Assembly: GCA_001244265.2 (NCBI GenBank)
Contig: CDLV01000006.1
Span: 558,001-622,000, forward strand
Source of the DNA: Microbotryum violaceum
Taxonomy: Eukaryota
Length of the DNA: 64,000 nt
Direction: 5' to 3'
Shown here: positions 1 to 64,000 of the stretch, piece after piece
Position numbering within the stretch: position 1 is the first letter of the stretch
Layout: the number at the start of each line of letters is the position of its first letter
Notes under the pieces: model-generated
Told to the model about the DNA's origin: nothing
The model's database searches: none
What the model saw: the letters and a program-made list of their open reading frames with translations, nothing else
Made by a program: the position numbers and the translations under genes

Positions 1-349
1 GGCCGACCTCTCGACTCGGCTCCGACACCGGCCAGCTTTCCTGACTCTAACACAAGGCGCACCTTGCTGACCGTATGTTTCCATTGATACATATCACCTG
101 CGAACACGGCGGATACTCGATGTCGCTGCACTCTGAACCTGCACCTACCGGGCTTGGCCGCCACGCTCCGCTCGTCCGTATCGTCCTCGACCGACCTGGG
201 CCTTCATCCTCGCTCCCGACCTCGGCGCAATCTCGGCTGTGCCTTCACAATCATCCGCAATCACTCTCCGAATTGACGTGTAACCATCTGCACCGCATTC
301 GCCATCGCCCGCACTGTCCCAAACGATGACGATCGACAACGTCCTACAG

Positions 350-2607
<2,258 letters not shown>

Positions 2608-2981
2608 GCAACTTTCGAAGTTTGGAAGGATGTTTCGTGTGTTTGCGGTGATGGCGTGAAGTGGGGACCGAATTAGATGTGTGGCCGGCGTTTCCCTTTA
2701 CTCGAAGACGTCCTTTCCTCCGTTTGGCCTTCTTTTTCCCGTAGCCTGTTCTGTTTCTTTCGCTATGTCATCCGAGCTGTGTTTTCTTTCTTGTTTGTCT
2801 GATTGGAGTTCTTGCACTTCCCTTGCATTTGGGGAGACATGGGCTGTCACTGTGCCGAGCTTGGCTGGGCGTTCGTTTTGAGCTCGGACCGCTCGTTCTG
2901 ACTTTCGCACCCACTTCGCGCCGGAGGGCAGCAGTCGACGGTCTCCTCCTTCTCGAGCTCTCGTCCCCTCGGACACGAGCC

Positions 2982-3756
2982 ATGATTTTGTAAGCTCCCT
3001 TCCCACAAAACCGCACAACTCTCTTTGGCAAGCTGATACCAGTTTGCCACATCTCTCCCGACAGCTGCAATTACTGCGCCAACCTCTTGGTCGTCATCGA
3101 CTCGGGAGCGGGCAACAAATGGGCGTGCAAGACCTGTCCTTACGAGTACCCGATCAAGAAGAGTGTCAGTCGAAAGGTCCTGGAAGGAGGCGAACTGAAG
3201 ACCGTCCTGATACTGACCACTAGTCGAGTTAACCTCGGGGCAGTATCGCGAACGGGAGTTCCTGACCAGGAAAGAGGTCGATGATGTGCTTGGTGGGGAG
3301 GATAGTTGGAAGAATGTTGATTCGACAGCATGTACGTCTTTGCCCTGGCTGTGGTCGAACACGTGCGCGTGAATTTCGAAATTCATCCCAAATGAAGCTG
3401 ACATTTCCCCCCCTCCCCCTTTTCTTCTTCCTCAGACGATTGCCCGAAAGAATGCGGCGCCAACCGAGCGTTCTATATGCAGATCCAAATTCGATCCGCG
3501 GATGAACCTTCGAGTCAGTCCTTCTTTCTACAGTGTTGGTGAAAAGGACTCTCGCCGATCGGAACCTGACGTGTTGATTCGGTGAAACTTGCGGTTCCGT
3601 AACAACCAGCTACTTTCTATCGGTGAGTGCCTTGTTTCCGACTCCGAAGAGGTCCTCTACGAGTACTACTGACGTTCGACCCGGAACCGTTTTCTCCTAT
3701 TCCTTCCCGAAAGGTGTACAAACGCGAAATGTGCATTCCAATGGCGTGAGAACTGA
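2982..3756 (+). CDS. RPC11: RNA polymerase III subunit C11 (TFIIS-like zinc ribbons)
   Basis: Spliced: MIFCNYCANLLVV...WACKTCPYEYPI...RKEVDDVLGGEDSWKNVDST..DCPKECGANRAFYMQIQIRSADEPSTTFYRCTNAKCAFQWREN*. Contains the QIRSADEP motif; 5 introns. Confidence 0.95.
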
Positions 3757-4133
3757 GTTTCGTTCCTTTGCCAAGGACGCTTTCGAACACCTCGAGGATA
3801 TCTGGTCCGTGGGTGAGGGGGTGTCTAATGAGTTAAGGGTCTCCTCTTCGAATGTCTTCTCTATGTTGTAAAAACGAACCTTTCGTTTGAGTTCTCCGAA
3901 GGCAATGCATTCGTAGACCAATTCTCGCACCTCGAACGTGCTGCGCGAAGTTCTCTGTCTTGGCCCCACTACTTCGAACACCAGAAGGCCCCTAAGGGAG
4001 GGGACCGATCCCGACGAAAAGATCAAATTTACTAGTCGTATACAGTTTTGCAGTTGTAGCGAATACATAATTAGGCACAGCATACGATGAACCAAGGATG
4101 TCAAGACATGAAAGATAGTCTCAAACCCCCTTT

Positions 4134-7100
4134 TTATGTGGCTGATGATCGCGGTCGTGCTCCTCCTCCTCCACCACTAGCATTGCCACCGGCACTCGAA
4201 CCAGCACTCGTACTCGTGATCCGACGGGTGTTGGTGACGAGCCAATCGTCGTTATCGGTGATGCGCTTGACATAACAGGTCCAATACTTGAGCACTGGGG
4301 AGGAGCAGGTGGGTCCAGAGTGTGAGTGAGAAGACGGGGCTTGGGTAGGCAGGGCCTAGCTAGTGCTCACGGTCGTTGGACAACCATACTTGTCGATAAG
4401 GTGAGAAATGCTTCTCATCGACATCGGGATAGGTGGCCAGATCTGTTATTCACGGGTATGCAGCACCAGAGTCAGCGATTAGATCATCTTCTCGGCGGCG
4501 AAGGGGGGGGGGGGGGGGCTCACATTCTTCGAGCGTAACGAATCCTCGCTTCGCTTCAGGTCGATTCATGACGCGTGACTCGCGCTTCTCAAAATCTGTG
4601 GCCAGAAGAAACTTGAACGTCAAGACCTGTACAGCGATTCGCCGACCGCATGCCACCGCCACCTTCACTCACGCAACGTCCAAGCGTGCTTGAGCAGAGG
4701 CAACAAGGGTTCGTTCTGCCTCCCGCGCACGATGTTGATCGACGCGATGTCGTTTTGAATGTGGCGGAAGAGCGAATGCATCAACCTCGACGTCGCGTCG
4801 TAACTTTCTCCGGTACCCGTCGGCATCGTCACGGTGATGTAACAGGAGCCGAGCAAGAGCTGCGGCGTTAAAAAAAAAGGAAATGATGAGTATACCGAAT
4901 TGTGCATTAGGTTGGAAGAATGGACCCACATCTTGCTCCGCAAGAACGAAGCCTGCAGGGGTCCTCCCATTCGCAGTCAAACTGGGCGTGTTCGCACCAC
5001 GACTCTTCTCACCCTTGGATCGAGGTTTTCTCGCCGTCATCCACCGCAATGCCAGGTAGCGCCGCGTCGATGTGGTAGGCTCAATGTTCTGCAAGACAGG
5101 GCGATGAAAGTCGTCAACGATCCGATCAGTAATCCAAGATTGAACACGTGCGGCTCACCTCTCGAATCGCTTTTTCAAAGCTCCTGCAAATCGAAGTCGC
5201 AACCGAATAACGTCAGCCAGCGAATCGAAACGAGTCAAGAGCTGCGCTGAGAAACAGACACACGGCCACGAATCCGTAGCCAGCAACAAGACCTGCTCGA
5301 ACGTCGACGCGAGCGGGGCCGCGCTCTCCATCATGTCGGGGACGGCGAGCGTGCCGAGAATGTGGAGCATATAAAGCTCGCGGCACATGGCGACCAAGTC
5401 CGGGAGCTGATCGGGCGGAAGGGACGTGATGGGCCAAACGTCGCTTTTAGGGGTACACCACGCAGAAGATATACCTAGATCAGTTTGAAGTCCGCGGAGG
5501 CCTTCATTCTGAATGATGTACTTACTACGACATCTCACTGAGGCTACCCTGCCGAGCGTGAGAGAGTTGACAGGTTCGTCGTCCACCAGGGAAGAGTTCT
5601 CTTGCTCGCCAACGTCCGACACTGCTCGATCCAAATCATTACGCGGGTTAGCTATACTCACACACGAGATGCCGACGCCAATGCACACATAATTTACCCT
5701 TTCGTGCCACCCCCACCACCGCAATCGGAACAACGTCGATACTTGTCCAAGCAACTAGCGCATGCGACCTCGGGCGTGTACTCGACCTCAGTTCCCAGCG
5801 GTACATCTTTGAGCACGCACGTCAACTCGCCACTGCCGATATCACGTCGACAAATGTCACACGTCAACAGATTCTCCTCGCCTTTGACCCGTTTCTTCGA
5901 TGCCGAAGTCGCCGCCGCATGAGGAGCCGATCGATGCTGCGCAGATCCAGTCGGTGACGCTCCGTGGTTCGGTGATCGTCCCAAAGTGAGGCTTTCGAGT
6001 CGATCCACGGCTGCGGAGAGCGTGTCGGCGTATGTGGCTTCGGGTTCACGGTTCGCCGAGGAGGGCTTGTCTCGGGTTGATACAGGAACGCACCCCAGGC
6101 AATAGTATACCCCCCTTGGGACGACCTGATCTTTGGCCTTGTCGATCGACGTGCCGCGCAGAGACAGTTTGCCGACTGGCTCCGCGCACATTTGACACGA
6201 CACCGGCAACTCAAGACAGGGGCGTGCTGATCCAGGCTGCGTCGATTTCTTGACCGCGATCGCCTTAATACCCGGAATCATAGAAGGCACCAGATTCCCG
6301 GGGGACCCCGCGAGGTTCTTGCTTGCTTCTTCCGCTGCCGCAAGTTCCTCCCTGATCTTTCTCCGTTCAGCCGCAGCGACGAGCACAACCGCCGATGGGG
6401 AACTCGCCGCTTCCGATGTCGTTGCTGACCCACTCGAGCCGGGAGCACTGCCAGGCGTCATCGGCGGCGTCGCGATCAAGCGACTATCGTAGAAGCCCGA
6501 CTTTGAACTGTGGGTTCCGGCGGTATTGGTGGACAGAGCGTTGTGGGCAAAGGTGAACGCGTGCGACGACGAGTAGATGGCCGGGTTCAAGTTCCCGGTG
6601 GGTGGTCCATGCCACGAAGGGTCGGAGGTATTGGAAGTACCAAGTGCCCCACGGGAGAGTGAAACGGGAGAAGCGTAGCGGAGCGGAACCGGACCTCCCT
6701 GAGGAGCAGCGCTGAAAGGCGCTGACGGGTTCCTACTAGAGTCGTACGCTTCTTCGAGCGGCACTGGATGCGACGTCCCGTTCGGACGAAGCGCGGCGTT
6801 AGATTGCCCGTTCCAGGATTGATCAAGTGCGGACGGCGACGACGAATGGTAACCGTGATCCATTGCCATTGAAGCCGCTGCCGGAGCGTCATACTCGTGA
6901 GGGAGGTAGTAGTGACCCGTATGTTGCAAGTGAAACTGTTGTTGCGCTTGGAGTTGAGCCGGGTTGGCGACCGAAGCCCATTCTCCAGATGCCGGGTAGG
7001 ATGGATGTCGCGAAGAGTGAGTGGAAGTCCGGCTGGTCGAAGAAGAGCGCGAGACTGCCAGGAATTTGTAGCGCATCCGAGGGGGTCAGTGATTTGCTCG

Positions 7101-7992
7101 AAGCGCCTCGCATGTCGGGTCATGACCACTTACCTGAACCGGCCAATGCGGGGTATTCGTGGTACCGCCATTCACTCTGATAAGGCGCGTAAGGACCCAG
7201 ATCTGATACCACTGTATGCATAGGAGCTTCGAATGGCGCCGAGTTCACAGAATGCCGTGGGGTAGATGATGATTGAGAGTGCATGGCTCCGGGCCACTGC
7301 TCTTGCCGCTGCTGTTTGTGTGGGCGAGGAAAAGGAGGCTCTTGCTGCTGAGACTGCTGCAAGGCGGACCAATCCGGTCCGTGGTGGTTATCGTGCAATG
7401 CGAATTGGGTATGAGAGTTGTCGAACGAGTGCTCGAGGGGATGTTGTGTTCGAAATGGGTCGGGTTGATACGAATACGCATCGGCCGAGGGGTAAGAGTC
7501 CGAGGTCGAGTTCGGTCGGTGGTGGGCGTCATATGCGAGAAGCTGGTACGGCCCCGGCGTTCCGTCCGAGTAGCTTGAACTGGAGGTCACATCCTGGTAC
7601 GCGGTACCCACAGATTGACTGTAAGATGGAATAGATTCAGAAAGGCGCGAGGTCGACGCGAGGCTCCTGTCGTGCCCAGGTTGGGTAGTCACCGCTGAGC
7701 ACCGTGGATCCGCCACCGCTGATAGGTCTGACGCGGGATACGACGCATACGACTGATCGATGAAATTACTTGCATCATAACCAGATTCGATCTGTGCACC
7801 CCAAGACCCGGAAGCGCCGGCGTAGACGTTTGCTTGCAGGTGTTGCTGGGCCCGGTGAGCTTGGACCTGGTATCGCATATCGTCTTGCCGAGGTGAGGCC
7901 TGTGAGGACCCGCACTGCAAGGCGGCGCTCATGAAGTCGAAGCCAAGGCGGCCCGAGTCGTCGTCGCATCGGGGGTCCGAAGGGTGGCTCAT
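4134..7992 (-). CDS. Hypothetical protein: long low-complexity N-terminus, Cys clusters and a structured C-terminal domain
   Basis: ORFs 7120-8043, 5694-7076, 5155-5754 and 4665-5094 join through GT-AG introns. Motifs CQMC..CLGC and CDIC..CASC..CSDCGGGG; last exons read YLATYPDVDEKHFSPYRQVWLSND and LKYWTCYVKRITDND...SSAT*. Start ATG uncertain. Confidence 0.7.
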
Positions 7993-8366
7993 AATGTCAA
8001 GGCAGTGCACGCACGCCGAGGAGGTATCCTGTGGAGCCTCCAAGGCTTGGGAGATCTAGGACCCCAGCTGCTGTCGTTGTCCTCCCGCCGGTCGCTCTTC
8101 CTCTTCGCCCGCCGCCTTCACGACGTCGTCGACCGGCGGACGGTCACTTTGCCTGCAGTATGTCTCGGAGCTGTCGCGTCCTCCACACGACCCCGAGAGA
8201 GAAAAGCGTGACGTTGTACCGCACTATGAGGACCAGAAGAGGGTCAATCGAGGTTTAAACTGGCACTCCAAGAGGTAGCAGGAGCTCCAAAGTCGAGGCA
8301 GACACTGCCCAGTCGAGGATTGCGAATTGCGACCCGATCAGGCGCGCCTTAGATAATCGGAATTAG

Positions 8367-8670
8367 GTTAATCCCGCGAATAGCAGGGCACTTTGTTCCC
8401 GAGGATGGCAACTCTGGTCCCACATCGGAGGCGACTCTGGGATCACATCGGAGCGAACTTTGGGATCACATCGATGCGGACTTTGGGATCACATCCGAGG
8501 TCATTCTTGTACCACGTTCATGGGGACTTTGGTAACACATAGTATAGACGCCTGTATCTCTTGCAATGTGTGATGTATCACTCTGGGAACAGTAGTTTGA
8601 TGCATGTACAGGTCTATAGTACTTCTGGCCGGTGAGAAAAGGCGGACAATGCAGTAGTAGTTGCTACATC
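8367..8670 (+). repeat. Left terminal inverted repeat containing a 23-bp tandem array
   Basis: Units of the type ACT(C/T)TGGGATCACATCGGAGCGA start at 8411, 8434, 8457, 8480, 8503 and 8526. Confidence 0.9.
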
Positions 8671-9001
8671 AGGCTCTTCCCTGGCCTACTTGGCCGCTTC
8701 GGCGCCCGGCCGTGCTGTCAGCGATCCCGGGACCTAATCCAGACGACTGTCGGACTGCCAACGTCTGGCAGTGACGAGGCAGCAAGCGTTGCATGCAACA
8801 AACATCGTAGGGTGGAGCAAACCTTTTTTCCCTATGCCTTGCCACTGTAACGTCCTTATCACTAACCAGTTCAGTGACGCCATCACATAAACCACACGGG
8901 TGAGCTCTAGCTCCATAAGGCCTGTAACCGTTAGAACCCTTATTAGAAACCGGCAAACTCACGACTGCCGCTGAAACGAGCATTTAATTGATTTATTATT
9001 A

Positions 9002-9008
<7 letters not shown>

Positions 9009-9033
<25 letters not shown>
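9009..9033 (+). repeat. Poly(A) tract (A25) after an AT-rich stretch
   Basis: ATTTATTATTATTTTTTT followed by 25 A residues. Confidence 0.9.
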
Positions 9034-9035
<2 letters not shown>

Positions 9036-10344
9036 CATTGAAGCTTCGTACGCTCCTCGTCTTTACACCCCACTCGCCCACTCGTACACATACAATCCTC
9101 ACACAAAGCGCTCCTTTCCTTCCTTGTTGAGCGGATAGTTCGTCCATTTCGAGCACAACAACGCCTGGATGGGGTACCTTCTAGACGACGCCAAGTACGC
9201 TCATGTCAACAACTTAAGCGATGAACCAACTGCAAGTCAAATACAAAGGGGACCGCTCACCCATTGCGCTGCGACAACAAAGCTCGCCAGAGCCATACCT
9301 ACCGGATGATGAATCGGATTCATATGAGGATGAGGATGATTCGAAATTCTCGGCAGCTTTGGTCACGGTTTCCCCAAAGTCCTCCGAGTCGATGTCTCGC
9401 ACCTCCTCCGAGTCAGGCTCGGTGCTTTCGAATTCTCGCAAGAACTGTTCCAGCGATTCCGAAGAGGATTCGACAAGCGATTCATGCTACGGAGTCGAAG
9501 AAGACAGATCAGAGGAGGCATTACCTGACAACGTCGTCTCCGCACCACTCCTGGCTCGGAAAGACCAAGAAGATTTGGACCGGCATACCTGCGAGCTCTC
9601 TCGGCGGAACGCAGACCGACGAACTGTCGAACACGACGCGCGGAGGAATTTTTCTAAAACATCATCTTCACGGCTGCAGAGCACAACGAGCTCCATCTCA
9701 GGCCGCTCGTTCCACGCAAGCAGAAATCTGGTACGCAAACCTCCCTATCCTGGAGCTCCCAAGGTTCATAGCTACAGAGGTGTGTCGAAGCTGCGTGCTG
9801 CGCTGCGTTTTGTTTCGTCCTGTAATCGAACTAACTCTTATTCGTGAGATATATCAACAGATGCATGACTGGGCTCCATGCAAATATGAACGCTGTCGTC
9901 GAGCGACCTTACGGTAACGCGCCCTCGTCTACTCATCATCAACAGCCGTCGGACGTGGCAGTGGGGATCTGATGACGTCCAGAACTGCCCATCACTCTTC
10001 TAGAAGCTTGGATTCAACCCGCGAATTTCGACCTGTTGTGGAGGTTCTGCGGATGGCCGTCGTTGCTCGGGGGCCTGCAAAAGAGATCGGCGGGGGAACA
10101 TCATTTAACTGCAATGATCATACAAGCAAAAGTCCTCCGATGTCGAAGCGTGACTTAGTAGAATCTGTATCTTCGTTCGATCTCTATGAATTGTTCTTCA
10201 TGGATGAGAGAAGCGAGGGACCGGTGCCAATTCTGGTCTAATCCGAGTCGGCGCAATCACGTTCGGGAGTGTCGGCCTTGGCGGTTCAGGCGCCGGACCG
10301 CTGCTGACACCACGGGCGCGGAGAGGCCAAGCGGGGCAGAACAT

Positions 10345-10646
10345 CGATGTAGTAGCTACTGCTTCGTCCGCCTCGTCTCACCGGCCAGAAGTACTATAGA
10401 CCTATACATGCATCAAACTACTGTTCCCAGAGTGATACATCACACATTGCAAGAGATACAGGCGTCTATACTATGTGTTACCAAAGTCCCCATGAACGTG
10501 GTACAAGAATGACCTCGGATGTGATCCCAAAGTCCGCATCGATGTGATCCCAAAGTTCGCTCCGATGTGATCCCAGAGTCGCCTCCGATGTGGGACCAGA
10601 GTTGCCATCCTCGGGACCAAAGTGCCCTGCTATTCGCGCGATTATC
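10345..10646 (-). repeat. Right terminal inverted repeat
   Basis: Reverse complement of 8367-8670; about two mismatches seen over 8375-8637. Confidence 0.9.
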
Positions 10647-11000
10647 AGATAATTCCGAGCGCTCAAAAGCGGAGTCCGTTGGCTGGTGCCAATTGATGTT
10701 GCCCCTCAAAGCCGGGATACGGCTCAAGAACTCCTTTCGAAGAGGCTCGACGTAAGTGTTTCAGATGTAGCTGCAAGTGATAAAACGTAATTTGCGTCAG
10801 CAGGTTATTCCGATTCGGTTCACCAGGCCACTGGCACGTACGCTCGCCAATCAAACGTTCCGCCCATGCGGTCTTCAAGATATTTTTGTTGCGCAATCTC
10901 GTCTGCAACGCCTCTGAAAAATTCTTCGCACGCTCTGCAAGCCTTGTTCTTGGCGTCACGATGCTCCGCGTTGCGGATCCTGATAAAGGTGACCTAGAAA
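10647..11000 (-). pseudogene. Spliced gene fragment with an in-frame stop, abutting the TIR element
   Basis: IRNAEHRDAKNKACRACEEFFRGVADEIAQQKYLEDRMGGTFDWRA, then a GTACGT..CTGAC..TTGCAG intron, then YI*NTYVEPLRKEFLSRIPALRGNINWHQPTDSAFERSELS. No family recognised. Confidence 0.4.
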
Positions 11001-11162
11001 ACAAGCCTTCTCGGCCCCGGTGGGTTCCTCGGACGGAACGGCGGCTTTCGATGCCGAAATTAAAATTAGGTCTTTCGTTGAAGTCTTATTCAGTCTGATC
11101 AACGGGTCAAGTTATAGCTCGCTTGGAGCCGCCGAGCACGGCGAGTAGAGTCCGAGTGGTGC

Positions 11163-11189
11163 GGTGGTGGTGGTGGTGGTGGTGGTGGT
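11163..11189 (+). repeat. (GGT)9 microsatellite
   Basis: Read directly from the sequence. Confidence 0.85.
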
Positions 11190-12546
11190 TGGGGGCGGGC
11201 GGGGGGGGAGGAGGAATCGGCGGATAGTGATACGCTTCGTTCTTACGATTTGGGTGAATGTAGTGGTGTCGGCATGAGGCGAGATCGTCCGACGTCCAGA
11301 CACATACTCGAACGGGGTGATGTTTGACTCCGCCCTGTTTGTAGTTCCGGGCTCGCCTGTGTGCACTCCTTTGACAAAGCAACCTGGTTGTACTCACCTT
11401 CTCCGGCCAGGAGCGTGCATGCATGACCCCTGACTGCGGTGCGTCGCTCCCGCCAGTTCTTCGCTGAGGGATGCGCTTTTAGCACTTCAGATCCATCATT
11501 CAAAACCCTGTTAGGATCTACCTATCAGCCACGCGCAAAACCGCAGACTTTAAAAAATCCCGCTAAAGAGCAGGATTCCACCGGTGGCCCCGGTCTTCGG
11601 CCCCGATCATGGGTTTTATTCCGTGACCTGCACCGCATCGACGCGCGCACATGGGTGATTGCAGATGCCCGGACCGCCATCAACTGCGTGTGAGCCAATC
11701 CGTAACTTTGGCAATCGAAGCTTCTGTAGTCGACTCTTGTTCCTCTTCTCTTAAGATTGGAAACGCTTGAGGTTTCACTTGTCCCGAGTGCTAGAGGATC
11801 GTGCGACCTTTCGTACCCAAGCCTCTCAAGTTGATTATAAGTTGGTCTAAGCTCCAGGATAGACGCACCGCACTTTCGGCGCTAGCGAACTGATCATCCC
11901 CGATTGCAGGCGCGGATGCCGCGGATACGTAAAATAAAGGATCGCTGCGCGACTTCTTTCCTCCTGGCGCCGCTGGGCGGAACCTTGGCTCTAAAAGCTA
12001 GCCCCGAAAAGTCGCTGGCGCCGGTCAAAGGGTTCGCGAGATGTTGAGGCGACAAGTCGACGCGAAGGGTGTGCTGCTGGGGAGGAGGAGGCGGAGGCGA
12101 GGAATGGGTAATTAACCCGAATGGGAGGCCCAGTGGTTTGCGTTTTGCGAAGCGACGATCCATGGCATTTCTTTCGTCACAACCCCACCCCGGTCAGATG
12201 CTCCTGGCAGCGACTCCGACCCAGCTGCACGCGGTCTTCAAGCCATCTCCACCTCGGTCGACAAGGTCCCCCTTTCTTTTTCTGTTGCTTTCGAATTGGT
12301 TTCACCTCGGAACTCTTACGCTGGCGGTGCTAAGTGGCAGGCGACTTGTCCTTGTTTAGCCTAGCCAGATCCAACTCCTACATTGAGCCACCCTCGTGAA
12401 CCCTTTTCGTGTTTTGTAGTCTTTGAGTGCACGTATCGAGATGCGCATGCACCACGGATTTGAAATTCGAGTGTCTTATATTACAACGCTCTTGCGCGCT
12501 TTCAGGTGACTCGACCAGGTGTACGCAATGGCAAAGTGTGCTATGT

Positions 12547-14248
<1,702 letters not shown>

Positions 14249-14579
14249 CCTTGATGTTGATGTCGTGTGTTTGCGCGTCGTGGCCGGAAGGTAGACCGGG
14301 TCTAGTCGCGAGTGCCAAGGTGGGGGACGAAAACGGTTTTATTAGATGACCAAGATACATAGCTAGATCGAGGCCTATTCTTCTCTGAAAAATCGGAGGA
14401 GGTGCATTTTTAAAAAACAAGTCGGCAACAATTGATCATTAGCTCGACCGCTACGTCATGGGCTACGAAAAAAAAACCCCCTAGACCGGCTGACCCGCGA
14501 GACGTCTACCCTGCACTCGACAGGCGGCACGCTCCTGAGGAGGTACTGAATCCGGTAAAGGCGCCATAACGGAAAAAAC

Positions 14580-16382
14580 ATGACATCTGGTGGTGGTAGC
14601 AACTCGACGCCGACGGTACCCCTTCCCGCGCCGATGCGCTCCGACACCTCGAGCTGCACTCCTCGCAGCGCCATGAGCACCACGCTTACCCCAGGTTCAG
14701 CGCAAGGCGATGATGTATCAACGACGAACACAATAAGAACAGTGGAAGAAGCCCAAGGAACGAGCGCCTCCGAGCCAGGCACGGTACAGCAAGAGCTTCC
14801 TCCGCAGGATCGTGGATGGCGAGCGTGGCGCTTCGTACTCGCGAGTTGCTTGCTCGACCTCTTTGTCAGTTCTGGGCAAACGTCATCGCAGGAGGGGGTC
14901 CAATCGGTTGCTAATTATCCTACGCCCCTACAGATCTGGGGTGGCACCTTCGCGTACGGCACTTGGCTCGAATACTACCTCTCGCACCCTCCCTTCCAGA
15001 ACGAATCGCCCGTCTCGCTCGGTGCCGTCGGAACGGTCGCGCTCGCGCTCAACTACGCCGAGATGCTCATCGGTATCATCCTCTGCGGCAAATACCCGCA
15101 CCATATTCGCAAAGGAATGTGGGCTTGCCTCGTCGTGTACAGCGGGAGCTTGCTCATTGCAAGTTTTGCTCGGCAGGTTAGTAACTTCGGCTCCTATTGG
15201 CTTTGTTTCCCAGGTGACAGGGGCTGATCCGACATATCCTACGGCAGCTGTGGACGTTGATGCTCTTTCAGGGCGTGCTGGCCGGTAGCGCTGGCGGGTT
15301 GTTGTACGCTCCAATCTATGTATGGCTTTCGCAATGGTTTCAAGCTCGAAGGGCACTGGCAGGAGGAACCATCTTTGCGGGAGCAGGCGTCGGAGGGTGA
15401 GCAGATTCTTCCCTTCCCTCGTTGCTTCCTCCCATGCTTCGATCTAACCTCCTGCAACGCTTGCGACACCCCTAGATTTGCCTTCCCCTTGATTCTCAAC
15501 GCACTTCTTCCTCCCTTGGGTTTCCGATGGACCCTTCGCCTTTTCGCATTGATCACCCTCATTATCTGCGGTCTCTCCGTCCATCTCCTCCAACCGCGTC
15601 TACCAAGCGTCCGACCCCCACCCAAATGTCTCCCCTCCTCATCGCTGGCCCCCAATCAACTACAGGCCCGTCAAGACCATGCTTCGGCCTCCGAAATCTC
15701 CTTCTCGATCCTCTACGACCCTTCCTTCCTCCTCGTATCCGGCACCGTCCTCACACAAGGAATGATGTTTTCCCCCATCCTAACTTACCTTCCGACCTAT
15801 CTCACCTCGTTCGAATCACCAACTCTGGCATCGCTCACTCTCGCACTTTTGAACGCGGCTACGATCCCGGGATTGATCATGACGGGTCATTTATGCGATC
15901 GATACCCTTATACTTGGGTTCAAGCCGTATCGACCCTCCTAGCGACGCTCTCGATTTTCCTCCTCCTTCGAATGGGGGATACTTTCTCGAAAACGCTTAT
16001 TTTCGCACTCTTGATCGGCGTCAGTGCAGGAGGTTTTGCTTCGACGTGGTTCCCTTCCTCCATCGACGTCGCGACCTGTACGGGAAGGAAGAAGGATGCG
16101 TCCCAATCGGCGGTCGTGTTTGGGTATCTTGCGATCGTCAGAGGTGTGGCGTCCATCGTGGGACCCGTTATCGCGGGTTCGGCCTATAAACCGACTAGGG
16201 TGGAAGGGGGGGAGAGGATGGGTAAGTTTGGATTGGGGAGCTTTGTGGTGCTGAGTGGGACTTTGGGTGTGGTTGCGTTGGGTTTTGTGTTGGGGAATGA
16301 GTTGTATAGGAGGTGGAGGAGGGGGTTAAGCATGAGAAGGGAGGCAGAGGGGGATGGGAAAGAGTTGAAGGAGTTCAAGTAG
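14580..16382 (+). CDS. MFS transporter, monocarboxylate porter (MCT/Mch) family
   Basis: LPPQDRGWRAWRFV, WGGTFAYGTWLEYY, QWFQARRALAGGTIFAGAGVGG (spliced), LGFRWTLR, GHLCDRY; many hydrophobic helices; 3 introns. Confidence 0.88.
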
Positions 16383-16562
16383 GGGTCGTGAACGTTGATG
16401 CAGCAGCATATCATACAGATCAAGGTGGAGCTCTTGTTAGATTGTTGTACACTTAAGCAAGTTGAATCGTTGAATTAGAGCTCTCTCCGGACGGCGCAGA
16501 ACTTTACACGTCTCGATTTCATAAAGCCAGCCGAACGTACAACATCCCTTACACCTAATGAC

Positions 16563-17589
16563 TCACAGCCTCGACCCACCACGACTCCCCTTCCCCTTCC
16601 GATCCAGCATCTCAATTTCCTCCCCCCCACCATGGGGTGATCTCTCCCCCTTGGTCTTATGACCCGCCCTCCTCTCCTTCCCGACGCCCTGGATATACAA
16701 CCTCCAAAACACCCTCCACAACCCTCTCACCAACCCCAAAGGAGGAATCCACCAATTCAACCTCCAACTCCAGCCTGCCCGTGCATCCAACTTTTTGATC
16801 ACTCTTTCGACTTGGGGCGTTAAATCGGCGAGAGGACCGGAATTGTCGAGCACGTAGTCGGCGTAAAGGAGTTTTTTGGACAGGGCCAACTGGGAGGAGA
16901 GGCGTGAACGGGCTTGGTCCGAGGTGAGCGAATTGCGCGATTGGAGACGTTGCAATTGGAGCGATTCGGAGCTGTGGAGTTTTTCGAAGAGGGGAGCTCA
17001 TGAGGTGTTTTGTCGAAGGGAGGGAGCACTTGAAACGAAGTTCCAACGAAAATCTTTGCGCCTCGCGCCCTCTCTATGAACCCTTCCGCGACAAGTATCT
17101 CATCTTGCCCGGTCCTTTGCAAAACAACTCACCAATACACCACCACAATCGCCCCACAAAACTTCCACAACCCCGCCTCTATCAACAACGGAGCATCGAC
17201 GACGACGACCTTCTGACCCTTCAACCAATGTCCGACCAACTTCTTGACCAACAACTTTCGAATAGCGGGATGGAGGATCCCATTGAGGACTTTACGTTCT
17301 TTTTCGTTACCAAAGACGATCGAACCTAGTTTATCGCGGTCGAGGGTTCGGTCGGGGAGAAGGATTTGGGGACCGAAGTGGAAGACGAGGGAGGAGAGGG
17401 AGGAGGTGCCGGGGAGGACTACTTCACGCGCTAGCACGTCCAGGTCGATCAGGGGCAGCGAATGCGATTTGAGGATTGAGGATACAGTCGATTTGCCTGG
17501 TGAGTGAGAGGGGACGGGAGCGTTAGTTGGAGAAGAGACGGTCGGGTGACTCGAGTGGAGCGCCGGATGACGATGACGATGACGATGAT

Positions 17590-17624
<35 letters not shown>

Positions 17625-17772
17625 TGATGATGATGGCGACGATATCGACATGCCGATGGTCCGTGAGTGACGTACCCGAGGCAATCCCACCCGTTAGACC
17701 AACGACTATCGAGATGGGAGTGGGAATCAGTACCAGTTGACTACGTCTCTCTGTAGGGGACTGACCAAGCAT
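16563..17772 (-). CDS. CAB5: Dephospho-CoA kinase (CoaE/Cab5)
   Basis: Spliced MLVVGLTGGIASGKSTVS (P-loop), IDLDVLAREVV, LDRDKLGSIVF, ILHPAIR, VVVDAPLLIE, ADYVLDNSG. Confidence 0.93.
17566..17640 (+). repeat. (GATGAC/GAT)n microsatellite in a CAB5 intron
   Basis: Read directly; lies between the GTACGT donor and CAG acceptor of the minus-strand gene. Confidence 0.85.
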
Positions 17773-18120
17773 GCTGACAGGCGTGACACTGCGCGGGGTG
17801 AGCGAGTGCAACCGAACCAAGCCAGGCCGACCGATCAAGCGCTCAAGCCCGACAGAGCCCGACGCAGTCCCGACGCGCGCCCGACAGAGCCCGACAGAGC
17901 CCCGAACTACCGGCGGCGTGCCGAATATTCAGGATTTCCTCTCGTCAAATACCGCTCCGAGTAGTAGTGCGTGCAAACATAGTCATTATCTCAGTCATCT
18001 TTTCAGACAATCTCTATAATGTACAACACACAAAGATCACTGCTCAAGAAGAGACCGAACCCATTTCCTTTCGGTTCTTACTGCATAGTAGTAAACCACA
18101 TCATCACGTCCACAAGACCT

Positions 18121-21100
18121 TTAATTCGACCGGTCACGAACGATCAAAGCTGTTGATTGTGCTCGGCCCGTAATGGCGGACCTCTTGGTGACTGAAAGGG
18201 ACGTTCTGGTCGAAGTCGACTTGGAGGTCGAAGTAGAACTCTTCGAAGCTGAGGAGGTCGTACTGCTCACGACGGGCGCGGTGCCGCTAAGAAGCATGGG
18301 TCGAATAAGGTCAGTGACCCATGTTTTTGTGTATATCTTGCTTTTTTTTTCCCTTTTTTATTATTACGAGAACTCACCAAGCCACTCGATCGATGCACAC
18401 CGCTCCGTTCGCAGCCGCGGCGTTCGAAGCGCATGTACCCAGGACCGTATGCGCGAAATTGATCGTTGTCGTCAAGCCGACGAGAGCTCCGGTCGACTTG
18501 AGGTAACACATGCGGGTATCGAAGGCAAATTCAAAGTAGGTTGCTCTGGGGGTTGAAAGCGTGCGCGTGAGGCAGGCGTTGTAGTCCGTAGAGACGGCGC
18601 GAGACTAAAGAAGTGTGTTTTTCGGAAGGATCGGTTAGCTACAGAACACTCGGACGGATTTCAATTGGCCGAGGAGAACACCTCACAAGTTCAGCCGACC
18701 TGGTTCCAGTACCTTGCCAACTGGGGTAGACAGACCATGCCGTCGTACCCGTTCCCGTTGCACAGACCGGCGACGAAGTTTGCCACATTGCGCACGACGC
18801 ATTTTTGGCTGGTGAGAATTGCAAAGGGGAGTGCGGATGAGTAAATCAATGCACGAGGGTTAAAGTTCTTCTTCCCATAATTTTCGTGACATACTGGCAG
18901 TAGCGTAGACCGTGCAATTCGTCGCCGGGACGAACAGGTTCCACATCTTGCCATTCGTCACAGGGGTGAAGCTGCCAAAGGCGTTCGTTTGGGTATACAG
19001 CGAGCAGATCTTGGTACTGTATCAACAGGCAGCAATGTTGAAGCATCAGTAACCGCCTTGTTTGATTTTGTCTCGACCAGCTCGGTAGCGGTCTTGACTT
19101 ACGCTTGCGTGTAGGTAAAGTAAGTGCAGGCCAGAAAAGTGTCGCACTTGTAGCTACACGCGTCGTAGGTGGTCGCCGATGACTGTAAGGAACAGAAAGA
19201 TGAAGTCAGCACTTTGATTGCTCTTGAGTCGATGATCGAGCTCCGCTTCGAAGAATAAGAAAAGACAGGGGCTCAAACGATCCAAGACTCACGTTCGAAG
19301 CACCACTCGGGACGGAAGCGACCATGTACGCGGCGTAAGTGCGCATCGCACGCGAGCTGTTAGCAGCCGTACCACCGACAGCGACCGTGGTCGGGCTAGG
19401 AAGTACGCTACTCCTTGAAGTCGTAGAGGAGGAGGTGACTTTGCCCGATGCCGTGGCGGAGCTGCGTGGCGTAGTCGACGCGGCGGTGGCGGAAAGAGAG
19501 ACAGTAGACCTAGTAGAGGATATAGTTGCAGAAGGGGCGAGGGAGACCGTTGAACGCGTCGAGCTCGTCGTGCTCGAGCGACTCGCGGTCGTAGACTTGG
19601 TCGTCAAGCTCGAGGGAGTCGTTGTCGGGTTGCTCGCCACGACCTGAGGTGCGCCATTGGGCAATGACTCGACCTGCGCCGTGCCACTCTTCTGGGGACT
19701 CGTCGTCGTCGTTGATTCCGAGACGTAGTAGATTTGCCATTCGCTCAAACCGATGTTGCTCGTCGTCGAACTGACGCCAGTGACGGTGAAGACGACGGTC
19801 GTTGTTGTCTTTGTCGAAAAGTTGATCGTCGTAGCTGTACCGGCGTTCACCAGAGTCGGGACGGCGACAACCGAGCCATCGGAGAATGTGACCGTACCGG
19901 CCGTAACTTGGTCGTTCAAGTTGGGTCGGTCGTACATGACGAAACGGTTCATTGTAATCGGCGATGACCAGGTGATGGTCAAAGTGGCGCCAACACCTTG
20001 TCCGTTCGAAGCCCACTGCGAAAGCCCAGAATCTGGTTGGTTATGGCGCTTGATCATACTTCAGCAAGGCTAGACGTACCTCTTGTGTATAATCTCCACC
20101 GCTCGTTGTGTATCCACCTATAAGACCGTCGCAAGCCTTCTCGGCACCCTGACCTGGGCCATTAGACGAGCTGGTCGCAGTGCCCAACATCGCAAGATCG
20201 GTATTCGGTGTGGGACTAGCAGCAGCAGCTGAGCCCGTCGTCGTCGTTGTGCTCGCACTGTAGTGAGAATGGGACAAAAGCCGAGAGTGAGTAAGAGCAT
20301 GCAACAGCATCCACGTCAGAGACTCTTCCAGATCACTCACGTAGGTAGGACATAGTAGATCTGCCACTCGCTCAATCCAATGTTAGAGGTCGTCGAACTC
20401 GTACTCGTGACCGTAAGGGTGACACTCGTCGTGGCACGGCCAGTAAAGCTAACGGGTGTAGCCGTTCCGGCATTCGCGAGAGCGGGGATCGAGACCGTGG
20501 ATCCGTCGGAGAAGGTGACAGATCCACCGGTGATCTGATCGTTCAGATTCGGTCGATCGTACAAGACGAATTGGTTGATGAAGATGGGCGACGACCAGGT
20601 GATGGTGAGGAAGGCTCCGACGCCTTGGCTGATCGTTGACCACTGGTGTGACAAATTTGCAAAGCGTCAGTTAGAAGAACTCCTACACGGCGAGGAAGTG
20701 GAACTCACCTCAGCGGAAGAGTTGCCTTGACCATTCTCCGTGTAGCCACCGATGATGCCGTCCTTTGCCCGCTCGGGCCCTTGCCCGGCAGCACCAGTCG
20801 AAGCGGTAGCGGCACCCACGAGTGCGATATCAACGCCGGGAGAAGGTGTCGAGACAGGAACCGGCGCGGCCGTCGGGGTCTTGGACCTGTTTGTCATGAT
20901 TGCAGCCGCGTGTCTGAGTGTCAGCTCACTATAGTGAAATTTGAGAATAAGAAGAATCGCAAGCTTACATAGATGTGCTGGTCGTCGTTGCAGTTCCGGT
21001 TGCGGGTGCGGATGTAATTGTGATTGTGATTGCGGTTGCGATTGTGGTTGCCGGGGCCGTGGCCGTTGTTGTGGCCGTTGTTGTGGACGTTGTCGTGGCC

Positions 21101-23630
21101 GTGGTCGTTGCCGCCGCAGTCACCAAGTACATCTGCCATTCCATCAAACCAATGTTGGAAGTCATCGAAGAGACCTTGGTTACTCGGAGCGTGACCTTGG
21201 TCGTCGTCTTTTGCGCAAAGTTGACCGTCAAACCCGCGCCATTGTTGGGCAAACTCGGGATCGTCACGACGCTGCCATTGCTGAAGGTCGCAGTCGCGCC
21301 AGTGATCTGATCGTTCATATTGGGTCGGTCGTAGAGGATGAAGCGGTTCATCGTTTGCGCTGAGCTGAAGTTGATGGTCAACGTCGCTCCGACGCCTTGG
21401 TGATCCGAACTCCACTCGGCAGCTTCGTTGCCTGTTCCATTCTCGAGGTAACCGCTCAAAATACCGTCGATGGCGGCGGAGGCCGGTTGACCATCCGCAG
21501 TGGTCGAGGACGTAGCTGTACCCAATTGTGCCAAATTAGGTCCAAGTGCACCAGTAGGGGTCGAGGCTGCGGAGGTGGTCGTCTTGGAAGGCGTTGGCGT
21601 TGTGGTGGTCACTGTCGAGAGCACGCAGCGTGGGCACGCCACACCCCAGGCCTGCAGCTCGGACAAGCCGACGTTCGAAGTCGAGGCCGAGACTTTGGTC
21701 ACGGTCAAGAGCAACGTGTTGGTCACGATCGATTGATTGAAGTTGACGATGAGTCCCGTTCCTTCGTTGAGCGGGTTCACGAAAGAGATAGCTCGTCCGT
21801 CGGAGAAGGTTAACTTTCCTGCCTGCAGCCAATCGTCTAAGTTCGGTCTATCGTACAGGATGACACCGGTGAGGTTTTGCAGCGTCGACCAAGTCAGCTT
21901 GGCCCAGCTACCCACACCGCCATGATTGGTAGCCCTGTTGGGGGTGGCAAAGGACCGAAGGGTTAGTCTGCGCATGCGCCCATGAAACAAGAACGTCCTT
22001 ACCATTCTGCTGTTTCATTGGCCGGGTAGCCAGAAATGACACCATCGTTCAAACCCGCCGCGCTGGTCCCACTTTCCACACTCGACACGCTTGGCACGGC
22101 CGTCAAAGCGACGTTAGTGCCCGCAGGCAATCGCTTCGGAGGCGTCTGGGCGCTCGAAGACGTCGTGGCAAGCGCCGGAGTGACGGCGTACTGGCGTTGC
22201 AACCAGTACACCTCGCCTCGTCCGGCGGCCTGGCAGTCGGACAACGAGTGGCATTCGTTGACATCGTAGGGCGTGTATGCGAAGAAGGCAGCGCACTTGG
22301 CCTTGTACTCGCTGGAGGTGGTCGATAAAGTCGGAGGGAGGTTCGACACCGGGTAGCCCATGTAACCCGCGAACGTCGGTGATCCAAGTGTGTACGCGCT
22401 GACGGCTTCTCGCGTAATTCGGCCTGTAGCGATATGATCGGCGTGATCTCCACCATCGAACTAATGGTGTGTCATGAGAAGCGGTCAGAGTATTCTCATC
22501 CTCTTCATATACCCGCTTTAGCCCCTGGGAGGACTCACGGCGGACAAATGATCCAAAGTTCTCACGACGGTCGGTTGACGAGCATTCAGGATCTCCACCA
22601 AAGCATTCTGCAGATCATTATAGGTGTAGTACGCATTCATGGACACAGTGTTGATCGTGCCGATCGTGCCAAAGTACAAGTCGCGTAATGACTCCGATCT
22701 GCAGGAAAGACTCCGAAGGTGGGTGTTAATTTGGGGAGTTGATTCGGCGGCAAAGACTTGGCGTGCGCCATGCTCACCCGGTTACAGAGTACCCGGATCC
22801 ATCAATATTGCCGTCCGGTAATCGGAACCAGAGCTTTTGCACACCTGGGGCTCCGATGAGAGTGCGCACGAGCACCGGCTGTCCACCGAAAGTGGCGAAG
22901 AATCTGAAGAACCAATCGCCGACACCAAGTCAGCTTCTCGGTACCCAAGGTCGGGATAGGCTCATGAGTTTCGCTGAGACGTGCTCTGTGTAATTGTTGG
23001 CTACACTCATCATCTGTGCATACGCGGCTTCACTACCGCCTTCTCGACTTTGAGCATAGTCGCTTCCCGATCCAGAGTCGCCGGATCTGATAGATCACGA
23101 AACAGGAATATCAGTCCTAGGCACAAACTACCGGTTTGTTTTGACTGTGCTCACGTCAGGTAGATGGAAGTATGGCATGCATTGCTCGCGAGATCGCTTT
23201 GCAAAGCCGGGCCGGCGAACAAAAGGTCGTCGTCGGGATGGGCGACGATATCTGCAGTTCACAGGGAACGAGGGTCAGCGACAGACCATGCGGGTAGAAA
23301 CTGGTGACAGGGTGGCGGTGTACTCACAGATTGCACCACTGTTACAGGTCCGAGCGGAACGGGATGCACGAAGAACGAAGTGTATGTCAGTCGCCAGAGA
23401 AAGAACCCCAAGTCCACACGCGCGAGACCGTGCCTTTGCCCCGGCCCTGTCGCCGGCCGCACCTGTACGCTCGCAGTTACGCGATCAGGGCCCCTTTCGA
23501 GCCTGATGACTCACCCAAGGCAGTTAAAGACGCCCGCGGCTGTGGTGTAGCGAATCAGGGACAGCAGCAAAATCAAGTACATCCCAAACTTCATGTCCTT
23601 GCGGCCTGAGCTGTGCCGAGGCCAAAGCAT
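18121..23630 (-). CDS. Secreted multidomain protein: PIG-L/LmbE (CE14)-type Zn deacetylase, 4 galactose-binding-like beta-sandwich repeats, S/T linkers and PAN/apple-like Cys modules
   Basis: Signal peptide MKFGMYLILLLSLIRYTTAA; spliced IVAHPDDDLLF...IYLTSGDSG..YAQSREGGSEAAYAQM...WFRLPDG...DHADH; four repeats with DG.I.GY..EW...LYDRPN.ND...NIGLSEWQ; C-terminal TYDACSYKCDTFLACTYFTY. Start is either 23630 or 23594. Confidence 0.85.
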
Positions 23631-24625
23631 GATGGATGGTGGGTGTCGCGTCGGAAGCCGCAGGCGGCGGCGCTTTGTTTGGAGAACGGAGGCCCACGTC
23701 TCAAAGGGAGGTCTCGGTTGGGTAGGGCGCGGGGCGTGCTGCGATCCAGGGGCGAATCGAGAAGCCGGAAGTGAGAGCCTGGGATCGGACGTCGATGTAC
23801 ACTGTCGATGTGAAAGGGAGGGGTATATGTGATCGGGGAGGGTCGCTGAGTACGACGTGTGTGCCACCCATTCTTGTTCTTATTTGCGCGACTCCAAAAA
23901 AAAGGAAGGCATCGCCTTAGCCGGGGACATCTCGGCAGAGAGTCGAGTTTGACTTGATCGAGAAGTGGACTCGTGCGGGGGTGCCTTTCGTCGAGGTTTC
24001 GCGGCGCGGCGCGAGGCTCTGAAATTCGCTCGGGCTTACTGTCGACGAAAAAAGTGTAAGCTTCGGGCTTGGGTGCTTATGGATACAGTCATATCTACTT
24101 CAGCAAAATCGCGATTTTTTGGGGGCTGGTTTGACCAATCGATTACTCACACATGAAATCCCTAAACTCACATCGGGCCAGGCGTATTTTAGACGACGCA
24201 GAACGCCCCCAGCGAAAATCCCGAGCGCCAGCGGCCAAGACTACTGATAAACACCCCTTTGTCTCACTAACGGGGTGTCTCATCTTACTCAGCCTTATGA
24301 ATGGAGTTCGTCCTCGCGCTTGGCCCCGCGCGCGCTCGAGGTGAAACACGCTGGGCTCGCGCAATTGTCACGAACTTGCCTTGGCCGTCTTCATCATGAC
24401 CTTTGTGGCTAGGGTGGCACTGATGTGGAAGCCCAGGTTCGGGTGGTGCTTGCTTGTTTTCGTTCTTTCTTCTTTGGGAAGAACAAGATCCCAGCTGGTC
24501 CTACTAGTTCTTCTGCCTCACAGCATCGATTACATCACCTGCGGCCTTTCCCTCTGTTATTCGTTGGCCGCCTGCAGTGCATGCAGTGCTGAGTGCAGGC
24601 GATTCGCGCATCTGCGAAGCCTCGC

Positions 24626-24712
24626 CGGATTCGCCGACGAGTCCGACGCTCGACGGATTCGCCGACGAGTCCGACGCTCGACGGATTCGCCGACGAGTCC
24701 GACGCTCGACGG
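24626..24712 (+). repeat. 28-bp tandem repeat, three copies
   Basis: CGGATTCGCCGACGAGTCCGACGCTCGA repeated three times exactly. Confidence 0.92.
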
Positions 24713-25375
24713 CCATGTTTAGCCGACGCGGCCCTTGTTCACTCCGAGGCTCACCTAATAGTGCATGCGCCACCGTCGTGCATTCCTTGAGACTTGCTCG
24801 ATTGGGATTGAAACGGCCTTCTTTATCCAATTGCTACATTGCTACACTTGGGGCGTGAGATGAGCTCTTTGTGATGCGCTGCAATGTTGGGCTGTGATGG
24901 TTGTGGGGACGGCGGTCGTCCGGTTGTGACTTTTGGGTTGCAGGACGTCTACGGCCGAAGTCCAAGTACGAGAGTCAAGAGTCAATGACTAGCGCGGGAT
25001 TCAGGAACGGAATGAGATCAGACACAGTTGATCACTTTTTTTGCAGTTTCTGGCTCCCTTGGCTCGAGGTAGCCGGCGCGCACAGGGCCCCAGGGCGCCA
25101 AAGACGGACGCAAACAGGGGAGGGATTTTGGATCGACAACGCTCTCCTTTCCATCTTTGGGTCTAGGCGTTGACCGTTCGTGTGACGCTGGACGCGCGAG
25201 AGGCAACAAAATGAAGATCTGAAATGATGCTAAGTGATGTTAGGTCGGAGGTTCTGATATAAATAATAGCAAAGCCGGCGGGCCGCCCGTGGCTGCGACA
25301 ATGATGGCGATGTCCCCAGGTCCCGCTGCTCCCCTCCCGTCCCCTCAGCCACAGCCACCGGGTCAACTACACACC

Positions 25376-27138
25376 ATGAATACTCTCATAGCAATCGCTC
25401 TACTCCCCCATATAGCCCAAGTAAGCCCGCCTCCTTGCACCCCAACACGCGGCAGGTAAGCCACCGCTGCCGTGCTGCCCAACTGAAACCCCTTGGTGTT
25501 CGGTTGTGCGTCCCTCCTCCCCAGGCGGCATTGACCTTACGAGGACCGGACCAACTCGTCCAATGCGATACCGCAAGGTTCAACTGGAGTGGTGGGTTCA
25601 TCCCCTACAGCTACAACGGTAAGCCACTCAGCTGCGCAGGGCTGGGCGAAGAGGGGGGTTGCTTGTGCCTCAGCTGTGACTAACCCGGTTGGTCGAGCGA
25701 TGGCCTAACAGCCGGTCCGGTGACGGCTTCGAGTCTTGAACAGAACAGTACTATTTGGCAAGGCGTGGATTGGGTTGTGGACTGGCCAGCAGGTGGGTCG
25801 TAGATTTAGGGAAAGCCTTGCGCTGGGGCGGCTCCTGTGCTGACAACCAACACTCGGCGGCCAGGCACGCCGATCAACTTCCGCGTCGCCACGGCTTTGG
25901 TGAGCACTAGTCTTACGAACTTGGCAGACTCGAGCGCATGCTGAGCTCTTTTTCATTTGATTTGGATAGAGGATGGACCCCTACCCTGATCAAACGTACG
26001 CCTACGCCGGCACCAAGATCGTCCAACCGAGTCCGAGCGGCGACGCGAGTTGCATCCCCGACTCGCATACCCACGAGACCGTTTTACCCAAGTCAGTGGA
26101 TGAGCCTCTGAGATGTTCTTCAGCCCGGAGAACACATGGCTGACGTTTTGCGTTGTGACTTCGTACAGTCAAGTCCGTCGAGAAATTGAATAGGTTTGTC
26201 AAACGGTTCGGGGCTGATGTGGTTCTCTCGTGCACACAGATGGTCATCACTTCGACCTTTAACCCGACGTTCAAGGTCTGTGCTCCGTTCAACGTCACCT
26301 GGACCGGTGGGGTCGGACCTTTCACCATCATGGGTAAGTCTGTAAATCGATATCGTCTACTAGGTTGTTTCTGAGCGAAGGCGTGCTTCACCCTGTGCGC
26401 AGTCATTCCCGTCGACTGGGAGGAATATGCGCAAACGTTCACGGCCAACGATCGTATTTTCACCTGGACGCCGAGCGTTCATGCAAGTAAGTAGTGAGAG
26501 ATTGAGTTAATCATCGAGACTTTGTGATTCGATCCGATCGCTCTTGCTCACCTGTCACAGGGAGTTCGGTCTATTTGTCGATCGCGCCGGCGGATTTCCG
26601 CACATCTACGGTCGTGCATTCCCCGACGGTCTTTCTTGACGATGCACCCAACAATGAATGGTAAGCTCGCAAAACATGCTGACCCTCTCGTACAGGCCAG
26701 CCAGAATTGACCTTGTTCTCCCCCTCGCTGCACCGAAAAAGCGTCGACCCGGCGTTTCGCAACGTCTCGTTCATCGCGCGACCGGAGAAGACCCCCCCTC
26801 GTCTCGCCGGCGGTCCGATCCAACACATACACATCAACCCTGGAATCACGATCGGGAACCGCATCGTCATCGGTCTCGGCGGGGCCCTCGTCCTTATTGT
26901 CTTTTACGTGAATCGGATCATGACCAATCGGGTCCAGAAGAGGATGGCGTACGAAAGGCTCTGGTACCAAGGGCAAGCTTTGAAGGAAGCCGAAGCGAAA
27001 ATGCTTTCAGATTACAGTGGAGGCAGTAGTCCTATTGAACCGTTGAAGGCGCAGACATTGCCGAACGATGCGAGTGGGACGTTGTATTACGATGTCCCCG
27101 TTGATTCAATGGGTGGGCTGATCCGAGTGGTTCGTTGA
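25376..27138 (+). CDS. Hypothetical single-pass (type I) membrane protein with signal peptide
   Basis: MNTLIAIALLPHIA.., LVQCDTARFNWSGGFIPY, a second similar module VCAPFNVTWTGGVGPFTI, and TM segment IVIGLGGALVLIVFYV. Many short exons; exon structure only partly resolved. Confidence 0.65.
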
Positions 27139-27774
27139 TGGCTCGGACACGACAATGAGCCCCTCGTTCCTTTCCTCTGTAGACATACTCTTAGTTGCCT
27201 CAGCCGCTGTCTAGATCCGATCATTACCCTTCCTTCTTCCTGCTTCCTCACTTCGGGCCCGGGCTGTACAAATCCTCCGAGCTTCTCTTTTCGTAGTGAA
27301 GATTACCACGCCTCTTGGATTCGTCCTAACCCTCTTCTTTCTTTTGCGTACACTTTTCTTCCTCTTTCCTTTTCTTTTTTCTTCCTTTGTTCGAAATTCC
27401 ATGGACGCGACCACCTTTTCGTTTGTTCCCATGCGGCCGAGTCAGCCGAACGCTGAGAATGGGTCCGAGCGCGAACGGCCGCCGCCCGACGCCCACGTCA
27501 TTAACCTCGTTCGCGGCCAAGTCACGCCGCTCTGGCCTTAGTTTCCCGCCGTCCAGACCGAGCGCAAGCACTTACGCGACGTCCATCGTGGCACCTCGTA
27601 ACAAGGCGGAGACGGGAGTGGCGTGCAAGTACTCACCTGGCTCGTCGAGATCGACTCGCTGCTGGATTGAACGAGGTCAAGCCACCGCGACGACGGACCG
27701 TTCGGACGCGTGACTGACTCGCACGAGACCACGATCCTCATCAAAAAAGCATCGACCAGACCGTCTCCAAGGCC

Positions 27775-28830
27775 ATGTCCAAACGACCTTTCTCGAGCAC
27801 GGGGATAGCCAGCTCCCAAGCTTCCACTTCTTCCTCGCCGGCGCCACCACGTCGTTCCCAACCGGCGTCCCCGAACCCAGGCGATCTCTCCTCCTGGATC
27901 CTCTCCACCACGCCCTCGTCCAAGAACCCGAAACCACCTCTGCCCCAACCGATCTTTTCCTCCCCTCCCTTGACCGATCGTCGTTCCACGTTCGTAGCCC
28001 ACGCAGCGCCCGTCACCTCCCTCCCCCAAGTTCAAATTTTTCATTCGCACGTCAAGCACCTCATTTCCAAAGCCCATCCAAGGGAAGCCGATCATGAGAT
28101 GTTGGGTTATCGAATCATCGGATTGAAGAGTGGTAAGAATGGGTTGGGAGGGGAGGAGGATTGGAGGGTTCAAGTTGGGGGGGAGGACGACGGGGAGAAA
28201 GGGGGTAGGGGGACCATCACGGCCGTTCTGGAGAAGAGGGGGGAGGTCGACGTCGTCGTCGTCGTTAGTCGGTGGTACGGGGGTAAGTGGAGCAAAGTGG
28301 GCCTTGAGAGTGGGTGGGTGGGCGGTGCTTGGTGCTGATACGACCTTGTCGCAGGTATCATGCTCGGCCCCGATCGCTTTCGTCATATAGCAACGGTCGC
28401 AACTCAAGCTCTCACCGCCCTATCCACCTCCACAGCTCTCACCGAAACCCTCGACCACCTCCGACAATTAGACGTTGAAATATCCCACCTCACCGCCTCT
28501 TCGTCCCCGGTCAAAGCGACCCCACCGGATTACACCTCTTTGGATCTGATCAAAGCTCAGCGATTGGTTTTGGCGAGAGGGAAGAGGTTGGAGTTGTTGA
28601 GGCGAAAGAGGAAGGGGGAGGACATGGAGATGCAGAAGGAGTTGGAGGCGTTCGTCAGGGATCAAGGTGGGTTAGATGGGTGGCAGGCGGGTGGAGAGGT
28701 GGAGGTCTTGGAAGGTGATGGGGATGGGCACGATTTGCCCCCACTTCCGGATTTGCCGTTGGATTTGACCCGGGAAGACGATGATCATCGTGAGGAAGGT
28801 GATCAAGTGTTGACGAAGGATGACGAGTAA
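27775..28830 (+). CDS. IMPACT/YigZ (UPF0029) family protein
   Basis: DRRSTFVAHAAPV, ADHEMLGYRI, DDGEKGGRG, VVVVVSRWYGG|IMLGPDRFRHI; one intron at ~28283-28355. Confidence 0.92.
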
Positions 28831-29034
28831 AGCTTTGTAACGGTACTAGACGTGTCTTGTTGTAACAACGAAAGCATCAGGTGCACATGGATTAGACCCA
28901 TCCTTCCGCGCCCACGTGCCCCCCTCTGCAGCGCGCAACTTGCACATACGTTACATTTCATCTCATTTTGTCAGCATCTGAATATTCTCAAAACAAAGCA
29001 CAAAGGCAGGAAAGGCAGGCCCCAAACCCCCATC

Positions 29035-31162
29035 TCAACCCGTCTTTTGCTTCTTCTTTGCCGGCTTCTTGGCCTCTTCCTCCGATTCTTCCCCGCCATC
29101 ATCCGAATCCATCTCACTCCCCGAATCGTCCGAAGTAGCACTCCCGCCATCCGAATCATCCGATTCGACCGTAAAGTCCTCATCCGGTGAATCCTCATCC
29201 TCATCGTCGTCGTCGGCCCCACCATTATTCTTGACAGTCTTCATCTTGACGTCCCCATCCTCATCATCCTCCCCTTCATCCTCCTCATCCGAATCGTCGG
29301 CTCCAAGAACGGCGGCTTCGACCGCGGCGATTTCGTCCATCTCGTTCTTGATTTTGATCTTCTTCATTCTCAAAAAGTCCTCGATCGGTTGCAACTCTTC
29401 CTTGTTCAAAGCGGCGAATACGATCGGATGGTCAGGGTCGCCTCGTAGACGAATCGAGAGATCAAAGGTTCGAGCTGAGGGTAATGCCCCCCCGACTCGA
29501 GCAAAGATGACGGCGGAGATATCGGCGTGAGGGACCTGAGTAGGTTGTTTGGAGATGAACAACAACTGCTTCTCTAAAAGGTACAACAACCCCTCGTTCG
29601 CTTTGAGGTTACACTTGACGGCTTGTTGTCCATCATGGGATTGGAACGATCCAGGAGTCGTCACCTTTTTCTGCGCCATGACCCGGAACAAGACCGAGAC
29701 GACTTCGTAGGCCGGATCGTCGTAGTGCAGTTTGAGGTTACCGTCGTATTTGTCGTTGATGGTCTCTTCGTCGAGGTTGAGGTCCAACTCGAGTTGTTCT
29801 TCCTTGATGAACTGCATGACGAGGTAAGGGTATCTCGTTTGACCTTGTCGGATCGGGGGATCGATGTTAACGATGAATTGACAATGGATGTCGTCCGGTT
29901 TAGGCAAGAGGAACAATTTTTGGATCTGCGTGTACGCGATACGATAGTCGTACGTCTTGCCTCGCAAGCGAAGGAACTCGGCGTGCATGTCGAGATCGAA
30001 TCGTCCGCGGGGGGTGAGGCATAAAGCTTCGGGGATCGTGCAGAAGCTTTCACCGGTGATCTTGCCAATATCGGCTTTCTCCTTGACCGCGTCGTGGAAA
30101 GCTTGAGCGGCCGTGGCTTCTTCCCCGTTCTCATCCTCGTCACCATCTTCATCGTCGTCGTCTTCATCTTCGTCGTCAGATCGGTTCTTGCCATCCTTCG
30201 CTCCTTTGGCCTTGACCTTGTCCGTCTTTTTCTTCATACCTTTAGCCGAACCGGGTAGGTAGAACCTCATCTCCGCCACCTCATCCGGCATGGCCTTTAG
30301 CCTCTTCTTGCGAGTGACGGCATCCTCATTCTCCTCTTGACCCGGCTTGGGAGCCAAGGCCGAGGTGAACTCGAGTGCGACTTCGGCCTTGTTGATAGAG
30401 GTGTTGTTGACTTGGGCCAAGGGGAGCGTGAAGGCTTGCTTTCCCGCGACGAGGAAGGCCATGTCTTGGGCTGTGTAGTGAAGAGAACGGTCAGCGATCA
30501 ATGGTATGCATGGACCGCACAACTTGCTTGGAACGCTCACCTTGGATCTCGGCAACCCCCCAATTCCATCCTCTGACACTGGTATCCATCGTTTCGATCG
30601 TAGTGTTGTAGTACTGCAATCATTCCACCGTTTATCGGGATCCGATCAGCCCTCGATCAGAGTTGGTTCGTTCAGGAAGCGATGGAGCGGCCATTTTACC
30701 TGCTTGCACAAGTTGCCCAACCTCTCAAAGTCGTCCTTGAGGAACCCATCGAACGTGATGCGGTTCTTGGGGGTACCGATCCTCAGCTGGAAATTCCTGG
30801 CGACCCTGTACGGTGTGAAAAAACCAGACCGCATCAGCAAACCCAGCTCTGCAGCTGAGGGGTTACGAGACCCGTCCCACCCCCGCTCCTCCTGAGGCTG
30901 AGGGAGGGCGTCCTCCTCCTCCTCCTGCCGCTTACCTGATCCATTGGAGCCACTTGATATCACTCGAAGGTACGGTAATCACACTCTCTTGTTCATCCGA
31001 CGATTTCCATCCCAGACCACTGGGTGCGATCCTCAGTTCTGCACGCGGTGAGACGCGTCAGTTCAGCTTTTGGCTCATGCTCTTCGGACCACGGAGTTCT
31101 GACATACTGCCCGGTGTCGGTCCCAAACCGTGAAAGATGGACTCGAATTGCGCGGTCGACAT
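29035..31162 (-). CDS. POB3: FACT complex subunit POB3/SSRP1
   Basis: MSTAQFESIFHGL.., VARNFQLRI..FDGF, AEMRFYLPG, LTPRGRFDLDM, LRLRGKTYDYRI, DPPIRQGQTRYPYLV, VKCNLKANEGLLYLL; acidic tail with basic end. Confidence 0.96.
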
Positions 31163-31361
31163 GGTTCCTTGCTTACGGAAGGGGGGGTGTTGAGCATGGA
31201 ATCGGGGAGGACGCGAGGCAGAACGCGTCAAAGATTGGCGTGCGTCAACGCGCACGGACCCTTAGCTCGAGCAGTAGCCGAACTTTCTGACTGTCGATCC
31301 TCCATGCAATAACGCCCAGTAATCCACCTCGAACAAATAAACAAAACTAACATAACCCACC

Positions 31362-32923
31362 CTACTTGCCAGCGCCACCAAAAAACTCCTGCAAACCCCT
31401 CTGTTTCTCATCATGCGCACTACTCCCAATGCCCCCTTTGGTCCTGACCAACCCTTCCAGATGTTCGGCTTGGTTCGTAGCGAGGACCTTGAATTTGATT
31501 CGAGGGAGAGCTAAGTCTTCGGGATAAGGTCGAGGCAGGGCGGGGTCCCGTGGGGGTAGGTCCGGTATTGTTGGAAGGAGAAGTCGGATCGATTCGGGCA
31601 CCGTGGAGGAGGAGAGGTCGGATTCTTTTTCGTTCGTCGAACGCGCGTTCGTAGTACTACCGGCACTTGTCAAGGGCGTCGTCTCCTCCACTACTACCAC
31701 CTCCTCCGCAGTAGATCCACCACTCTCCTCAGGCTCAGGTAACTCATTCTGAACCCTGTCTACGACTTCCCCTTCTCGCACCAATTCCAACTCGAATCGA
31801 CTCCATGCCGTGTTCAAATAACCCCCACTCTTGACGAACCTCACTTGAGGGTCCTGAGCCCGCGCAAAAGCGTACCTCATCTCGCTCAACCAGATACCAT
31901 GCGCCACGAGCAAGATGTGTTGCGGCGTGGAGGATTCGGAAGAGGCGATCAGGTGGGGCAGCACGAAATGACGCAGAACTTTGTCGGCTCGGAGGGAGAC
32001 GTCATTCAAGGATTCGGCGTAAGGCGCCAAACGGAACGCTCGGTGATCTTCCCAGGGGAGGTGGGAGGAAGAATAAAGACCGGCGTTCCAGGGCCATCCT
32101 TCGGCTTCTGTTGAGAGGTAAGAGGACAAAAAACGATCGCAACTGTCAGCCATCGAACCTGCTACGCCTTCCGATCGGGTGGAAAATATTTCACGCCTCG
32201 CCCCAACCCAACGCCAACGCACCTCCAAAAAACTGCTCCCTCAGAAGAGGCGAGACCGTAAACGGTGGTGGGGGTTGTGTCTTGTTCAACGAAGCGATAT
32301 TGCGAGCGGTCGTTTGGGCTCGTTTCAGGTCCGAGCAATAAATGGCTACGGTGGTGGGGGTCAGGGGAAGAGAGGTCAGCGCTTTCGGTTGGTTTGCGCA
32401 CCTCGATTACTTGGGCAGGAGGAGGAGAGTACGTTCTCAGAGGAGAGTGCGTTCTCAGAGGAGAGTGCGTTCTGGGTAGAGTGCGTTCTCAGAGGAGAGT
32501 GCGTTCTGGGTAGAGTGCGTTCTCAGAGGAGAGTGCGTTCTGGGGAGAGTGCATTCTTCTAGTTGGCGCAGACTCGCACCCAACCCAACCCCTCCCCGAT
32601 CCCATCCACCCGCATCTCATGCCCCCCCCAACCTCCACCCTCCACCCTCCACCCTCCACTCTCGAAACGCACCCGTGAGCGGCACGTCCTGAAAATGGTT
32701 CGCCAGTCTCATCGATTGATTGAAACCATGATTCGTCAAGGGAGCATCTCGATGACCGGCCCAGATTGCTACACCAGGGGAGAAGGCCCCAAGTATCGAT
32801 CAGTTCGTGATTGAAAGCGAGAAAGCGTAGAGAGCCACTCCCCCACACAGGATTGGGATCCTTACCGGTGACGTTATCCGCCGATTCACCGTGTCGGATC
32901 ATGGTGACGACTAAAGGAGCCAT
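31362..32923 (-). CDS. Histidine phosphatase / phosphoglycerate mutase family protein
   Basis: MAPLVVTMIRHGES, DAPLTNHG, IYCSDLKRAQTTA, LREQFFG, AESLNDVSLRA, LLVAHG, NTAWS. Confidence 0.92.
32425..32557 (+). repeat. 16-18-bp minisatellite (8 units) in an intron
   Basis: Units GAGAGTGCGTTCTCAGAG and AGAGTGCGTTCTGGGT alternate. Confidence 0.9.
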
Positions 32924-33363
32924 GGTTGACGGCCGCTTGGGTGTTGTGTGAAACGGCTGGGCCAGACGGGTCGGGTACAAAATGGCAATGGCAGAGTATG
33001 ATGCGCAGAGACGATGACGTGACCTCAGACTGACGTGACCGACCGGCGATATCGACCCGACAATGCGGAGTGGATGGAGAGGGAACTAGGAGACCTCTAG
33101 GTGGAGGGCCAGAAATGACCTCCGCCAGGCAAGATCGAGTGGGCTGATTGGATAGGATGAAGGTGAAGCGAAAGCGAAAGCATGCCGACGACGGCGTGAA
33201 CGCCGGCGCTGTCCAGTGTGACAACCGCGTAAAGGCAACGCCGAGAACCCTGCCCGGCATCACCACGGGCCGAACTGAGACTCTCGTCATTTGGTGTTCA
33301 TGTAGCTCCTTCTGGGGCGAGAAGAGGTCGACTACCACAGATGAATGTCAATTGCACTACACA

Positions 33364-36300
33364 TTACTTCCTTTTCCTTAAAGACCTCGTCGTTGTCGTC
33401 GCACTCCCACTACTAGCACCCTTGGACTCGCGATCCGAAGCCACCTCCTCCTTCTCCATCGCCACCTCCCCAACCTCAGCCCCACCGGCCCCTTCAACAT
33501 CCATACTCCTGCCTCTCAAACTCCTTCTCCCACCCCCTGAGACCAATTCCATCACTCCCTCATGCCACAAATCCCCTCCAGCGAGCTTCTTCAACGCGTC
33601 CAACACATCCGGATAACGGATCAATTCCGCATCCCTTTCTTCGATGGAGAGATGCGTCGACCCGGATTCAGGAGGATCGTGGGAGGTTGAGGTGGTGTGT
33701 CCTTGGCCTCCTAGACGTAAGACGGAATCGTCGAGGGTTGGGTGAGGGGGTAATTGGTCGATTTGTCGGATGGGGAAGGTGCGCAGGGTCTCTTGTGCTA
33801 GCGGGGTCGAGAGTGCGCACTTTGGAGATAACGAACGCAGGTCAGCCAAAGCCAGGAAGCGGGACAGACAAAGAGAAGAACTTACAGAGGGTATGTTCAC
33901 CACCACAGGAGGAGCAGAAGGATACTCCCTCGATTGCACCTCGAGTTGAACGAAAGGACAATGCGCCCTAGTAGTAGGATGATCAACCATCGTCTCTTCA
34001 TCTCGCTGAACAGTCGAAGAGCTCGGATGGTGATGCAAGCGAGGAGCGATGGGGTGAGGAGTCGTCGCCGGAGCTTCGACTGCGACGGGTGCGGGTGTTC
34101 CTCGACGACGCTTGGGCCCGCCAGCGGGACTCTTCGTTACCGAAGTCGAAGTGCTGACTCCCCGTTCCTCGGATTTGGGCTCCGGCTCCGCATCAGAGCG
34201 CGAACGCTTCTTACTCGTCGCTCTCGAGCCGGGCGTAGTATGCCGAGTCGAACGACGAACGCTCGAAGGCGTAGAGGGGTCAGTCTCCGGTGCTGCGCTG
34301 GCTTCGACAGCAGCAACAGCAGGAAGCGGACTAGGATCCCTCAACGTCACCACGCTCGCAGATCGCCTCAGATTCCGTTCTGATCGCCTCCGGGTCAACT
34401 CCACAGCAGGTCCTTGACTAGTTGGGTCGGGTGTGACGAGTCGAGGAGTCTGATCCAACGTCGGGATCGGGACGGAGATGTCGATGGGTGGGAGAAGGGC
34501 TTCGGGATGGAGGCGAGCTGAGATGCGTCGAGGGGATTGGGTGGTGTCGGTTTCTGGTGTTGAGGTGCGAGCACGCTTGGCCGGCGACTTGGAGCGAGTA
34601 GATTGATGTCGCTTCGTAGTCGCGGCAGAGTACTCTTCGGTTTCCGCAGATGGCTTCGGAGAGGCCGGTGACGTTTCCACCGCGGCTCTGTCGTCCATCT
34701 GAACCGCTTCAGCCTCCACATGTGCCGGCTCGTCCTGACTCGCTGACTCTATGAAGGCGTCCGTCTCCTCTTCTTGCGGCACAATGGGCGATGCAAAATG
34801 AACATGCACCGACTCGGCATCATCCACCGTCGCCGCCACGGAGTGAAGCTCGTCCTCTTCCTCCATCACGTGTTGCTCCTCCGGTTTGACGACACAATCC
34901 GCTTCACTGAGCAACATCCCTTCGACCGCTTCGTCGGCTTCAGAATCCGAACTACTCGCCGCTTCATCGATGTGCGCTTCCGCCTCGGGCGTCCAGGGAT
35001 CTTCGACGGTCGGTAGAGGAGCATCGAGGTCAAAGTCGTGCTCTTCATCTAGGCCGTTGATCACTTCAGGTCCAACCTCTTCCTCAGAAAGCTCCAAATC
35101 GCCTTCTCCATCCCAAGAAAACTCGGCTCCCTCCTCGACGCCATCATATTCGAACGGCTCCGCCTCAGGCGTCGTCGTAAAAGGCTCGTAATCTGGCGTT
35201 GTGGAGCGAAGGGGGCCCCCAGTCTCAAGGAGATCTTTCACCCCTTCTTCTGCTTCAATGACGTCGGGTGCATCGGGGAAGAAGGCCTCGGTGAGGGTGT
35301 AGTCTTCGAATTCTTCGGCGTCGAAGGAGAGCGATTCGAGCTTGCCTGGTTCGTCTGGTGCGGGGGTCTCGGCTTCGTGATCGGACGATTCCTTGATCGC
35401 GGCGGGTTGTTCGGCAAGATGCTCATCCGACGGTGCCTCGTCAGCAAGTGACTTGTCTTGCGGTATCTCGTCTTCCCCAGCGGGCATTGAAGGGACCTCC
35501 GATGTAGGCAAAGCCGGCTCAGCCTCCTCCTCAGCTCGCACCAAAGTCTGACCAGCGAACTCGTCCTCCTGCGTCCGATAACCGATATCCAAATCCAAAT
35601 CGGAAGGTAGACTCTGCTTCAGAGGCGAAGAAGCGACGATCTCCTCGAACGCGCGATCGATATCGATTGATTCGGGGTCCCCGATAGTTTCATCCACTTC
35701 GATGTCGACTTCGACTTCAATTTCGTCTTCCTCATCGTCGGAAATGATGGAAACGTTCGCTGACATGGTCGGGATCGACTCGTCATCATCGACGATGACG
35801 AGATGTTCAGAGTGGTGGCGCGCTTTGAAGTAGGCTAGGTCCTGTTCGTCGATGATCGATGACTCGCGGGCGGTCTCGGGGGCATGTTCGAGCTCGGTAT
35901 GAATTTCGGCTGCCACGGACTCGATCGATTCGTATGGAGCTTCTGTAACCTCTAGCGTCTGCTCCCTCTCCTCGACGACCTTGAAACCGGGTGGTGCCTC
36001 GACGAAAGGATCCTCCTGCCTCTGCATCTCCTCCTCCCCTTCAATTTCTCCCTCCTCATCCTCATGCGAAGGCACCCGATCATATCCATCCGGATCGGGC
36101 GTCAACAACCCCGTCGGACCTTGCACACCACCCGTCGTGACGCTCGAAGGTGGATTTGCTCTCACGACCGACGCTGTGGAGTCCGAAGGTCCGGCTTCAG
36201 GAGTGGAGGGGGATACTTCGACCGTTGTGGAAAGGCCGGCTTCGACATGCGCGGCTTGTAGAGAGATTCCGGGTGTGACGTCGAGGGAAGTGTCGAGATC

Positions 36301-39300
36301 TGTTGGAACTACATCTGAGACTTGGACATAGTCGAGAAGAGCGTCGAGGGAGGCGCTGGAAGGGGGCATCGTCACGTCGATTGCTGTGAGGGCTGCATCA
36401 GTCGTGATCGTTTGCTCAGATGTCGGTTGCTGTCGTGGACAAAGGAATAGGAGATGAGCACCCAAGGGACGAAGATGAGGTATGAACAATTTTGGCTTAC
36501 TGTCTCCGGGGATAGATTCTGAGCGGTCTCCTGCGCCGGTTGGACAGGGAGCGTAGTTTCCATGGAGGCCCTCGGCGCCTCGGCCCTGAGTTGTGCCCAG
36601 ATATTGCCCAAGCCACTGAAGTGTTGCTGCGAAGCATCGTTCGATGCCTCAGCTTCGGGAGAGGCCACATGGGCTGATGGTGGCTCGAGGGTGGACGCCG
36701 CCGCCGATTCCGCAGCAACGCCACCAAATTGTTCCTCCAACGTGGCTGCGGGAAGGGCGAGGGCGGCTCGAAGGGCTGCGTCCATGCCAACATGTGAGAG
36801 TTGCGGTTCCGCATGAACGTCTGAACTTGACGCGACTTCTGAAGGCTGCGTTGATGGAGATGGGAGGGTCGTATCGAAACGAATGGGCGAGGAAGGGTCC
36901 CATTCTCCGAGCTCGATCACATTACGGATCCGCGGTGTGGCAGGTGTCGATTTCTCGTCCTGTGGTACCTCGGAAGGCGCAATCTGTCTCAAAGCCATGA
37001 TCGAAACTCGGATCAGAGATGGGGAGTATCTCGAACCAGACCAAGGCAACTGACCTCATTCGAGGCTTCGGCAATACCACCATCGGTGCTCTCCTCTTCA
37101 AGCACCACAAATTGAGCATCCTGACCAAGCTCTACACTCTGTTCAGATCCCGGTGTAGCAGGTTCATCGTTCCCCATCAAGGGAGCGGTCTCTTCTCGAG
37201 GTAATGTAGGTGGTTTCTGAGGGATCGCATCCTCACCCTGTTCTTCATGACTGGGCGTAGGGCTGGAGCTCATCAAATCGACGGGCGAGAGGATCTGCAC
37301 ATCGTCATCCTCTTCCTCTTCTTCTTCAAGTTCGACATCCCCATCTTCTTCCATTCGATCATCAGCGCTGAACCTTCCAACCTCAGCCGATAGAGGAGGT
37401 GCAAAGCCGAGAGCCGCTTGTTCGTCCACAGCCGTTGCTTCCGCATCTGCCGCCGCTTGGGCTTGGATCTGGTCTTGGAGGATCGCGAGCCAGTTCCCCT
37501 CGGTCGACTCGGTCTCACCAAATGTCGGTACACCCATCACTGCCTCGTCGTCAAACATCGTCGATTGTGCAGGTACCGTATCGTCTTCATCCGGCGTCGG
37601 AGGTCGGTACTGGTGTCCGGTGAAGGCCATCTCGTGATCCTCGGTCTCTTCAGTGTCCACGTCCTCATCTACACCCTCGTCCGGGCCCGATTCGTCCTGG
37701 TATGCTTGTGCGAGCCCAGATCCCTCCTGCCCACCATCCTCCTCGTCGATCATCTCTTGAACGATCCGCTGCGTCTCGACCTTGACATCAACCCGAACTT
37801 CTTGATCTTGTCCTTGCGCGTACCGTTCGAGCATTTGCAGGGCCAAATTCTCGATTCTATCTTGGGCGGCGCTTCCATCGTCCTCGTTCTCGACCTGTTC
37901 GCTCTCGTCGTCCTCTTGATCAAAGTGACCGCCGTCGACTTCCTCGTCGTCATCTTCCCCCTCCTCCCCCTCATCATCACTCGACAACTCGCCGCCTTTC
38001 TCGATCCAAGCCTCCTTCACCACCTCCCACTTATCCTCGACCCACCTGACCGTCTCCTCATCCTGCTGTCGGCACGCACTGTCATACATCTCCTGCAACG
38101 TCTTCATCAGCTTGGTCAACCGCTCAAAGGTCATGTCCGGGAGATCCTCGGCTTGGAAATTGACGAGCGAGTCCAAGTCGTCGTCTTCCTCGTCGTCGTA
38201 GTCCTCCCCGTCGTCTTCGGGTTCGAGAGATCCATTCCCGCCTTCGGAATCAAAGATCGAATCGGCCGAGGCAGGCGATTGAGTCGAAGGTGTCGGTGCC
38301 CGACCTTTGCCTTTCAAATGCGCCGGAATGCGCGATCCAAGCACCTGTGCGCTCAAGATGGGATTCATCAGCTGCGTGCAAGAGGAATTGAATCGAGGCG
38401 CTGATTATCCCCTCTCGTGACAAACCTCCTCATCTTCCGCATCGTCATCGTTGTATTCGGGTTCTTGGACGAGTAAGCTTGGCCCTTTGATCACCGGGTC
38501 CCAGACTTCTCCTGAACGGGCGTTTCTGAACGCTTCGGCCATCGAGGGAGGGAGGGGAGGTGTGCCTTCTTCGTCATCATCCACTTGTTCGTCTTCCACG
38601 TCCTCGTCCTCGTCATCGACGGGTTGGAACACCTTTCCATCATCATCGACCGCATTGACTTCGAATTCTTCTTCCAAGATCTCAACGAATGTATCCACTT
38701 CGTCCCCTTGGGCGTCGACACGAGTAATCTGTTGCATCGATAGAGCGAATGCCGTTTGAGGGTCGAGGAGTTCTTCTTCGTCCTCCTCTTGGTCTTGTTC
38801 TTGGACATGCTGTTCCATCTCGTCGTCGCGTAACTCATCTCGAGCTTCTTCTTCCTCGTCCTCCTCATCATCTCCATCCTCTTCCTCTTCTTCGTCCTCC
38901 TCCCCATCCTCTTCGTCTTCCTCTTTGTCGTCATCCTCCTCTCCATCCTCTTCATCTTCCTCCTCAAGATCTGCCTCCCTCCCCCGCTGAATCGATCGAC
39001 TACTCCCCTCCGATCCAAGATGGCGTTCGAACTGCGACTGACGAGGCGCCTCGTTCATCCATTCATCCTCTGCGACCTGTCCAGAACCTGACCTGGCGTC
39101 ATCGACGGAATCTTCGTCGTAAGAGCCATCTTGCTCCTCCTCTTCCTCTTCCTCATCCTCGTCTTGCTCATCGGAAGAAGACCCCAACTCGATCACTTCC
39201 GTCTCGCCATTCTGTCGAGGCTGCGCTCGGTCTTGTTCGCCCAAAATAGGGTCAAATGAATGACGCGGCGCTTCGGAGGAGGTTTCGTACTCCTCCGATG

Positions 39301-39981
39301 TTTCGTGGAGGAAGAGGGGACGGTTTTCAGTCAAAGGTGGGGAGGCGACACCCCGTTGGTCGTCCTGCTCGGCGTCACTGTAATAGACGATCAGAGCCCC
39401 CCTCCCCAGATCAGTTCGATGTTGGTGACGGACCAACCCATGGGAACTCTCGGGACGTACTCGTTCCCAGGGATCCCTTGTTGTCCAATTCGTTCCACCG
39501 CGCCAAACACATCCCTACGACGGCCCGTCATCGTCTTGGTCGTCTCCGGTCCCACTGCGTCCGGGCGCCTCAGAACATTCTTGATCGTCTCCGTAACGTT
39601 TTCGACGAAACGATCGAACTTGTGCTCGGTCAACAGATCGAACGGGTTTCTTCCTTGGCCGAGCCTGGAAGGATTGACGTTGAATAAGGTGGGTTGGATC
39701 GACGAGACGTGGATCGGTCGCACGTCGAGGGACGTGGAGGGAGTAGAGAGCGCAGGAGCGAGGCACGTTCTTCGCGGTATCAGCAGGGACGGACGCAGGC
39801 TGGTTGGATAGGTTGAGGAAGAGGGGGACGGTCGGGGGAGGGATAGGGAGGGTCCGATGGGAGAAGGTTGGTAGGCGTTGGGAAGTTGATGGTCGTGACG
39901 GTCGTGACGGTGGTCGTGAGGGTGGGATGGGAAGGTGCGCACGCTCGCAGCGGGGGAGGGGTACGGTCCATCGGAGGCCAT
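33364..39981 (-). CDS. Very large (~2,100 aa) acidic low-complexity hypothetical protein
   Basis: Five long ORFs (39391-39981, 38405-39436, 37013-38368, 36372-37049, 33364-36489) join via short GT-AG introns; D/E tracts; basic RRS/KRRR motifs near the C-terminus. Confidence 0.8.
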
Positions 39982-40450
39982 TGTGTGCTGGTAGGTTCAC
40001 CACACCGGGGTGGTGTAGAGCCCCGAACAAATGAACGGACGGGCAGGACGGGGAGAGGAGAGAGGAGAGAGGGGATGAGAGGCGTGGATGGTCGATCCGA
40101 TCCAGCGGCCCGCCCTGGCTCGCACGGGCCACCCACGCACCCGCGGTGAGGTTAGGCCGAGTGCGGGGATCGGCCGCACCAGTCTCAGCCGAGCATCTCT
40201 GTTCGTCCTCGCCGTCGGTGTCTTTGGATTCGTCACTATCCCCCCGTATCGAGCTGAGTATGGGTCATCCTCCTCAGTGTCAGTCCCACGCTGAGCTTAC
40301 AATCGCAAGGCTACCCCAGCCCCTATCTGACTCGCCGGCCGAGTTCGGCTGCTCCGCCGCGCCCGGCCCGGTACGGCCCCCCGTACGGCAGCTCAAGCTG
40401 GCTGTGGCTGACACGCATGCACCGAACCCCCCCACTGCCAAGTTTTAGGA

Positions 40451-43400
40451 ATGTCGCCGAGCCAGGTCATCGCAGCAATGCGAAGCATACCCTACCACTC
40501 TGGACCCCTTCAAGACCAAGTTCCAGACAATGATGCTTCAAGTGACTTGACGTCGCTCGACTCTTCGTCCGACAACGACAGCGATCATAGCGACCAACAG
40601 ATCACCACCCCTTGGTGGTGGTCCGCTTATGATCGTCGGCTCACTTTGAGGTGTCGACCAGGCAGGGAGGTGCATTCCAAGATCATTCTCGACACCCCAC
40701 CAACTTCACGTGAGTACGACAACAGCTCTTTCGTTCATTCCACGCGTCACTGATTCTTCTGCGTCAACTTGCAGCGAGGCAAGAACCCTTGGAGGCTTCA
40801 ACGTCCAGGTCTTTGTCGTCTTCGGCGGCCGACTTTGACCGTCGTCGGCTTCGGAAACGACCCGTGCGCACGATCGAACCCCCGCCAACTAGAAGGCAGA
40901 GTAAACGCATCAAGGCCAACTTGCAAATACAGCGGATGCACGAAGGTGAATTCGTTCTTCTCAGAATAAGCCTTATCATCTCGTGGGCTCAGGCTCTCGA
41001 AAACGATCCACAGTCGACCAGTGCTCGACCTGGATCGACATTCCAACCGTAGGATCTCCTTCGTCGCCAGTCCAGACTTGCCCTCCCGAGAACGACACAC
41101 AGCCGTCCTCGGGACCTCGACCAGCTCTAGATTTCCCATCTCCACCTTCTCCCTCGCTATGCTTCGAGCAGTTTCTTTACTCGCCTAGCCTCGTAGCCCT
41201 CGACTCGCCCCGCCGCCCACCTTCCGAGTCTTTCGGAACGAACCCTGAACTGTCAAGTGACCCGCCAATCCCATCCTCACCTATATTGGTTTGCCCTCCG
41301 TACGATCTGGATGGATCCTCTGATCACATTGTGGATTCGGAAACGGAACGTGAAGAGGAACAAGCCAAGCACGAGGCTCTTCTGCAGCATCACACGATCG
41401 AGGGGCCCGCGGACGCCGGAGCATCGAACGTCGTAAAGGAGCCAATACAAATCGATCCTACCCCGTCGTCAAGTGATGCACCTACCCAGCCAGCCTTTCC
41501 TATCCTTCATCCTTACCACGACTTAGCCAACCATGGGCCAAATAATAATAACGCCATTCTCAACTTGACCTCCAATTCGACAACTTCACCTAATCCGCCG
41601 CCACCTTATACCCCATCGTTCGCTATGCCACCAACAGCAGACACAACCGCTCCAAACGCTCTCGGCGCAATTCTCTCACCAGTCCCCGTTCCCGAAACCG
41701 ATACCCGCAAGACGTTCTCGATCGATAAGTCGGACTGGGTCCAACCCGAGAAGGATCTGAAAATTTCCGACGAGGGTTACCCTCCTATTTGGTGTCAGGT
41801 TCGTCAACGATGTACTCTGATGTAGTCAGGCATTCAAACCCCAATACTGATTCGACCGCATTATCGTGTGTTCCTTCAACGAACAGAGTCGACAAGAGCT
41901 GTGCGAAGCTTTACCGTATTTCCGAGCTTATCAAGGAGGGCACTATGATTTAGGCGAGAGGTGTATCGGGTACTTGCTTGATGGGTATCCGGCGCCTGGG
42001 GATCGTTGCGAGGCGAAGGGGAAGATCATCATTTCGCAGTTAGTTTGCGCTCGGAGTACTTTTGTGCGGTACGGAGGGGTCGAGCTAACCTCCTTCTCTC
42101 TATGACAGTGGTGGTGGCTGCTCCGAAGGCGACGGCAACGAATTCCGACTCGTACGCGATCAGACGAGGGACAACATACGCGTCCGTGCCTTGATCAATT
42201 GCCACAAAACCCAAACGCCTGTCGTATTACTAGCTGGGAAGAAGTACGTTTCGCAGGGGCGTACTGATCGGAGGAACGAATGGAAGATCTACTGATCAGT
42301 CTCATGTGCTTCCACAGTTATGCCCATTTCCCTTGGCTTGGTATGAGGGATGTTAGGTACTGTGTTCTGGGGTACTATATGGTTCGAGACTTCTGGGTGA
42401 GTGCTAAAGGCTGAGCCCCCAGGTATAACAAGATCTCCGCCGCAGACTTACACAGGTCTTCAATTGTGTAGGTCGAAGCCGAACCGAGCAAAACGACCTC
42501 TGACAGCGCATACTTCACTCGCTTCAAGTTTCTCTTCGAGTGGGTCTCATCTCAGGGACAGCCATGGTTCGAGCACTTCATCGGTCCTATGAATGGTGAA
42601 TGTATGGCCATCTCATCGACAGCTGAACAGATCGATGCGTCAGGTGAAAGCGGTGAAAAGTGGTGCGCAGCATGTCAGCGCTGGACGCCGGACGTGTTCG
42701 AGCAAGCCGTCGCTTGCTTGGATGAGAGATGCGAAGCGTTTTTCAAAGTCAGTTGAATGGAGTCTCTCGATTCGGTGAGGAGACGAACACTGATCTGTTT
42801 CGTGCGATCACAGATCCCCATTCACGGCCTCGAATGGTCCGAAACCCCACGATCCTTCCTCTCTGATCTGAACTACCGATCCTCACTTCTTCAACCGCGC
42901 CATACGCCCCCGAGCCAACAAGCCATCCATGTCCCTCTTCCCATCTACCCTCCAGCCCTACAAGACCTGCGCACCTCCCTCGTTGACTATTCCCGCTCAT
43001 CCTGGCGCGGGTTCTGGTGTCGTCAATGCGGACGACTGTCCTCGCGCTCGCAATGGTTCTCCCTCGTTTGTTCGAACCCTTCGTGTAAGGAAACGATCAA
43101 ACTCGAACGAAGGATTCTTAGCGCGGACGAACTACGATCGCGGAAACCGAGGAAAGCGCCGAGTTTGAGCGATCCTACGCTGCTCAGTAAGATCGAGCCG
43201 AATGAGGATTGGGAAGGGTGGGTGATTATTTTGGGCGACGATACGAGGATCTTGCAATTGTGGGCCAAGGTGGGATCGGCGAGAGAAGGACTCGCAGATG
43301 AGTTGTTCGAGCAGTATCAGTTGAGGGACGTGGGGGAGCTGTTGAAAAGGAATATGCTGACGAGTCATAAAGGTACGTCGTCCTCATTTCAACGACTGGT

Positions 43401-44948
43401 GTAAACTCGAGGTGACCATTCTCCTTCGACGCTGTTACAGTCTCGGGAGGTTTCCTCACCTCGCAATTCTCTTTCAACACCGGCCAGTCCTACAATCACG
43501 TCGTAGCCGTCGAGTCATACCCCTTCTCCGACCAACCCAACTCCTCGAACGCCAACCCCTCTAAAACCGCTCCACCCTGCGTGACGACCGCTCGCAATCA
43601 CCTTCACTCCGCCGTACGTTCGCTCTGTCCCGATTCCTCCGTGCTTCAACCAGATGGATTCAACGAAGTACTCTCCGTCGCTTATTATCAAGGAGGCAAG
43701 ATGTCCTACCACGATGATGGGGAACATGGCGTCGGACCGATCGTCGCCAGTTTGAGTTTAGGAGCCGACGCAACGATGTCGTTTAGGAGGAAGACCAAAG
43801 GTGCTTCCAATGTGACTTCAGTATCGAAAGATATGGCTGAGGGGAGTGGCAGGAAGGCCAAGGCTGTTGTGAAGCTGCAGTTGAGGCATGGGGATGTGAT
43901 GATCATGCATGGGGGCGGGGTGCAGAAGAATTTAGACGTGAGTTTGCAGGTTTCGTAATATATAGCGAGGGAAGGAGAGCTGATATCTCCGAAGTCGTTC
44001 CTTAATTTAGCATATGGTCGAGCCCGTCAATCTCAGGTTTGGTGAGTAGTACCGGCTTGAAAACTTACTTTTGCGTCTCCGTAGAAATCGACACTGATGA
44101 ATACACTTGCTCTTCTCAAAGCTGCCACCGCTCGCTTCATCCACCCCAGCAATGGCTCAACCAAAACGGGACGAAAGAAAAAGACGACTCCCACGTCGGA
44201 CGCCCTCGCTCTCGCTACATCAAGCGTGATCACACCACCTACACCCACCTCGATTCCAGCAATCCCTATACCAACCCCTAACCCCACTACTCCTATGCAG
44301 TCGTTCGAATACACTTTACCTACGTTCCCAATCGACCCAGCCAGTTTCCCCCGGACCCATCGGTACAACCTCCCCCCTCTTCCTCCGAGTTGCAGCCCGA
44401 TCTCGTCGTACAATAACAGGCCTTCGTATGTATTATCTGGTGAATATCACCCTCGGAGTTTTGTGTTGCCGCCTCAAGCGACGGCAAGCTCGTTCGACTC
44501 TCAATACGGTAGGGGGAGTACAACTCCTGATTGGTCGCCGATCCCGGCGCCGGCGGGTTCGAACAGAACGGGACGAAAGAAGAAGACAACTCCCATGTCG
44601 GACGGCCTCACCCTCGCTACATCAAGCCTGATCGCATCACCTACACCCGCCTCAATCCCAGCAACCCCGAGACCAATCCCAACCCCCACTACTCCTGTAA
44701 TTTCGCAATCGTTCGAATATTCATTACCTACGTTCCCAGTCGACCCAGCCAGTTTCCTCCGCACCCATATCTACAACCTCGCCCCTCTTCCTCCGGGTTG
44801 CAGCCCGATCTCGTCATACAATAACAGGCCTTCGAATGAATATCACCCTCAGAGTTTTGCGTTGCCGCCTCAAGCGACAGCGAGCTCGTTCGAATCACAA
44901 CACGGTCAGGGGGGTATAACCCCTTATTGGCCGCCGCGGCGCCGTTAG
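40451..44948 (+). CDS. Fungal AlkB-like 2OG-Fe(II) dioxygenase with N-terminal SRA/SAD-like domain and Cys clusters
   Basis: PPIWCQSRQELCEALPYFRAYQGG..IISHGGG..DQ..PVVLLAG..YCVLGYY; CAAC..C..C and CRQC..C..C; catalytic FNEVL..Y..MSYHDDGE..VASLSLG..LRHGDVMIM..H.VEP..RFAATAR. Confidence 0.85.
44166..44936 (+). repeat. Diverged ~370-bp direct duplication (period 402 bp) in the last AlkB exon
   Basis: Copies start ACGGGACGAAAGAA at 44166 and 44568; both encode TGRKKKTTP..SFEY.LPTFP.DPASF..SPISSYNNRPS..LPPQATASSF.SQ.G. Confidence 0.92.
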
Positions 44949-45787
44949 CCGCACTCCCGAGTCGTCCTGCCTTGTCGAGGAGTGTCAAAATCATCCTTGA
45001 CCCTGGACCTACCAGCTCCACCGGTGGATCGGGGATGTGGACGGATCATCAGGCTAGCCAAACGTCACCCCCGGTATAGCGCGAATCGAAAACGAGGCGA
45101 GGCGGACTGGTACCGACTGGTTATAATAAGCCTCAGCTACGAGTTGACAAATATTGAAGAGTGTATCCTCATTGTATCTTACATTTTGTACCCCAGAATT
45201 AGTCGTGCAATAATAATAAACCTTGCACGCTGAAAGTAGAGAAATAATATGCTGTATGTCACGTAATTCACTTTTGTGGCGATTGTCCGCTGTCGGGTAG
45301 TCCGTCACCTTGGAATCCTGCTACATAGTCCCAGCTGGTCACCTGACAGTAGCCCGGGCCTCCATGCGACTGTAGCGTGCTTTCGCGCTTGAGTCAAAAA
45401 GAGCAAAGCAACTCGTCCCGAACTCGGAAAAGAGCGTGTGTAATCCTGGCGCGCCGATTCCTGATGGTGTTTCAGTGCAGCAACTTAAATTTATAGAACA
45501 GCCGACTCGACTCGGCGGCGCGTCGACACGTGCGCGCGGGACGCGTCGCGACGCGCTTACAAGCTTCAAGAGAGGCGGGCCGAGCCAACGAAGGTTCGTT
45601 GGATCTGGAACTGGCGATCGTCACTGCCGGGTCCGCGCACGAAACGGGGACCGACGACTCTTTGCCGCCTTTCTCTGCGGCATGTTGCAAAGGCTCTACT
45701 TTTCTCCTATTCCTCACCACTGGCCCGACTGTATCACATCGTCCTTCGTGCCTCCGCGTTGACCCGGATCTGGCGAGGCGATTGACA

Positions 45788-48700
45788 ATGAGTGGCATCC
45801 ACCTGATCCCTGTACCCGAACAAAGGCGGCGTCCGTCCTTGCCTCCAGGCAGTGGCGACCACCTACTTGAGGCCGACCCGTCCTCCTCCATGTCGTCGTC
45901 TTCGCTGCATCAAGGATCACGTTCGCCATCCCCGTCACCGTCACCCTCCCTCGCTCCCTCACCCATAATTCCTCACACCTCCTTCGGCGTCCCCTGCTCG
46001 TCTGAACACGGTCGTCACCGGTCTTCGCTCGATGGATTCACAAGCCCCAACATCGCCGCACCGGCTAAACGTCTCTCCAAGATGATCTTTGCCGACCCTA
46101 TCCCAGAAGACCATCATGCCGATCTACGCTACGGTGAAACGCATTGGTCAGGTTTGCCTTCGCCTTCACGTTCGAAAACGAGGTTCTCGGAACCTTCGGC
46201 TGCAGCTGCCGGCCCCAGCGAGGTGACCGCGTTCGGACTAGGGGCTTCGACATTGGCACCGCCACCGATCGATCCCAACACTTACTCGAACATGATTCCC
46301 GACCTTTCCTCTCGAACAGAGAGTGTTATCGAATTCAATATCCAACCTCCGGTGAAGGAGTATGCTTCCAAAGCGGTGTCCGGTGCTGCGGCGTCCAGCG
46401 ACGGCGATTCAGCCTCGCATCACCAATCGCTCGAGGACACGCCGCTTGAACCCACTCTCCCTCGAACGACCTACGTCCCACGGAGTACTAAGCGAACCCC
46501 ATCCTTGACTACCCGAGTCACGGACGCTTTTATTGGGTGGATTTCGAGCCCTTCCTCTTCCCCCTCGGGTTTGTCGTCTTCTGGATCCGACATTTCCTAC
46601 GATTCACCCATCTCGACCGCTGCTTCGACGCCTCCTCGCTTCCGCTACCATGTCTTTCCCATCTCACCGTCGTTGCTACGACCTCACCCTCGTCTCATGC
46701 ATGGCGCAACTTCGTTGGTAACCAAGTCGACCCGATCGTCCAAGAAATGGATGCTCTTGGTTTGCGCCGCGCTCAGTGTGCTCCTCTTCTACCGTCGAAC
46801 GACGCTCAGCCAAGACCTCGATCATTTTGATTCTCTGTCCAGGACCGAACATCAGGCTGCAACGGCTGTTCCAAACTCACGCCCATCTCGATTGGGCCCA
46901 CTCAAGTCGAGGCTACGCAAAGCCGCTCACGATCGTTTCAGGAAAGCGCCTTCTTATCGAACTAGCGCGTCTCAACTCTCCGCCAGTGACGAAAAACGTA
47001 TCGAGACAGGCGAATACGATCGAATCCTCGCGCTAAACCAACCCCCTCGGCGAAGGATCTTCGGCCCCGACGACTCTGTACTGAATTCCAACACCGGTGA
47101 CACCAAACGGCGTCGAATACCCACCGTCGCCGATCTTCGACGCCAATTCAACACCGACAAACAAGCCTACATGGCCCAACGCAAAGGATGGCACGAGTTC
47201 GAATGGAGGGCACCCCACGTCGACGCGAGTTTGCGGCGCTTCGAAGCGACCTTGACGGGCGACGAGTTTGAATTGAAGGGATGGATCCGTCGTTTGCATC
47301 GAGGGATCGCAGCGACGTCGGTGGGATTGGCGAGGAATGCGTCGCAGGAACCTTTACCGCTTGAATTGGTTGAGTATGTACCGGAGTTGGGGGCGATGCC
47401 TTATCTTTCGAGGACTTCGGGGTCAATCAAGAAGTGGGAGTCGTTGGAGTTTCAGGCTATGTCGCCTGGGGATGGGGGAATGTGCGCTGGATCGACTTGG
47501 ATGAATGAGTACGCTTATATGCATCGAGAGGTGAGTCAGTAATCGTGTCGAGGCAAGGCGCGACAGGAGTCTGTCGTTGACGTTGTACGGTGCCTCGAAC
47601 AGATCCTCAACGGTGACCGAGAACCTCGTTTGGTCTCTTACCACTGCGAGACGGGCATGAACTGCGGTGGCGCAGCAGATCGGATCCTCGGTCTCACCTC
47701 GACCTTCTTATTCGGCCTCGTAACGAACCGAGCCTTCCTAGCCGAATGGCAATCGCCGATCCCCCTCGAAGTCATCTTTGATTCCCCCCGTATCGACTGG
47801 TCCCATTCATCGTTCAGTGTCGATTCCCACCCCGTGCTAGGTGATTTCGATCTGGCGTCCAGGGCTAAGGAACTGGATATCGTCAACTTTGATCGATTAG
47901 CTATGGACACGACGTTCAGGTCCACGGTGTGGAACTGGCAAGAGGATCGACACAGCAAGACTTTGAAACCTGGGTTTGAGCAGCGTGATTTAGCGTTGCA
48001 GAGCCCTTGGGTCAAAGTGAGCGCCAGAGCAATCTTTGCGCTGACTCATTTCTGAGCTCACATTGAAACTATCTCCCTCAAAATAGATGTACACGAACCG
48101 AGGCATGATCTCCCGCTCGTTCCACTACCCGACTCTTCAGCCCCGTCTGCAACAACTCGGCTTGCACCCCTTGACGGCCTTCTCCTGCATCTCGAACTAT
48201 CTCTTCAAACCCAAACCGGCCGCTCTCGACCTTATCACCTCCTATACGAGTCTGATGGAGTTGCCGACTGTCTTCAGTGTTGGGATCCAGATCCGAACGG
48301 GGGATGAGAGTATGAGGAACCCGGAGCATGACAAGAGCAATACTGGTGAGTTTTCAATTGTGCCTCAAACCAGCTCATCTAATCCCCTTCATTTGCCTTC
48401 TCTTTTCCTCAGTCGCCCGTCACTCTGACTATTTCCGTTGCGCCCGTGAGCTCGCCACGACCTATTCCCTCCCTACCCAACGCATCCTCTACTACCTCGT
48501 CACCGATTCGGCGCACCTCAAAACCGACGCCCAGCGCGTACTAGGTGAAGCCCTCGTCCTGACAGACATGAAGCCTCGTCGTGACCATCTTGCGAGTTCG
48601 CATCACGCTGTCGATGGTGTTATGGGCGCGGTGGTGGAGAATTGGATTTTGGGCAAGACGGATATGAGGGTCACGACGCAGGATAGTGCCTTCGTACGTG

Positions 48701-48953
48701 TTCTTTTGAATGGTTGTCTCCGGCATGCAGATCCGAACTCAAACTGACTGTTGCCTTCGTCCTCGGTCACTCTCAGGGCAAATTGGCCGCCTTCGCCAGC
48801 GGCAACAACCATTCGACGGTGACGTTACTTCCTAAGGACCACCCGGGAAGAAAGGTCAAAGCCAAGAAAGGAGGCAGGGGGAATCTCGATTGCACCAAGG
48901 CCGGTGCCCTCGTGGGCTTTGATGAGTTGTCCTCGACGGGCAGTTTGGGTTAG
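45788..48953 (+). CDS. Type II membrane fucosyltransferase-like glycosyltransferase (GT23/GT37/NodZ clan)
   Basis: TM WMLLVCAALSVLLFY; CGGAADRILG..RAFLAEW; motif I VGIQIRTGD; motif II YYLVTDS; motif III ENWILGKTDMRVTTQDSAFGKLAAF. Confidence 0.78.
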
Positions 48954-49548
48954 GTTTGGTTGAAGATGAAAGAGGCTAGAGCATCGCATTGTTCGTTTAT
49001 TTATCTTATCTTATTGAGTGATTTCACTGTTGTAAAAATGAACCCAATTGCATTCCTCAGTGCGCTGAACCGCGGTCCGGGAAGGTCTTGAGGCGATATC
49101 TGAGACTTCCGAGCTTCGCTCAGACCCGTCCCTTATCTCCTGTCTCGATTGGTGACAGGGGCTAACCGGTACCGTCGCACTGACGTGGCGTGACTGGGGT
49201 CTCATTCCTCGTTCGTACTTTCTGAGGACAGAACCTCAACGCTTCCTTTCGTTACACGTTCATCATTCACTACTGTCTCCGACCCCGGCCGTTGTAAGTG
49301 ACACTCTGACACCGAGGTCTCCTGACTTGAGGTTGCGTCACTGGACCTCGACCTCAAGGGTTTTGGCTCGTTCGTGGCATACCGGCGACACTTGATGTGA
49401 ACGTGAACAATGGCATTCAACTTTCAAAGCTGACCTATCCCGGTCCCTATCACAAGAATCAAGCCGGCACGGAAGGTCTTAGATGTAATCTCTTGTCGCT
49501 CCAGGTCCACGTCAACGTCTCCGCCACTCCCACTCGAACGCCGCAATC

Positions 49549-50361
49549 ATGCCAGCTCTCCACCGTCGTAACGTCTCGTCAACAAGACCCTCACGGTCAA
49601 AGGATAATTCACCCTCAATAAAGGTCAACACATTCCCTTTCTCCTCTATTCCTACTAAACGATTCAAGCCTCGCCATCTTATGCCAAGTTGCTTCATCTC
49701 CCTCCTTCGTCGATATATCCCCATCCTTCGTGGATACATGCACCGCACAAAATTGACCCTCCCCCGAGTCCTCTGCCTCTGCGTCATCCTCCTCTACCTC
49801 GTACTTTACCTCATCTCACAACTCATCACCTACGGTCGCTCACATCACTACCTACCCCTCGTCTGTCCCCCGACTACAGCTTCCAAGCCCCTCTGGGAAC
49901 GGCAACAAAGTCATCGCCGCGTGATCCCAATCTATGAGACATTGGATCAAAGCCACCGAAAGAAATTGGAAGTGCGGTCTATGAGTAGGTTGAGGAAGCT
50001 GAAGGAGAGGTTGAGTCCTCTGGTGGCGAAGAAGGCACCACTCGATGATGGGATGGAGGTGGAGGAAGTGAAGCAGCCGGCGCGGCCGGTGAAGGAACCG
50101 AAGGAGAAAACACGAGAAGAGAAGGCGGCGCACGAGCACGGACTCATCAATGTGCAGGATGTTCAACTCCCCAAGAAGGTGGCCTCACAAGTCAACTATA
50201 TGGACGACGTTCGTCTCAAGGCCAAGCCCAAGTCGAAGAGGAAAGGCAAGGCGAAACCAAAACCCAAGGGAGGGAAATCGAAGCATTGGAAGCACAAGGC
50301 TTCATCGGGTGGTAAGAAGGGCGAAGGCAAAAAGAAGGCGAACAAGAAGCCAAAACAGTGA
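49549..50361 (+). CDS. Hypothetical membrane-anchored protein with Lys-rich C-terminus
   Basis: 270-codon ATG ORF; one TM (VLCLCVILLYLVLYLISQLI); K-rich tail. Confidence 0.65.
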   Translation: MPALHRRNVSSTRPSRSKDNSPSIKVNTFPFSSIPTKRFKPRHLMPSCFISLLRRYIPILRGYMHRTKLTLPRVLCLCVILLYLVLYLISQLITYGRSHHYLPLVCPPTTASKPLWERQQSHRRVIPIYETLDQSHRKKLEVRSMSRLRKLKERLSPLVAKKAPLDDGMEVEEVKQPARPVKEPKEKTREEKAAHEHGLINVQDVQLPKKVASQVNYMDDVRLKAKPKSKRKGKAKPKPKGGKSKHWKHKASSGGKKGEGKKKANKKPKQ

Positions 50362-50409
50362 AGAGAAGCTCTCAACATCAGTATAATATAGTCTAATCTA
50401 TCAAGTGCG

Positions 50410-52228
50410 CTACAAGATGTCTCTACCAAGGGCCACCGCTAAGGCGATCGGCATCCATATCCCTACGGCTCCGAAAATACCACTCGAAACCCGTCCAGCT
50501 GCTCCCGTGTACCCGATCTCGTACGCCGTCTGGTTGCCGATCACGTTACGGAACCAATCTTCGACCGTCTGATTGCCACCTATGGCTCTGAAATCGACCA
50601 GAACCTCGGTACCCTCGCCTCCACGCTTGAGATAGTTGAAAAGCGAGACGGCTTGCAGATTGGGGAACCGGATAGCAGTGGTATTGGAAGTCATTTGAAC
50701 GAACCAGGTGGCTTTGAGGTAGAGTTCGTCGTCAGACCGAGGGAAAGGGGGAGATTTCACGGAAGGGGTATAGCGAGTTAAGTTGGGTAATGGCCCGTCG
50801 ATATCCGTGTCGCCTGCAGGAACGGATTCCGAATTTCAAATTTCAAATTGAGAAAGGGGAAGGAGCAGCGCACAACCCATTCGAGCCCTTGACTGACCGG
50901 CTTGATCGTAATAAGGGTCACTGTTGGGGAGCTCATAATGAAATGGAGAGCTGGTCTCGGCGATCACGATTGGGATTGGACCGCTCAGCTTGAGGGGGTT
51001 CTTCGAGCCAGTGGATCCGTTCACCGGCGTCATGAGGTCGTAGAAAGATTGGAATCCGTCCCGGAACATGTTGGTAGCCGGGGCCTGGTTGACCGACTTC
51101 TGATAACCAAGAGAATAGTAGCTATCGAGGAGAATGTAAAGCGGCATGATAAGTAGGCTGTGCAGACTGATCTCGTACTCCGCAGAGGACCAAAAACTGA
51201 CCTGAGGCCCGCAATGTCGACATATGCTTCCCCGGGGAAATAAGGCATATAGCCTTGGGAAGAGTCGCTTACTGAACCGGACCACACGTTGGGTGCCCAA
51301 AGCATGTATGTCTGCAGTTCATGGCCGTCATCATGGGCTCAGCACGTTTGTCGTGGTCAATGAGTCGAGTTTCCAAACTTACCTCATTTGTTGCGGCGCG
51401 CACTGCATTGGTGACATCGACCCAGATTTGACGATAGAGGTCTGGTTGTAAGCCATAGGCCATCCAACCACCGTTCTGGGTGGTTTGTTACAAGCAAGTC
51501 TCGGAGTAAGCCACCAGAGCCACTCGAGCACTGGCAGGCGCTGCAGCTTTTCTCCATTCATCGGCACGAAATGGTAACTGACCATTTCGAAGAGCAACCT
51601 CAAGTACACGACAATACCTTGCTGATTGACCTCCTTGACCGTGGCAGCAATTTGCTGTGTCATCGCGGGCGTCCACGTATTCAACGATGCACCGTACAAG
51701 AACGCCGGCGCGTACACGGCCTTGACGTTTCCTCGAACGATTCTTCGGACCTCGGGGAGATGGTACTCGACTTGGCGCATATCATAGTTGCTAGGTGAGA
51801 AATTGATGTAGTCACCTATGATCGATACTCCGGCTCCTGTAGATGTGAATGGGTGAATGAAAGTATAAGTTGAGGTATGTTCGGTTCCGATGGACCTCCG
51901 AGGATCGGTGGATCCTTCGCTCGCTCGCCTCCACTTGACCTCGCGGATGCGACTGACCCAGTGCTCGATTGATATCGGTTGGTCCTTCGTGGGACCAGTC
52001 CGGTAATACTCCGATAGCGATCGGTCCTTGACGAATGCCATTCGAAGGAAGACCGGGTAGAGCACGGATCGGCTTGTAGGACTGAGCCGATACCAGCGCA
52101 CTGAGGTCGCAACTCAGCACGACGAGCAAGACAACGATGACATAATGGCAGCAGGTCGTCGCAGGGAGAGCAGTGGGAACAGTGGGCAGAGTGACCAGCG
52201 ACCGTACCCGGAGACAAGGTGATAGCAT
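50410..52228 (-). CDS. Glycoside hydrolase family 26 (beta-mannanase-like), secreted and probably GPI-anchored
   Basis: Spliced VYLRLLFEMNGGW (acid/base Glu), MLWAPN, YFPGEAYVDIAGLSYY, PIVIAETS (nucleophile Glu); N-terminal hydrophobic segment and C-terminal hydrophobic tail. Confidence 0.88.
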
Positions 52229-52824
52229 GCAACACTGTTTCACGAGAAGTCACACGGATAGCGCTCCACACTTTGTGTTCAAAGGAAGGGAGGGAGTCGC
52301 TATTCGTGGCTATGCAATGTCGAAGCGCTCATCCTCGGCGTCCGCAGTGCGCATCGGCCCACCAGGCCTTACTCAAGGCTCCTCCGAGCCTCGGACCGCT
52401 GCGCTGATGATGTTAATTTCCGGTATCACACAGGAATGGGCCTTCACCTTGGATCACCCGCAAACGTTCATCCGATTTTTGGGATCTTGACACGATATGA
52501 CACCAAGGCGGTATGTTCGTCGGGCCTCGGCAATATGCAGTGACCTCCGAGTCACACGTGGACACCCCAGGGATTCTGGCACGCGGCGCCAAACGCGTTG
52601 ACATCGAACTACGTATGCAGTCCATTGGCACCATTCAAAGCGTGGTATGTAAACGAGGGTATGTTGAAGTCCGAGCTATGAGCAGCACGCGAGTAGACTA
52701 TCGACTGAGTAGAAAAAAGTAATGGGGGGAAAACTACCGTACGAGCACAAATAGGGGGAAATTTATGCGGAAGGGAGAAGAGTCAGAACAAAAGTTGGAA
52801 GGTGGTGCGATCAAGCCGATTCTC

Positions 52825-53663
52825 TCAAGCCACGGGGTGGTGCTTTTTGGGCACCTCGTCGTGCTTCTTGTGCTCCTCGTCTGGCTTCTTGTGCACCCCG
52901 TCGTGCTTCTTGCCATGCTCCTTGTCGGCCGTCTTGGGGTGCTTCCTAGGCCCATGGAAAGACAGCCACCAATAAAAGTGAATTCGTAGCCGAGAGACAA
53001 TGGTGAAGAGAATAAAGAAACTTACTTGCTCTTCTTGACAAAGGTCGCGGGTTTGGGCTCGTTGACCTTAAACTTGACCTCAGAAGCTTTGCGATAACCG
53101 CGGCGGACCAGGTCAAAATCAGCGTCAACCTCAGCGCCAGCGTCAAGACCGCTGTTCGAGTCCACGTCGTCCTCGTCTTGGTCCACCTCGTCCTCGTCTT
53201 GACGCTTGTGAAGACCGGGAATAAGAGACTCGAGTCCGGCGTCCTGGGGAAGGACATTGTGATCGGATGTGACGTCGTTGAGTGCAGAATCAGTGCCTGG
53301 GGGGCTCTTAACGGGAGTGGCAGAGTTGGTATCGGAAACGAAGTCGTCGAGCTCTCGCTTGACCTTGCCCGTGGTAGTTTTGCCGCCGCCGCCGAGGAGA
53401 TCGCCGAGGCCGGGGAGGCCGGGGAGGTTGTCAAGGAGCCCCGTAGTTCCGTCCGTAAGACCGCGTTCGCCGAGGTTAGAGGCCGCACTGGAACGTGTAA
53501 GGAAGCATACAATGGTACGTATAGATGGGTGGGTCAGTCACGGTAGTAGGGCGAGGGTAAGCGGTGCACGTCACCGATAGGAGGCAACGCACGCCGGGGA
53601 CTGGAGGGCGTGCGCAGCCGAGGCAGCTACGATGAGCACCGAGAGCGACTTGAGCATGAGCAT
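52825..53663 (-). CDS. Small secreted protein with dibasic (Kex2-type) sites and Lys/His-rich repeats
   Basis: MLMLKSLSVLIVAASAAHA signal; VKR, HKR and VRR sites; C-terminal KKHDGVH-KKPDEEH-KKHDEVP-KKHHPVA*; two canonical introns. Confidence 0.75.
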
Positions 53664-54708
53664 TTCGTGGAAGTATCGTTGGGAGGTGTGAAAAGTGTGT
53701 CCGGTAACTATGAGAGATAGGCAGATTCCACGACAGAGATGTGTGGGTAGGAGGGATAGAGTGGAAAAGGTGCGAAAAGACCACTTTTCCACTTTTCCAC
53801 TTTTAGAGGGCGGGGCGATTCCGGGGCGGATGATCAGCCGTCGATCACACACAAGATGGCGCGGCTAGCTTGACCGAGCTGAAACAAGACTTGGGGCGGT
53901 GCACCTATGACTTGAATCGTTCGGTCCCGAGTTCGTCTCCAGGGCCCCGCTCGGTGACTCCAAGTGCGTTTTCCGGATTGGCGCTCTTTTATTCTTAGCA
54001 CTTGCGTACTCAGGGGCGAGGGGCCCTCGCGTCGAGTTCCGCTGAACCAGACTAGTCGGAGTTCATAATGCGATAACTTTTACTTAGGTGCCGACAGCTA
54101 ATACAGCCCACATCGACGTCTCCGGGATGTTCCGAGTGGCCGTGCTGGCAATCCGCATGCACAGATTTATGATCTCCATAGTACTGGCCAGTCGCGGGCT
54201 GTTCATCACCCCTCGAGTCGGCGTGAGATCCTAAGCGCTCACTAATGGCCAGGCTTGGCAGACAGGAGAGAGGGGAGGAGACCCTCATTTCGATAGCACG
54301 TCCCAGGAGGAGATCACCCAGCTGAGTTAAAGGTAGCAAGATTGAAGCTACCGCACCTCACCACGCCGTGTCGATCAATAGCCTGGAGGCCAACCTGCAC
54401 CTAGTACTAGGTAGGTACGTCACTTTTCAACGTCTTCGGTCATTAAGCACGGGGCATTCTTAGTGGCACCGATCATGCATCGTGTGAGACCGCTTTTAGT
54501 ATTTTCGATGTGGGCCTCTCTCGCACGGGCCTACGTCCTTCTCGATCGATAGTCCAAAGCTCAGACGTGTTGTAATGTAGCATGGCAAGAGGACAGTACG
54601 AACTGAAACAGAGTATGTATGAGAAGGTAGGAGTTGAATTAGCTGAATAAGCGCCACCAAGAAGACCGCAGCGGCGAAGCTGTCAGAAAAAGGCGCTAGC
54701 GAAATCGT

Positions 54709-56001
54709 CTAAAATGTCGGGATGTAGTCGTTGATCCGGTCCTTGGCGTTCTGAGCAATGCACTCGGCGATCCAGGTCAAGCTACGGATCTCTTGCTCCT
54801 TGAGCTTGAAGAAGCTGTAGAAGAGTCCGTATTGGAACTGCTGCATGAACGCGAGCTTGTTCAAGCCGACCTCGTGCTGGAAAAAATGGTCCTCGAGCGA
54901 GGCTGCGCCGTCGGATGCTCCACTATTCCCTCCTGCCCCGGACTGTGTCGAGTCGAGGAATGAGCGGTACTCGACGACGGAGTCCAAAACGGTCTTGACT
55001 TGGTCGACATCGTCGGCTTTAGCCAATGTCGTCGTGCCTTCGGGATACAATCGGCCCAACGATGGGAACAGCTTGGCGCGCTGATCCTTCGTCAAGGATG
55101 TGCCGAACGAGTTGATCGTGATGTTGAGACTTCGTCGGTCGGCTTCGAACGAGAGGATCGGCGACATGATGTCGGACGTTGGCGATCCCAACGACAAGAT
55201 GAACGAGTGGAAGTCCTCGAGGTAAGCTTTGTACAACTGTGGCGACGCGAGTGATCGTTAGAAGCTGAGCTGATAACCACATTAAGGGTCTAAAGTGAGC
55301 TCACGGTGTTGCGAACAATCTCGATGTTGAGCTCGTCGAGATCCTGAGCGCTGAGGCAATTTCGGAAGTAGGGAGCTGTCAAGGAGGAAGCCGGGCGCTT
55401 CGGTCAGTGTGGGCGGGTCGAAGGCTTAATCGGACCAGATCAACGGGGAAACCCACCCAAGGGTGTCTCCACCATGACGGTCGAGTAGAGCTCTTCGACG
55501 TTGGTAGCGACGCACAGGGCCGGCATGGTGTCGAACACGCCGAGCGGGTGACATCGCTCGAGCAGATCGTGGGTGTCCCGCTCGTGCAAGGTGCCCGAGA
55601 TGAGCAGCACGACGTTGTCGATCATATAGGCGTAGGTCATGTAGTCGAGGAAGGTGGTCAAGGGTGCGACAGCGTTGGACTTGATGTAGTTGAACTCCTC
55701 CACGAGTCGCTGGGTCGCCTTCTCGGCGATGGTCGAGGTCGAGATCGGGGGCGTCTCATTGGCCAGAAAGTTGCCATAATCGGTGGCAGAGAGCTGCATG
55801 CGGAAGTCTGTGCGGGCGAAGCGTGCGTTAAGACCAGATGAAACATACTGGGATTGAGATGGCATTGCGGGTGGACTGACCATCGAGGGTCTCGCATTGG
55901 GTTAGGTTGGAGTAGTGCGTCTGGGTCAACAGCCCAGCCTTGAAGCCTCGGATGATGCCTTCGAGGTAGCCCGAGTGCGAGTTGAAGAAGAGAGCCTCCA
56001 T
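54709..56001 (-). CDS. VMA6: V-type H+-ATPase V0 subunit d
   Basis: [100 protein letters not shown]. Confidence 0.97.
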
Positions 56002-56955
56002 ATCGCGTGAACGATGTTAGGGGTTGGACAAGGATGGGAGAGACGGAGGTGGTCGTTGATCCCGCAAGGCGATGAGTACGCCGGCAAGGTAGCGAAGCTG
56101 TGAGCTGGAAGCGATAGAAGGGAGGTGTTCCCCGAGTCAGTATACTGTGCGGTCAATCCGAGAGCGGGTACGGGCTGTAACACAGCAAAACGGAGCATCG
56201 GCGGCCGGGGTAGCCGATCAGGACGAAGGGTGAGCCCCGTCACCTGACGGCACTACTCCAATTCCCGCTTGCTGTGGCCTCGTCCGCCGCCATCGTCACA
56301 GAGAAAGCATTCTCATAATGGCTTCACGTGGTCCAGGACCAACAAAGTCAGCGCATCATGACACTGACCTGTAGCTGAGCCGAGTGAAGGCGTAAGCTGG
56401 CGCGCGACGGAGTGGTGCGGTACCACGCTACAGGACCTCGTCTGGAGAGAGCCGCTTGGTTGAGCAGTTGACCGTCAGAATGGCACTGGGCCAATGCGCT
56501 GTAGTGTGAGTCGTGAGTTGGAGGGGCGGCTGAAGCCAGAGCGAGGGCCAAGCGCCGCCGCCAGCCCAAAGGCGGAGGTGGTCTCTCGCACGGACCCACA
56601 CCTGGAATACCGAAGCCTCGCGCCACTAATACTCTGTTGTCAGCAACGGTGCGGACCATCTGCAAGACTGGCTATTTTTCCGTTGGAGTCCTTATGAGAT
56701 ACAACATTACAGCATCAACAATGGCCAGAGATGACAATGTATTGGGCAGAACCGCCGACTCGACCAATGGCATGCGCGATGGGGGCCGGGGCCGATCGGA
56801 AGCGATCTGATTATCTGAACGTCGGTTAAGCTGGGGGTCTCAAGGCTTGGAAAATGTCGCCTCAGATGTCGCGTCACATCTAGCTTCCATGGTATCAATG
56901 GCAGTGTTATGCTGATAATACGTTAAAACTATAGCACCATACATCCCCCCTTCTA

Positions 56956-59900
56956 TCATTTCCATAACAAGAGACACATCCTAAAATACTGCGAATTTGC
57001 TAGCACGACTATATCGAACATACCTTCCGGATCCCAGAAAAGAACCCCCCGAAAACAATCCATATTCCTAAGTTGAGGTATGTATGTGATATAGCATGAT
57101 GTGATATAGTATGTACAACAGGTCGTATCTTGACACCTTTGCTCGACCATGACGTAACCCTTTTCTGGCCTCCTCGACCGCTCCTTCCTTCTTTCGACCA
57201 TGTAGAACGCCACCACGGCCCCGACCGCTACGAGCGTCAGACCGTATGGGTTCGTCGCGATCGTTTGACCCAACCTGCCACCCATCCCTGGCTCGACCCG
57301 ATCGACCATCTCCTCATTCGCATACGGAATTTCTACTGCGTAAGTTGAAGGAGGCTCGCTTGAGAAGTCCGTGTCTGCTGGCCTTGTTTCGGGCGGCATC
57401 TCTGGATCCCAAGTTTCCGGCGCAGGAGGAGCATCTTGGTGCTCGTTCGAAGGCGGCGCTTGCGACCACTCGGCTTGGTCGGCCGTGCCCTCAAAGCCGG
57501 CCGAAACCATCCCGACTTGGCCCTGATCGACACCAGAGTCATCAAACTCGACGTTCACCGTCACCGGTTGCGTAGCGGGCTTGGGCACCGCTTTCGCCAG
57601 TCGATGCTTGGCGGGGATATTGACGGCGGGGATCGGCTTCGGCGGCTTGACTTGGAATGTCGGCTTGGCCGGGATCACGACAGGTTCAAGTCGCGGCTTA
57701 GTAGGTGCCTCGGCGCGATCCTGTAAGATCCATCTGAGCGACTGCTCCATGATGGTGACCATACTCCAGAGTCCTCCTGAAACTTGTGGCTCCGGCAATC
57801 GCCCAGGATCACCTTAGCATGGACCCGTCGCGAAGCCGCCGAGTTCAACAAGGACGTGGGTATCTCGGTCAAGTTTTTGGTGATCTCGAAAATTTCCACC
57901 GTATGGTTCCAGTCGATTCGATAATGACGTAGCGCACCGCTCGCGAATTCGAGGTCGGGATCGGTCGGTCGAGCCAATTGCGGGCCCCTGTCGGCGACCA
58001 TCTTGGGCAGAGGCACGGGAATCGCGTGCGAGCCAAAGGCATGCAAGATCGCTTGCGCGCAGATGCGACGTTGCCTTGTGGTTTTACCAGGAGCAGTGCA
58101 ACCGCTGAACCCGAGCGAATAGTCACCGTAGCCAAGTACGGTCGTGTGCGTCCCGTCGAGGAAGTAAGCCCTGTGTCCCAGCGTGCGGCATTAGCCGATT
58201 GTGCACGGTATCACGGTCCCGACCATGGCCGGAATAAACTCACCAAGGGTCCAGGATCTTTTTCGAGCGGTGGCCATAATTCATATACGGTGATGAGATC
58301 GTTGTAGAGAAAGCCGTGGGAACGCTCACACCCGGTTGATTCCAATCCCACTTGCCGTAAGTATTCATCACCTCGTCGAACACGGCCGAGCTGGGAGGCA
58401 GCCCGTGCGAACGACACCAATCTTGGCCAAACGAATGCGAGAACAAAATCGCACTGGGCAGCAGTCCTTGCGTCGCCTCCTCGAAGTCGATCTTGAGGCG
58501 AGATATCGTTCGTGGGTGAAGAATGTAATGCCAGTTGCCTTGCGGGTCCCACGTGTGCTGCGGCACCTCACGAAGCCAATCTCGGAAGGGGAGCATCGCC
58601 GTCTCAGGATCGGCGTCTCGAGGAGGGGCTGACCACGTCGATTGGCCTGAGGGCTGCAGGACAAAGTACTCGTCCCAGTCGATAGTCGCGACCCACCGCA
58701 CGCCATCGGCCATCGCGCGCATGTGGCAGTCTTGTCCAGCAATGCTCTGACCCCAATACCAGATGCTGTTCGCCACGCGGAGGATTTAGGGCAGGGGCAG
58801 GGGTTAGCTACGGCCTGCAGGAGATCTCTGCTCTATACCGTGGTCACTGACCCTACGGTAGGATAGTCCCCATCGTCAGCCACACCCAGGAGCTCTTCGC
58901 GCTGCGGGTCCAAGACGTCGATCCCCCGAACTTTCCACTCGCTCGGGTCGACGGCAAAGTCGTGGTTCATGTGCGTATGGGCAGTCCTCGCCTGTGTGGC
59001 CCATTCTTGAGGAATACCCCATCGAATCGGCACAAAGTGAGGGTCGGTCGCTGCGAGCTCTCGCACGACCGCCGGCGTGATCGGTCCCGGGTTCAAGAGG
59101 TAGGCGTAGACCTTGGTAAAGCCGAGCGATCTTTGGTACTGCGCCATCGTCGTCCGACATCGTCGCCAATAGAGAGCGCAGTCAGCATGCAAGGCGACGA
59201 TGCATACTCACTGACACACGATACTTGCAACTCACACTGAGGTGGTCCCCGAGCACGGGCGCGTACAGCTCGCCGTGTAGAGGAGCAATGCAGATCGCGC
59301 CTGGTCCTCGACCGGAGCGGTGCTTTTCCACGTCCAATGGGGCGATGGACCGCACGTGCATGAAGACGTCAGCAGGAGGGGATTGATCGATTGGCGTGAG
59401 GGTTGCGAAGCTGAAGAGGACGAAGGTGGATAGTCAGCATCTCTTGCGAGCCAAGCCCGCGCGCAGTCTAGCGAAACGCCGGTCGCAAGAAAACTCACAT
59501 TTCAGCCTCTTGCCAGGTTATAGCACGATATGTCTCCTCGGGGACCATAGCTAGGGAGCAGACAAACTGGGCTTGAGAGAGAGTCATATACCTATGGAAT
59601 TGAAGGTTGTGCGTATGAGTCATTCCGCATGCTATGAAGCACGAGAAGGGGAGGGTCGCTCTTGATCGACTCACTGGTGTCGTCGCGAGTGGGCAATTAT
59701 AGCTGTGACCTTGCCATGGCCGGCGTAGGAGGTACCATCATACGCCCGCACAAAAATTGAGCATTCCACGATCCCCCCCGGATAGGTGAGCGTCTTTTGG
59801 GTATTTACGATTTCGAGCCTGCCTTTCGCCCATCACCAGCGGCCTCGGATCGAGGAAGGCCGAGACGAGGTGTACGCGGTCGTAAGGGGCTGGGGTGTTG

Positions 59901-60451
59901 GCTTCGAGTAGATGATGCAGAAAAACTGGTGCAAGTGTGTTGGAACTCCGGAGCGTCTTGGAGTCGATGGCGTCGTAATCGGCCCAGGCTGGCAAGTCGT
60001 CCAGCACCTCCTGTCTTTGCGTGAGTGGTCTAACCGGAGTGCCGATCGCGGTAGCGGGCTCGATCACGTTGAGCGAAGGCCGATCCGTCGCGTCGCGTTT
60101 CGCGAGAGCCAGAGGCACAGGCTTTGACTGCCGCCGGTCGAGAAGGGCCGGTGGATGAAGCAGCGAGAAAGCACACACGAAGCAAATGACGAGTATGCAA
60201 ATGTAGATCCGGTAATCGAAGTGCCACCATTGTCGCCCATGCTTGCTCTCGCCTGACGTGAAGACCGCCGCCGTCGCGCCGTCAAGCTCGTCGAAGGAGC
60301 AAGTCCAATGACTCGGGTCGTGAGCCGGCCGCTGCTTGTTGGTGCTCATGTCGGATTCCTCGGCCGGGGTCGAGTGTACCGAGATACCGTGACTGCCATC
60401 CGCGTCGCGTGAGGCCTTGGGAGTTGTTGCGGCGAGTGATAGCGCCGTCAT
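56956..60451 (-). CDS. GT92 (DUF23)-like glycosyltransferase, membrane anchored
   Basis: TM IYICILVICFVCAFSLL; HLVSAFLDPR; YQRSLGFTKVYAY; GQSIAGQDCHMRA..WVATIDWDEYF (DxD); RSKKILDP; HAF; LRHYR. Middle exons and exact 3' end uncertain. Confidence 0.72.
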
Positions 60452-61149
60452 TGCGAGCGATCGCTCGAATGACTTCAGGGTGGCTTCGTGCGAGGGTCGA
60501 CCCCCGCGGGACCGGCGGGAGGCGCCTTGTCCTTTTTGCCAGATACAGAGCTGAGTGGGAGCTCAGTCGGCACAAGGAGTCATCGGTAGGAGCGCAGTTG
60601 AGGCGGATGGTCGATTGGAAAAACAAAGTGTAGTGTGTATCTAAGCCTTGTAGGGCCTAAGGCCTTGCAGATCAGGCCGACGAGCGGAGGTTATTTCAAG
60701 ACTCCCTACTCCCGAGCCCCGGCTCGGTATGCGGCGGTGCCCGTCCTCCCCACCCTGACCAATGACCATCCCACGCGATTAAGATCGTCCCTTATTTTGT
60801 CCGCCCGAGGTGGACCCCATCCCAGTCCCTCGGTCCCTCGGCCGCCGCCGTCCTCATTCGCGCGTCGCTTTTTCCGCGGTTTCGGTTTCGATCGATCTAT
60901 GTATGACACGGTCCACGTTGCAAGTTGCCGTCAGCCAGGTGAAACTCCCAGTACCTAACGCTTGTGTGAGGCTACTCTGAAGTAAACCTCTCCGGCGGAA
61001 AATCTAGAATGGGACTGGTAAGCGATGATAAACCAGTGGGAACCCGTTAAATTAAATAATAACGGGAGGATCAAATTCAAAAAAGCAGGATAATCGAACA
61101 GTCTACATGATCTCAGCGCAGAGGTTTAGAAAATACCCTACGAAGTACA

Positions 61150-62900
61150 GCAAAGAAACAAATCCATTCATCCTACATTCATCGCCGAAACAGCCTGCAT
61201 GTCGCTTGTTGCCGGATCTGGCTTCAAACACTTGTGCAATGAGATCCGGACGGGTGCATGCTTTGTCATTCAGCCCCAGTGCAGCCTTGATTTCCGGTGC
61301 TTCGGGGTCGTACGTCATCGTGATGAGCAGCGGAGGCTTTCCATGTTTGACAACGCACGCCATCGCATCCTGGTATCGCTGCGTGATGTCGCACGATCTA
61401 TTCTCGAACGTCGAGCCCAAAGTCATCAAACGTCCAATTGGGTTTGGGGTCAAGCCGTTGATGCCTTGGGTCGTGGTGAAGCGTAGGTTCTCTTGATGCA
61501 ACCGGATGTATTGAGTCAATCGGTCTTGACTTGGGAGTACATCCGTAAATCACAAACTCCAGGAAGGGACGTTGGTTGCAATGCGGGATTGAGAACTACT
61601 CGTCGCCTTTGGCAAGTAGTGCGCAAAGAATTGTGAACGCGAGACTCGCCACCTCGAACCCTCTACTTGACCTTCGTCCTAGGTGTTCAAAAGTTCAATG
61701 TCAGTCTGTGCTTGCGCCTTAGACAGAATGGAGCATCCGAGAAAGAGCCGAAGACGCGTACGTTCACCATCACCATTCTTTTCGTCCCCCGCCGTCTTCA
61801 TCCTCATCGTCACAGTCTTCGTCCTCCTCTTCGCCTTCGTCAGCAAGACCGAGACCGGCAAGTACCTCCCGCGATTGGACACCTTTGCCAATCTGCTCTC
61901 GGTTTCTGGCCCCAGCTTAGCGAAACCGCAAAGAGAAATGTTGGGGTGGAAGCCATCTTCCCCTGCAGGAAATAGTAGTGGCTACCGGAGAGGCAACGCA
62001 GACGGATGGAGCGAGCTGATGACTTGGTACTTGGGCCGACCATCGGGACATCGATCACCGTGCACCTGGACAATAAGTTCTTGCGGTCCACGATCTCCCG
62101 TGTTGGTGTCGGAATCGCAGATAAGCATCGTCATTTCCGTGCTCGGCGGAGGAAGGTTGTGGGTGCGTCGGTCTCGGCCTGGTGGTAGACAGAGGCGCAG
62201 GACCCACTCTTTGGCCGTATCCCCAGCCTGCGCGGGCTTTGGCCGATGCGAACTCCCTCACAAAGTGCTTCTTGGTACGCAACATGGACTCGAGCTTGGT
62301 CAAAGTAGATCTTTGTATGCGACTGTCTGCGCCGTCGGGTCCCAGTCGAGTGTCAGTGGCTTCGGCCAGGTCGATGAGCCATATTTGGGCAAAGGCTGGG
62401 CGTTGATTCAGGGCAGGGATCAGGGCGCCAAGTCGATGATAGCGGCGACCGAACACGCGAAACACGGGGAGTCCTAGAGTGCCCAGCCGTGTCTGGTCGA
62501 AGTGAAAGACGGCGCGGTGTTGTGCGACCGGGCGTTTTTGCGGAATGCTTGAGCTCCTGTGTAGGTGGGTTGCACAGTTCAGCATGCGGGTCTACTGTAG
62601 ACGGATGTTGTTGGACGGAGCAACTGACCGCTATCCTTCAAGTAGATTTCGATACTTGGGATCGGGCTGGGAGGGGGAGGTAGCTGCACCTTACCCTGCG
62701 AGCAGCACGTGCTGAAGTGTCCGGTCGACTTCGACCTTTCGCACTCCCAGTGTCGAGTCTTGAAGTGGATACACACGGCCATCTGGGGCCGACGTAGTCG
62801 CGGATGGGAACGTGGGGCTTGAGTGGTTTGAGCGGGGTTCGAGGCCTGTGCACTTGCTCTGCGCAGGAAGAGGTGGTGGTGGGGCGAGCTCAGCGTCGGA
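61150..62900 (-). mobile_element. Degenerate, 3'-truncated Helitron RepHel coding region
   Basis: HWECER..FSTCCSQGKVQLP; FRVFGRRYHRLGALIP...PAFAQIWLID; LFPAGEDGFHP; LGSTF....ITQRYQDAMACVVKHGKPPLLITMTYDP..PEI....RPDLIAQVF. Frameshifts between segments. Confidence 0.9.
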
Positions 62901-63690
62901 TCGGCCATCGGGCCCTCGCGCTGACCACGCTGTCCGTTCTACAAAGCTGTACGGCGGACGCTTATACGGGTCGCAATACCAAGGTCGGTTGATTGTTGTC
63001 ACTACGCGCGGGGAGCTGATCCTGTTGATCGGAGCGGGACGAAGAGGAGAGGAGATGAGCGGGGCGCCCAACGGGTTCATAGTCTCCCCATGTTCCCGCG
63101 GTACGCTATCGTACGCGTACGGCGCGAGTACCCTCGCGCCAAAGACTCGGCGCGGTTGTCACGCAAATTCGATGAGAGTGGGAGGGAAAAGGCGAAAATT
63201 GGAGAGAGTAGCGCGGGAGTATTCACAGGAGTATTCACAGCGCCTGGAACCTCATGTTGTTGTTGAACCCCTAAAACCGGTATCGGGATGCCAGAAATAC
63301 ATCACGTGATCGACGGGGCATCGCGCAGCTTATTAGTGGCGCCCGCGGCGCGTCAACGACAGCGAGACCCCGCCTGAGCTCTGTAGAAGAAGTGTCATGC
63401 AAACCCACGCGCTTGCTATACATTAAATCCCGCACAAACTGCTCAATAGTTGGGCACCCCGCCAAAAATCAACAAAAAAAAAATCGGGCTGTAGCTCGAC
63501 TTTTATATGGTGCAGAAAATGCGAAAAGGGTCGTACATGACTTCTGCTCGGGACGCCAATATCACAGGCAGGTGCGGCAGACGCAATACTGTATTGGTGT
63601 ATTCACTATAGGCGGCCCAGAGGGCCGCAGCACGGTCAAAAACAGCGATTTTAGGTACATGGTCGCGGATCGACACTTTTTTTTTACTAG

Positions 63691-63719
63691 TTAGGGTAAT
63701 AGGGTAATAGGGTAAAGGG
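63691..63719 (+). repeat. Short telomere-like repeat tract
   Basis: TTAGGG TAATAGGG TAATAGGG TAAAGGG. Confidence 0.5.
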
Positions 63720-64000
63720 CGCTTGTTCAGAGAGGAGTCGAGACTCGAGAGCCAGCGGATGCCTGGTCTCTTACGTCATGCCAAGCGACATAAGCTAACA
63801 AGCACCGAATTCCTATTGTCAACTAATTAGCTGTCCACAAAATGCGGTGCACGATGAACAAGGAGCTCTGTTTTTTCACACTGGTTCGAATCGACCTTCA
63901 GCCTGAGCGGGTACGATCGGAACGCCGCTACGACCTTCCAGACGCGCGCGCGTCACGGCCGACAGCCCGACTCTGATTCATTTGGGGCCGGCGATCAGAC

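What the first reader, a model, noticed from the sequence alone, without database searches (positions are those of the whole stretch)
18121..23630. Secreted modular LmbE/PIG-L-type deacetylase with four putative carbohydrate-binding repeats and PAN-like modules
Seen: the catalytic domain is absent from the ORF track because it is split over tiny exons; splicing restores both Zn-binding motifs (AHPDD near 23230-23250 and HADH near 22433-22445). It is followed by four ~140-aa beta-sandwich repeats, S/T-rich linkers and Cys modules. Established: eukaryotic PIG-L/Gpi12 is an ER enzyme of GPI synthesis without such modules. Inference: the DDDLLF, RE.G..AAYAQM and FRLPDG pattern resembles bacterial LmbE-like proteins more than Gpi12. 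This may be an extracellular GlcNAc/chito-oligomer de-N-acetylase (wall remodelling or chitin masking) unrelated to CE4 chitin deacetylases, possibly of bacterial origin.
Basis: partly seen in the sequence, partly recalled or inferred. Interest (0 to 1): 0.75.

Follow-up and report, generated by a model that had tools for sequence, protein, structure and literature searches.

The report
Secreted bacterial-type deacetylase, anther-smut fungus
A gene of the anther-smut fungus Microbotryum encodes a secreted enzyme built like bacterial cell-surface sugar deacetylases, with four sugar-binding modules; it is not the GPI-anchor enzyme its database name suggests, and its substrate is still unknown.

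Summary
Window 23630..18121 (minus strand) is the annotated gene MVLG_01294 of Microbotryum lychnidis-dioicae. It has 17 exons, one of only 11 nt, and one GC-AG intron, and encodes 1377 aa. The parts, in order:
- a signal peptide;
- a 270-aa LmbE/PIG-L-fold catalytic domain with AHPDD and HADH intact;
- four DUF7402 repeats with a CBM32-like fold;
- Ser/Thr-rich linkers;
- a Cys-rich end whose first module passes Pfam PAN_1.

The catalytic domain belongs to a large, uncharacterised, mainly bacterial family of 1965 representative clusters. Its members are mostly Actinomycetota and Saccharibacteria proteins with secretion leaders. They often carry the same PIG-L+DUF7402 architecture and often lie beside glycosyltransferase or flippase genes.

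Fungal members are patchy: Microbotryomycetes, three ascomycetes, a chytrid, and a separate Aspergillus group. The ML tree nests the fungal clade among Actinomycetota, but an AU test does not reject the alternative (p = 0.14).

Published RNA-seq shows 16- to 34-fold induction on nutrient-free agar and low expression late in planta.

Best reading: an extracellular zinc-dependent glycan de-N-acetylase, not Gpi12. Substrate and origin remain inferences.

The parts
18121..23630 (-). CDS of MVLG_01294: 17 exons, 1377 codons plus stop
   Evidence: P0001 maps exactly. Exons: 23630-23515, 23338-23328, 23251-23155, 23086-22985, 22903-22778, 22698-22539, 22460-22003, 21934-20969, 20886-20709, 20642-20341, 20257-20080, 20015-19293, 19182-19103, 19016-18895, 18808-18687, 18604-18378, 18286-18121.
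23535..23594 (-). Signal peptide (M13-A32, MKFGMYLILLLSLIRYTTAA). The annotated start is 12 codons upstream, at 23630.
   Evidence: Read from the sequence; SigP4_Yes in Perlin 2015 supplementary file 15.
23328..23338 (-). 11-nt micro-exon 2 between two GTGAGT donors
   Evidence: It is needed to keep the frame into IVAHPDDD.
22167..23534 (-). Catalytic domain, residues 33-302 (LmbE/PIG-L fold), with introns 1-6
   Evidence: Pfam PIG-L 53.2 bits. AF2 pLDDT 96.8. Foldseek hits are all LmbE-family enzymes.
23229..23243 (-). AHPDD motif: H47 and D50 predicted Zn ligands, D49 predicted general base
   Evidence: H47, D49 and D50 are each present in 246 of 247 family members. The roles are assigned by analogy with MshB (recalled).
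22434..22445 (-). HADH motif: H210, and H213 as predicted third Zn ligand
   Evidence: H210 is present in 242 of 247 and H213 in 247 of 247.
22904..22984 (-). Intron 4, the only GC-AG intron (donor GCACGT)
   Evidence: This splice keeps the conserved FGGQ stretch that aligns with fungal and bacterial homologues.
21646..22115 (-). DUF7402 repeat 1 (residues 320-453), split by intron 7 after EW
21127..21537 (-). DUF7402 repeat 2 (residues 490-626), with no intron
   Evidence: AF2 pLDDT 92. CBM32-like fold.
20355..20831 (-). DUF7402 repeat 3 (residues 698-834), split by intron 9 after EW
19728..20199 (-). DUF7402 repeat 4 (residues 859-994), split by intron 11 after EW
19296..19727 (-). Long Ser/Thr-rich linker (residues 995-1138, 47% S+T). 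Shorter S/T linkers lie between the repeats.
18899..19295 (-). Cys module 1, PAN/apple-like (residues 1139-1205)
   Evidence: PAN_1 24.2 bits against cut-off 21.4, in 3 of 3 orthologues, covering profile positions 23-64 of 76. ESM Atlas neighbours are PAN clusters, score 0.90.
18280..18898 (-). Cys module 2 (residues 1206-1325), family unassigned
   Evidence: No Pfam match. Found only in the three Microbotryum orthologues among 194 proteins held at that point.
18124..18279 (-). Ser/Thr-rich C-terminal tail (residues 1326-1377) with no hydrophobic end
   Evidence: No GPI-anchor-like tail is seen (reading of the sequence).

Best explanation
MVLG_01294 encodes a secreted, probably wall- or matrix-associated, zinc-dependent glycan de-N-acetylase.

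Catalytic domain. The N-terminal 270-aa domain has the LmbE/PIG-L fold. By analogy with MshB, H47, D50 and H213 would hold the zinc, D49 would activate the water, and H210 would stabilise the transition state. The enzyme would remove the acetyl group from a terminal or exposed N-acetylhexosamine residue.

Accessory parts. Four CBM32-like DUF7402 modules on mucin-like Ser/Thr linkers, plus a PAN-like Cys-rich end, would hold the enzyme on an extracellular glycan.

Family. It belongs to a distinct, uncharacterised family that is mainly bacterial. There the proteins carry secretion leaders and often sit in surface-polysaccharide gene clusters. The likely common job is therefore de-N-acetylation of a HexNAc-bearing surface or extracellular polymer after export.

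Role in Microbotryum. The gene is switched on by starvation. This fits wall remodelling before mating, or scavenging, better than a late-infection role.

Status of each step.
- Shown: gene model, domains, folds, conserved catalytic residues, family distribution, expression.
- Inferred: metal, chemistry, substrate, location in the wall, biological role.
For: - Gene and splicing.
- Motifs: H47, D49 and D50 are present in 246 of 247 aligned family members, H210 in 242 of 247, D212 and H213 in 247 of 247.
- Catalytic model: pLDDT 96.8. All listed Foldseek PDB hits with E<=3e-4 are LmbE-superfamily entries: BshB, BC1534, MshB, diacetylchitobiose deacetylase, LnmX, TT1542, GalB and the teicoplanin deacetylases. 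In total 41 hits have E<=1e-3.
- Repeat model: pLDDT 92. Top hits are CBM32 modules with TM 0.65-0.77. The chitosan-binding modules 4zy9, 4zz5 and 4zxe have the highest identity, 21-24%.
- Secretion in the fungus: SigP4_Yes.
- Secretion in bacteria: 15 of 15 bacterial N-termini that could be inspected show a basic plus hydrophobic leader; for a 16th protein, L047, the script did not locate the motif. The Cys pair C274/C280 is present together in 202 of 247 members, absent together in 32, and discordant in 13.
- Family size: 1965 representative clusters at E<=1e-3 and 493 at E<=1e-30. At least 582 stretches were found in bacterial genomes.
- Shared architecture: 30 of 69 scanned bacterial host ORFs have PIG-L plus 1-5 DUF7402.
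- Bacterial neighbours: 8 of 13 loci have GT2, GT4 or WecG genes within about 5.5 kb. Three have Wzx-type flippases and four have GH16 genes.
- Expression: nutrient-free agar 361.75, rich medium 22.97, late infection 10.54. Log2 fold change is 4.04 (FDR 6e-13) and 5.16 (FDR 1e-18). The paralogue MVLG_01176 is co-induced.
Against: - No enzyme of this family has been assayed, as far as my searches show.
- Similarity to assayed LmbE enzymes is remote: TM about 0.5, 12-18% identity, sequence E about 0.05. The superfamily also holds amidases and a hydratase (GalB), so the chemistry is not fixed by the fold.
- CBM32-like folds bind many different sugars, so they do not name the substrate.
- 5 of the 13 bacterial loci have no glycosyltransferase nearby. 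The 13 loci come from only 10 genera, and some share synteny.
- The fungal gene's own neighbours are housekeeping genes and say nothing about function.
- A deep-learning study predicted K+, not a sugar, for DUF7402.
Confidence: 0.6

Rival explanations
1. It is the fungus's Gpi12/PIG-L, the ER enzyme that de-N-acetylates GlcNAc-PI in GPI-anchor synthesis. UniRef's automatic name ('N-acetylglucosaminylphosphatidylinositol deacetylase') implies this.
For: A Pfam PIG-L match and the UniRef name.
Against: - It has a signal peptide, four CBM32-like modules and mucin-like linkers, and is 1377 aa long.
- Its close relatives are secreted bacterial proteins.
- The genome holds a separate short PIG-L gene, MVLG_04145 (1618 nt), that is absent from the differential-expression table.
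- It is induced 16-fold by starvation.
Confidence: 0.02
2. It uses the same fold for a different reaction. The zinc site would hydrolyse another amide or ester, or hydrate a substrate, as Mca amidase and GalB hydratase do within this superfamily. It would then not be a HexNAc de-N-acetylase.
For: GalB and antibiotic-tailoring deacetylases are among the fold matches. The family has its own invariant residues outside the metal site, namely R89, K259, Y266, D270 and R293, present in 228-244 of 247 members. These have no assigned role.
Against: - Carbohydrate-binding modules are attached in fungi and bacteria alike.
- Polysaccharide-synthesis genes are neighbours in bacteria.
- Most assayed LmbE enzymes act on GlcNAc-type amides (recalled knowledge).
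Confidence: 0.15
3. It is an infection effector that converts chitin fragments or wall chitin to chitosan, hiding the fungus from the plant's chitin receptors.
For: It is secreted and has a deacetylase fold. Some of the closest structural neighbours of the repeat are chitosan-binding modules. The organism is a biotroph.
Against: - Expression is lowest in the infected-flower sample (10.54) and highest on nutrient-free agar (361.75).
- Free-living red yeasts (Rhodotorula, Sporobolomyces, Leucosporidium) have the family, some with several copies.
- Only late infection was sampled, so an early role is not excluded.
Confidence: 0.1
4. It is a non-catalytic adhesin or lectin whose enzyme domain is a relic.
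For: Binding modules and linkers make up about 75% of the protein.
Against: All metal and catalytic residues are intact and near-invariant across the family. The catalytic domain is the most conserved part between fungi and bacteria.
Confidence: 0.05

Closest known systems
Bacterial 'PIG-L family deacetylase / DUF7402 domain-containing protein' (Actinomycetota such as Curtobacterium, Nakamurella, Geodermatophilaceae and Microbacterium; also Saccharibacteria)
   Same: The 265-aa catalytic domain aligns end to end at 35-48% identity. The same PIG-L plus tandem DUF7402 architecture is seen in 30 of 69 scanned ORFs. The DUF7402 repeats are 38-49% identical. The bacterial proteins have N-terminal secretion leaders.
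   Different: The fungal gene has 16 spliceosomal introns, Ser/Thr mucin-like linkers and a genus-specific PAN-like Cys-rich end. The bacterial proteins instead add PKD, PA14, CHB_HEX_C_1 with FG-GAP, RTX or membrane regions. No member has a tested function.
Assayed LmbE-fold enzymes: MshB, BshB, BC1534, archaeal diacetylchitobiose deacetylase, teicoplanin deacetylases (CAZy CE14, by recall)
   Same: The fold and the AHPDD...HxxH metal site.
   Different: Identity is only 12-18% and TM about 0.5. Those enzymes are cytoplasmic single-domain proteins acting on small glycosides. This one is secreted, has a distinct C-terminal subdomain with its own invariant residues and a covarying Cys pair, and carries CBMs.
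Gpi12 / PIG-L (GlcNAc-PI de-N-acetylase of GPI synthesis)
   Same: The Pfam family PF02585.
   Different: Gpi12 is a short ER-membrane protein without CBMs (recalled). Here the protein has a signal peptide, is 1377 aa long, has bacterial-type relatives and is induced by starvation. A separate candidate, MVLG_04145, exists.
Extracellular polysaccharide de-N-acetylases of other folds: CE4 chitin deacetylases, PgaB/IcaB, and Agd3 (CE18) (recalled)
   Same: The proposed logic is the same: a metal-dependent enzyme, sometimes with a CBM, that de-N-acetylates a HexNAc polymer after export.
   Different: The fold is unrelated. No NodB or CE4 domain is found in the protein. Microbotryum has 8 CE4 genes of its own, according to the CAZy table of Perlin 2015.
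CBM32 modules (NanJ 2v72, AlyQ, chitosan-binding DD1/DD2 4zy9/4zz5, GH84C)
   Same: The beta-sandwich fold, TM 0.65-0.77. Pfam F5_F8_type_C is above its cut-off.
   Different: There is no significant sequence match to any solved chain. DUF7402 has its own invariant DRPN...D...FSDG and EW motifs. Its ligand is unknown.

Membership tests
LmbE/PIG-L superfamily (Pfam PF02585) | Pfam PIG-L match above the gathering score | tested here: met
   53.2 bits against 28.2, residues 43-224.
LmbE/PIG-L superfamily (Pfam PF02585) | Rossmann-like alpha/beta fold of LmbE enzymes | tested here: met
   AF2 pLDDT 96.8. All listed Foldseek hits with E<=3e-4 are LmbE-family structures, though TM is only about 0.5.
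LmbE/PIG-L superfamily (Pfam PF02585) | Metal site AHPDD plus HxxH (His, Asp, His ligands; Asp base) | tested here: met
   A46-H47-P48-D49-D50 and H210-A211-D212-H213. These are near-invariant in 247 relatives.
LmbE/PIG-L superfamily (Pfam PF02585) | Zinc-dependent de-N-acetylase activity | not testable with these tools
   Needs an enzyme assay.
Gpi12 / PIG-L sensu stricto | Short single-domain ER-membrane protein with no secretion signal or CBMs | tested here: not met
   1377 aa, a signal peptide, 4 DUF7402 and PAN_1.
Gpi12 / PIG-L sensu stricto | Orthology to Gpi12 (nesting within the Gpi12 clade) | tested here: inconclusive
   No Gpi12 sequence was available to place in a tree. Indirectly, the nearest relatives are bacterial secreted proteins, and a separate short PIG-L gene, MVLG_04145, exists.
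Bacterial-type PIG-L + DUF7402 secreted family | Full-length match to the 265-aa catalytic domain, including the C-terminal subdomain (K259, Y266, D270, R293) | tested here: met
   Matches span query residues about 5-265 at E 1e-42 to 1e-55. Invariant columns are given.
Bacterial-type PIG-L + DUF7402 secreted family | DUF7402 repeat(s) C-terminal to the catalytic domain | tested here: met
   Four repeats, 611 bits. The same order is seen in 30 of 69 bacterial ORFs.
CBM32 / F5_F8 type C (discoidin) modules | Beta-sandwich fold and Pfam F5_F8_type_C match | tested here: met
   53.5 bits against 28.2. Foldseek TM 0.65-0.77 to CBM32 structures.
CBM32 / F5_F8 type C (discoidin) modules | Carbohydrate binding | not testable with these tools
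   Needs a glycan array or ITC.
PAN/apple domain | Pfam PAN_1 above the gathering score, covering the Cys core | tested here: inconclusive
   24.2 bits against 21.4 when the C-terminal part is scanned alone (3 of 3 orthologues), but 19.7 bits in the whole protein. Only profile positions 23-64 of 76 are covered, and only the first module matches. The ESM Atlas lead scores 0.90. No structure model was made.
CE4 (NodB) chitin/polysaccharide deacetylases | NodB homology domain | tested here: not met
   No Polysacc_deac_1 or other NodB match among the 4 families found in P0001 at E<=0.01.

The most novel reading that the evidence does not exclude
The family would be a third, structurally unrelated class of extracellular polysaccharide de-N-acetylases, beside CE4 and CE18. 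It would use an LmbE-fold zinc site tethered by CBM32-like DUF7402 modules to turn HexNAc residues of exported surface polymers into cationic amino sugars. Fungi would have obtained it from Actinomycetota-like bacteria as a complete catalytic-plus-DUF7402 gene. Microbotryomycetes then multiplied the repeats. Microbotryum would use it, together with the paralogue MVLG_01176, to remodel its wall or matrix when starved, before mating.
Probability: 0.3. Interest if true: 0.75.

Novelty: new variant of a known kind. Interest (0 to 1): 0.5.

Why it matters
- It corrects an automatic name: this is not the GPI enzyme.
- It points to an untested enzyme family with about 2000 representative clusters in bacteria and scattered fungi. 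The family may modify cell-surface amino-sugar polymers by a fold not yet linked to that job.
- The published CAZyme analysis of this fungus did not count the gene: its table has no CE14 column, and CBM32 is 0 for Microbotryum.
- The gene is one of the strongly starvation-induced secreted proteins of a model plant-castrating fungus.
- It is a candidate case of transfer of a whole multi-domain gene between bacteria and fungi.
- All of these points can be tested with ordinary expression, assay and knock-out work.

Tried and rejected
Names came instead. Some clade members (P0038, P0045, P0066) remain unnamed.
- treekit's AU test on the 85-row set did not finish in four runs. A first IQ-TREE run timed out. 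A smaller 50-row test finished and did not reject 'all ingroup bacteria form one clade' (delta lnL 12.8, p-AU 0.142). P0066 was counted as bacterial in that constraint, although its sequence looks eukaryotic to me.
- phmmer of a DUF7402 repeat against PDB sequences found nothing meaningful (best E 0.69).
- My automated count of secretion leaders gave 87 of 126. It undercounts: L002, L003, L012, L038, L011, P0050 and P0051, which it scored negative, show clear leaders on inspection.
- Literature searches:
  - 'MVLG_01294': 0 papers.
  - 'DUF7402': 1 paper, a metal-site predictor.
  - 'Microbotryum' + 'PIG-L': 0 papers.
  - CE14 / secreted / Pucciniomycotina: nothing on this gene among the 20 listed of 726.
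  - 'GlcNAc-PI de-N-acetylase' + 'secretome': 3 papers. I read passages of one, on Frankia, and could not tie its protein to this family.
  - LmbE + horizontal gene transfer + fungi + deacetylase: 1 paper, unrelated judging by its title and abstract start.
- A Gpi12 sequence for a direct tree could not be obtained.
- No structure model of the PAN-like region was made; both prediction jobs went to the catalytic domain and the repeat.

Full report
WHAT IS THERE

The window comes from Microbotryum lychnidis-dioicae p1A1 Lamole. A search with one exon returned the annotated protein MVLG_01294 at 100% identity (P0001, 1377 aa, 'hypothetical protein'; UniRef name 'N-acetylglucosaminylphosphatidylinositol deacetylase').

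P0001 maps letter for letter to the minus strand from 23630 to 18121. The gene has 17 exons and 16 introns of 64-176 nt: 15 GT-AG and one GC-AG.

The first seven exons are 116, 11, 97, 102, 126, 160 and 458 nt. This is why the catalytic domain shows no long ORF. AHPDD is at 23243-23229 and HADH at 22445-22434.

The genome paper states that the gene models were built and updated with strand-specific RNA-seq through PASA and EVM (passages of PMC4469406). Its supplementary file 2 lists the locus as 5994 nt, longer than the 5510-nt CDS span. I therefore infer that the model, including the 11-nt exon, rests on transcripts. I did not see the reads.

The GC-AG splice keeps the stretch FGGQ, which aligns with fungal and bacterial homologues. 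The M. saponariae model (P0002) reads differently at this point and loses that stretch.

DOMAINS

Pfam on the spliced protein gives four families:
- PIG-L: 53.2 bits (cut-off 28.2), residues 43-224.
- DUF7402: 611 bits, four stretches.
- F5_F8_type_C: 53.5 bits.
- PAN_1: 19.7 bits, below its cut-off of 21.4.

No NodB/CE4 domain is found. Scanned alone, the C-terminal part gives PAN_1 24.2 bits (E 3e-5) in 3 of 3 Microbotryum orthologues. This covers only the first Cys module and only profile positions 23-64 of 76. The ESM Atlas also puts PAN clusters first, with score 0.90 and a low number of shared features, so it is a lead only.

Among the 194 proteins held at that point, the Cys-rich end occurs only in the three Microbotryum orthologues.

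The repeats are residues 320-453, 490-626, 698-834 and 859-994. Repeat 1 is 41% identical to the others; repeats 2-4 are 58-65% identical to each other. The linkers are 41-51% Ser+Thr. The C-terminus is not hydrophobic, so I see no GPI-anchor signal (reading of the sequence).

A signal peptide (MKFGMYLILLLSLIRYTTAA) follows the second ATG. The genome paper's supplementary file 15 marks the gene 'SigP4_Yes'.

FOLDS

The catalytic domain, modelled with a 29-row alignment, has pLDDT 96.8 and pTM 0.94. Against the PDB, 41 matches have E<=1e-3. All listed matches with E<=3e-4 are LmbE-superfamily entries:
- BshB and BC1534;
- MshB;
- Pyrococcus diacetylchitobiose deacetylases;
- LnmX and TT1542;
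- GalB;
- the teicoplanin and A40926 deacetylases.

TM is only 0.45-0.52 and identity 12-18%. By sequence, MshB is reached at E 0.045 with the single sequence. With a profile, LnmX is reached at 1.6e-4 and MshB at 3e-4. The domain is therefore a remote branch of the fold, not a close relative of any assayed enzyme.

Repeat 2, modelled with 27 bacterial DUF7402 sequences (38-49% identity), has pLDDT 92. It matches CBM32 modules at TM 0.65-0.77: NanJ, AlyQ, GH84C, lectinolysin and the galactose oxidase N-terminal domain. The chitosan-binding modules of a Paenibacillus chitosanase show the highest identity in the list, 21-24%. This is a lead to the ligand, not a test.

THE FAMILY

A full HMMER scan of 1.84 billion representatives with the 270-aa domain found 1965 clusters at E<=1e-3, 1321 at E<=1e-10 and 493 at E<=1e-30. 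Matches cover the whole domain at 35-48% identity.

By their record titles, the best 80 are mostly Actinomycetota (Curtobacterium, Frigoribacterium, Nakamurella, Klenkia, Paenarthrobacter, Microbacterium, Actinoplanes) and Saccharibacteria or other Patescibacteria. A few are Rhodobacterales.

I scanned the host ORFs of 69 of the 80 loci. The other 11 ran off their locus or fell beyond the residue cap. Of the 69, 30 have PIG-L followed by 1-5 DUF7402, the fungal architecture. Others add PKD, PA14, CHB_HEX_C_1 with FG-GAP, RTX repeats, or a long N-terminal region with a GtrA-type membrane domain.

In 247 aligned domains the key residues are conserved as follows:
- H47, D49 and D50 in 246.
- H210 in 242.
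- D212 and H213 in 247.
- The family-specific R89, K259, Y266, D270 and R293 in 228-244.
- The Cys pair 274/280 occurs together in 202, is absent together in 32, and is discordant in 13.

All 15 actinobacterial N-termini that I could inspect have an Arg-rich, hydrophobic leader just before the domain; for a 16th protein, L047, my script did not find the motif. An automated count gave 87 of 126, but it misses obvious cases.

I also scanned 83 of 98 candidate neighbour ORFs from 13 loci. Eight loci have GT2, GT4 or WecG glycosyltransferases within about 5.5 kb (L002, L003, L012, L015, L036, L016, L076, L038). Three have Wzx-type flippases and four have GH16 genes. Two loci (L042, L011) have nothing of the kind. 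The 13 loci represent 10 genera and some share synteny, so the independent count is about 6 of 10.

FUNGI AND ORIGIN

Named fungal relatives fall into three groups:
- Many Microbotryomycetes: Microbotryum, Sporobolomyces, Leucosporidium, Rhodotorula, Rhodosporidiobolus and Meredithblackwellia. Several species have more than one copy.
- Single-domain proteins of three ascomycetes (Trichodelitschia bisporula, Lepidopterella palustris, a Trichoglossum hirsutum MAG) and a chytrid (Zopfochytrium polystomum).
- A separate group of about 275-aa Aspergillus proteins.

The trees gave the following.
- FastTree, 247 rows (27 of 274 hits with under 80% profile coverage left out). The Microbotryomycetes, two of the ascomycetes, the chytrid and unnamed rows form a 31-row clade with support 99.
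- IQ-TREE (LG+C20), 85 rows, rooted on seven distant PIG-L proteins. The clade of 21 sampled rows has SH-aLRT 97 and the Microbotryomycetes within it 85. The base of the ingroup is unresolved. Aspergillus similis lies elsewhere, inside a 43-row bacterial clade.
- ML tree, 50 rows. The fungal clade is nested among Actinomycetota, next to P0066 and Geodermatophilaceae. Forcing all ingroup bacteria into one clade costs only 12.8 lnL, with p-AU 0.142. Nesting is therefore the best estimate, not an established result.

P0066 and P0045 are unnamed records with eukaryote-like leaders and N-glycosylation sequons. Both carry DUF7402 repeats, and P0045 closely resembles the chytrid protein. The two-part architecture is therefore probably old within the fungal clade.

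In a FastTree of 161 repeats, all 75 DUF7402 repeats from 18 Microbotryomycete proteins lie on one side of a branch (support 96) against 86 bacterial ones. Repeat 1 groups with the first repeats of other genera. Repeats 2-4 belong to a Microbotryum-only clade (support 99).

The window's neighbours are ordinary fungal genes: PI31, an MFS transporter, dephospho-CoA kinase and SSRP1/Pob3. The gene has 16 introns, so it is not contamination.

My reading is that transfer of a complete catalytic-plus-DUF7402 gene from bacteria into fungi is the most economical account of the distribution. The direction and the number of events are not shown.

NOT GPI12

The genome paper's supplementary file 2 lists three PIG-L genes:
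- this gene;
- a second long one, MVLG_01176 (7666 nt);
- a short one, MVLG_04145 (1618 nt).

The short gene is absent from the differential-expression table and is the likely true Gpi12 (inference). I could not place a Gpi12 sequence in a tree.

EXPRESSION

Supplementary file 15 of PMC4469406 gives, for MVLG_01294, late infection 10.54, nutrient-free agar 361.75 and rich medium 22.97. Log2 fold change is 5.16 (FDR 9.8e-19) for agar against infection and 4.04 (FDR 6.4e-13) for agar against rich medium. MVLG_01176 behaves alike, at 11.5, 94.5 and 14.67.

The gene is therefore transcribed and starvation-induced, and it is not a late-infection gene. Early infection and mating were not in that data set.

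HOW IT MOST LIKELY WORKS

By analogy with MshB (recalled: His13, Asp16 and His147 bind zinc, Asp15 is the base), H47, D50 and H213 would bind zinc and D49 would activate water. H210 would assist, and an acetamido group of a HexNAc residue would be hydrolysed.

The CBM32-like repeats and the PAN-like end would anchor the enzyme to a glycan outside the cell. The bacterial gene neighbourhoods suggest that the family's usual substrate is an exported surface polymer.

In Microbotryum the target could be its own wall chitin or another HexNAc glycan, or foreign material scavenged during starvation. None of this chemistry has been tested.

KNOWN OR NEW

Pfam already has DUF7402, and NCBI names the bacterial proteins 'PIG-L family deacetylase' or 'DUF7402 domain-containing protein'. 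The gene itself was annotated with Pfam PIG-L in 2015. The CAZyme table of that paper has no CE14 column and gives CBM32 = 0 for Microbotryum.

I found no paper on the gene or on the function of the family. Supplements of other papers were not searched.

I rate it a new variant of a known kind: an LmbE-fold deacetylase in an extracellular, CBM-tethered setting, shared by bacteria and a few fungal lineages.

Noticed in passing
window about 17520-17700: A trinucleotide-repeat tract reads as poly-His/Arg, poly-Asp or poly-Ser in the three frames. It lies in the same open frame as the dephospho-CoA kinase (CoaE) ORF at 17129-17740, just downstream of the gene.
   Followed up: no
not in the window (MVLG_01176, scaffold 6; MVLG_04145, scaffold 44; Perlin 2015 supplementary files 2 and 15): The genome has a second long PIG-L gene, MVLG_01176. 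It is co-induced on nutrient-free agar (94.5, against 14.67 on rich medium and 11.5 in late infection) and is marked SigP4_No. A short PIG-L gene, MVLG_04145, is probably the true Gpi12.
   Followed up: partly
window 22904-22984 (intron 4) and 19183-19292 (intron 12), compared with P0002: The M. saponariae orthologue model (P0002) reads 'QVSAKLMSLSRPW' where P0001 and P0003 splice with a GC donor. It also carries extra residues at the position of intron 12. These look like annotation differences rather than biology. M. intermedium (P0003) has 5 DUF7402 repeats against 4 here.
   Followed up: partly
window 22003/21934, 20709/20642 and 20080/20015 (exon junctions): Three of the four DUF7402 repeats are interrupted by an intron at the same place, right after the conserved Glu-Trp. 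The phase is 2 in repeat 1 and 0 in repeats 3 and 4. Repeat 2 has no intron.
   Followed up: no
L016, L031, L034, L043, L044, L064 and other Saccharibacteria/Patescibacteria loci: In these bacteria the deacetylase domain is the C-terminal end of an 850-1020-aa protein with an unassigned N-terminal region of about 600 aa. That region begins with a GtrA-type membrane domain in L034 and L064. A GT2 gene (L016) or a GtrA gene (L044) lies next door. This hints at a membrane-bound glycosylation-plus-deacetylation unit.
   Followed up: partly
P0177, P0209, P0212, P0267 (Aspergillus similis, A. heteromorphus, A. ellipticus, A. rambellii): This second fungal group of about 275-aa single-domain proteins does not join the main fungal clade. 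A. similis sits inside a bacterial clade, which suggests a separate acquisition.
   Followed up: partly
P0045 and P0066 (unnamed records): Two unnamed proteins have eukaryote-like signal peptides and N-glycosylation sequons. They carry the catalytic domain plus 2-4 DUF7402 repeats. P0045 closely resembles the chytrid protein, and P0066 is the nearest outgroup of the fungal clade.
   Followed up: partly
window 12616-14338, 15261-16382, 29035-30645: The neighbours are ordinary fungal genes: the PI31 proteasome regulator, an MFS transporter and the FACT subunit SSRP1/Pob3. There is no carbohydrate gene cluster around the deacetylase.
   Followed up: yes
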